NCBI GenBank assembly: GCA_030390025.1
Contig: JASTWF010000033.1
Coordinates: forward strand, 2,606,001-2,670,000
Direction: 5' to 3'
Length of the DNA: 64,000 bases
Origin: Squalus acanthias
Lineage: Eukaryota
Shown here: piece after piece, positions 1 to 64,000 of the stretch
Layout: each line of letters opens with the position of its first letter
How positions within the stretch are numbered: position 1 is the first letter of the stretch
Program-made: the position numbers and the translations under genes
The notes under the pieces: generated by a model
The model's input: only the letters and a program-made list of their open reading frames with translations
Databases searched by the model: none
What the model was told of the DNA's origin: nothing

Positions 1-10879: not shown

Positions 10880-12217
10880 ACAGAATTGAGATGAGGAGGA
10901 ATTTCATCACTCAGAGGGTTGTGAAACCTTCGAATTCTCTGCCCCAGAGGGCTGTGAATGCTGAGTCGTTGAGTATATTCAGGGTTGAGATTGATAGATT
11001 TTTGGACTCTAGGGGAATCAAGGGATATGGAGATCGGGCGGGAAAGTGGAGTTGAGGTCGATGATCAGCCATGATCTTATTGCAGGCTCGAGGGGCTGAA
11101 TGGCCGACTCCTGCTCTTATTTCTTATGTTCTTAATTAGTTTGACTGAGGTCTCGGGTCTGCTCCAGGACGTGCACTGATCTCAGCTGGCCTGTAGAAAG
11201 AACACTACAAGAGGAGACAGCTGTTGTGTGTGCTGGAAATACTGGTGACCACGCACCCTCCAAGTCTCTTTTCCTTAACGGTGAGAGACTGCGGTGGAGC
11301 AAAGAGATTTGGGAGTCCATGTACACCAATCACTAACAGCTAGTGCACAGGATACGGGGATAGGGCGGGAAAGTGGAGTTGAGGTCAATGATCAGCTGTG
11401 ATCTTATTGAATGGCGGAGCGGGCTCGAAGGGGCAGTATGGCCTACTCCTGTTCCGATTTCTTATGTTCTTAAAAAATGACCAAAAGGGCGAATTAAATG
11501 TTAGCTTTTATCTCAAACGGGTTGCAATCCAGAATTGATAAAAGTGATGCTTCAGTTGTACAGACCCCATTAGGAGTACTGAATAATAGAATCATAGAGT
11601 GACACAGCACCGAAGGAGGCCATTCGGCCAATCTTGCCTGTGCCGGCTCTTTGAAAGAGCTCTCCAATCCACTCTCCTGCTCTTTTCCCATAGTCCTGCA
11701 AATGAATCCCCTTCAAGTATTTTAACAATTCACTTACTTTGTTAATTTTTGAGCACCAAACCTGAGAAAAGATATATTGATCTGGGAAGTGCTAAGAACA
11801 TAAGAATTAGGAGCAGGTGAAGGCCCTTCGGCCCCTCGAGCCTGCTCCGCCATTCAATAAGAGCATGGCTGATCATCGACCTCAACTCCACCTTCCCACC
11901 CCATCCCCATATGCCTCTATTCCCCCGGAGTCCAAAAATCTATCAATCTCTGTCTTGAATATACTCAACAACTGAGCCTCCACAGCCCTCTGGGGTTGAG
12001 AATTCTAAAGATTCAACACCCTGAGTGAAGAAATTTCTCTTCATCTCAGTCCTAAATGGTCGACCCCTTATTCTGAGACTGTGACCGCTGGTTCTAGACT
12101 CCCCAGCCGCAAACCCATTGGATACAGGGAATCAAGGGATATGGGGATAGTTTGGGAAGGTGGAGATGGGGTAGAAGATCAGCCATGATCTTATTGAATG
12201 GTGGAGCAGGCTCGAGG
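10880..12217. mobile_element. Cluster of short CR1 3' fragments in both orientations
   Basis: Repeated CR1 3'UTR motif gatcagccatgatcttattgaatggcggagcaggctcga...cctactcctg and (cttatgtt)n tails at ~10880-11132(+), 11276-11470(+), 11590-11730(-), 11795-12110(-), 12120-12217(+). Confidence 0.75.
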
Positions 12218-12575
12218 AAAGAAAGAAAAGACTTGCATTTATATAGCGCCTTTCATGTCCACCGGACATCTCAAAGCGCTTTACAGCCAATGAAGTACAT
12301 TTGAAGTGGAGTCACTGTTGAAATATAGGAAACGCGGCAGCCAAATTGCGCACAGCAAGATCCCACAAACGTGATAATGACCAGATAATCTGTTTTGTTA
12401 TGTTGGTTGAGGGATAAATATTGGCCGCAGGACACCGGGGAAAACTCCCCTGCTCTTCTTTGCAATAGTGCCGTGGCATCTTTTACATCCACCTGAGAGA
12501 GCAGACGGGGCCTCGCTTTAATGGCTCATCCGAAAGACGGCAGCACTGACAGCGCAGCACTCCCTCAGTACTGCC
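12218..12575 (-). mobile_element. Deu-domain SINE (SacSINE1/AmnSINE-like) with L2-type tail, 5' part missing
   Basis: gacttgcatttatatagcgcctttca tail; atagtgccgtggcatcttttacatccacctgagagagcagacggggcctcg...tcatccgaaagacggca resembles the Deu domain as recalled. Confidence 0.7.
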
Positions 12576-15500
12576 CCTCTGACAGTGCAGCACTCCCTCA
12601 GTACGAGCCCTCTGATAGTGCAGCACTCCCTCAGTACCGCCCCTCCGACATTGCGGCGCTCCCACAGTACTGCCCCACGACAGCGCAGCACTCCCTCAGT
12701 ACTGCCCCACGACAGCGCAGCACTCCCTCAGTACTGCCCCTCCGATAGTGCAGCGCTCCCTCAGTACTGCCCCTCCGACACTGCAGCGCTCCCTCTGTAA
12801 TCTCCCTCCGACAGTGCAGCACTACCTCAGTACTGGCGCTCCCACAGTGCAGCACTCCCTCAGCATTGCAAATCCGACAGTGAAGCACTCCCTCACTACT
12901 GCCCCTCCGACAGTGCGGCGCACCCTCAGTACTGGCTTTCCGACAGTGCGGCGCTCCCTCAGTACTGCCACTCTGACAGTGCAGCAATCCCTCAGAACTG
13001 CCCCTCTGAAAGTGCAGCGCTGCCTCAGTACTTCCCCTCCGACACTGCAGCACTCCCTCAGTACTGCCACTCCGACAGTGCAGCACGCCCTCAGTACTGC
13101 CCCTCCGATAGTGCAGCGCTCCCTCAGTACTGCCCCTCCGACACTGCAGCACTCCCTCAGTACTGCCCCTCCGACAGTGCAGCACTTCCTCAGTACTGCC
13201 CCTCCGAGAGTGCAGCACTCCCTCAGCATTGCAAATCCGACAAGGCAGCACTCCCTCACTACTGCTCCTCCGACAGTGCGGCGCTCCCTCAGTACTGGCC
13301 CTCCGACAGTGCGGCGCTCCCTCAGTACTGCCCCTCTGACAGTGCAGCACTCCCTCAGTACTGCCACTACGACAGTGCAGCACTACCTCAGTACTGCCCC
13401 TCCCCCAGTGCAGCACTCCCTCAGCATTGCAAATCCGACAAGGCAGCACTCCCTCACTACTGCTCCTCCGACAGTGTGGCGCTCCCTCAGTACTGGCCCT
13501 CCGACAGTGCGGCGCTCCCTCAGTACTGCCACTCTGACAGTGCAGCACCACCTCAGACCTGCCCCACCGACAGTGCAGCGCTGCCTCAGTACTGCCCCTC
13601 CGACACTGCAGCACTCCCTCAGTACTGCCACTCCGACAGTGCAGCACGCCCTCAGTACTGCCCCTCCGATAGTGCAGCGCTCCCTCAGTACTGCCCCTCC
13701 GACACTGCAGCACTCCCTCAGTACTGCCCCTCCGACAGTGCAGCACTTCCTCAGTACTGCCCCTCCGACAGTGCAGCACCACCTCAGACCTGCCCCACCG
13801 ACAGTGCAGCGCTGCCTCAGTACTGTCCCTCCGACACTGCAGCACTCCCTCAGTACTGCCACTCCGACAGTGCAGCACGCCCTCAGTACTGCCCCTCCGA
13901 TAGTGCAGCGCTCCCTCAGTACTGCCCCTCCGACACTGCAGCACTCCCTCAGTACTGCCCCTCCGACAGTGCAGCACTTCCTCAGTACTGCCCCTCCGAC
14001 AGTGCAGCACTCCCTCAGCATTGCAAATCCGATAAGGCAGCACTCCCTCACTACTGCTCCTCCGACAGTGCGGCGCTCCCTCAGTACTTGTCCTCCGACA
14101 GTGCGGCGCTCCCTCAGTACTGCCTCTCCGACAGTGCGGCGCTCCCTCAGTACTGGCCCTCCGAGAGTGCAGCGCTGCCTCAGTACTGCCCCTCCGACAG
14201 TACAGCACTCCCTCAGTGCTGCCCCTCGGACAGTGCAGCATCCTTCAGTGCTGCCCCTCCGAAAGTGCAGCACTCCCTCAGTACTGCCCCTCCGACAGTG
14301 CAGCGCTCTCTCAGTACTGCCCCTCCGACAGTGCAGCGCTCCCTCAGTACTGCCCCTCTGACAGTGGGGCACTCCCTCATTACTGCCCCTCCGACAGTGG
14401 GGCACTCCCTCAGTACTGTCCCTCTGACAGCGCAGCTCTCCCTCAGCACTGCCCCTCCGATAGTGCAGCGCTCCCTCAGTACTGGCCCTCCGACACTGCA
14501 GAACTCCCTCAGTACTGCCCCTCCGACAGTGCAGCACTTCCTCAGTACTGCCCTTCCGACAGTGCAGCACTCCCTCAGCATTGCAAATCCGACAGTGCAG
14601 CACTCCCTCACTACTGGCCCTCCGACAGTGCGGCGCTCCCTCAGTACTGCCACTCTGACAGTGCAGCACTCCCTCAGTACTGCCCCTCCGACAGTGCAGC
14701 GCTGCCTCAGTACTACCCCATCCGACAGTGCAGCGCTCCCTCAGTACTGCCCCTCCGACTGTGCGACGGTCCCTCAGTACTGCCCCTCGACAGTGCGGCG
14801 CTCCCTCAGTACTGCCCCTCCGACAGTGCAGCACTGCCGCACTCCCTCAGTACTGCACCTCCGACAGTACAGCACTCCCTCATTACTGCCCCTCCGACAG
14901 TGCAGCACTCCCTCAGTACTACCCATCCGACAGTGCAGCACTCCCTCAGTACTGCCCCTCCGACAGTGCGACGCTCGCTCAGTACTGCCCCTCGACAGTG
15001 CGGCGCTCCCTCAGTACTGCCCCTCCGACAGTACAGCACTCCTTCAGTGCTGCCCCTCCGACAGTGCAGCACTCCCTCAGTACTACCCATCCGACAGTGC
15101 AGCACTCCCTCAGTACTGCCCCTCGACAATGCGGCGCTCCCTCAGTAATGCCCCTCCGACAGTACAGCACTGCAGCACTATCTCAGTACTGCCCCTCCGA
15201 CAGTACAGCACTCCCTCAGTACTGCCCCTCGGACAGTGATGCATCCTTCAGTGCTGCCCCTCCGAAAGTGCAGCACTCCCTCAGTACTGCCCCTCCGACA
15301 GTGCAGCGCTCTCTCAGTACTGCCCCACCGACAGTGGTACACTCCCTCAGTACTGCCCCTCCGACAGTGCAGCACTCCCTCAGTATTGCCCATCCGACAG
15401 TGCGGCGCTCCCTCAGTACTGTCCCACTGACAGTGGGGCACTCCCTCAGTACTGCCCCTCCGACAGTGCAGCACTCCCTCAGTACTGCCCCTCCGACAGT

Positions 15501-16079
15501 ACAGCGCTCCCTCAGTACAGCCCCTCCGACAGTGCATCGCTCTCTCAGTACAGCCCCTCCGACAGTGCAGCGCTCCCTCAGGACAGCCCCTCCGACAGTG
15601 CCGCGCTCCCTCAATACTTCCCCTCGGACAGTGCAGCGCTCCCTCAGCACTGCCCCTCCGACATTGCAGCGCTCCCTCTGTACAGTCCCTCGGACAGTGC
15701 AGCGCTCCCTCATCACTGCCCTTCCGTCAGTGCAGCGCTCCTGCATTACTTCCCCTCCGACAGTGCAGCGCTCCCTCAGTACAGCCCCCCCGACAGTGCA
15801 GCGCTCCCTCTGTACAGCCCCTATGACAGTGCAGCGCTCCCTCAGTACAGCCCCCCCGACAGTGCAGCGCTCCCTCAGTACAGCCCCTACGATAGTGCAG
15901 TGCTCGCTCAGTACAGCCCCTCCGACAGTGCAGCGCTCCCTCAGTACTGCCCCTCCGACAGTGCAGCGCTCCCTCAATACAGCCCCTCCGGCAGTGCAAC
16001 GCTCCCTCAGTACAGCCCCCCCGACAGTGCAGCGCTCCCTCAGTACAGCCCTTCCGACAGTGCAGCACTGACAGTGCAG
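12546..16079. repeat. 33-bp tandem satellite (~107 units), consensus CCCCTCCGACAGTGCAGCACTCCCTCAGTACTG
   Basis: Direct reading; 11-aa periodicity in overlapping ORFs (STAPPTVQHSL / CPSDSAALPQY / RRGSTEGVLHC). Confidence 0.97.
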
Positions 16080-16344
16080 GGCCAAGCGGCCTACTCCTGT
16101 TCCTATTTCTTATGTTCATATGAAACAGTTAAGTATGTTACTTTCTGTTGACACTCCTTTTCCCATTTAGGCCTTATTTTACAGGTAATTGTGCAATGGC
16201 CTGATGGTCAGGACCGTAAGTTACGGAAAATGCCTCAGCCCAGATGAAGCAAGACACTGAGGTAGATTTGCGTTTCCCTTCTGCCTCGTACATTTTGGCA
16301 AATGGCAGTAGGCAGACGGAAATTATTTTTTCTTTAATATTTGA

Positions 16345-16520
16345 TATTGCTGGGTCAAAATCCTGGAACACCCTCCCTAACAGCACTGTGAGAGTACCTT
16401 CACCACACGGACTGCAGCGGTTCAAGAAGGCGGCTCCCCACCACCTTCTCCAGGGCAACTAGGTATGGGCAATAAATGCTGGCCTTGTCACCGACACCCA
16501 CATCAAGTGAAATACAAAAA
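16345..16520 (+). mobile_element. LINE family 2 3' tail
   Basis: AGSKSWNTLPNSTVRVPSPHGLQRFKKAA plus the gggcaataaatgctggcc tail. Confidence 0.7.
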
Positions 16521-16637
16521 AAACATCCTCCACAAGTTTATTTGCTTCAATATAAGATCATATTGATATTATTTATAATCACATTGGTTATATTTAATAT
16601 TGATGCTTCATGTCTTCCTCTCTCTGATGTGCGTTAT

Positions 16638-18325
16638 GATAGAATCATAGAATGGTAAAGCACAGAAGGAGGCAATTTGGCCCATCGTGACTGTGCTGGC
16701 TCTTTGAAAGAGCTATCCAATTAGATCCACTCCCCTGGTCTTTAAAGTTCTCAAGTCTGGCTTGTTTCCCTTTCAACTGCTCAGCTCAGTTGAGCGGGAG
16801 TGGGCCGAGCTGAAGTGCTCTAGCCGAGAGCCGGCACGGACTCGGCGGGCCGAATGGCCTCCTCCTGTGCTGTAGCCATTCTATGATTCTTTCCCCATAG
16901 CCCTGCAAGAATTTCTCCAATTCCCTTTTGAAAGCTACTATTGAATCTGCTACCTCCGCCCTTTCAGGTCGCGCGTTCCTGATCACAACAACTCGCTGTG
17001 TAACAGAATTTCTCATCTTCTCCCCCTCTGGTTCCTTTGCCAATTATCTCAAATCTGTGGTCCTCTGGTTAAGAACATAAGAACATAAGAAATAGGAGCA
17101 GGAGTTGGCCAATCGGCCCTTTGAGCCTGCTCCACCATTCAATAAGATCATGGCTGATCGAATCTTGGCCTCAACACCTCTTTCCCGCTCTCTCCCAATA
17201 ATCCTTGACTCCCTTGTAGTTAAAATGTCTATCAATCTCCGCCTTGAATATAATCAATGACTCCGCCTCCACAGCTCTCTGGAGTAGAGAATTCCAAAGA
17301 TTCACGACCCTCTGACAGAAGAAATTCCTCCTCAGCTACGTCTTAAATGGGCGACCCCTTATTCTGAAACTATGCCCCCTAGTTCTAGATACCCCCACTA
17401 GCAGAAACATCCTCTCAGCATCTACCCTGTCAATCCCCCTCAGAATCTTACATGTTTCAATAAGATCACCTCTCATTCTTCTAAACTCCAATGAGTATAG
17501 GCCCAACCTGATCAACCTTTCATCATACGTTAACACCTTCATCCCAGGAATCAACCCAGTGAACCTTCTCTGCACTGCCTCCAATGCAAGTATATCCTTC
17601 CTTAAATATGGAGACCAAAACTGTACGCAGTACTCCAGGTGCGGTCTCACCAGCGCCCTGTAATGTTGCATCAAAACTTCCCTACTTTTATACTCCATAC
17701 CCCTTGCAATAAAGGCCAACGTTCCATTAGCCTTCCTAATTACTTGCAAACTTATTGTGTTTCATGTACTAGGACCCCCAGATCCCTTTGTACCGCAGCA
17801 TTTTGTAGTCTCACACCATTTAAAAAAATAATTTTCTTTTTCATTCTTCCTTCCAAATTGGATATCCTCACACTTTCCCACGTTATAATCCATCGACCAA
17901 ATTTTTGCCCACGCACTTAACCTATCTATATCCCTTTGCAGACTTGTGTCCTCCTCACAACTTGCTAACCCACCTATCTTTGTATCATCAGCAAATTTGG
18001 CTACAATACACACGGTCCTTTCATCCAAGTCATTAACATAGATTGTAAGTAGTTGAGGCCCCAGCACTGATCCCTGTGGCACCCCACTAGTTACTGATTG
18101 CCAACCTGAAAATGACCCATTTATCCCGACTCTCTGTTACCGGCCCTCCTGCCAGTGGAAATGGTTTCTCCCAATTGGCTCCAATAAATACCCTTCATGC
18201 GTTTGAACACCTCTATCAAATCTTCCCTTAACCTTCTCTGCTCTAAGGAGAACAACCCCAGTTCCTCGACAGTCTCTCCACATAACTGAAGTCCCGCATC
18301 CCTGGTACCATTCTGGTCAATCTCC
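16638..18325 (-). mobile_element. Nested CR1 LINE fragments (main copy 17071-18140)
   Basis: RT motifs PQGSVLGP, FADD and RPHLEYCVQFWSPY in ORFs 17336-17749 and 17762-18082; tails at 16638 and 17071. Confidence 0.85.
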
Positions 18326-18384
18326 TCACTTGGCTGCGTCACGTTCAGATAATCGATTAACTTCTGCTCTTTGATATCTAGACC

Positions 18385-18988
18385 ATGGCGACGCATCACT
18401 CTGACTCATTGCCTCAGCCAGTGAAGGAAACACAAGAAGCTGAGCCTTCGACCCACCATCGTCAGTTAGATGCTAAGGATCTGCAGGCGATTATGTCTTT
18501 CACCAACTTTGACATAGCTAAATTGGTGGAGCAGATTGAAATCGACGACCATGTGATTTGCCGGCAAAGGAAGAGAGGCTTCAACCATCAGATGAGAAGT
18601 GAACTGAAGAGACTCAAGACCTTTGAGAGCTTCGATTCCTTTGCCACCTGGAATCCCGAGGAGATGGCGAGCGTGGGCTTTTATTACACGGGGTTGAAGA
18701 TGAGTGTGCAATGCTTCTGCTGTGGGGGAGTTTTCTGCAGTACCGGCATCACAAAATCGCCCGGGTCAGAGCATCAGACGTTTGAGCCGGACTGTGGCTT
18801 TGTGAAAACGTTGGATGTTGGAAACATTCCAAAGTATGCTGTGCGGGTCCAGGTACCTGAGGGTGTTCCGCTCAACCGAGCGGAACAGTTAAAAGGGCAA
18901 CAAGTCAGACTTGAGACCTTCAAAGGCTGGCCTTTCTACGTGAAGATGGAGCCTGATCTACTGGCAAAAGCAGGATTTTTCTTTACAG
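18385..18988 (+). CDS. NAIP: NAIP (BIRC1)-like gene, first coding exon: N-terminus, BIR1 and first half of BIR2
   Basis: GFNHQMRSELKRLKTF, VQCFCC-x16-H-x6-C, DVGNIPKYAVRV, RLETFKGWPFYV and AGFFFTG parallel human NAIP as recalled (GYNSQMRSEAKRLKTF, IQCFCC, DVGNIAKYDIRV, RLASFRNWPFYV, AGFVFTG). Acceptor ctag at 18378-18381, Kozak accATGG, donor AG|GTATTG at 18989 (phase 1). Confidence 0.88.
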
Positions 18989-19039
18989 GTATTGACAATC
19001 AGCAAATAACACATTGGGAGACAGTATATGAGTAATCGG

Positions 19040-20140
19040 AGACATGATGTGTGGTGAGTGCAGCGTGCGTAGTGGCAGGAGGCAGAGGGTGATGGTCGAA
19101 GCTTGTTTCTGTGACTGGAAGCCTGTGTCCAGTGGTGTACCGCAGGCATCGGTACTGGGTCCTTTGCTGTTTGTAGTGTACATTAATGATTAGATATGAA
19201 TGTAGGAGGTATGATCAGTAAGTTCGCAGATGACACGAAAATTGGTGGAGTGGTAAATAGCGAGGCGGGAAGCCTCAGGCTACAGGACTATATAGACGGG
19301 TTGGTCAGATGGGCAGAACAGTGGCAAATGGAATTTAACCCTGTAAAATGTGAGGTGATGCATTTTGGGAGGACTAACAAGGCAAGGGAATACACAATGG
19401 ATGGTAGGACCCTAGGAAGGACAGAGGATCAGAGGGACCTTGGTGTGCATGTACATATATCCCTGAAGGCAGCAGGACAGGTAGATAAGGTGGTTAAAAA
19501 TGCATATGGGATACTTGCCTTCATTAGCAGAGGCATAGAATATAAAAGCAGGGAGGTTATGATGGAGCTGTACAAAACGCTAGTTAGGCCACAGCTGGAA
19601 TACTGTGTGCAGTTCTGGTCGCCACACTATAGGAAGGATGTGATTGCATTGAAGAGGGTGCAGAGGAGATTCACCAGGATGTTACCTGGGCTGGAGCGCT
19701 TCAGCTATGAAGAGAGATTGAGAGGCTGGGGTTGTTTTCATTAGAGCAGAGAAGGCTGAGGTGGGACCTGATTGAGGTGTAAAAAATTATGAGGGGCATA
19801 GTTAGGGTAGATAGAAAGGAGCTTTTCCCCTTAGTAGAGGGGTCAGTAACCAGGGGGCATAGTTTCAAGGTAAGGAGCAGGAGGTTTAAAGGGGATTTGA
19901 GGAAAAGCTTTTTCACCCAGAGGGTGGTTGGAATCTGGAACTCACTGCCTGAAAGGGTGGTAGAGGCAGGAACCATCACAACATTCAAGAAGCATTAAAT
20001 GAGCACTTGAAACTCCATAGCATACAAGGCTACGGACCAAGTGCTGGAAAATGGGATTAGAATAGATAGGGCATGATGGCCGGCGCGGACACGATGGGCC
20101 GAAGGGCCTCTTTCTGTGCTGTATAACTCTTTGACTCTAT
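19040..20140 (+). mobile_element. CR1 LINE 3' portion (intronic to NAIP)
   Basis: ORFs 19196-19744 and 19789-19998 (FADD, RPQLEYCVQFWSPH); nearly the same subfamily as 27600-29165. Confidence 0.9.
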
Positions 20141-20459
20141 GTTCGGGAGGAGCATTTTACTTTGGACCTCTGGTTCCCAAAGATCTCGAACCACTGGGGG
20201 TTTTCCTCGCCTCATGTCTGAGTCTGTTGTAGACTCATTGATGGAGATTGATTGCCACGATTGGTCAACAATTCCACTGACGTTGTATCTTGCGACTACC
20301 AGGATGGTAGAAGGCGGACTAGATGGACTAGATCTTTTTTAGTCTAGAATTTCCTATGTTCCTATGTTTCTATGAAGAATAGACACTCTACCAGTTAATT
20401 CCCCTTTGCCACTCCAACATACCCAAACCTCTCCTTGTTTCCAACTTCATGAATGCATA

Positions 20460-22700
20460 GGATTACATAGAATGTACAGCACAGAAACAGGCCATTCAGC
20501 CCAACCAGCCCATGTCTGCGTTTACACTCCACTCGAGCCTGCTCCCATCCTTCCTCATCTAACTCTACCAGCACCTCTATTCCCTTCTCCTTCCTGTGCT
20601 TATCTAGCTTCCCCTTAAATGCATCTATAGTATTTGCCTCAACCACTCACTGTGGTACCGAGTTCCACATTCTCACCACTCTCTGAGTAAATAAGTTCTT
20701 CTGAATTACCTACTGGATTTCTTGGTGACTATCTTATATTGATGGCCTCTAGTTTTGCTCTTCCCCACATGTGGAAACATAGAAGAAAATAGGAGCAGGA
20801 GTAGGTCATTCAGCCCCTCGAGCCTGCTCCGCCGTTCAATGCGATAATGGCTGAACATCCATTTTAGTTACCCTGTTCCGGCTTTCTCCCCATATCCCTG
20901 ATCCCCTTAGCCTTAAGAAATATATCTAACTCCTTATTGAATATATTTAATGAATAGGAATCAACTGTCTTCTGTGGTAGAGAATTCCACAGGTTCACCA
21001 GTCTCTGGGTGAAGAAATTCCTCCTCATCTCAGTCTTAAATGGCTTACCCCTTATCTTTAGATTGTGGCCCGCTGGATCTGGACTCCTCCGCCATCGGGA
21101 ACATCCTTCCTGCATCTAGTCTGTCTAGTCCTTTTTAGAATTTTATACGTTTCAATGAGATCCCCTCTCATTCTTCTAATCTCTAGTGAATACAAGCCCA
21201 ATCGACCCAATCTCTCTTCATACATCATTCCTGCCATCCCAGGTATCAGTCTGGTGAATCTTCGCTGACTCCCTCCATGGCAAGAACATCCTTCCTCAGA
21301 TAAGGCGACCAAAACTGCACACAATACTCAAGGTGTGGTCTCACCAAGGCACTGTACAACTGCAGCAAGACATCCTTGCTCCTGTACTTGTATCCTCCCG
21401 CTATGAAGGCCAACGTACCATTTGCCTTCTTAACCGCCTGCTGCACCTGCATGCTTACCTTCAGCGACTGGTGCACAAGGACACCCAGGTCTAGTTGCAC
21501 TTCCCCTTTTCCCAATCTATTGCCGTTCAAATACTAATCTTCCTTCCTGTTTTTGCCCCCAAAGTGGATAACCTCGCATTTATCCACACATCTGCCATGC
21601 ATCTGCCCAATCACCCAACCTGTCCAATTCATACTGGAGTTTCTCTGCATGCTCCTCACAGCACACACACACACCCAGCTTTGTGTCGCCTGCAAACTTA
21701 GAGATATTACATCTAGTTCCCTCATCTAGATCATGAATATATATTGTGAATAGCTGGGGTCCTAGCACCGATCCCTGCGGTACCCCACTAGTCACTGCCT
21801 GCCACTTGGAAAAAGACCCGTTTATTCCAACTCTTTGCTTCCTGTCTGCCCAACAGTTTTCTAGCCAAGTCAGTACCTTACCCCCATACCCATGTGCTTT
21901 GATTTTGCACGCTAATCTCTTATGCGGGACCTTATCGAAAGCCTTCTGAAACTCCAAACACACCACATCCACTGGTTCTCCCTTATCTATTCTACTTGTT
22001 ACATCCTCAAAAAATTCCATTAGATTAGTCAAGCCTGATTTACCTTTTGTCAATCCATGTTGACTTTGTCCGATCCTGTCACTGTTTTTCAAGTGCTCTG
22101 CTATTACATCTTTTATAATGGAATCTTGCATTTCGCCCGATGTCAGGCTTACCGGTCTATAATTCCCCGTTTTCTCTCTATCACCTTTTTTAAATAGTGG
22201 GTTTACATTAGCTAACCTCCAATCCATGGGAACTGTTCCAGAGTCTATATGTTTTGGAAGATGACCATCAATGCATCTACTATTTCTAGGGCCACTTTCT
22301 TAATTACCCTAGGAAGTAGATTATCAGGCCCTGGGGATTTATCGGCCTTCAATCCTGTCAATTTCCCTAACGCCATTTCCCTACAAATATTGATTTCATT
22401 CAGTTCCTCCCTCTCATTAGACCCTATGTTCCCCGAAATCTCTGGGAGGTTATATGTGTCCTCCTTTGTGAAGACAGAACCAAAGTATGTATTTAAACAC
22501 ACTCTCTGTATCCAATCTATCAAAACCATTCATCATTTTAAAGACGTCTATTAGGTCACCCCTCAGCCTTCTCCTTCCAAGAGAAAAGGGACCCAGGCTG
22601 TTCATACTTTCCTGATAGGTATACTCTCGCAGTCCTGGTTTCATCCTTGTAAATCTTCTTTGCACCGCCGTTAGTGCCTCTACATCGTTTTTATACTAGA
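20460..22700 (-). mobile_element. CR1 copy (~20777-22495) nested in an older CR1 3' fragment
   Basis: RT ORFs 21580-22227, 21246-21530, 21058-21324; host fragments at 20460-20780 and 22496-22700. Confidence 0.85.
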
Positions 22701-24119
22701 ATTGCTGACATGCTCAAACTCTACTGCGCCCTTTGCTCTATTGTCCCCATTGGACAAGATTTCTGACAATGATTTATGTTATTGATGATGACTTGACTTG
22801 ACTATTCCAACGCACTGCTGGCCGGCCACCCTACTTCCGCCCTGAATAAACGTGAATTCATCCAAAATTCTGCCACGGAGTGCAGATCGGAACAGAGTGT
22901 TAAATTGCGAGTTTGGTGAGTGAGGGAGTTCGGGGAGGGAGGTGTTCCTTTATTTTTCCGTCTTTTTCTGCTTCCAGGAGAGCAGGAGCTAAAAAGCTGC
23001 ACAAGAGGGGACATGGAACCAGCGTTGAGTATTTCTACAGTCTTTCTGCATTCTAGTCGTTAAAGTAAAAGTAAGGGCTCTCGTTTAGAGTAAGTAGCGT
23101 TTAAAGGGAAGTAAGGCCCCTCGTGTATTTAATATTCTTAAATTTAAAGAGAGTAAATTAAGGGTAGGACATGGCAGGTCAGCTCGGCAGCGTGGAGTGC
23201 TCCTCCTGTGCTATGTTGGAAGTCAGGGGCACTTTAGTTGTCCAGGGCGAACACATGTACAGGTAAGTGTCACCAGCTGCAGCTACTCCAAATCCGCGTT
23301 TCAGAGCTGGAGCTGTGGCTGGATTCACTGTGGAGCATCCGCAAAGCTGAGATCTACGTGGATAGCACGTTTAACGATGTGGTCCCAACGCAGGTAAAGA
23401 GTGCACAGGCAGACAGGGAAAGGATGACCGCCAGACTGAATAAAAGAAGCAGGAAGGTAGCGCAGAAGTCCCCTCAGTCCATCTCCATCTCTGACAGATT
23501 TTCCGTTTTGGATACTGATGGGGGAGATGGTTTCTCAGGGGAATGCAGCAAGAGCCAAATCCGTGGCACTACGAGTGGCTCAGCTGCACAGGAGATGAGG
23601 AAAAAGAATGGGAGAGCAATAGTAATAGGGTGTTCTATCGTAAGGCGAACAGATAGACGTTTCTGTGGCCGCAGCCGTGACTCCAGGATGGAGTGTTGCC
23701 TCCCTGGTGCCAGGGTCAAGGATGTCACTGAACGGCTGCAGGGCATTCTGAAGGAGGAGGGCGAACAGTCAGAGGTCGTGGTTCACATTGGTACCAACGA
23801 CATGGGTAGAAAGACGGATGAGATCCTGCAACAAGAATTTAGGAGCTAGGTAGCTGATTAAAAAGCAGGACCTCAAAGTTTGTAACCTCTGGATTACTCC
23901 CGGTGCCACGTGCTAGTGAGTATAGGAATAGGAGGATAGAGCTGATGAATGCGTGGCTAAATAGTTGGTGCAGGAGGGAGGGCTTTAGTTTCCTGGATCA
24001 CTGGGTCTGCTTCTGGTGAAGGTGGGATCTGTACAAGTCGGACGGGTTGCACTTGAACTGGAACGGGACCAAATTCCTTGCGGGGAGATTTGCTCGTACT
24101 GTTGGGGAGGCGGGGGGTT

Positions 24120-25671
24120 ACATAGATACATAGAAGATAGAAGCAGGAGTAGGCCATCCGGCCCTTCGAGCCTGCTCCGCCATTTAATGAGATCATGGCT
24201 GATCCTCCAATTCAGTATCCCGTCCCCGCCTTCTCTCCGTAACCCTTAACCCCTTTTGCCTGTAGAAATATATCTAATTCCCTCTTAAATATATTTAATG
24301 AGCTGGCGTACACTGCCCTCTGTGGCAATGAGTTCCACAGGTTCACCACCCTCTGAGTGAAGAAATTCCCCCTCATTTCTGTCCTAAATGGTTTAGCCCT
24401 TATCCTTAAATTATGTCCTCTAGTTCTGTTCTCACCCGCCAAGGGAAACATTCCTTCTGCATCTAGTCTGTCTAGACCTGTCAGAATTTTATACACTTCT
24501 ATGAGGTCCCCTCTCAATCTTCTAAACTCCAGTGTGTACATCCCTAAACTACATAGTCTCTCCTCATAGGTCAATCCCGCCATTCCTGGTATCAGCCTGG
24601 TGAATCGCCGCTGCACCCCCTCCATGGCAAGAACATCTTTCCTCAGATGAGGCGACCAAAACTGTACACAGTACTCGAGGTGTGGTCTCACCAGTGCCCT
24701 GTACAGCTGCAGCAAGGTATCCCTGTTCCTGTATTCCAACCCTTTTGCTATGAAGGCCAGCATACCGTTTGCCTTCTTGATCGCCTGTTGCACCTGCATG
24801 CTCGCCTTCAGTGACTGGTGTACAAGAACACCCAGGTCTCTCTGTACTTCCCCCTCTCCCAATTTATTGCCATTTAAATAATAATTTGCCCTCCCGTTCC
24901 TGCACCCAAGGTGGATAACTTCGCACTTGTCCACATTATAGTGCATCTGCCATTTATCCGCCCAATCACCCAGTCTGTCCAAATCGCTCTGGAGCTTCCT
25001 GGTCTCCTCCTCTGAGCCCACCCCCCCTCCTAGTTTAGTGTCGTCTGCAAATTTGGAAATGCTGCATCCGACTCCCTGATCCAGGTCATTAATGTAAATT
25101 GTGAACAGCTGGGGACCCAGGACAGATCCCTGTGGTACCCCACTTGTTACTGCCTGCCATTCAGAAAATGAGCCGTTTATTCCAACTCTCTGTTTTCTAT
25201 CTGACAGCCAGTTCTCTATCCACGTCAATACTTTCCCCTTTATCCCATGAGCTTCAATTTTCCCTGCTAATCTTTTATGTGGGACCTTATCGAAGGCCTT
25301 TTGGAAGTCCAGGTACACCACATCTACTGGCTCTCCCCCATCTATTTTACCAGTTACTCCCTCAAAAAATTCCAATAGATTAGTCAAGCACGATTTACCC
25401 TTTGTAAATCCATGTTGACTCTGTCCTATCCTGTCCCCATTTGCTAAGTGCTCCGCTATTTCATCCTTAATGATGGACTCCAGCATTTTGCCCACAACTG
25501 ATGTAAGGCTTACAGGTCTGTAATTACCTGCTTTTTCCCTACCCCCCTTTTTGAATAGTGGGGTAACGTTAGCTACCCTCCAATCCATGGGCACTGTTCC
25601 CGAGTCTAATGAATTCTGAAAAATCATACTTAGTGCATCCGCTATCTCTAGGGCCACCTCCTTCAGCACCC
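24120..25671 (-). mobile_element. Young 5'-truncated CR1 with an uninterrupted 485-aa RT ORF (24212-25669)
   Basis: YRPVSLTS, QHGF, YLDFQKAFD, GVPQGSVLGP and FADD through to the natural stop with no frameshift; inserted at the ORF1 end of the host CR1. Confidence 0.95.
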
Positions 25672-28143
25672 TTAAAATAACTTGGCAGGAGGATGGGATA
25701 TGGAGTGGAGCTATAGTAGGGGTTGATGCACAGCCAACTATAGAGGAAAAAACAAGTCAGCCTGAAAGGCAGAGCAAATATGTAACGGCACAAGGGAGTA
25801 TGGCAAGGCTGATGGCATTTATTTTAATGCAAGAATTCTTGCGAGTAAGGCAGATGAATTGAAGGTGTTTCTGAACACATGGGAGTATGATATTGTTGCT
25901 ATCACAGAGACATGGTTGAGGGTGGGGCAGTACTGGCAGCTCAATAGTCCGGGGAATAGAATCTTCAGGCGAGACAGATGGGGGTATAAAAGAGGCGGTG
26001 GTGTCGCAATATTAATCAAGGAGTCAATTACTGCTATGAGGAGGGATGATATCTTAGCAGGCTCCTCTAATGAGGCCGTATGGGTAGAACTTAAAAACAA
26101 AAAGGGGGCAAGCACTTTGCTGGTAGTGTACTATAGGCCCCCAAACAATCAGGGGGAGATAGAGGAACAGTATGTAGGCAAATCTCAGAGAAGTTTCGAA
26201 ATAATAGGGTAATAATAGTAGGGGATTTCAACTTCCCCACTATTAACTTGGATAGTCAGAGTGTGAAAGGCTTGGAGGGTGCAGAATTCTTAAAGTGCAT
26301 CCAGGAGACCTTTTTGAGCCAGCATGCAGAAAGTCCTACAAGGGAGGGGGCGGTACTGGACCTAATTCTAGTGTATGTAGACGGGCAAGTGGTAGAAGTG
26401 TTAGTAGGAGAGCATTTTCTTGACAGTGACCATAATTCGGTGAGATTTAAGGTAGTCATGGAAAAGGACAAAGATGGAACGGAAATAATCGTTCTAAATT
26501 GGGGGAAGGCCGATTTTAATATGATAAGGCAGGATCTGGCCAAAGTGAACTGGGATCAGCTACTTGAGGGAAAATCCACATCAGTGCAGTGGGAGTCTTT
26601 CAGAAAGGAAATAGATAGATTACAACGGCAACATGTTCCCGTAAATGTCAAGGGTGGGACCAACAAGCGCAGGGAACCATGGAAGTCAAGGGATATACGA
26701 GAATGGAGTAGGAAAAAATGTGAGGCTTTTGGCAGATACAAAGGACTAAAAACAGTGGAAGCCTTAGAGGAGTATAGAAAGTGCAGGGGGCTATATAAAA
26801 AAGAAATTAGGAGAGCGAAGGGGGGCATGAAATAACACTGGTGGGCAAAATAAAGGAAAATCCCAAGGTGTTTTATAAGTATTTTAAGGGCAAGAGGATA
26901 ACCAGGGAAAGAGTAGGGCTCATTAGGGACCAAAGTGGCAATCTGTGTTTGGAGCCTAAAATATGTAGGTGGGGTTTTAAATGTATATTTTGCATCTGTG
27001 ATCACTATGGAGAAGGACGAGGTAGGCATATAAATTAGACAGGGGGATTGTGATATACTTCAACAAATTAGTATTGAGAGGGAGGAGGTACTAGGGGTTT
27101 TAGCGGGCTTAAAAGTGGATAAATCCCCAGGCCCAGACGAGATGTGTCCCAGGCTGCTGTATGAGGCAAGGGAGGAGATTCTAAGGGATCTGACACAAAT
27201 TTTCAGAACCTCTCTGGCCACAGGGGATGTGCCAGAGGACTGGAGAACAGCTAACGTAGTACCATTATTCAAGAAGTGTAGTAGGGATAAACCAGGGAAT
27301 TATAGGCCAGTGAGCCTAACATCAGTGGCAGGGAAATTATTGGAAAGAATTCTGAGGGACAGAATTAGTCTCCACTTGGAGAGGCAAGGATTAATCAAGG
27401 ATAGTCAGCATGGCTTTGTCAGGGGGAGATCATGTCTGACCAATTTGATTGAATTTTTCGAGGGGGTGACTAGGTGTGTGGATGAGGGTAGTGCAGTTGA
27501 TGTGGTCTACATGGACTTCAGTAAGGGTTTTGATAAATCCTGCATGGGAGACTGGTCAAGACGATAAGGGCCCATGGGAGCCAGGGCAACTTGGCACATT
27601 GGATCCAAAATTGGCTTAGTGGCAGGAGGCAGAGGGTGATGGTCGAAGGTTGTTTTTGTGACTGGAAGCCTGTGTCCAGTGGTGTATCGCAGGGATCGGT
27701 GCTAGGTCCTTTGCTGTTTGTAGTGTACATTAATGATTTAGATATGAATGTAGGAGGTATGATCAGTAAGTTCGCAGATGCCACGAAAATTGGTGGGGTG
27801 GTAAATAGCGAGGAGGGAAGCCTCAGGCTACAGGAAGATATAGACGGGTTGGTCAGATGGGCAGAACAGTGGCAAATTAAATTTAACCCTGAAAAATGTG
27901 AGGTGATGCATTTTGGGAGGACTAACAAGGCAAGGGAATGCACAATGAATGGTAGGACCCTAGGAAGGACAGAGGATCAGAGGGACCTTGGTGTGCATGT
28001 ACATAGACCCCTGAAGGCAGCAGGACAGTTGATAAGCTGTTTAAAAAGACATATGGGATACTTGCCTTCATTAGCCGAGGCATAGAATATAAGATTGAGA
28101 GGTCGCACAACACCAGGTTATAGTCCAACAGTTTTATTTGAAA

Positions 28144-28186
28144 TCACAAGCTTTCGGAGCTATCGATTTGCTCCTTCCTCAGGTGA
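28144..28186 (-). ncRNA. Minimal hammerhead ribozyme, intact core
   Basis: TCAC-CTGAGGA-A-GGAGC-aaatcgata-GCTCC-GAAA-G-C-TT-GTGA on the minus strand. Confidence 0.8.
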
Positions 28187-28419
28187 AGTAAATTAGATAC
28201 AGAATCGCCAAAGCATATATAGATAGAAAACAAAGCATGTGTACTTTACAATTGCAGACCAATAAATTAAATCATCCTGACTATCTGCCGAGGTGTGATA
28301 AAGTTTATCACACCTCGGCAGATAGTCAGGATGATTTAATTTATTGGTCTGCAATTGTAAAGTACACATGCTTTGTTTTCTATCTATATATGCTTTGGCG
28401 ATTCTGTATCTAATTTACT

Positions 28420-28462
28420 TCACTTGAGGAAGGAGCAAATCGATAGCTCCGAAAGCTTGTGA
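28420..28462 (+). ncRNA. Hammerhead ribozyme copy with mutated core (CUGA>UUGA)
   Basis: TCAC-TTGAGGA-A-GGAGC-aaatcgata-GCTCC-GAAA-G-C-TT-GTGA. Confidence 0.75.
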
Positions 28463-29166
28463 TTTCAAATAAAACTGTTGGACTATAACCTGGTGTTGTG
28501 CGACCTCTCAATTTTGCCCACCCCAGTCCAACACCGGCATCTCCGCATCATAGAATATAAGAGCAGGGAGGTTATGATGGAGCTGTACAAAACTCTAGTT
28601 AGGCCACAGCTGGAATATTGTGTGCAGTTCTGGTCGCCACACTCTCGGAAGGATATGATTGCATTGGAGAGGATGCAGAGGAGATTCAACAGGATGTTAC
28701 CTGTGCTGGAGCGCTTCAGCTATGAAGAGAGACTGGACAGGCTGGGGTTGTTTTCCTTGGAGCAGAGAAGGCTGAGTTTGGACCTGATTGAGGTGTACAA
28801 AATTATGGGGGGCGTAGATAGGCTAGATAGAAATGAACGTTTCCCCTTAGTAGAGGGGTCAATAACAAGGGGGCATAGTTTCAAGTTAAGGGGCAGGAGG
28901 TTTAAAGGGGATTCGAGGAAAAGCTTTTTCACCCAGAGGGTGGTTGGAATCTGGAACTCACTGCCTGAAAGGGAGGTAGAGGCAGGAAACCTCACAACAT
29001 TCAAGAAGCATTTAGATGAGCACTTGAAAAGCCACAGCATACAAGGCTACGGAACAAGTGCTGGAAAATGGGGTTAGAATAGACAGGGCTTGATGGCCGG
29101 CGCGGACACGATGGGCCGAAGGTTCTCTTTCTGTGCTGTATAACTCTATGACTCTATGACTCTATG

Positions 29167-29818
29167 TCCTAACTCGCACCAAGTCCTGTTCACCCATCTC
29201 CCCTGTGCTCACTGACCTACATTGTCTCCCAGTTAAGCAACACCTCGATTTTAAAATTCTCATCCTTGTTTTCATATCCATCCACGGCCTCGACCCTCCC
29301 TATCTCTGTAATCTTCTCCAGCCCTATAATCCCCCGAGATATCTGTGCTCTGCCAAATCTGGTCCCTTTAACAGCCCTGATTTTAATTGCTCCACGATTG
29401 TCGACCGTGCCTTCAGCGGCCTAGCCCCTAAGCTCAGGAATTCCCTCCCTAAACTTCTCCGCCTCGCTACCTCTCTTTTCTCTTTTAAGGTGCTCCTTAA
29501 AACCTGCCTCTTTGACAAAGCTTTTGGCCATATGCACTAACATCTCCTCATATTCGTTAAAAAGTACTTGGATATGCTCATGAAGTGCCGTAAGCTACAA
29601 GGCTACGGACCAAGTGCTGGAAAGTGGGAGTAGGGTGGATAGCTCTTTGTCGACCGGCACGGACAAGATGGGCCGAATGGCTTCCTTCTGTGCTGTAAAT
29701 TTCTATGATTCCATGATTATATGGCTAGGTATCAAATTTTGTATTTTATTAATGCTCCTGTGAAGCGCCTTGTGATGATTTATTACGTTAAAGGCACCAT
29801 ATAAATGTAAGTTGTTGT
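29167..29818 (+). mobile_element. L2 3' end, interrupted by a CR1 3' fragment (~29555-29720)
   Basis: ORF 29205-29540 (LHCLPVKQHLDFKILILVF...RAFSGLAPKLRNSLP); tail tacgttaaaggcaccatataaatgtaagttgttg. Confidence 0.75.
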
Positions 29819-30087
29819 GATATTGTGATTGTCCCAACACAGTCTAGGTAGAAATCCTACAATCATCATGCAGGGGAGATTTCTTTTTGAAACTCTAAGT
29901 TCTAGAGGTGATAGTGCAGTGTTCTAACCCATCAGACCACCTCATCCCTCATGACATGCGACACCCAGCAAAGAATGGAAGTGTTGATCACAAGCCAGGT
30001 TCACCAAGAGAGCGCGGACTGTTGGCTGAAACATCGAACTAGAATTTCCTATCCAGCCATGATTGTTCCTAACTACTCATCCAACAG

Positions 30088-30187
30088 GTATCAAGGATAA
30101 AGTCCAGTCCTTTTCCTGTGGTGGGAGCTTAGCAAACTGGGAAGAAGGCGGTGATCCATGGAAGGAGCATTCCAAATGGTTTCCAGA
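30088..30187 (+). CDS. NAIP: NAIP-like gene, second coding exon (second half of BIR2)
   Basis: Acceptor cag 30085-30087, donor GTAAGT 30188; 100 nt, phase 1 to phase 2, in frame with 18988. Encodes (G)[32 protein letters not shown], vs recalled human NAIP [33 protein letters not shown]. Confidence 0.88.
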
Positions 30188-30380
30188 GTAAGTTAAGTCT
30201 GCATATTTGGCAGGGTGATGGAGGAGAGCAATAATGGTCCACTTCCCTGGAGCAAGGCATCATCCCATAGAACAGCAGGATTTGACCGATGTAGATATTG
30301 GCAGGGATTGAGTACTTCCACATATGTGCACACCATCCTGGCCTCGCATGCACCTCGAAACAGGAGCGTCTGGAGCCTAG

Positions 30381-30955
30381 TTCTCTGAACTCCAGTGTGT
30401 TGGTGTTGTGCGTTCTCTGAACTCCAGTGTGTCAGCACTGTGCGTTCGCTGAAATAAGCAGTGTTAGCGCTGTACATTCTCTGAACTCCAGTGTGTTAGC
30501 GCTGTGCGTTCTCTGAACTCGGTCGTGTTAGTGTTGTGCGTTCTCTGAAATAAGTAGTGTTAGTGTTGTGCATTCTCTGAACTCCAGTGTGTTAGAGCTG
30601 TGCATTCTCTGGACTCCAGTGTGTTGGCGCGGCGCGTTCTCTGAAATAAGTAGTGTTAGCGCTGTGCATTCTCTGAACTCCAGTGTGTTGGTGCTGTGCA
30701 TTCTCTGAACTGCAGTGTGTTGGTGCTGTGCGCTTTCTGAAATAAGTAGTATTAGCGCTGTGCATTCTCTGAACTCCAGTGTGTTAGTGCTGTGCATTCC
30801 CTGAACTCCAGTGTGTTAGCGCTGTGCGTTCTCTGAAATAAGTAGTGTTAGCGCTGTGCGTTCGCTGAAATAAGCAGTGTTAGCGCTGTGCGTTCTCTTG
30901 AAATCAGTGGTGTTAGCACTGTGGGTTCTCTGAACTCCAGAGTGCAGCGCTGTGT
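30381..30955. repeat. 32-bp minisatellite with 96-bp higher-order period
   Basis: Units ttctctgaactccagtgtgttagcgctgtgca and ttctctgaaataagtagtgttagcgctgtgcg; 32-aa repeat in ORF 30528-30797. Confidence 0.9.
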
Positions 30956-31150
30956 GTGGCGTCTGACTTCCGTTCATGTCTCTTCTTCCTCTGTTGAATA
31001 AGAAAGGAGGGGCTGACATTGACCAGACTGCACTGAGCCTGATATTTGTGAGCTGATCCTTTGTATTGAGTGATGCTGTTTAAGGTGAACCATTCAGCAC
31101 AGAGGGAGTTCACTGGTCAGTTCCCCTCTGGTAAAGTTGTGTACACAGCG

Positions 31151-31223
31151 GTTCCCGTAGTGTAGTGGTTATCACGTTCGCTTTGCACACGAAAGGTCTC
31201 CCGTTCGAACCCCGGCGGGGACG
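31151..31223 (+). pseudogene. tRNA-Val-body gene with TGC anticodon, likely pseudogene
   Basis: GTTCCCGTAGTGTAGTGGTTATCACGTTCGCTTTGCACACGAAAGGTCTCCCGTTCGAACCCCGGCGGGGACG; T-stem mismatches; a MITE begins 5 bp downstream. Confidence 0.8.
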
Positions 31224-31227
31224 TTAT

Positions 31228-33143
31228 GGGCTAGAAATTCGGTTTTCCGGCTTCCTGTGGGTGCAAACATCGCGCGCGTACTTACCTACCGCGCCTGCCG
31301 TTGTGTTTTGGGCCCACGAGAACTTTGGATCCTGGGCATCCTCCAGCTGCCGCCGCTCAGTGCTTGCGTGTCCCAGGGGCGCAGTTAGTTCAAGCGTCCC
31401 CTGGGATCACGTGGGTCATGGAGAGGCAATCGCAGCAGGGCATTTTCATTCAAAGATTTGACAGGAAGTCCTGTCAAATCTATGAATTGAAATCGGCTCC
31501 AAAACCACAATTCAACTTCAAATAATTTGTTTTTTAAATCACATTTTTTAAATAACTATAAGTTAAATAAATTAACTACTTTAAACAAAAATTAAAATTT
31601 TTGAAAAACTTAATTATACTTTTTAACTGTGCTAAAAATAAACTTAGCTTTCTTTAAGGTATCTAAAAAAGATAAACGTGTTGAAAAATGTTTTTAAATA
31701 TAATTAATTGTAAGGAGTATCTTAAGTGGGGTCAGCCTTCGCTTTCTGACACAGTGAGCTGTTCGAATCACTCCAACACCCCTCCGGTTCCTAGACTTTG
31801 GGCTTACTTAGGGGTTGTGAACAAAATTGCAGTAAACAGGTTCTGATGAAAGAAATTTACTTTATTAAAAGAAAAAAGGTACCAAACTTGAAACACACTT
31901 ATTAATTAAACACAGATTTGGGGAACACACGGTACAAGCGAGGGAAATGACAATATATCAAACAAAACCTTATCCCTCCCAAAGATCCCACTATCTGGCT
32001 AGGTTTTTGGTTTCAGGAGATCAGGGATAATGCTCACCAACAAATCCTTGACAGGATATTAGAGTCTTTTTGTTTAAAAGGATTCCGGAAGGCCCTTATG
32101 GTTTCTTCTTGCGTGCTGGTCTTCTTCCTCGTGGCTTGTGGTAAGTTTTGCTGGAGCAGGGAGAGAGCTGTGTTCGCGTCGTCAGTCAGTCCGAAAGAGA
32201 GAGAGATTATGGCACAGGCTTTCAAATTATACTGTTTCTTTTTCGCGCTCAAAAACCCCTTCCTAAAACGAATTCCTTTTTGAATGTAAATGACCCTTGC
32301 TTCGTCCAATTGTCTAGTTTTTGGCGGGCTTGCCAGTTCCGTTGGTTTTTGCTTAGTGTTAATCGCTTTCCGATTTAAAACACGGCCTTATCTACGCGCC
32401 AAACTTCACCCTATTGTCCTTCTGTTGGCGGGCTTTTAAATCTGTTCTCTGGATACCTGGTGGATTGTTTTTTTGGATGGGATAATGGCTTTGAAAATGT
32501 GTGATGGAAGTTATATTGTCATTGAATCATTTTTAGATTACCAGCATCTTGTTTGCCCCTGGGAATCCATATTTGAATGTGTTTGTGAGTTTTGCATTGT
32601 CTCAAACAATTCCCAGACAGCTTGATCTGTTCACTGACCGGCCACGCACCTCGCAGCTTGTGTCTGTGAAAAAAATGTCTCTCCCAACAATAAGATTAAT
32701 AAAAATCAGTTTCCTCAGGTTTTCTTCTTGTGATCTTTAGGTTTTTACATGAAATCACTTCACTTAGGCCCCATCATCCCAAGTTTGTATGTAAAGTCCA
32801 AAAATCACTCCCTTTAGGGCTCTGTTCGAGTTTCTGGGGGATTTTGCGAAGCCTGCATAATTAACCATTTACCTTGTTAAAAACGGGTATTGCGCCTCCT
32901 TTTTAAAAGCTCAGCTCCTTCCATACTTACCTACCTGGAGAAACCTGGAAAAAAACTGAAGTTCGCTGCGTGCGCGCAGCCTCTCCCGCGCACGCGGTTC
33001 AACTCTGACCCCCCTCCTTTCACGAGAACGGAAGTTCCGGTTTCCCGCGCATGCGCACTGCATGCATGAAACCGGCACTTCAAGTGGCCTTACGGTTGAG
33101 TACACAGCGGGTACTGACCCGACAAGCACCGAATTTCTGGGCC
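31228..33143 (+). mobile_element. Harbinger-like MITE copy A (~760 bp after removing the nested LTR)
   Basis: TIRs GGGCTAGAAATTCGGT ... ACCGAATTTCTGGGCC; flanks tat/aat; GC-rich subterminal regions and an AT-rich core shared with copies B and C. Confidence 0.75.
31708..32857 (-). mobile_element. Solo LTR (1150 bp) nested in MITE A
   Basis: TG...CA ends; TSD TAAT (31704-31707, 32858-32861); the empty site is visible in MITE copies B and C; minus-strand AATAAA at 31861-31866. Confidence 0.8.
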
Positions 33144-33481
33144 AATATCTTTCTAACTCTCATTGTAATCAGCCTGGAGTGTGTGACTGCAGAGTAGCAG
33201 AACCGCAGCAGTTGAAGCAGGCGGGCCAGTTAATGTGTGCTCTGGGATAACATACTTTTGGGTTTAATTGTGATAGATCTAAAGTTGATGCCTGGTGGCT
33301 GCACAATGAAGTCACTCAGTCTTGTGTAACTGACCCCGCTCATTACTTACTGCAGGAGTTTCCCCAGCTGCTCTGTACAATGTGTAACTTGCCCAGTGAC
33401 CTGCTATCTTCTGTGATACATCAGAATGCACTCCTACCCCATCGGCTGTGTTCTTAACAGAACCTGGTCCCGCAGCACCAG

Positions 33482-34384
33482 ATGTTCGCTGATGAAGGCA
33501 CAGCGTTCAGTGCCATTCACAACTCCTCAGATAAGGAAGCAATCCATGCCCGCATGCAACAAGACCTGGACGCCGTTCATGCTTGGACTGATAAGTGGCA
33601 GGTATCATTCACGCCACAGAAGTGCCAGGCAATGACTATCTCCAACAAACGAGAGCCTATCCACATCCCCATGACATTCAACGGTATTAACACCGCCTAA
33701 TCACCCACAATCAAAATGCTGGTCACCATTGACCAGAAACTTAAGTGTACCAGCCACATAAATACGTTGGCAACAAGAGCAGGTCAGAGGCTAGGTATTC
33801 TGCGGCAAGTGTCTCACCACCTGACACCCCAAATCCTATCCACCATCTGCAAGGCACAAGTAAGGTGTGATGGAATACTGTCCACTTGCCTGGATGAGTG
33901 CAGCTCCAACAACACTCAAGAAGCTCGACACCATCCAGGACAAAGCAACCCGCTTAATTAGCACCCCATCCACCAACTTAAACATTCATTCCCTCCACCA
34001 CCGGCGTACCGTGGCTGCAGTGTGTACCATCTACAAGATGTACAGTAGCAACTCGCCAAAGATCCTTCGGCAGCACCACGCAAACTTGCGACCTCTACCA
34101 CCTAGTTGGACAAAGGCAACAGGCGCATGGGAACAGCACGACCTCCAAGATTCCCTCCAAGTCACACACCATCCTGACTTAGAAGTATTTCACCGTTCCT
34201 TCATTGTCGCTGGCTCAAAATCCTCGAACTCACTCCTTAACAGCACTGTGGGAGTGCCTTCACCACACGGACTGCAGTGGTTCAAGAAGGCGGCTCACGA
34301 CGACCGTCTCAAGAGCAAACCGGGATGGGCAATAAATGCTGGCCTTGCCAACGATGCCCACATCCCGTAAACGAATAATAAAAA
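33482..34384 (+). mobile_element. LINE family 2 3' portion
   Basis: MFADE, WTDKWQVSFTPQKCQ, KAQVR and MEYCPLAW; family tail at ~34325-34384. Confidence 0.8.
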
Positions 34385-34539
34385 CTACAAGCAAAACCCT
34401 CTCAAGCTGCAATAAAACCCAGAAAAATACTGGCAACACACCACAGTTCAGAAAAAATAAAGATTATCGTTTCGGGTGCGAACAACCATCTTCCTAAGTG
34501 AAACATAGAGACAGAGACAGATCAATTAATTCATATATA

Positions 34540-37500
34540 TGTATATGACCCCTGGGGAACACACGTGTGTACCTTCCTCCATTCAGAAAAACATCCGTTC
34601 ACTAATACTCTCTGTTTCCTGTCACTTTGCCAATTTCGTATTCAGCCTGCCACGTTCCCTTTTATTCCATGGCTTTCAACTTTGCTGGCACTTTTTCCAA
34701 CGCTTTTTTGAAATCCATCTACACTACTTCAACCGCATTGCCCTCATCAACCCTCTCTGTTACCTCATCAAATAACTCGATCAAGTTGTTAAAGCACGAT
34801 TTGCCTTTAACAAATCCGTGCTGGCTTTCCCTAATTAATCAACACCTATCCAGGTGACTGTTAATTTTGTCCCTGATCACTGGTTCTAAAAGCTTCCCCA
34901 CTACCGAGGTTAAACTGACTGGCCTGTAGTTGCCCCGTTTATCTTTACGCCCTTTTTTGAGCAATGGTTTAACATTTGCAATTCTCCAGTCGTCTGGCAC
35001 CAACACCGTAGCTATGGAGGATTGGAAATTGTGGCCAGTACCTCCACGATTTCCACCCTCAATTCTCTCAGTATCCTAGTTTGCATCCAATCCGCTCCAG
35101 GTGATTTATCTACTTTAAGTACAGACAACCCTTCTAATAACTCGACTTTATCATGTTTTTCCTTTCCAGAGTCTCCACTACAGCTATGGCAGAATCATCT
35201 TCCTTGGTGACGACAGATGCAAAGTACAAATTTAATACCTCCGCCATCCCCTCTGCCTCTATGCATAAGTCTCCTTTTTGGTCCCTAATAGGCTCCACCC
35301 CTAACCTTTCTAAGCTTTTGCTATTTATATGCCTATAGAAGACTTTTGTATTAGCTTTTATTAAGGATGCCATTCTAATCTCACACCCTCTCCTTGCCCC
35401 ACTTGTTTTCTTTTTCACTTCTCCGCAGACCTTACTGTAAATAGCCTGATTTTCAGATGTATTTGCAACATGACATCTGCCATACATGCTCTTTTTCTGC
35501 TTCATCGTATTCTCTGTCTGCTTCGTCATCCAGGGATCACAGATTTTGTTTGCCCTGCCATTCCGCCTAGTGGGAATGTACCACAATTGTACCTGCACTA
35601 TTTCCTCTTTACAAGCATCCCATTGTTCCATTTCAGTACAGAGAAGAACTGAGAAAGGAAATAAGAGGTGCAACTAAGACAGGTACTGTAGTTATCCACA
35701 TTGATGGCTAAAACAGGAAGGCAGATTATTATCTGAACGGCAATAGATTGGGAAAAGGGGAAGTGCAACGAGACCTGGGTTTCCTTGTGCACCAGTCGCT
35801 GAATGTAAGCATGCAGGTGCAGCAGGCGGTTAAGAAGGCAAATAGTATGTTAGCATTCATAGCGACAGGTTTCGAGTACAGGAGCAAGGAGGTCTTGCTG
35901 CAGTTGTACAGGGCTTTGGTGAGACCACATCTTGAGTATTCTGTGCAGTTTTGTTCGCCTTATCTGAGGAAGGATGTTCTTGCCATGGAGGGAGTGCAGC
36001 GAAGATTCACCATACTGATACCTGGGAAGGCAGGAATGACGTATGAAGAGAGATTGGGTCGATTGGGCTTATATTCGCTGGAGTTTAGAAAAATGAGAGG
36101 GTATCTCATTCAAACTTATAAAATTCTAACAGGACTAGACAGACTAGATGCAGGAAGGATGTTCCCGATGTCGGGGGAGTCCAGAACTAGGGGTCAGAGT
36201 CTAAGGATAAGGGGTAAGCCATTTAGGACTGAGATGAGGAGGATTTTCTTCACCCAGAGAGTGGTGAACCTGTGGAATGCTCTACCACAGAAGACAGTTG
36301 AGTACAATTCATTAAATATATTCAAGAAGGAGTTAGATATATTTCTTAAGGCTAAGGGGATCAGGGGATATGTGGAGAAAGCAGGGACAGGGTACTGAAT
36401 TTGGATGATCAGCCATGTTCGCATTGAATGTCGGAGCAGGCTCGAGAGGCCGAATGGCCTGCTCCTGCTCCTATCTTCTATGTTTCTATGTTTCCAGTAC
36501 AGTGGTAATATTTCTGGACCAGTAATCCAAAGATCCGAACTAATGATCCGGAGATATAAGTTCAAAATCCCACAACAGCCGGGGAATTTCATTCAGTTAA
36601 TTAATCAAATCTGGAATAAAAAGCTAGTATCAGTAAGGATGACCATGAAACTATCGGATTGTCATATTTAACCCACGTGGTTCATTAATATCCTTTCGGG
36701 AAGGAAATCTGTCCCCCTTACTCGGTATGGCCTATATGTAACTCCAGACCCCACAGCAAGTTTGGTTGACGCTTAACTACCTCTCTCAAAAAGTCACTCA
36801 ATTTCAAGAAGGCGGTTCAGCACCAACTTGTCAAGGGTACTTAGGGATACGCAATAAATGTTGGCTTTGCCAGCGACACCCACAGCTCGTTAATTGATAT
36901 AAAAGAAGAGAGTGTATGAGCGGGAATCAAAAAAGGGGACACAAAATATTTCATAACCATATAAGTAGTAATAAGTTAACGAAAGGAAGGGTGGGGCCGG
37001 TTAGGGACCAACAAGGAGGGCCTATATCTGTTTTCCCCAAAGAAGAGGATGCTGCGAATGTCACATTGAAGGCAGAGGTACTAGAGGAATAGGATAGGAT
37101 AAAATCGATAGAAGGGTGGCTGAGCTCAAATTATAAAAGTCATCCGCTTCGGATTATATGCATCCTAGGTTGCTGCGGGAAGTAAAGGTGGAAATTGAGG
37201 AGGTTCTGGCAATAATCTTCCAATTCTCCATGGATATGTGAGTGGTGCCAGAGTCAATTACAGGCTAGGCAGCCTAACGTTGGTGGTGGGGAATTTTGTA
37301 GATTCAGTAATCCATGACAAAATTAATTGGCACTTGGGAATATTTGGAGTAATAAATGAAAGCCCGCACGGATTTGTTAAAAGCAAATCGTGTTTGACTA
37401 ACTTGATTGAGTTTTTGATAAAGACACGGAAAATGCTGATAAGTCGATTGAATTGATGTTCTGTATATGGATTTTCAAAAAGCGAGTTATAAAGTCCCAC

Positions 37501-37590
37501 GTAATAGGCTTGTTAGCAAAATTGAACTCATGGGATTAGTGGGACTGTGGTTGCGTGGATACGGAATTGGTTATGGGACAGAAAGCAGAA
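34540..37590. mobile_element. CR1 fragments: 34540-35640(-), 35690-36492(+), 36900-37590(+), with a SINE-like piece at ~36510-36900
   Basis: RT-related ORFs 35134-35673, 35748-36398 and 37238-37456; CR1 tail at ~36480. Confidence 0.75.
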
Positions 37591-39782
37591 TATAAGAATA
37601 TAAGAAGTAGGAGAAGGATTAGAACACTTGGCCCCTGGAGCCTGCTCCGCCATTCAACAAGATAATGGCCCAGAAATTGATCTCGCTCTGTTCCCGCGGG
37701 GGTAAGGAGCAGACGCGATCTCTCACTCTGCGTTGGCTTTTTCTGATCCAGCTCGCACGAACTTGATGTTCTAGACATCAGCTGGGCAGTGCTTGCGTAC
37801 CCCACCGGCGTAGTGAATTCGTTCGAGCTGTGGGATCACGTGACTCAGTTAGAGCCAATGGCAGCACACCATCTTCCATTCATAAGTTTCACATACGTGC
37901 TGTGAAAGCTATGAATCTTACACCCCCCCAAAATAACAGCTAAACCTCAATTAAATTAAAAAAAAACATCACATTAATAAAATAAGTATAGTTAAATAAA
38001 TTAACCATTTTAAATAAAAAATTAAATTTTTGAAAAAATTTAAAATCTTTTAAAAAGTTATAAAAATAAACTTACCTGTCTTTAAAGTCTCTAAAAAAGA
38101 TATACCTGTTACAAAAAATTCAAAATAATACTTAATTCACTACTTACCTTGTTAAAAGTGGGTCTTACTCCTCCTTTTTTCATTTCTAAAATCATCCGTC
38201 CTTACCTGCGCGTCCAAAGCACTAAGTGCACAGCGTGCGCGCAGCCTGTAGCGCGCACGCGGTGCACCGAGGAACCGCCCCCTTTTCCAAAGACCAAATG
38301 CCGGTTTTCAGCGCATGCGCAGTGCATGCAGAAAACCGGCAATTGGAGAGAGAATACGCGAGAGTACGCAGCGTGTACTCTCGCGCAGCGGGATCAATTT
38401 TTGGCCCAAATGGCTAATCTTGGGCTCAAAGCCACTTACCTTCCCGCTCCCCATAACATTTCGCTCCCTTATCTTGCAAAAATCTGTCTATCTCCACCTT
38501 AAATGTATTTAATAACCCAGCCTCCACGGCTTTCTGAGGCAGTGAAATCCCCAGATTTACGAACCTCTGAGAGAGGAAAGTTCTCCTCTTCTCAGCTCTA
38601 AGAGAGCGACCCTTCATTCTGAAACTACGCCCCCGAGTTCTAGATCTCCCCACGAGGGGGAACTTCCTCTCTGCATTTATCTTGTAAATCCCCCTCAGTA
38701 TCTTATATGTTTCATAAGATCAACTCTGTTTCTTCTAAATTCCAATGTGTGTAGCCCCAACCTGCTCATACATTCTTCATAAGTCAACCCCCTCATCTCA
38801 GGAATCAACCGAGTGAATCGTCTCTGAAATGCCTCCAATGCAAGTATATCCTTCCTTAAATAAGGAGACCAAACTGTACACAGTACTCAAGGTGTGGTCT
38901 CACCAATACCCTGTACAGTTGTAGCAGGACTTCCCTGATTTTATACTCCAACCCCCTTGAAATAAACGCCAACATTCCATTTGCCTTTTTGATTACATGC
39001 TGTACCTGTATGGTAACTTTTTCTGTTTCATGTACAAGGATCCCCAGGTCCCTCTGAACTGTAGCATTTTGTAATCTCTCTCCACTTAAATAATAATTTG
39101 CTTCTTTATTTTTCCTGCCAAAGTGGATAACCTCACACTTTCCCACATTATACTCCATCTGCCAAATGATTGCCCAATCACTTAGCCGGTCTATATCCCT
39201 TTGCAGATTCTTTGTGTCCTCTGCACAATTTGCTTTCCCACCCATCTTTGCATCATCTGCAAACTTGGCTACTTTACACTCGGTGCCTTCATCCATGTTA
39301 TTAAAGTAGATTGTAAATAGTTGAGACCCCAGCACCGATCACTGTGGGACCCCACTAGTTACCGTTTCAAAACCGGAAAATGACCCATTTATCCCGATTC
39401 TCTGCTTTCTGTTAGTTTGCCAATTCTCTATCCATATTAATATATTACCCCCAACTCCAAGTGCATTTATCTTATGCAGTAACCTTTTAGGTGGCACCTT
39501 ACCTAATGCCTTCTGGAAATCCAAATATACCACATTCACTGGCTCACCCTTATCCACCCTACTCGTTACATCCTCAAAGAACTGCAGAAATTTTTAAACA
39601 TGATTTCCCTTTCATAAAACCATGCTGACTTTGCTTGAAAATATTATATTTTTCCAAATGCCCTGCTACTGCTTCCTTAATGAAGGACTCCAGCATTTTC
39701 CCAACGATAGATGTTAGGCTAACTGGTCTATAGTTTCTTGCTTCCTGTCTCCCTCCTTTCTAAAATAGGGGTGTTACATTTC
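37590..39782 (-). mobile_element. CR1 LINE 3' portion, split in its 3'UTR by MITE B
   Basis: RT ORFs 38856-39335 and 39339-39557; the 3'UTR motif continues across 37666/38408. Confidence 0.85.
37667..38407 (+). mobile_element. Harbinger-like MITE copy B (741 bp)
   Basis: TIRs GGCCCAGAAATTGATC ... GATCAATTTTTGGCCC; cleanly interrupts a CR1 3'UTR; aat-like flanks. Confidence 0.78.
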
Positions 39783-40279
39783 CAGAGAGTAAAGGTAAAC
39801 AGTTATTTTTTTCAGATTAGACGGAAGTGTGCAGTCGTGTCCCCCAGTGGTCGGTGTTGGGACCACTGCACTTTTTGATATATACGAATAAACTGGACTT
39901 GGCTATACAGAGAATAATTTCAGAGTTTGCAGATGACACTTATCTCGGAAAAGTCGTAAACAGATTTCAGGAGTACATCGGCATATTGATGAAATGGGCA
40001 GTCACATAGCAGACGAAATTTATCGCAGAAAAGTGTGAAGTGATTCAATTTGATAGGAAGAATGAGGAGCGGCTTCTTCGGCAGCACCTCCCAGACCCGC
40101 GACGTCTTCCATCTAGAAGGCCAAGGGCAACAGGCGCATGGGCACACCACCAACTCCAAGTTCCCCTCCAAGTCACACATCATCCTGACCTGAAAGTATA
40201 TCGCCGTTCCTATATCCTCGCTGGTCAAAATCCTGGCACTCCCTCCCGAAAAGCACTGTGGGAGTACCTTCTCAACACC

Positions 40280-42385
40280 ATTAGTTTAATGTGCTGTATT
40301 AGTTTGAGGGGCTGTATTAGTTTCAGGTGCCGTATTAGTTTGAGGTGCTGTATTAGTTTGAGGTGCTGTATTAGTTTGGGGTGCTGCATATGTTTGTGGT
40401 GCTGTATTAGTTTGAGAGGCTGTATTAGTTTGAGGGCCTGTATTAGTTTGAGGTGCTCTATTAGTTTGTGATGCTGTATTAGTTTGAGGGGCTGTATTAG
40501 TTTGAGGGGCAGTATTAGTTTGACGTGCTGTATTAGTTTGACGTGCTGTATTAGTTTGAGGTGCTGTATCAGTTTGAGGGGCTGTATTAATTTGAGGGGC
40601 TGTATTAGTTTCAGGTGCTGTATTAGTTTGAGGGGCTGTATTAGTTTGAGTGGCTGTATTAGATTGAGGTACTGCATTAATTTTACGTGCTGTATCAGTT
40701 TGAGGTGCTGTATTAGTTGGAGCTTCTGTATTAGTTGGAGCTGCTGGTTTAGTTTTAGTTGTTGTATTAGTTTGAGGGCCTGTATCAGTTTGAGGGAATG
40801 TACTAGTTTGAGGTGTTGTATCAGTTTGAGGTGCTGTATTAGTTTCATATACTCTATTAGTTTCAGTTGCTGTATTGTTTTCAGATAATGGTCCAGAAAT
40901 TCGGGACTCCACGGGTGAGTACGCGCTGTGTACTCACCGGTAAGGCTGACGAAAGTGCCGATTTCGCGCATGCACTGCGCATGCGCAGGAAACCGGAACT
41001 TCCGTTCACTTGAAGGAAGGGGTGCACAGGTCAAACGCGTGCGCCGGAGAGGCAGCGCGTAGACATGGAACTTCGGCTTTTTTTTACAGGTTTCTCCGTT
41101 CGGGTAAGTCCCTAGCAGCTGCGTGTAGAAAAAGAAGGTGCAAGGCCTGCTTTTAACAAGGTAAGGGGTGAATTAAGTAAAAATGAAACATTTTTTCCAC
41201 AGGTTTATAATTTTTAAATACTTTAATAAAAGGTAAGTTTATTTTTTGCCCCGCTAAAAACTTTAATACATTTTTTCAAAAATTTAAATTTTTGTTTAAA
41301 GTAGTTAATTTATGTAATTTATAGTTATTTTAAAAATGTGATGTTTTTTAAAAAATGTATTTGAAGTTTTACTTCGGTTTTGGGTCCGACGTCTATTCAT
41401 AGATTTGACTGGTCTTCCTGTCAAATCTATGAATGGAGATTCCCTGCTCCGATTAGCTCCCCATGGCCCACGTCATCCCAGGTGACACTGCAAACTAGCT
41501 TCGCCGCTGGGATATGCGAGCACTGCACACGGGCAGCTGCAGGAGGCCCACGATCGGAATTCCACGCGGGCGCACAGCACAACCACAGGCGCGCTATGTA
41601 AGTGCACACGCTATGCTTACACCCGCGGGAAGCCTCCGACCCGAATTTCTGGGCCATTGTTAGTTTGAGTTGATTTATTAGTTTGAGTTGCTTTATTAGT
41701 TAATGGTCCGGCATTAGGTTCAGGTTCTGTATTCGTTTGAAGTGCTGCATTAATTTGAGTCGTTATATTAAGTTGATGTGCTCTATGAGTTTGAGGAACT
41801 CTATTCGTTTGAGGCGATGTATCAGTTTGAAATGCTGTAGTATTTTGAGTTGCTTTATTCGTTAAAGAAGCTGTCTTAGTTTGAGTTGCTTTTTAGTTTG
41901 AGATTCTTTATTAATTTGATACAGTATTATTTAGATGTGCTTTGCTAGTTTCTGATCCTATATTGGTATGCAGTGCTGTATTTGGTTGAACTGTTTAATT
42001 AGTTTGAGGCGTTTATTATTTAAGGTATGGTATTTTTTTGAGATGCTGTTTTAGTTTGAGGTACTGTATTAGCTTGAGTTGCTCTGTTAGTTTGAGGTTC
42101 TGTAAAACTTTGATGTGCTGTTTTAGTTTTGAGGTACATTATTAATTTGAAGGTCTGTATTAATTTGAACTGCAGTATTAGTTTAATGTGGTGTATCAGT
42201 TTGTGGGGCTGTATTAGTTCCAGCTATGACAGGTTTTGAGGGGCTGTATGAGTTTGAGGGGCTGCCTGAGTTTGAGGGGCTGCCTGAGTTTGAGGTGCTT
42301 CATCAGTTTGAGGGGCTGTATCAGTTTGAGCGGTTGTATCAGTTTGATGGGCTGTATGAGTTTGTGGGGCTGTGTGAGTTTGAGA
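40280..42385. repeat. 18-bp minisatellite (TATTAGTTTGAGGTGCTG), homogeneous 40280-40885 and degenerate 41657-42385, split by MITE C
   Basis: Direct reading; 6-aa periodic ORFs (LKLIQH / TAPQTN / CCISLR). Confidence 0.92.
40890..41655 (-). mobile_element. Harbinger-like MITE copy C (766 bp), inverted relative to A and B
   Basis: Ends GGTCCAGAAATTCGGG ... CCGAATTTCTGGGCC; gcgcatgcactgcgcatgcgcaggaaaccggaacttccgttc mirrors ~33026-33067. Confidence 0.8.
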
Positions 42386-42625
42386 CACTTCATTCGAAGT
42401 TTTTTATGTCTATGTTTGTAATCGTTAAAACGCTATCTCGCCTATTACTGATTTAAATAAAGATTTCATGAAGATTTTGTTAACAAACCTGATTGATACA
42501 AGAGTCATTTATGATATAACCGCCCTAAATTGAGCAGCCCAAATTTTTCACAGTTAGCTTGTCTAACTCTGTGACCTGTAGTCACAAAACCCGCACTTTA
42601 TTTGGGTAATTGAATGGAAGCAGAT

Positions 42626-42830
42626 AAAGAGGGCAGCCACACCCGAGAGTGCAGCAGAGAACCCCTGAGAGGATACTCTAACATGTATAATTTAATTACC
42701 GAATGGCCCCAGTTAAAGAGTGCAGCCACGTCCCAGAGTGCAGCAGAGCAGCCCTGAGAGGTTCACATTAACATTTAGAATTTAATTACAAAATAGCTTC
42801 AGTTAAAGAGGCCAGCCACAACCCAGAGTG
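42626..42830. repeat. ~89-bp tandem repeat, ~2.3 copies
   Basis: taaagag..cagccac...agagtg recurs at ~42626, ~42714 and ~42804. Confidence 0.7.
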
Positions 42831-43149
42831 GTTATTGAACCGTTCATTTCGGTAACTGATTGAGGTTTGACGGACCAGTTCTTACCCATGATTCAAAGTC
42901 TCTACACATGCAACTTGCACCTATATCTGTCCTTAGCTCAGTGTGGTGTGTTACTGCGCGGAGAGGCACGTATAACTGAAAATCATACATACCGGGTTTC
43001 ATTATGCAGAGATCAGTCCGCGGGCTGTTAATAATAACATTAGTTAACTCTTAATAATGAAATATATAGTGCACTGCTTCAATAATAAACTACTTTAATA
43101 TCTGCATTGTTATGAAGAAACTGCTGACTGTGATTAATCAATACTCAAG

Positions 43150-44700
43150 ATACAGAGAACTACATAGAATTTACAGCACAGAGACAGGCCATTGGGCCCA
43201 ACTGAATTATGTCGGTGTTTATTCTCCACACGAGCCTCTGCCCATCCCAGCCCATCTCAACCCATCAGAATATCCATCTGATCCTTTCTCCCTCATGTAC
43301 TTATCGATCTTCCCCTTAAATGCATCTATGCTGTTCATCTCAACTACTCCATGTGGTAGCAAGTTCCACATCCTAATCACTCTCTGAGTAAAGATTCGCT
43401 CCTGAAAACCTCTTTGGATTTATTAGTGACTGTCATATATTGATTATCACCAGTTTTGGTCTCGCTCACAAGAAAAAATATCTTCTCCACGTCTATCCTA
43501 TCAGACTCCAGCATCATTTCGAAGACCTCTATTAAGTCACCCCTCAGCCTTTTCTTGCCTAGAGAAAAGAGCCCAGCCAGTTCAATCTTACCTGATAGTT
43601 ACAATCTCTCAATTCTGGTATCATCCTTGTAAAAAAATGCACCTTCTCCAGTGCCTAGAAATCCTTTTTGTAATATGATGATCAGAACCCCCAGTGCTTT
43701 GTTTGCATGTTTATGGCCTTGTTGAACAGCATTGCTGCTTTAAATGAGATGCGAATCTGCATCCTTGAAAACCTCTGCCCCTCTGCCCGATTTAGTCTCT
43801 TATTTTCCAATGAGTTTTTGTGATCCCGATCCATTCTACCAAAATGCACCATTTCACACGTCTCTATTTTGAAATTCATTTGTCATTTGAACGCCCATTC
43901 CGCAAGTTTATTACTACCTTCAGGTATTTTTTTCATTCTTCCTCTGTATTAACTCGATTCTCAATTTGGATTCGTCTGCTTATTTTGCATTTGTGGTTCT
44001 GCTTCCCGAGTCCATATCGTTTATGTAAATGGTGAACAACAGTGATTCCAGGGCCGATCCTTGTGGAACTCCACTTCTCACCTTCCGCCAATCTCAGTAA
44101 ATACCTTTAACCCCTGATCCATGTTTTATGTTTTTGTAGCCAGCTTGATGTCCAATCTGCTGCTTGTACCCTAACTCTGTTTGCTCTGGGAATAGTCATG
44201 AGCCTGTGATGTGGTACCTTATAGGAGGCCTTTTAAAAATCAAAGTATATTTCAGCTACTACATTACCCGTATCTACTCGTTCTGATCATTATTCGAATA
44301 ACTCAATAAGATTGGTCAGGCATAACATTCCCTTTTGGAATGCACGCTGACTGTGCTTTATTATTTTGTTCTGTTTCAAGATGTTTTTCTATTACATTTT
44401 TGAGCGAGGATTCCATTCCCTTTCCGATCACCGAAGTTATGCTAACTGGTCTGTAGTTCCTTGGACTTGATATATCTTGCATATTAAATACAGGAATAAC
44501 ATAATATGTCCACCGTCCTCGAGCACTATTCTCTCTTCTAATGATTTGTTTACGAATATATAGTAGTGCCTTTGCTAGTTCCTCTATTTGTTTTAATATG
44601 GGACAGTGCAATCCATCCGAACCACAGGTTTAATCCTCTCTTTGACTAGTTTATAAACTGTCTCCCCCTTTCAAACTTAAATATCTTGAAGTTGTTTTCT
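43150..44700 (-). mobile_element. Degraded CR1 LINE
   Basis: RNYRPVSITSVIGK and CEMVHFGR remnants; CR1 3' end at ~43150-43390. Confidence 0.7.
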
Positions 44701-45189
44701 GATTTTTTTCAATTATTATTTGACAATTTAGTTCCTCTCCACACAGATATCTCTCCGTTCTTCAGGCTCTGAATACTCATCCAAACGTTCATTCTGCACC
44801 TACTCTCCCACGACACATGTGAGTTCCTTCCTTCTGAGGTCGGCGCTGCGCTCCAGATTTCCATTTATATTTCTGCCCATGTAAGTCCACCCCTTTCTGG
44901 CCCAAAAGTGCAGTAAACTCGAACATCCTTTAATCTCACATTTATCGGGATCTTGCCTGACAAACAAAATGAGTTCATTGCCCGGCCAGTTCCTCTCCAC
45001 CGTCTCTCGCTGGTACATTCTGCGGCCCTATTTGGAAAAATTAGATCAGTTCCATTCACTCGCCTTCCCCCTGGAAATCCTCTCTCCCTCACCGGCACTG
45101 GGCTGGGAAAGTAAACTCTCACAGCTTCCTGATCCTGTCCCTAGTGCAGTGCCCCTGCTGCAATGTACAGGTGCGTGGACCGCGGGTGT

Positions 45190-45590
45190 AAACACTGGCA
45201 TATTCCCACACTCAAATGATGTCGCTATGGGAGTCCCTATGAGTCCGAGCTAGGCATATTTTTCGTAGAATACGTGGAACATTCTTTGCCTCCAATTTAA
45301 GTACCTGCCTCGTCCATCTCTGACATTTCCCTCGCATTCCTCGACTTTGCGGTCTATATTTCAGAGGATAGGCTTTCCACCATTATCTATGGAAAGCCCA
45401 CCGACTCGCAACGCTAACTTGATTATAGTTCCTCCCACCCAGCTTCCTAGAAGGACTCTATTCGATTCTCCCAGTTTTTCTGCATCCACTGCATCTGTTC
45501 CGATGATGCCACATTTTGCACAAGTGCTTCCTAAATATCTTCAATTTTCCTCAGCCGAGGATTCCTCTCTACTGTGGTTGACAGGGCCCT
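45190..45590 (+). mobile_element. Degraded Penelope RT remnant
   Basis: gtcgctatggg (VAMG), aagcccaccgactc and gcatctgttccgatgatgccac are homologous to the reverse complement of ~4350-4850. Confidence 0.7.
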
Positions 45591-45695
45591 CTACCTGGTG
45601 GCCAAGGCAACGGCGGATCTGCTGGTCATTATAACTGAGGTCTTTCTGTGGTGGATCAGTTGTTATTTTCCCCGGGATCTATCGTGGCCATCACC

Positions 45696-45935
45696 CCTGT
45701 GTGTGGTGCTATCTTTGTCCCTGTATGTAGTGCTATCTTTGTCCCTGTGTGTAGTGCTATCTTTGTCCCTGTGTGTAGTGCTATCTTTGTCATTGCGTGT
45801 AGTGCTATATTTGTCCCTGTGTGTAGTGCTATTTTTGTCCCTGTGTGTAGTGCTATATTTGTCCCTTTGTGTCGTGCTATCTGTGTCCCTGTGTGTAGTG
45901 CTATCTTTGTCCCTGTGTGTAGTGCTATCTTTCTC
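45696..45935. repeat. 24-bp minisatellite, 10 units (CCTGTGTGTAGTGCTATCTTTGTC = PVCSAIFV)
   Basis: Direct reading; in frame with the GPCR TM3 start. Confidence 0.93.
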
Positions 45936-46118
45936 TTGATTTATGCAGCCGCAGACTATTTTGTCTTGTTCACCACATTTTGACCTTTGAGCGATTTGTG
46001 GCCATTTGTTGCCAGAAGTTGAAAACAACATATTGCACCAAACAAACTGCGGCTGTGGTTCGAGCAATAACCTGCATTCTGCTCTGTTTTCAAAAACGTT
46101 CCCTTCTAATTTATATGT

Positions 46119-46542
46119 GAACATAGAAACATAGAATCTAGGAGCAGGAGTAGGCCATTCAGCCCGTCGAGCCTGCTCCACCATTCAATACGATCATGGC
46201 TGATCATCCAAATCCAGCACCCTGTCCCCTGCTTTAATCCCCACAGTACACATATCCCACCCTACCCCCGTAACCCCAAGTATTTAATTCCCCCTAACAT
46301 ATCCCATCCTATCCACATAACCCCACATATTTAATCCCCCCCTAACACTAAGGGTCAATTTATCATAGCCAAATCAACCTAACCCGCACATTTTTGGACT
46401 GTGGGAGGAAACCGGAGCACCCGGAGGAAACCCACGCAGACAATGTGCAATCTCCACACAGACAGTCACCCGAGGTCAGATTCGAACCCGGGTCCCTGGC
46501 GCTGTGAAGCACCAGTGCTAACCACTATGCCACCGTGTTGCC
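46119..46542 (-). mobile_element. HE1-type V-SINE (tRNA head, V domain, CR1-derived tail)
   Basis: Minus strand: GGGCAACACGGTGGCATAGTGGTTAGCACT...GGTTCGAATC head; gtctgcgtgggtttcctccgggtgctccggtttcctcccaca V-domain; CR1 3'UTR and (ttctatgt)n tail. Confidence 0.85.
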
Positions 46543-47392
46543 CTAGATGGATATTCGACAATGTACAGTGGTTCTGTAATGTAAAGCCAAAATATTATAC
46601 CGAGCCCGAATGGGTGGTACTGGACTGGTTTGATACGATTTTTAACCTCATTGCTCCCATTCAATTTAATATTGTTTGTCAACGCTCTGACAGTCAGACT
46701 CATTTTTGTGGCCAGTCGAGTCCGGAAGTGACTGAAGGGTGAGAGCAAGAGAGAGAATGGCAGAGACCAAGAGATGGAGACTAGAAAGAAGTCTGTGATT
46801 TTACTCTTCACCATTTCTGGCATCTTCCTACTTCTGTGGTTAATATGTGTTATCGATTTCTTATATTATATAATTTCAGGAACAAATCACCAAAATGACA
46901 GTGTTTTTTTATATATCTTTAAACAACTCTGATTTATGCTGCGCAGTTTAAGTTGCTGCACAAACACATTTATTTAGGTGGTGACCCAGTCCAAGTTCAG
47001 AGTGCCGTTGAAGAGCGCGGTGAAATATCCGCTTACCTCAATTATTCAATGAATTAATAATCAGAACAACTGAGCGCAGCACATGGGCGAGGCCCACTGT
47101 TTCCAGTCCATGAATGTAATACTTAACACAGAGTGTTGATGCATAAGGGAGAGAGAGAAGTTACAGATTAACCCAACAACCAGAGTAACATTATCTGGTT
47201 AGTTAGTGTGTTCATAGTTGTCCAAGAAATCAGCAAGAGATTAATATATAAGGCCATGTTTACTGAAGGGACCAATCATGGGAAAGATGGGACAATTCAA
47301 GATTTCTATGAAAAAACAGTGAATAAAAAGAAACAGTTTATCTTTTTGGAAATTCAGTGAGAAGAACGAATGGTGAGATTAAATTCTGCTCC

Positions 47393-47550
47393 GTCTGCTG
47401 ATGATACTCCGCTTGTACATTTCATTGTCTGCAGTCTGATAATGATACTCCGCTTGTACATTACATTTTTTACTGTCTGATGATGATACACTGCTTGTGC
47501 ATTACATTTTATGCTGTCTGCTGATGATACTCCTCCTGTACATTACATTT
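47393..47550. repeat. ~41-bp tandem repeat x4
   Basis: gtctg(c/a)t(g/a)atgatac...tgt(a/g)catt(a/t)catt repeated four times. Confidence 0.8.
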
Positions 47551-48820
47551 TATTCTAAAATAAATAATAAAGTGATTGTAACCAAAAAAAATGACTGGTT
47601 TTGTTGATGCTTAACTGAAAAACGTACGTTTAAAAAAAAACATTTTGGCGTCCAAAAACGGACCCGAAAACCGGGGAAGGTCGACCCTAGACTGAACTGA
47701 AACCTGAAACATTGAGGCCAAATCCAGACGAGCCCTAGGACAGGAGGATGAGTACCTCCACCGTTGGTCACCCACAGCGACCACCAAGCAGCAAGACAAG
47801 GATAAATAACACACAGGTGTGAGCAGTGTTCAATGTATTAAGGGAGTAGAGCAGATACCAGGTTATAAGTTGCTTTAATGTGACAGTGGCCGCGACACCA
47901 CTGCACTCGTCATACTGACCTTAAGCTCTGTAGGCCTCATAGAAAGTGGAGATTGTTGTAAAGGCAGAAAGATTGGAGACTGATCACCTCCAATAAAGGC
48001 CGAGTCGAGGAAGGATAGGGCAAAGCGTGGAACAGCAGTACAAAAAATAAAAATGAAACATGATGATAAAACAGTCCTATCATGGCGGGTGTGGGACGGA
48101 AGTTAGGTCGAGAAGTAGTGTAGGGGAACAGTAATTACCCTCATGGAGCATTTACAATGAAGTGTGTTAATCGTTATGCCAATGACAAAAAGATAAGGAA
48201 ACAAAACAGGCCAACAGTGTGATGACAATATTGCAATATCAGCTGATAAAAACCATTGGGTTCAAGACTTGATCTGTCCCAAATGGTTTAGGAAAAAGAA
48301 AAAACGTTAAAAAGCTAATGTTAAAGTTGCTGCGAGAATGAAATGGGATCAGCCTTCTCACCATGTTTTGTTTATTTACTTTAATAACGAAACATTTTCA
48401 AACATTGTGTGTGACTGTTCCTTGGGCACACAACCAGGGAAATCACAAAAATGTTGGCAATTTGAGTTCATAACCCAACACAGGGATCACAATTGCTAAG
48501 GTGCATGAAAATGTGACCATGATTGAGGAGGCTGTTCATTTCAATTGAAGCTTGTGCTCCCAGAACTGGAGAAAACTTGAATTACATTTTAATTAGAGAG
48601 GTTCCTTTGCATTAACTTTTACTAATATTTACTTGTGCAACGTTGAAAAGCACCAATGAGTTTGTTTTACAAAGTTAAGTTTCAGACAAAAAGTTACGTT
48701 TGCTATGATGTCTGGTAGAATATCGTCAAAACACTTTTTTTTTATTGGATTCGAGTTAAAAATATCTCATTGCATTATGCAGTTTCAATGAAAAAAAAAT
48801 GTGAACGGTCAAAAAGCACT

Positions 48821-49420
48821 GGGGAAAATTTAACCCCAAAAACAGGAGGGTTGGATGCGGGGGGAAGGTAAAGTGTTAAAAAAACGGAATCTCACCCCCA
48901 ACCCGGCTCTAACTCGCTCACTTCCGGTGCTACAGGCGGGGCAGGGGTGGGCAGCCAACTCGCTCCCAGAGGCGGGTGGAGTCAACCATTTCAATATTAT
49001 AATGAGCCTTCGAGCCTCTTAGAAATCCAACATTTCTAATTTAACGCTGGATGGCCGTGTTTACCAGGCCTCCCGATACCCGCCAGCTAAAGGGAGGCGA
49101 GGACTGCTGGATCCAGGACGAAAATGCCTTTCCTCTTACCTCCTGTATCCAGTATCGCTGCCTCGCCAATATTCCGCGACCTGGCTCCCCCGAACCTTCC
49201 GCTATCCCTCCCCCGAGGCCTCCGATCTGGCCCCAGGCCCCCGAGCCCACACGAGGCAGCCTAGCCCGAATTTCCTACAAAACCTCCGGTCCCCCCACCG
49301 GCATCCAATGCTCCGCCACCAGCCCCGTAATCGCTGCTCCAGCCCCTGATCCCCACCGGCCTCCGATCACTGTTCCAACCGTCCACATTCCCCCCTATGG
49401 CCCCGATCCCACTGCAGCCT
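48821..49420 (+). mobile_element. Possible truncated Harbinger-like MITE (other family)
   Basis: Abrupt AT-to-GC switch starting GGGGAAAATTT; no matching right TIR found. Confidence 0.35.
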
Positions 49421-50312
49421 AGTTCCAGACATGAGTCTATCATATATTAACTGCAAATTTTGTATTTTTGACAAATACCGTGGACACAATGAGCAGGGTG
49501 ATTCTGACTGTTTAATCATCTTGGTGGTACTGGCACCTGTGAACAAAGCGGAATGCTGCTGCTATCGAGCAGTATGGTGAGAATCTGAAGACCGCGCACA
49601 GTCGGATTGAACTGCAGAAAAGTTTCACAGTGTGTTTAAAGTGGTGTTTTAGCGATTTCTGCTATTTTAACTGATTTTTAATCCATCCGGATCGATAAAA
49701 CAATTCTAACATGTTTGTTCCTTCGTGGTTCACGTATCGACAATTTGATGTAAAAGAAAATCTGAAATTCATTTCTGCATTTGATTTTATCAGGATATTT
49801 TGAGCAAGTTTGAAAAAGGTCAAAGACTGATAAAAATAAGATTTTGTTTTGTCCTTTTTCGATTGGGAACGTTTTATTTAAATTTACTTGAAGTTATACA
49901 ACTGTCTCTTACAATGTTTCACTCCGCTTTCTTATAAACCTACTAATGAGCTAACCTTTTCCACTAACAACTTTTTTTTAATGCACCAAGTATCACCTTT
50001 TAAATTGTTGAATGTAAATTTATATATTGGGCATTAATAAATTTAAGTTCATTAATTTCAATGGATATTTCCCCATGGTGACGGAATTAAATTATAAATT
50101 GATAAACTAACACCTTGGACTCGTAAGCAGAGCCACAATGGATTCTCTGTTTCTCTTTTCTTATAAGCAGGAGAGGGAGGTTCCCTGGACCGTAAAAAAT
50201 TTGACGGTGTCACAAAAGATCCAGCAGATTTAAGAATTTAAGACCTTATCTGCATTAAATGTCAGAGAATGAACATGACTTGGAATAAAAGTCTTGCCTG
50301 TCAAAGACTCGG

Positions 50313-53105
50313 TCTTCACCCAGTCATGTCATTTGGAATCTTCCGAGACATTGTGCTCGAGATGGGGCTACATAGAAGTTATCTTCTAAGTAATTTTCAG
50401 CCAAAGTCCCACAATCCTCCATCACCATTCCTGGGTATGTTCCGTCCCAATGGAAGGCCAGACGCACCGGGGTGGCGGTACAGTGGTATACAGTAGGGAA
50501 GCAGTGTCCCTGGGAGTCATCAACATTTACTCCAGGCCCCATAAATTCTCATGGCTTCAGGTGAAGCATGGACAAGGAAACCTCCTGCTGATTACCACGT
50601 ACCGCCCTCCCTCAGCTGATGAATCAGTATTCTTCCATGTTGAACAGCACTTGAAAGTAGCACTGCAAGTAGCAAGGGCACAGAATGAACTCTTGGTCGG
50701 GGACTTCAATGCCCATTACCAAGAGTGGCTCGGTAGCACCACTATTGACCGAGCTGGCCGAGTCCTGAAGGACATAGCTGCAAATCTCGGCCTGCGACAG
50801 GTGGTGAGGGAACCAACACGAGTGAAAAACGTACTTGGCCTCGTCCTCACAAATCTACCTGTCGCAGGTGCATCTGTCCATGACAGCTTTGGTAGCAGTG
50901 ACGATCGCACAGTTATTGCGGAGACGAAGTCCCGTCTTCACACTGAGGACCACCTCCATCGTGTTGTGTGGTACGACCACCTTGCTAAATGGGATAGTTT
51001 CAGAACAGATCTAGCAGCTGAAACCTGAAAATCCATGAGGCGCTGTGGGCCTTCAGCAGCTGCAGAATTTTATTACACCACAATCTGTAACCTCAGGGCC
51101 CAGCATATCCCTCACTCTACCAATAGCATCAAGCCAGGGGACCAACCCTGGTTCAATAAGGAATGTAGTAGACCGTGCCAGGAGCAGCACTAGGCGTACT
51201 TAAATATGATGTGCCAACCTGATGAAGCTGCAACAAAGAACTACATGCATGCAAAAAGCGGGAGCAGCATGCTATAGACAGGGCTAAGCGATCCCACAAT
51301 CAACGGATCACATCAAAGCTCTACAGTCCTGTCGCATCCAGCCGTGAATGGTGGTGGACCATTAAACAACTAACCCGAGGATGAGTCTTCATGGATATTA
51401 CCATCCTCATTGATAGTGGAGCCCAGCACGTGAGTGCAAAATACAAGGCTGAAGCGTTGGCAACGATCTACAGCCAGAAGTGCGGAGTGGATGATGCATG
51501 TCCGCCATCTCCTGAGCCGCCGAACATCGCAGAAGCTAGTCTTCAGCATTTCGATTCACTCAACATGATATCAAGAAACGGCTGAGCGCACTCGATACAG
51601 CAAAGGCTGTGGGTCCCGAAAACGTCCCGGCTGTCGGGCTGAAAACTTGTCTCCAGAACTAGCCGTGTCTCATGCCAAGCTGTTCCAGTACATCTACAAC
51701 ACTGGCAACTATACGACCTTGTGGAAAACCTCCCAGGTATGACCTGTCTTCAAAAAGCAGAATAAATTCAAGCTGGCCAATTTCCGCCTGATAAGTCTAC
51801 TCTCAATCATCAGCAAAGTGATGGAAGGTGTTGTCGACAGTGCTAGAAAGAGGCACTTAATCACTGATAACCTGCTCAATGATGCCCAGTTCGGATTCTG
51901 CCAGGACCACTCAGGCTGCAGACGTAATTACTGCATTGGTCCAAACATGGACAAAAGAGCTGAGTTCCGGAGTTGAGCTGAGAGTGACTGACCTTGACAT
52001 CAAGGCAGCATTTGAATAAGTGTCGCTGTAATATGTCCCAGTAAAACTGAAGTCATTTGGAATCGGGGGAAATATCTCCACTGGCTGGAGTCATACCTAA
52101 AACAAAGGAAGATGGTTGTGGTGTTTGAAGGTCAATCATCACAGCTCCATGCCATCGCTGCAGGAGTTCCTCAGATGAGTGTCCTCGGCCCAACCATCTT
52201 CAGCTGCTTCATCAATTACCTTCCCTTCAACTTAAGGTGAGAAATAGGAATATCCGCTGATGATTGTACAGTGTTCAGCTCCATTCACAAGTCCTCACGC
52301 CGCATGCAACAAGAACTGCACAACGTTCAGGCTTGTGCAGATGCGTGGCAGGTAATATTCACGCCACACAAGTGCCTGGCAATGACTGTCTCCAACAAGC
52401 GAGAGTCTAACTACCGCCCCTTAAATTCAACGCCATTACCATCGTTGATTCTCCCACAATCAACATCCTGGGGATCAACATTGACCAAAAACTTAACTGG
52501 CCCAGACAAATAAATAATGTGGAAACAAGAGCAGGTTAGAGGTCAGGTATTCTGCCGCGAGTGTCTCACCTCCTGACTCCCTAACCACTTTCAAGCATCT
52601 ACAAGGCACAAGTAAGGTGGGTGATGGAATACTCTTCACTTGCCTGGATGAGTGCAGCTCCACCAACAGTCAAGTAGCTCGACACCATCCAGCACAAAGC
52701 CGCCCGCTTGGTTGCCCCCCCATCCACCACTTAAACATTCACTCCCTCCACCACCGTCGTACCGTGGCTGCAGTGTGTACCATCTACAAGAAGCACTGCA
52801 GCAACTCGCAAGGCTTCTTCGGCAGCACCTCCCAAACTCGCGACCTCTTCCTTGGAGAAGGTCAAGTGCAGTAGGCGCATGGGAACACCATCCAAGTCAC
52901 ACTCCATCCTGACTTAGAAGTTATCGCCGATCCTTCATCGTCGCTTGGTCAAAATCCTGGACCTCCCTACCTAACAGCACTGCTGGAGTACCTTCACCAC
53001 ACAGACTGCAGCGGTTCAAGAAGGTGTCTCACCACCACCATCTCTAGGGCAATTAGGGATGGGCAATAAATGCTGGACTTGCCAGCGACGCTCACAGCCC
53101 ATAAA
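50313..53105 (+). mobile_element. LINE family 2, long degraded ORF2 (APE endonuclease + RT)
   Basis: GGGTVVY, TTYRPP, VGDFNAH and EPTR in ORF 50450-51028; RT remnants (cttgacatcaaggcagcattt, ggagttcctcag, gctgatgat); family tail at ~53050-53105. Confidence 0.85.
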
Positions 53106-53204
53106 CGGGAGAGTGGGACTAACTTATTTTCTCTTGTAGAGAGCCAGTACGGGCTCGAAGGTGTGAATGGCCTCCTTCTTTGCTGTAACCATTCTATGAT
53201 TGAC

Positions 53205-53660
53205 TAATTCAATTTTGGTGGAGGTGACCCTTTGAACCTTGAGGCTGGTGGGGTAGAATTAAGGATAACTTTAACCCAATGTGGTTCTGGGAGAGAGGGG
53301 AAGGGCTGAGACCGGAAGTGAGCAAAATGGAATGGACACGGCCGAGGCCCATTTAAAACACGGTAAAGGGGAATCCTCGGTGGGGGGAAAATGATGACAT
53401 ATCGTAAGCACTGGTATGCAAGTTGGCATCGTCAAAACGGATGCGGTGGATACGGAAAAACTAGGGGAAATGAATAAATTCCTGTCAGGAAGCAGGGTGA
53501 CCACGTGTAGTCAAGTTAGCTGTGGGTGTCCGCGGGCTTATCGTGGATATTGGTCGACAGCCTATCAGCAGGTATAGAGATAGAGAATTCGAGGAACGGA
53601 AGAGAAGAGTCGCAGATGGAACATGTGAAGGTGATGGAAGAGTTGAATTTGGAAGCAAAA
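53205..53660 (-). mobile_element. Degraded Penelope RT remnant
   Basis: aaaggggaatcctcggt, agcactggtatg and tttggaagcaaa are colinear with ~4375-4672. Confidence 0.65.
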
Positions 53661-54142
53661 TGCCTTTAACTGTCCTGTTGTCAGATAATCAAATTCCGTA
53701 TTTTAACTGGGAAACTGCATGGAGAGAGTGAAACCGGTCTGGACTGAACGGAGAAAGCGGTGATTTAAAAAAAAAATGAATCGGCAGCAGTGAATATGGT
53801 CAATACAATTACATGAAACTGTAAATGAAGCCGTTCATTATTGTTGGATTAGTCCTGTATGAGCACAGCGTTCAGTCTTATTCCCGAGACAGATCTGATT
53901 AAGATAATGTCCTGGGCTTGGGATGTTTTTGTTGCATCCACCACATTATTTACATCGGAGTCAAAGGTCCTGATGTAATGTGTTTGTTCAAGTGATTGTA
54001 ACTAATAGCAATGATCAGGGGTATAACCGTGTCAGTGGAGACTTATCCCCTGTATAAATCAGGGACCATTGGAATGGATCAGCTCATAGTGCCTGCCGGA
54101 ACTGTGGTTCCACTCCAACAGAAGTCGTTGCTTCTCACAGAA

Positions 54143-54212
54143 ATGGGAAAACCAGTAATCCAGCAGATAGCAGAGATTTACTTCCCTGTTCTTGTAGCCG
54201 TTGGTGTTCCTG
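54143..54212 (+). pseudogene. Isolated first coding exon of a GPR139-like GPCR
   Basis: MGKPVIQQIAEIYFPVLVAVGVP resembles the recalled N-terminal exon of the shark GPR139-like family. The expected donor reads GA (54213-54214). TATAAA at ~54053-54058. Confidence 0.6.
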
Positions 54213-54449
54213 GAAATCCGTTATCTCAGCTCGTAGTGTTGTAAATCGCTGGTAATTCTGCTGCTGTACTTGGTAATGTACTTCTCGCTGCATGTTTTCC
54301 ACAGCCGCCTGTTGTGTTCCAGCAGTGGATTGTTGGAATGTCCTCAGTCTCTGCTCTTTCGGTCTTTTAGCAGCTGCACCATATCTGTAATTATCTTAGT
54401 TTATCCAACCCTGGCATTGTGATGGATTATTCACTGTACTTTTTAAAAA

Positions 54450-54890
54450 TTATTCGTTTATGGGGATGTGGGCGTCGCTGGCAAGGCCGGCATTTATTGC
54501 CCATCCCTAATTGCACTTGAGAAGGTGGTGAGGCGCATTCTTGAACCGCTGCAATCCGTGCGGTGAATGGGCTCCCACAGTGCTGTTAGGGTGGGAGTTA
54601 TAGGATTTTGACCCAGCGACGATGAAGGATCGGTGATATATTTTTAAGTCAGGATGGTGTGTGACTTGGAGGGGAACGTGGAGTTGGTCCTGGTCCCATT
54701 CGTCTGCTGCCTTTGTCCTTCTAAGTGGAAGAGGTCGCGGGTTTGGGAGGTGCTGTCGAAGAAGCCTTGGCGAGTTGCTATGGTGCATCTTGTAAATGGT
54801 ACAAACTGCAGCCACTGTACGCCGGTAGTGGGGGGAGTGAATATTTAAGGTTATGGATGGGGTTCCAATCAAGCGGGGTGCATTGTCCTG
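54450..54890 (-). mobile_element. LINE family 2 3' portion
   Basis: ORF 54507-54872 (RTVAAVCTIYKMH...AGSKSYNSHP) plus the family tail. Confidence 0.8.
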
Positions 54891-55179
54891 GAATGGAGTC
54901 TGGGCTGAGAGAAGGTATCAGACCATCAACAGCTGATAACACTTTCATATTGTGGAACTAAACTGTCCTGCAATATTTGTTAAGAAATTCTGATCAATTT
55001 TGATTACTTTTATGATTCTATTTTTATGCAGACAGTGGTCATGTTCTAGAATTCACTGCCTGAAAGGGTGGTGGAGGCACTCTGACTCGTGGTTTTCCAA
55101 AGCGAATTGGATAAGTACCTGAAGGGGAAAAATGCAGGGCTACGGGGAAAGGAAATCTCCTCTGGGCTGGAGAGAAACT

Positions 55180-58100
55180 TGGAGTGGGAGGGGGAGGATC
55201 CAGTTGTCGAGGTTCTGCTGAGGGAGTATGAGCAGCTAGGGGCCAAATTATAAAGCAGAGCCATAAGCAAAATCTCTGGATTACTACCTGAGCCACGAGC
55301 AAATTTGGCTAGGGTAAATAAAATCAGAGAGTTAAATGCGCGGCTCAAAGACTGGTGTGGGAGAAATGGGTTTTGCTTCTTGGGACACTGGCACCAGTAC
55401 TGGGACGGGAGAGAGCTGTTCCGTTGGGACGGACTTCACTTAGCCAGTGCTGGGACTAGAGTCCTGGCGAATCGAATAACTAGGGCTGTAGAGAGGGCTT
55501 TAAACTTATTAATGTGGGGGGGGGGGGGATTCAAGAGAGCGAAGAATAAAAATGTCAATCGTGCAAATTAGCAGTGGGGAAATAAAAAAACAGAGCTTGT
55601 CAGTAAGGGACAGAATATATAAAGATAAATTTAAAGTAGTAAAGGGGGTAAAAGCAGGAATAAATTGTCACAAAACATGTTTAAAAGTCCTTTATCTGAA
55701 TGCACGCAGCATTCGTAACAAAATAGACGGGTTGACAGTACAAATAACTACACATGTGTTTGATCTGGTGGCCATTACAGAAACATGGCTGCGAGGTGAC
55801 CATGACTGGGAACTAAACATCCAGGGGTATTTAACTGTTAGGAAGGACGGACAGGAGGCCAGGGAGGTGGGGTGGCTATGTTAATAAAGGATGGAATCAC
55901 TGCAATAGTGAAAAATGATATTGGGTCAAAGGATAAGGATAGTGTAAACAGTTTGGGTGGAGATAAGGAATAATAAGGGGAAAAAGTGACTAGTGGGCGT
56001 AGTCTGTAGGCCTCCTAACAGTTGTAAATCTATTGGTCGGTGTATAAATCAGGAAATAGTTGGGGCTTGTAATAAGGGAACAGCAATACTCATGGGAGAT
56101 TTTTACTTTCATATTGACTGGACAAATCAAATTGGACAGGGCAGCCTTGAGGAAGAGTTCATAGAGTGCATTAGGGACGGGTTCCTTCAGCAGTATGTTA
56201 CTGAACCAACCAGGGGGTAGGCATTCTTAGATCTGGTCCTGTGTAATGAGACAGGATTAATAAAAAAATGTCCTAGTAATGGATCCCCTTGGAATGAGTG
56301 ACCATAACTTGGTTGAATTCCAAATTCATTTGGCGGGTGAGAGAGTTGGATCTCAAACCAGCGTACTAAGCTTAAATAAAGGAGACTATGAAGGTATGAG
56401 TGCAGAGTTGACTAAATTGGTCTGGGAAAAGAGATTAAGGTGTAAGACGGTACAGGAGCAGTGGTGTACATTCAAGGAGGTATTTCACAACTTTCAAGAA
56501 AAATATATTCCACTGAGGAAAAAGGGGCGTAAAAGAAAAGACAGCCATCCGTGGCTTAGTAAAGTAATAATGGATAGTATCCGACTGAAAACAAGGGCAT
56601 ATAAAGTAGCTAAATCTAGTTGGAGGGTAGAAGATTGGGAAGTATTTAAAAGCCAGCAAAGAATAACTAAAAGATTAATTAAGAAGGGGAAGACAGATTA
56701 TGAAAGTAAACTAGCAAAAAATATAAAAACAGATAGCAAGAGTTTCTACAGTTATACAAAAAGAAAAAGGGTTGGTAAAGTGTGTGTTGGTCCCTTAGAG
56801 GACGAGACCGGGAAATTAGTAGTGGGGAACACGGAGATAGCAAATACGCTGAACAAATATTTTGCATCAGTCTTTACAGTAGAGGATACTAAAAATATCC
56901 CAACACTGGACAAACGGGGGGCTATAGGGGGGGGGAGGAGTTAAACACGATTAAAATCACTAAGGAGATGGTACTCGGTAAGTTAATGGAACTTAAGGCG
57001 AATAAATCCCCTGGACCTGATGGCTTACATCCTGGGGTCTTAAGAGAAGCAGCGGTAGGGATTGCGGATGCATTGGTGGTAATTTTCCAAAACTCCCTGG
57101 ATTCGGGAAAGGCCCCAGCAGATTGGAAAACTGCTAATGTAACGCCCTTATTTAAAAAGGGAGGTAGACAAAAGGCTGGGAACTACAGACCAGCAAGCCT
57201 AACATCTGTGGTTGGTAAAATATTGGAGTCCATTATTAAGGAAGCAGTAACAGGACATTTGGATAAGCATAATTTAATCGGACAGAGTCAGCATGGTTTT
57301 ATGAAGGGGAAATCGTGTTTGACAAATTTGCTCGAATTCTTTGTGGACGTAACAAACAGGATGGATAAAGGGGAACCAGTGGATGTGGTGTATTTGGACT
57401 TCCAAAAGGCATTTGATAAGGTGCCACAGAAAATATTACTGCACAAGATAAAACATCACGGGATTGGGGGTAATATACTGACATGGGTGGAAGATTGGCT
57501 ATCTAACAGAAAACAGAGAGTTGAGATAAATGGTTCATTCTCGGGTTGGCAATCAGTAACTAGTGGTGTTCCGCAAGGGTCAGTGCTGGGACCCCAACTC
57601 TTTACAATCTATATTAACGATTTGGAGGAGGGGACCAAGTGCAACGTATCCAAGTTTGCTGACGATACAAAGATGGGAGGAAAAGTAGTGAGCGAGGAGG
57701 ACATAAAAAACCTGCAAAACGAAATATACACGTGCAGTGAGTGGGCGGAAATTTGGCAGATGGAATATAATGTTGGAAAGTGTGAGGTTATGCACTTTGG
57801 CAGAACAAATCGAAGAGCTACTTATTATCTAAATGGAAAGAAACTGCAAAGTGCTGCAGTACAAAGGGATCTGGGGGTCCTGGTGCATGAAACACAGAAG
57901 GTTAGTATGCAGGTACAGCAGGTGATCAGGAAGGCCTATGGAATCTTGGCCTTTATTGCAAGTGGGATGGAGTATAAAAGCAGGGAAGTCTTGCTTCAGT
58001 TATACAAGGTACTGGTGAGGCCACACATGGAATACTGCGTACAGTTTTGGTTTCCATATTTAAGAAAATATATATTTGCTCTCGAGGCAGTTCAGAGAAG

Positions 58101-58590
58101 GTTCACTCAGTTGATTCCGGAGATGAGGAAGTTGACTTATGAGGAAAGGTTGAGTAGGTTCGGCGGCTACTCATTGGAATTCAGAAGAATGAGAGGCGAT
58201 CTTATCGAAATATATAAGATTGTGAGGGGGCTTGATCGGGTGGAGGCGGGAGGATGTTTCCACTGATGGGTGAGACTAGAACTAGGGGGCATAATCTTAG
58301 AATAAGGGGCTGCCGTTTCAAAACTGAGATGAGGAGAAACTTCTTCACTCAGAGGGTAGTAAATCTAAGAAATTTGCTACATCAGAGAGCTGTGGAAGCT
58401 GCGACATTAAATAAATTTAAAACGGAGATAGACAGTTTCCTAGCTGATATGGGAATTAAGGGTTATGGGGAGCGGGCAGGGAAGTGTACGTGAGTCTAGG
58501 TTCGGATCAGCCATGATCCTATTGAATGGCGGAGCAGGCCCGATGGGCCATATGGCCTACTCCTGCTCCTACTTCTTATGTTATGTTCTT
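55180..58590 (+). mobile_element. CR1 LINE: ORF1 end plus almost complete ORF2, frameshifted
   Basis: DGLHL (SGNH) in 55305-55571; YLNARSI, AITETWL, MGDF and SDHN; 432-aa RT ORF 56968-58266; 3'UTR and tail. Confidence 0.92.
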
Positions 58591-58707
58591 ATGAAAGGGC
58601 GTGGGACTGGGCCTAGCTGAAGTGATCTTGCAGAGAGCCGCCACACACGCGACGGGCCGAATGGCATCCTTCTGTGCTGTAACCATTCTATGATTCTGTG
58701 ATTCTAT

Positions 58708-59601
58708 GGGGTAGAAATTAGGTCGCGCCCCATTTGGGGCGCAAATATCGTCCGGACGCAAATATTAGCGCCTGGCGCTAATTATCGGCACTGACAGGAA
58801 ACTTCACTTTTACCGCCCCGGGAGGTGAGTGGAGCGCTAAAGCAGGCGCTGCACACCTCTCTTAAGGCGCAAAGGCCGAGCAGTGAGGCGCTAACTCGGA
58901 GCGCTGGCGAAGCTCATGTAATGTCATTCAGCAATGGAACACACACACAATGGCACGGGCCAGTTCTTAAAGGGGATGGTTAATCTTGCTTTCCATCCAC
59001 ATCCTGTTCATTGCTGCCTTGAATCTCGGCCTGGAGAGACTTGCACATCAAATGTGCTGGAAAGAACAATGGAAAGTACCAGGCAAAGAGCTCAGAGTGC
59101 AGCTCCCACAGTCTCTGCTAAATCGATACAAGGAATGGCAAATCAAAATGAACCTGCAAAGTGCTGCTCAGTACCCAAAACTCCTTCACACAACGTTGAA
59201 TCTCTCCAGAAGTCTCTCCCTCTCTCTCTCAGAATGCGTAGTTCAAAAATGCCACCAACAATAAAAGACAGGAAGAGGCCCCCTTTAAATAGCGCCCCCC
59301 CCCAGCCCCACAGCGATTGATAGCGTTCCAGTCTTCTGGTCGTTGGAAGCGCCAGGCGGTAAGGCAGGGGGCGCCACTCAATTTCCGCTACGGGGCGCCA
59401 CAAGGGCGTTGCACCATGGAATGATGTCACAATCTGCGCGCGCAGGTGGTCGCAGCGGTAAGTTTTAGCGCCGCCGCACAATCTCAAGTTAAGTTCTCGA
59501 GCGGCGCAAACATCGCTGCGCCCGGGCGTTAGCGGCTTTGTGCCCCATTAGCGCCCTCTTAAGGCGCTAACGGGAGGCGCAACCAAGTGAATTTTTCCCC
59601 C
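58708..59601 (+). mobile_element. Harbinger-like MITE, family 2 (894 bp)
   Basis: TIRs GGGGTAGAAATT ... AATTTTTCCCCC; exact 3-bp TSD TAT (58705-58707, 59602-59604); GCGC-rich subterminal palindromes. Confidence 0.8.
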
Positions 59602-59738
59602 TATGTGTTTTCAGAGATTGATGGTCTGTGTTGCAAGGAGGCAGCGCAATCTCCTTCCTCCACAATAATATGGTTCAGTGTAATTGGGATTTCAATGTGT
59701 GTATTGGTTATCACAGTTATGAAATATTATGTCACTGT

Positions 59739-62700
59739 CATAGAGTCATAGAGTCATAATGGCACAGAAGGAGGCCATTCGGCCCATCGATTCCGTACCA
59801 GCTCTCTGTAGAGCAATCCAGTCAGTCCCATTCCCCCGCTCTATCCCCGTAGCCATGCAAGTTTATTTCCCTCAAGTGACTATCCAGTCTCCCCTTGAAA
59901 ACATTGAGTGTGTCCGTTTCCACCACTTCCATCGTTCTAGGTCCTCACCACTCGCTGCGTAAAAAAGTTTTTCCTCACATCCCCCTGTATCTCTTGTCCA
60001 AAATCTTAAATCTGTGTCCCCTAGCCCTTGTACCATCAACTAGTGGGAACAGCCTTTCCAATTCTAGCCTATACAAAACCGTCATATTCTTGTGCACCTC
60101 TATCAAATCACTCCTCAATATTCCTTTGATCTAATGGATACAAATCCAGCTTCCTCAACCTGTCGTTGTAGCTAAGATCACCCATCCCCGGAACCATTCT
60201 TGTTAATCTCCTCTGCACCCTCTCAAGGGCATTCACATTCTTCCTAAAGTGTGGTGACCAGAACGGGACGCAATGCTCCAGTTGTGGCCTAACCAGCGCT
60301 TTATAAAGGTTCAGCATAACTTTTCTATTTTGGTACTGAATACCTCTATTTATGAAGCCCAAGATCCCATCTGCTTTGTTAACCACTCTAAAATATGTCC
60401 TGCCAACTCCAGGGACCTATGCATATTATCACCCTGGTCCCTTTTTCCCGGAACACTCTTTAAAACTGTGCCATTAAGTGTATACTGCCTCTCCCTGTTC
60501 CTTCTGCCAAAATGCATCACCTCACACTTCTCTGTATTAATTTCCATATGCCACATGTCTGCCCATTCTGCTAGCCTTCTTATGTCCTGTTGCAGTCGAT
60601 TGATAACATCATCACTGTTTGCCACACCCCCAAGTTTGGTGTAATCGGCAAATTTAAAAATTATATTCCGCATTCAAATATCCATGTCATTTTTTAATCA
60701 CAAAAATAGCAGTGGCCGCAGCACTGACTCTTGGGGAACACGACTGTGTACCATCCTACAGTCTGAAAAACAGCCATTTAACACAACTCGCTGTTTTCTG
60801 TCCTTAAGCCAATTCGTTATCAAAGCTGTCACTGACCCACCTATTCCATGACCCTCAATTTTGTTAACCAGCCTTCTATGTTGAACTTTGTTAAACGCCT
60901 TCCGAAAATCCATGTAGACAACTTCGATTGCATTCCCTTCATCAATCCTCTCTGTTACTTCATCAAAAAATTCAATTAGATTAGTCAAACACGATCTGCC
61001 TTTTACAAATCCGCTATGGCTCTCCTTAAGTAGCTTAAACCTCTCCCAGTGCCCGTTAATTCATTCCTTGATTATTTATTCTAAAATTTTACCCACCACT
61101 GATGTTAAACTGACCGGCCTGTGGTTACTGGAATTGTCCTTAAATCCTTTCTTGAAAATGACGTCACATTTGCCACTTTTCAATCCTCAGGAACTTCCCC
61201 CGCATCTGGGGAAGATTGGAAAATTATGGCAAGCCCTTCCAATATCTTCTCCCCCAATTCCCTCAGCAACCTGGGATACAAGCCATCAGGACCAGGCGAC
61301 CTGTCCTCTCTAAGCATACCCAGCCTTTCTGGTACATCCTGCCTATAAATGTTTACCCCTTCCATTTATTTCTACCATTTTCACTTCTACTGATATTTTG
61401 TCAGCATCCAGCTCCTTAGTAAAAACCGATACAAAGTATTCATTGAGTATGGTAACCTTGCGCCTCGCCTCGAAGCATATATCCCTTGCTTTGTCTCTAA
61501 TAGGCCCCACCCCGCCTCTTACGACTCGCTTACTGTTTACATGCCGGTAGAAGATTTTGGGTTCCCTTTTATGTTAACCGCCATTCTACTCTCATATTCT
61601 CTCTTTGTCAATCTTATTTTCATGTTCACTTCCCCGCTCAACTTATTTTATTTCGTCTGGTTCTCCCTTGAAGAGTTCACCTGACATGCATCATACACCC
61701 TCTTTTTTGTATCATCATCTTCTCCATCTCCCTCGACATCCAAGGAGCCCTTGCTTTTGTTCCCTTACCCTTCCCTTCTGTTGGAATGTACCAAGCTTGT
61801 TTTTGGAACATCTCCGCCTTAAAGATCGCCCATTGTTCCGTTACAGTTTTTTTTGCCAGTCGTTGTTCCATTTAACCCTGGCTAGTTCTTTTCGCATCCC
61901 ATTAACTTTTGTCTTATTCTAGTTTAGAAGTTCCACTCTAGATTGTTCGTTGCTCCTCTCCATTGTTAATCTAAATCTTATGATACGATGATCGCTCGCA
62001 CCCAAGTGTTCTTCCACAGACACTTCGTCGACCTGGCCCAGCTCATTCACCAGCACCAGATCCAGCAATGACTCCTTCCTAGTTGGGCCAAGAACATACT
62101 GGTCAAGGAAATTCTCCTGAACACATTTCAGAAATTGCTGCCACTCCTTTCCCTTTACACTTGCATTATCCCAATCGATATTTGAGTAAATAAAGTCTCC
62201 CAATATCACCACTCTATGGCTCTTGCATATCTCTGTGAATTCCCTGCAGATTTGCTCATCTACATCCCTCTCACTATTTGGAGACCTATAGAATACACCC
62301 AATAGCGTGATCATACCATTTTTGCTCCTCAACTCTAAACACATGGATTCTGTCCTTATCCTCTCATGAACTTCATCCATTTCCGACACTACAATGTCTT
62401 CCTTAATCAGCACTGCCTCACCACCTTCGTTTTTTCCTTCCCTCTATTCTGAACACCTTGTGCCGTTGAATATTAAGTGCCGAGTCCTCACCTTTTTTTA
62501 GACACGTTTTCGTTATTGCCAGAACATCCTATTGCCACACGGCTAATTCTGCCTGTAGATCACCAACAGTATTCACCAAACTTTGTGTGTTTACGTACTT
62601 GCATTCACAACCCATTTTTGAATTTTTCGCAGTCTTTCTTAGTCTGTTCCTATCTAATACGGCAATAATTCCGCCTGTAGCACTATTTTCTCTAGTACTA

Positions 62701-63340
62701 TCCAACACACTCACTCTTTTATGCACCTTATGATTCTTATCTACACCTATATGCTGGTGCCCATTCTCCTGACAAGCTACTTTAAACCCTCCCAAACACC
62801 ACGAACAATCCCGCCGCGAGAATATTGGTCCCGGCTCTGTTGAAGTGTAACCCGTCCGGCTTGTACAGGTTCCACCTTCCCCAGAAACGGTCCCAATGCT
62901 TCAGGAATCTAAAGCCCTCCCTTCTGCACCATCTCTCCAGCCATGCATTCATCTCTTCTATCCTCCTTTTCCTTTACTCACTAGCACGTGGTATCGGGAG
63001 TAATCCGGAGATTACTACCTTTAAGGACCTGCTTTTTCATATCTCTCCTAGCTCCCTAAATTCTTCCTGCAGGACCTCATCCCTCTGTCTACCTATATCG
63101 TCGGTACCGATATAGCCAACGACCTTTGGCTGTTCACCCTCCCCCTCAGAATATCCTGCAGCCGCTCAATGGCATCCTTGAACTTGGCACCAGGGAGGCA
63201 ACATACCATCCTGGAATCACGTCTAAGGCCGCAGAAACGCCAGTCTGCTCCCCTAACTATCGAATCCCCTACCACTATTGCTCTTCCAATCTTTTTCCTG
63301 CGCCCCACTGTGTAACTGAGCCACCCGTGGTGCCGTAGAG
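59739..63340 (-). mobile_element. CR1 LINE, ORF1 (part) to 3' end, degraded
   Basis: AIVVGDSIVRG (63093-63308); endonuclease ORF 61919-62413; RT ORFs 60108-60988; tail at 59739. Confidence 0.9.
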
Positions 63341-64000
63341 TGGAGTTGATTCTATCTCTGTATCTGGCGCCGCTTCAGAGGTCTGGTGACTGAACTAAGT
63401 TTGCTGCTGACTCTTTCACATCTCCTTCCCTGTTTTAGTGTGGATGAATGAACTTACTGAGACAGGAATTCATTATTAAATTAATTTAATGTGTTTATGT
63501 TGTATCGGGTTGCACTGTTGGATTCATAAGTACATCTACATATAAGTAGAAGCGATGATGTTGGCGTTTTGTTAATTGAACGAATTCGCCATCTGACGCA
63601 GCACTTCATAATTACATGAGCAAGGACTTCAAGTGTTGTCAGGTCTGTCTGGAAGAGGCATTTCATTCTGTTTGGTGCATGCATTGCAGATGAAGTGAAC
63701 AGTGTTGGTGAACAATGGGAGAATTGGCTGACCTGTAGAAGCACTAAGCTATTCATAGAGGCTTCGCAATTGAACAAACTGACTTCGAGAATAGCACCGT
63801 TTAACACGGGGATGATGAACAGAAAGCAGTCGCAGGATATTAGCAAAGCATCGAATGTTTAATGGGACATTGAGAAAGTGATTGGAAAGAGTGAGTGCGC
63901 CGGAGAGCTGGAGAAGGCATCCGAGAAATGGAAAGGGAGGAGTAGTAGGGACAACGAAAGATAGAGCGAGAGAGAGATTGATAGCCAGAGGAAGAGAGGC

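Follow-up and report, generated by a model that had tools for sequence, protein, structure and literature searches.

An inverted, 5'-truncated copy accompanied by a tail of 30 to 40 bp is described as typical of insertions made by endonuclease-bearing (EN+) Penelope-like elements (PLEs) (Craig et al. 2021; PMC8557442). In rotifers, Penelopes show palindromes at head-to-head junctions, target-site duplications (TSDs) of 8 to 10 bp, and a 31-bp tail (Arkhipova et al. 2013; PMC3846280). The Poseidon protein of Anolis cuts and extends both target strands, and reverse transcription begins at two internal sites in the RNA, one at either boundary of the tail (Frangieh et al. 2024; PMC11167929). The same study reports that insertion in vitro can proceed without the hammerhead and that a C3G change abolishes the activity of the Anolis PLE hammerhead. 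Minimal hammerheads of PLEs occur as dual motifs on opposite strands, 100 to 700 bp apart; the monomer was not cleaved in vitro, and dimers cleaved at a low level (Cervera and de la Peña 2014; PMC4209133). The passages of that paper on metazoan PLE hammerheads make no mention of sharks, and no shark Penelope family with a hammerhead was found in the literature searched, although subscription papers, Repbase or Dfam entries, and supplements may hold one.

Here, we analyze an insertion in an intron of a NAIP/BIRC1-like gene, within a window of 64 kb (the whole stretch of DNA that was analyzed). A near-perfect palindrome, a one-sided tail, and a TSD together represent, with a probability of roughly 0.85, a recent, heavily 5'-truncated insertion of an EN+ PLE in which two end fragments lie head to head. 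Every architectural element of this insertion is already in print.

Results

Pairing outward from the center of the palindrome gave arms of 209 bp each (28094 to 28302 and 28304 to 28512) around a lone unpaired G at 28303, in the context AAA-G-TTT. The sole mismatch between the arms is G28182 against T28424, and pairing fails again from offset 210, bearing out the anatomy given in the preliminary description. A repeat search extends the arms to 212 bp at 99% by including a second mismatch, and the runner-up among perfect palindromes in the window has arms of only 15 bp. A28094 doubles as the final base of the left TSD copy, and thus 208 bp of arm are unambiguous. The left arm proper (28095 to 28302, − strand) is an inverted, 5'-truncated pLTR fragment that ends at the short 3' end of its family, while the right arm (28304 to 28512, + strand) is a 5'-truncated pLTR fragment in the sense orientation. 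The insert has no coding sequence, as all three sense frames are interrupted. A blastn search found no other copies of the family in the window.

The insertion is flanked by a 14-bp exact repeat, CATAGAATATAAGA, at 28081 to 28094 and 28549 to 28562 (both on the + strand), which occurs nowhere else in the window. A paralog of the host LINE at 19067 to 20141, which lacks the insertion and is 94.4% and 92.6% identical to its two flanks, has this site once; thus, the duplicated 14-mer is a TSD, in agreement with the 13 to 14 bp proposed earlier. The tail (28511 to 28551, + strand) is one-sided, as had been described, but measures 41 nt rather than 36 nt when bounded by the two ends of the family, and its final 3 nt are common to the TSD. 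Both flanks belong to one colinear, RT-bearing LINE copy on the + strand, decayed and split by the insertion (25766 to 29160, outer limits approximate), as judged from pieces of open reading frame (ORF), the paralog, and a Pfam RVT_1 match (E = 1.5e-13). The RT context claimed for the insertion was therefore recovered, but the CR1 label attached to it found no support in the domain search; we take the host LINE to be of the CR1 type. The two LINE copies at 19067 to 20141 and 26900 to 29200 are 93 to 94% identical, belong to one subfamily, and share the same intron and orientation.

To place the insertion within its family, we aligned four of 21 listed public sequencing runs (X1, X5, X16, and X21; 55% of X5 was read) to a 338-nt query (28303 to 28640), comprising 250 nt of arm and tail and 88 nt of LINE, with a likeness cutoff of 88%. 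The best runs contain only 0.45 to 0.49 of the sequence words and may come from a related species; X21 is a raw-read run of another organism, and X16 is only guessed to be RNA. The query begins at the center of the palindrome, and therefore family sequence upstream of 28304 and the left junction lie outside its reach. Contigs aligned in large numbers (13,720 in X1, 10,139 in X5, and 2,098 in X16), together with 13 reads of X21, and 4,249 of the 13,720 X1 contigs were at least 99% identical to the query. The arm and the LINE flank have summed depths of the same order, indicating that the family is young and very abundant. Both arms of the palindrome carry minority alleles at 28361 and 28378, where the majority allele of the family is another one, with 62% and 75% of X1 depth, respectively.

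The runs also revealed that the family has two alternative 3' ends. Among the 21 of 470 rows listed, loose ends fell at 28510 in 54 (X1), 43 (X5), and 16 (X16) contigs and at 28551 in 100, 81, and 21 contigs, respectively; in X21, 3 of the 13 aligned reads end at 28508 and 3 at 28552. These two ends coincide with the outer ends of the insertion. The short end matches that of the left arm (28095 mirrors 28511, and the loose ends at 28510 mirror 28095 to 28096), and the long end matches that of the right arm with its tail. A joint between opposite strands (28338/28396), listed in X1, represents another inverted copy, with an asymmetric center. With at least one such joint listed, and that one asymmetric, the X1 joints do not support the idea that symmetric palindromes are common in the family. 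None of the listed read pieces or contigs spans the junctions or the center of the palindrome itself.

A further joint connects the short end to the same LINE position (28510 to 28549-28551), with a depth of 939.5 in X1 and 151.9 in X5, against 8 to 15 and 17 to 24, respectively, for other joints; it is also present in X16, and its shorter side is only 21 to 22 letters long. This depth suggests either tens of independent insertions at the site or amplification of one composite. Since it lies far above single-copy depth, the LINE position is a candidate recurrent target site. Separately, we observed that related subfamilies share the final ~100 nt and differ in hammerhead stem II and its loop (loose ends before 28439 to 28446 in X1, X5, and X16), and that depth over these ~100 nt is 3 to 5 times that over the rest of the arm.

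Each arm contains a 43-nt hammerhead-like motif, at 28144 to 28186 on the − strand and at 28420 to 28462 on the + strand, built from a 4-bp stem I, CUGAGGA, one extra A, a 5-bp stem II, and GAAA-GC-UU. A descriptor of the minimal type-I hammerhead, written by hand after the motif had been seen, matched three times when both strands of the window were searched (6255+, 28424+, and 28182−) and 0 times in 60 first-order simulated windows. The left-arm motif has the full core (C3UGA-N-GA9 ... G12AAA, U16.1, H17, stems I and II, an extra base after A9, and a palindromic 15.2-16.2), with C3 at 28182 and a predicted cut after 28148. The right-arm motif departs from the minimal type-I core by U3, a C3-to-U change at 28424. 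The covariance-model check suggested in the preliminary description yielded no hammerhead when run with Rfam: hammerhead families accounted for 0 of 24 matches at E ≤ 10 and for 0 of 2 in a second search, and what Rfam returned otherwise was generic hairpin (microRNA-model) matches under the gathering score. Such silence is expected for a motif without stem III. A microRNA precursor was rejected as an alternative, with microRNA-model scores of 60, driven by the palindrome, against gathering scores of 94 to 97. The earlier claim of a minimal hammerhead in each arm thus stands on the descriptor motif and the fold but found no match among the Rfam hammerheads, and we regard both motifs, identified by the descriptor and the consensus in the literature, as predicted ribozymes. 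A cis-dimer of the two was also rejected, as they lie on opposite strands. Folded in silico without tertiary contacts, two copies of the 43-nt motif reach −20.1 kcal/mol in the dimer form, versus −31.7 kcal/mol for the best alternative duplex.

The features described above fit an EN+ PLE in several respects: a hammerhead motif detected by the descriptor within a terminal repeat, a terminal-repeat copy that is inverted head to head and 5' truncated, two alternative 3' ends with an optional tail in the 30-to-40-bp class (X1, X5, X16, and X21), and a TSD in AT-rich DNA with no poly(A) (14 bp, with an empty paralog). Membership in the PLE class is very probable. Anatomy, family ends, and abundance likewise support the earlier proposal of a very young, noncoding PLE insertion that is inverted and carries a tail, a TSD, and minimal hammerheads. 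When a partner ORF encoding RT and endonuclease was sought, the element end gave 0 matches in viral, metagenome, and genome contig collections, and we infer the Penelope identity of the family from these features rather than from a linked ORF.

A second element in the window is informative here. An ORF piece on the − strand (3668 to 5050) has homologs that carry PF00078 (RT) and PF01541 (GIY-YIG), and its PLE nature follows from these domains of the homologs; Pfam assigned 0 families to the piece itself. After this ORF, near 3325 to 3365, is a hammerhead motif that is built in the same way and has G at position 17. A truncated partner in the opposite orientation lies at 5993 to 6353 (+ strand; 70% over 407 columns) and has an intact motif at 6255. 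The segments at 3264 to 5850 (−) and 5993 to 6353 (+) apparently constitute a second, older PLE interrupted by a LINE piece. By analogy, the link between ORF and hammerhead in this second family supports the PLE reading of the palindrome.

Other features of the window include two inverted tRNA-Lys(CTT) genes (2013 to 3121) with flanks of ~284 bp that are 90% complementary, tRNA-Ala calls at 7354 and 31151, and a long GC-rich tandem repeat at 12600 to 16150 with several open frames on both strands.

The structure as a whole lies in an intron of a NAIP/BIRC1-like gene (18989 to 30087, + strand), which was delimited by tblastn and HMM searches with shark NAIP proteins and by GT-AG ends. The exon upstream (18385 to 18988, +) has shark BIRC1/NAIP as its best match (57 to 73% identity over the eight top matches), which very likely places the genome among the cartilaginous fishes, and a second NAIP-like exon follows at 30088 to 30187 (+). 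Because both exons are on the + strand, the insertion lies within an 11-kb intron with its U3 arm on the sense strand. The assertion that the sole arm mismatch hits the hammerhead core on the NAIP sense strand and leaves the antisense copy intact was thereby confirmed, with C3 on the − strand. Exon 2 reads QSFSC, versus QCFSC in 7 of 7 shark homologs listed, with Ser in place of Cys at the first zinc ligand of BIR2. NAIP HMMs found no later exon over the next 33.8 kb to the end of the window (nothing below E = 0.68), which a longer intron could explain. This NAIP copy is possibly a partial or decaying paralog and may be defective. Just 3' of exon 2 is a 32-bp minisatellite of ~20 units (30285 to 30941).

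Discussion

How could two end fragments come to lie head to head around a single base? We put forward, tentatively and at somewhat less than even odds, that the insertion is the footprint of two-ended priming at two internal start sites, at a recurrent LINE hot spot. The GIY-YIG nuclease of the element would make a 14-nt staggered cut at the AT-rich LINE site. The 3' end of the bottom strand would then prime cDNA at the outer RNA start site (28551) and that of the top strand at the inner one (about 28511), and these unequal start sites would leave only one side with the 41-nt tail. Synthesis of the first cDNA would end at 28304, this cDNA would fold back at a short quasi-palindrome (an assumed sequence), the copy-back strand would pair with the second cDNA, and repair would seal the symmetric junction. 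The hammerhead would be family baggage throughout. We infer these priming and joining steps from the layout of the insertion, and for the detailed joining path we consider the chances about equal either way. The 3' ends of the TSD can pair with element sequence immediately beyond the corresponding family end, AAGA-3' with UUUU (3 Watson-Crick pairs and 1 wobble) and ATG-3' with CAU; primer-template matches of 3 to 4 nt fit pure fold-back equally well.

Pure self-priming is the closest competitor, although we consider it rather unlikely. Here, one cDNA begun at the long end would fold back at 28303 and copy itself, and the copy would be cut or stop at the short end and join the other target end, with no second priming. 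An exactly symmetric center follows naturally from this scheme, which has been proposed for the junction palindromes of rotifer Penelopes (PMC3846280), and the tail has been ascribed to nuclease resolution (PMC8557442). The minority alleles common to both arms at 28361 and 28378 also agree with it but fit either model. However, under self-priming it must be explained separately why the left arm ends exactly at a site that corresponds to an RT start site of the Anolis element in vitro (PMC11167929). Additionally, an error in the first strand would enter both arms, so under self-priming the single mismatch must have arisen after insertion.

A dedicated nonautonomous palindromic element, MITE-like or retrozyme-like and mobile as a fixed unit of 454 bp, would account for an insert without coding sequence and for an arm sequence present in very many copies, but we consider this improbable. 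Animal retrozymes are head-to-tail tandems (bioRxiv 10.64898/2026.07.22.740005), and another inversion joint lies elsewhere in the family (28338/28396). No pileup of molecule ends was reported in the runs. In X1, the depth drop at the 28303 edge resembles that at the LINE edge (205k-571k-963k versus 210k-611k-1146k), which suggests that the family continues past the center, a weak test given that the query began there. We also rejected a MITE in the strict sense, as the insertion lacks terminal inverted repeats around a spacer and carries both a tail and a long TSD. Palindromes that are near perfect and have tiny loops form a known class of artifact, and no listed read piece spans this one, but an assembly or library fold-back is highly improbable because it would mirror the flank too, yet the LINE is colinear on both sides, a 14-bp TSD is present, the outer ends are two distinct family ends, and the arms differ at one base.

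The core mutation poses a separate question. Position 28424 is C in 721,446.6 of 721,668 depth in X1, in 406,632 of 406,804 in X5, and in all of X16, so that core position 3 is C in 99.97% of family depth and U3 accounts for at most 0.03 to 0.04%. U3 is therefore private or rare within the family, and the right arm is the derived copy. The preliminary description raised the possibility of selection against cleavage of the NAIP pre-mRNA. That the only mismatch between the arms falls in the core of the sense copy is in keeping with this view, as is the need for C3 in the Anolis PLE hammerhead, where C3G abolishes activity (PMC11167929). A search of the literature for activity data on C3U itself yielded, from the relevant part of PMC7151607, the core consensus alone. 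The sense copy has 11 core bases, and a random single change would fall on one of them with p ~0.03, a coincidence noticed after the fact.

Predicted folds argue against selection. The predicted fold of the + strand transcript of the insert has −384.9 kcal/mol, imposing the hammerhead on it costs +71.5 kcal/mol, and in a nascent RNA ending at 28465 the whole motif is already paired. Owing to the head-to-head arrangement of the arms, the hammerhead comes second in a read-through of either strand and is fully paired to the first arm; the intact antisense copy would, on the same model, be buried likewise in antisense read-through. The sense copy also has U at position 17, and U17 makes a slower cleavage triplet. 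It is a lone monomer without stem III and without a cis-dimer partner, of a kind that showed no activity in vitro in the single case examined (PMC4209133), the NAIP copy itself is possibly defective (the Cys-to-Ser change, with no later exon found in the window), and there is one event only. Thus, we consider selection very doubtful. As the 209-bp hairpin of read-through RNA is predicted to bury the hammerhead, the C3-to-U change was likely neutral and due to chance, whether it arose as a copying error or by later mutation; neutrality is our interpretation of these folds. The double-stranded hairpin of ~200 bp foreseen for the NAIP intron is retained as a prediction of ~209 bp if the intron is transcribed through, and stubs of this type, if so transcribed, would place double-stranded hairpins of ~200 bp in introns.

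Taken singly, this copy carries little weight, as it is the published layout of PLE insertions in its smallest form. Across the genome, the two 3' ends of the family, its target preference, and its inverted junctions could separate fold-back from two-primer integration of Penelope, steps that the in vitro work leaves open in the account given in PMC11167929. If two-ended priming is true, mini-palindromes of this kind would make shark genomes a source from which to read the second half of the Penelope transposition cycle, a stage still unresolved.

Among known systems, animal non-LTR retrozymes are likewise noncoding, PLE-derived, and equipped with a type-I hammerhead, but they are head-to-tail tandems with hammerheads on one strand, whereas the arms here are head to head and the insertion has both a tail and a TSD (bioRxiv 10.64898/2026.07.22.740005). 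We rejected a non-LTR retrozyme, as the arms are inverted and the motifs lie on opposite strands. The motifs resemble the minimal type-I hammerheads of PLEs described in PMC4209133 in their short stem I, the extra base between positions 9 and 10.1, G10.1-C11.1, the palindromic 15.2-16.2 without a loop 3, and the pairing of motifs on opposite strands at a spacing of 100 to 700 bp. They differ in stem II, which here has 5 bp and a 9-nt loop, and U3 here stands opposite G8, in contrast to the natural U3-A8 covariant in that comparison. Like PAc (Poseidon of Anolis carolinensis; PMC11167929), the family has two internal 3' ends past the hammerhead that bound the tail, an AT-rich target, and an AC-rich end. 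Unlike PAc, it is known here from its sequence, and its two ends fall 52 and 93 nt beyond the predicted site of cleavage. Compared with published Penelope and Poseidon insertions of EN+ PLEs (PMC3846280 and PMC8557442), the one analyzed here consists of two end fragments only, with no ORF, and is palindromic over its entire insert with a 1-nt center; its TSD is 14 bp, versus 8 to 10 bp in the rotifer cases (PMC3846280), and its tail is 41 nt, versus 30 to 40. With those insertions it shares head-to-head terminal fragments, a junction palindrome, a tail at one end, a TSD, an AT-rich target, and insertion into another retrotransposon.
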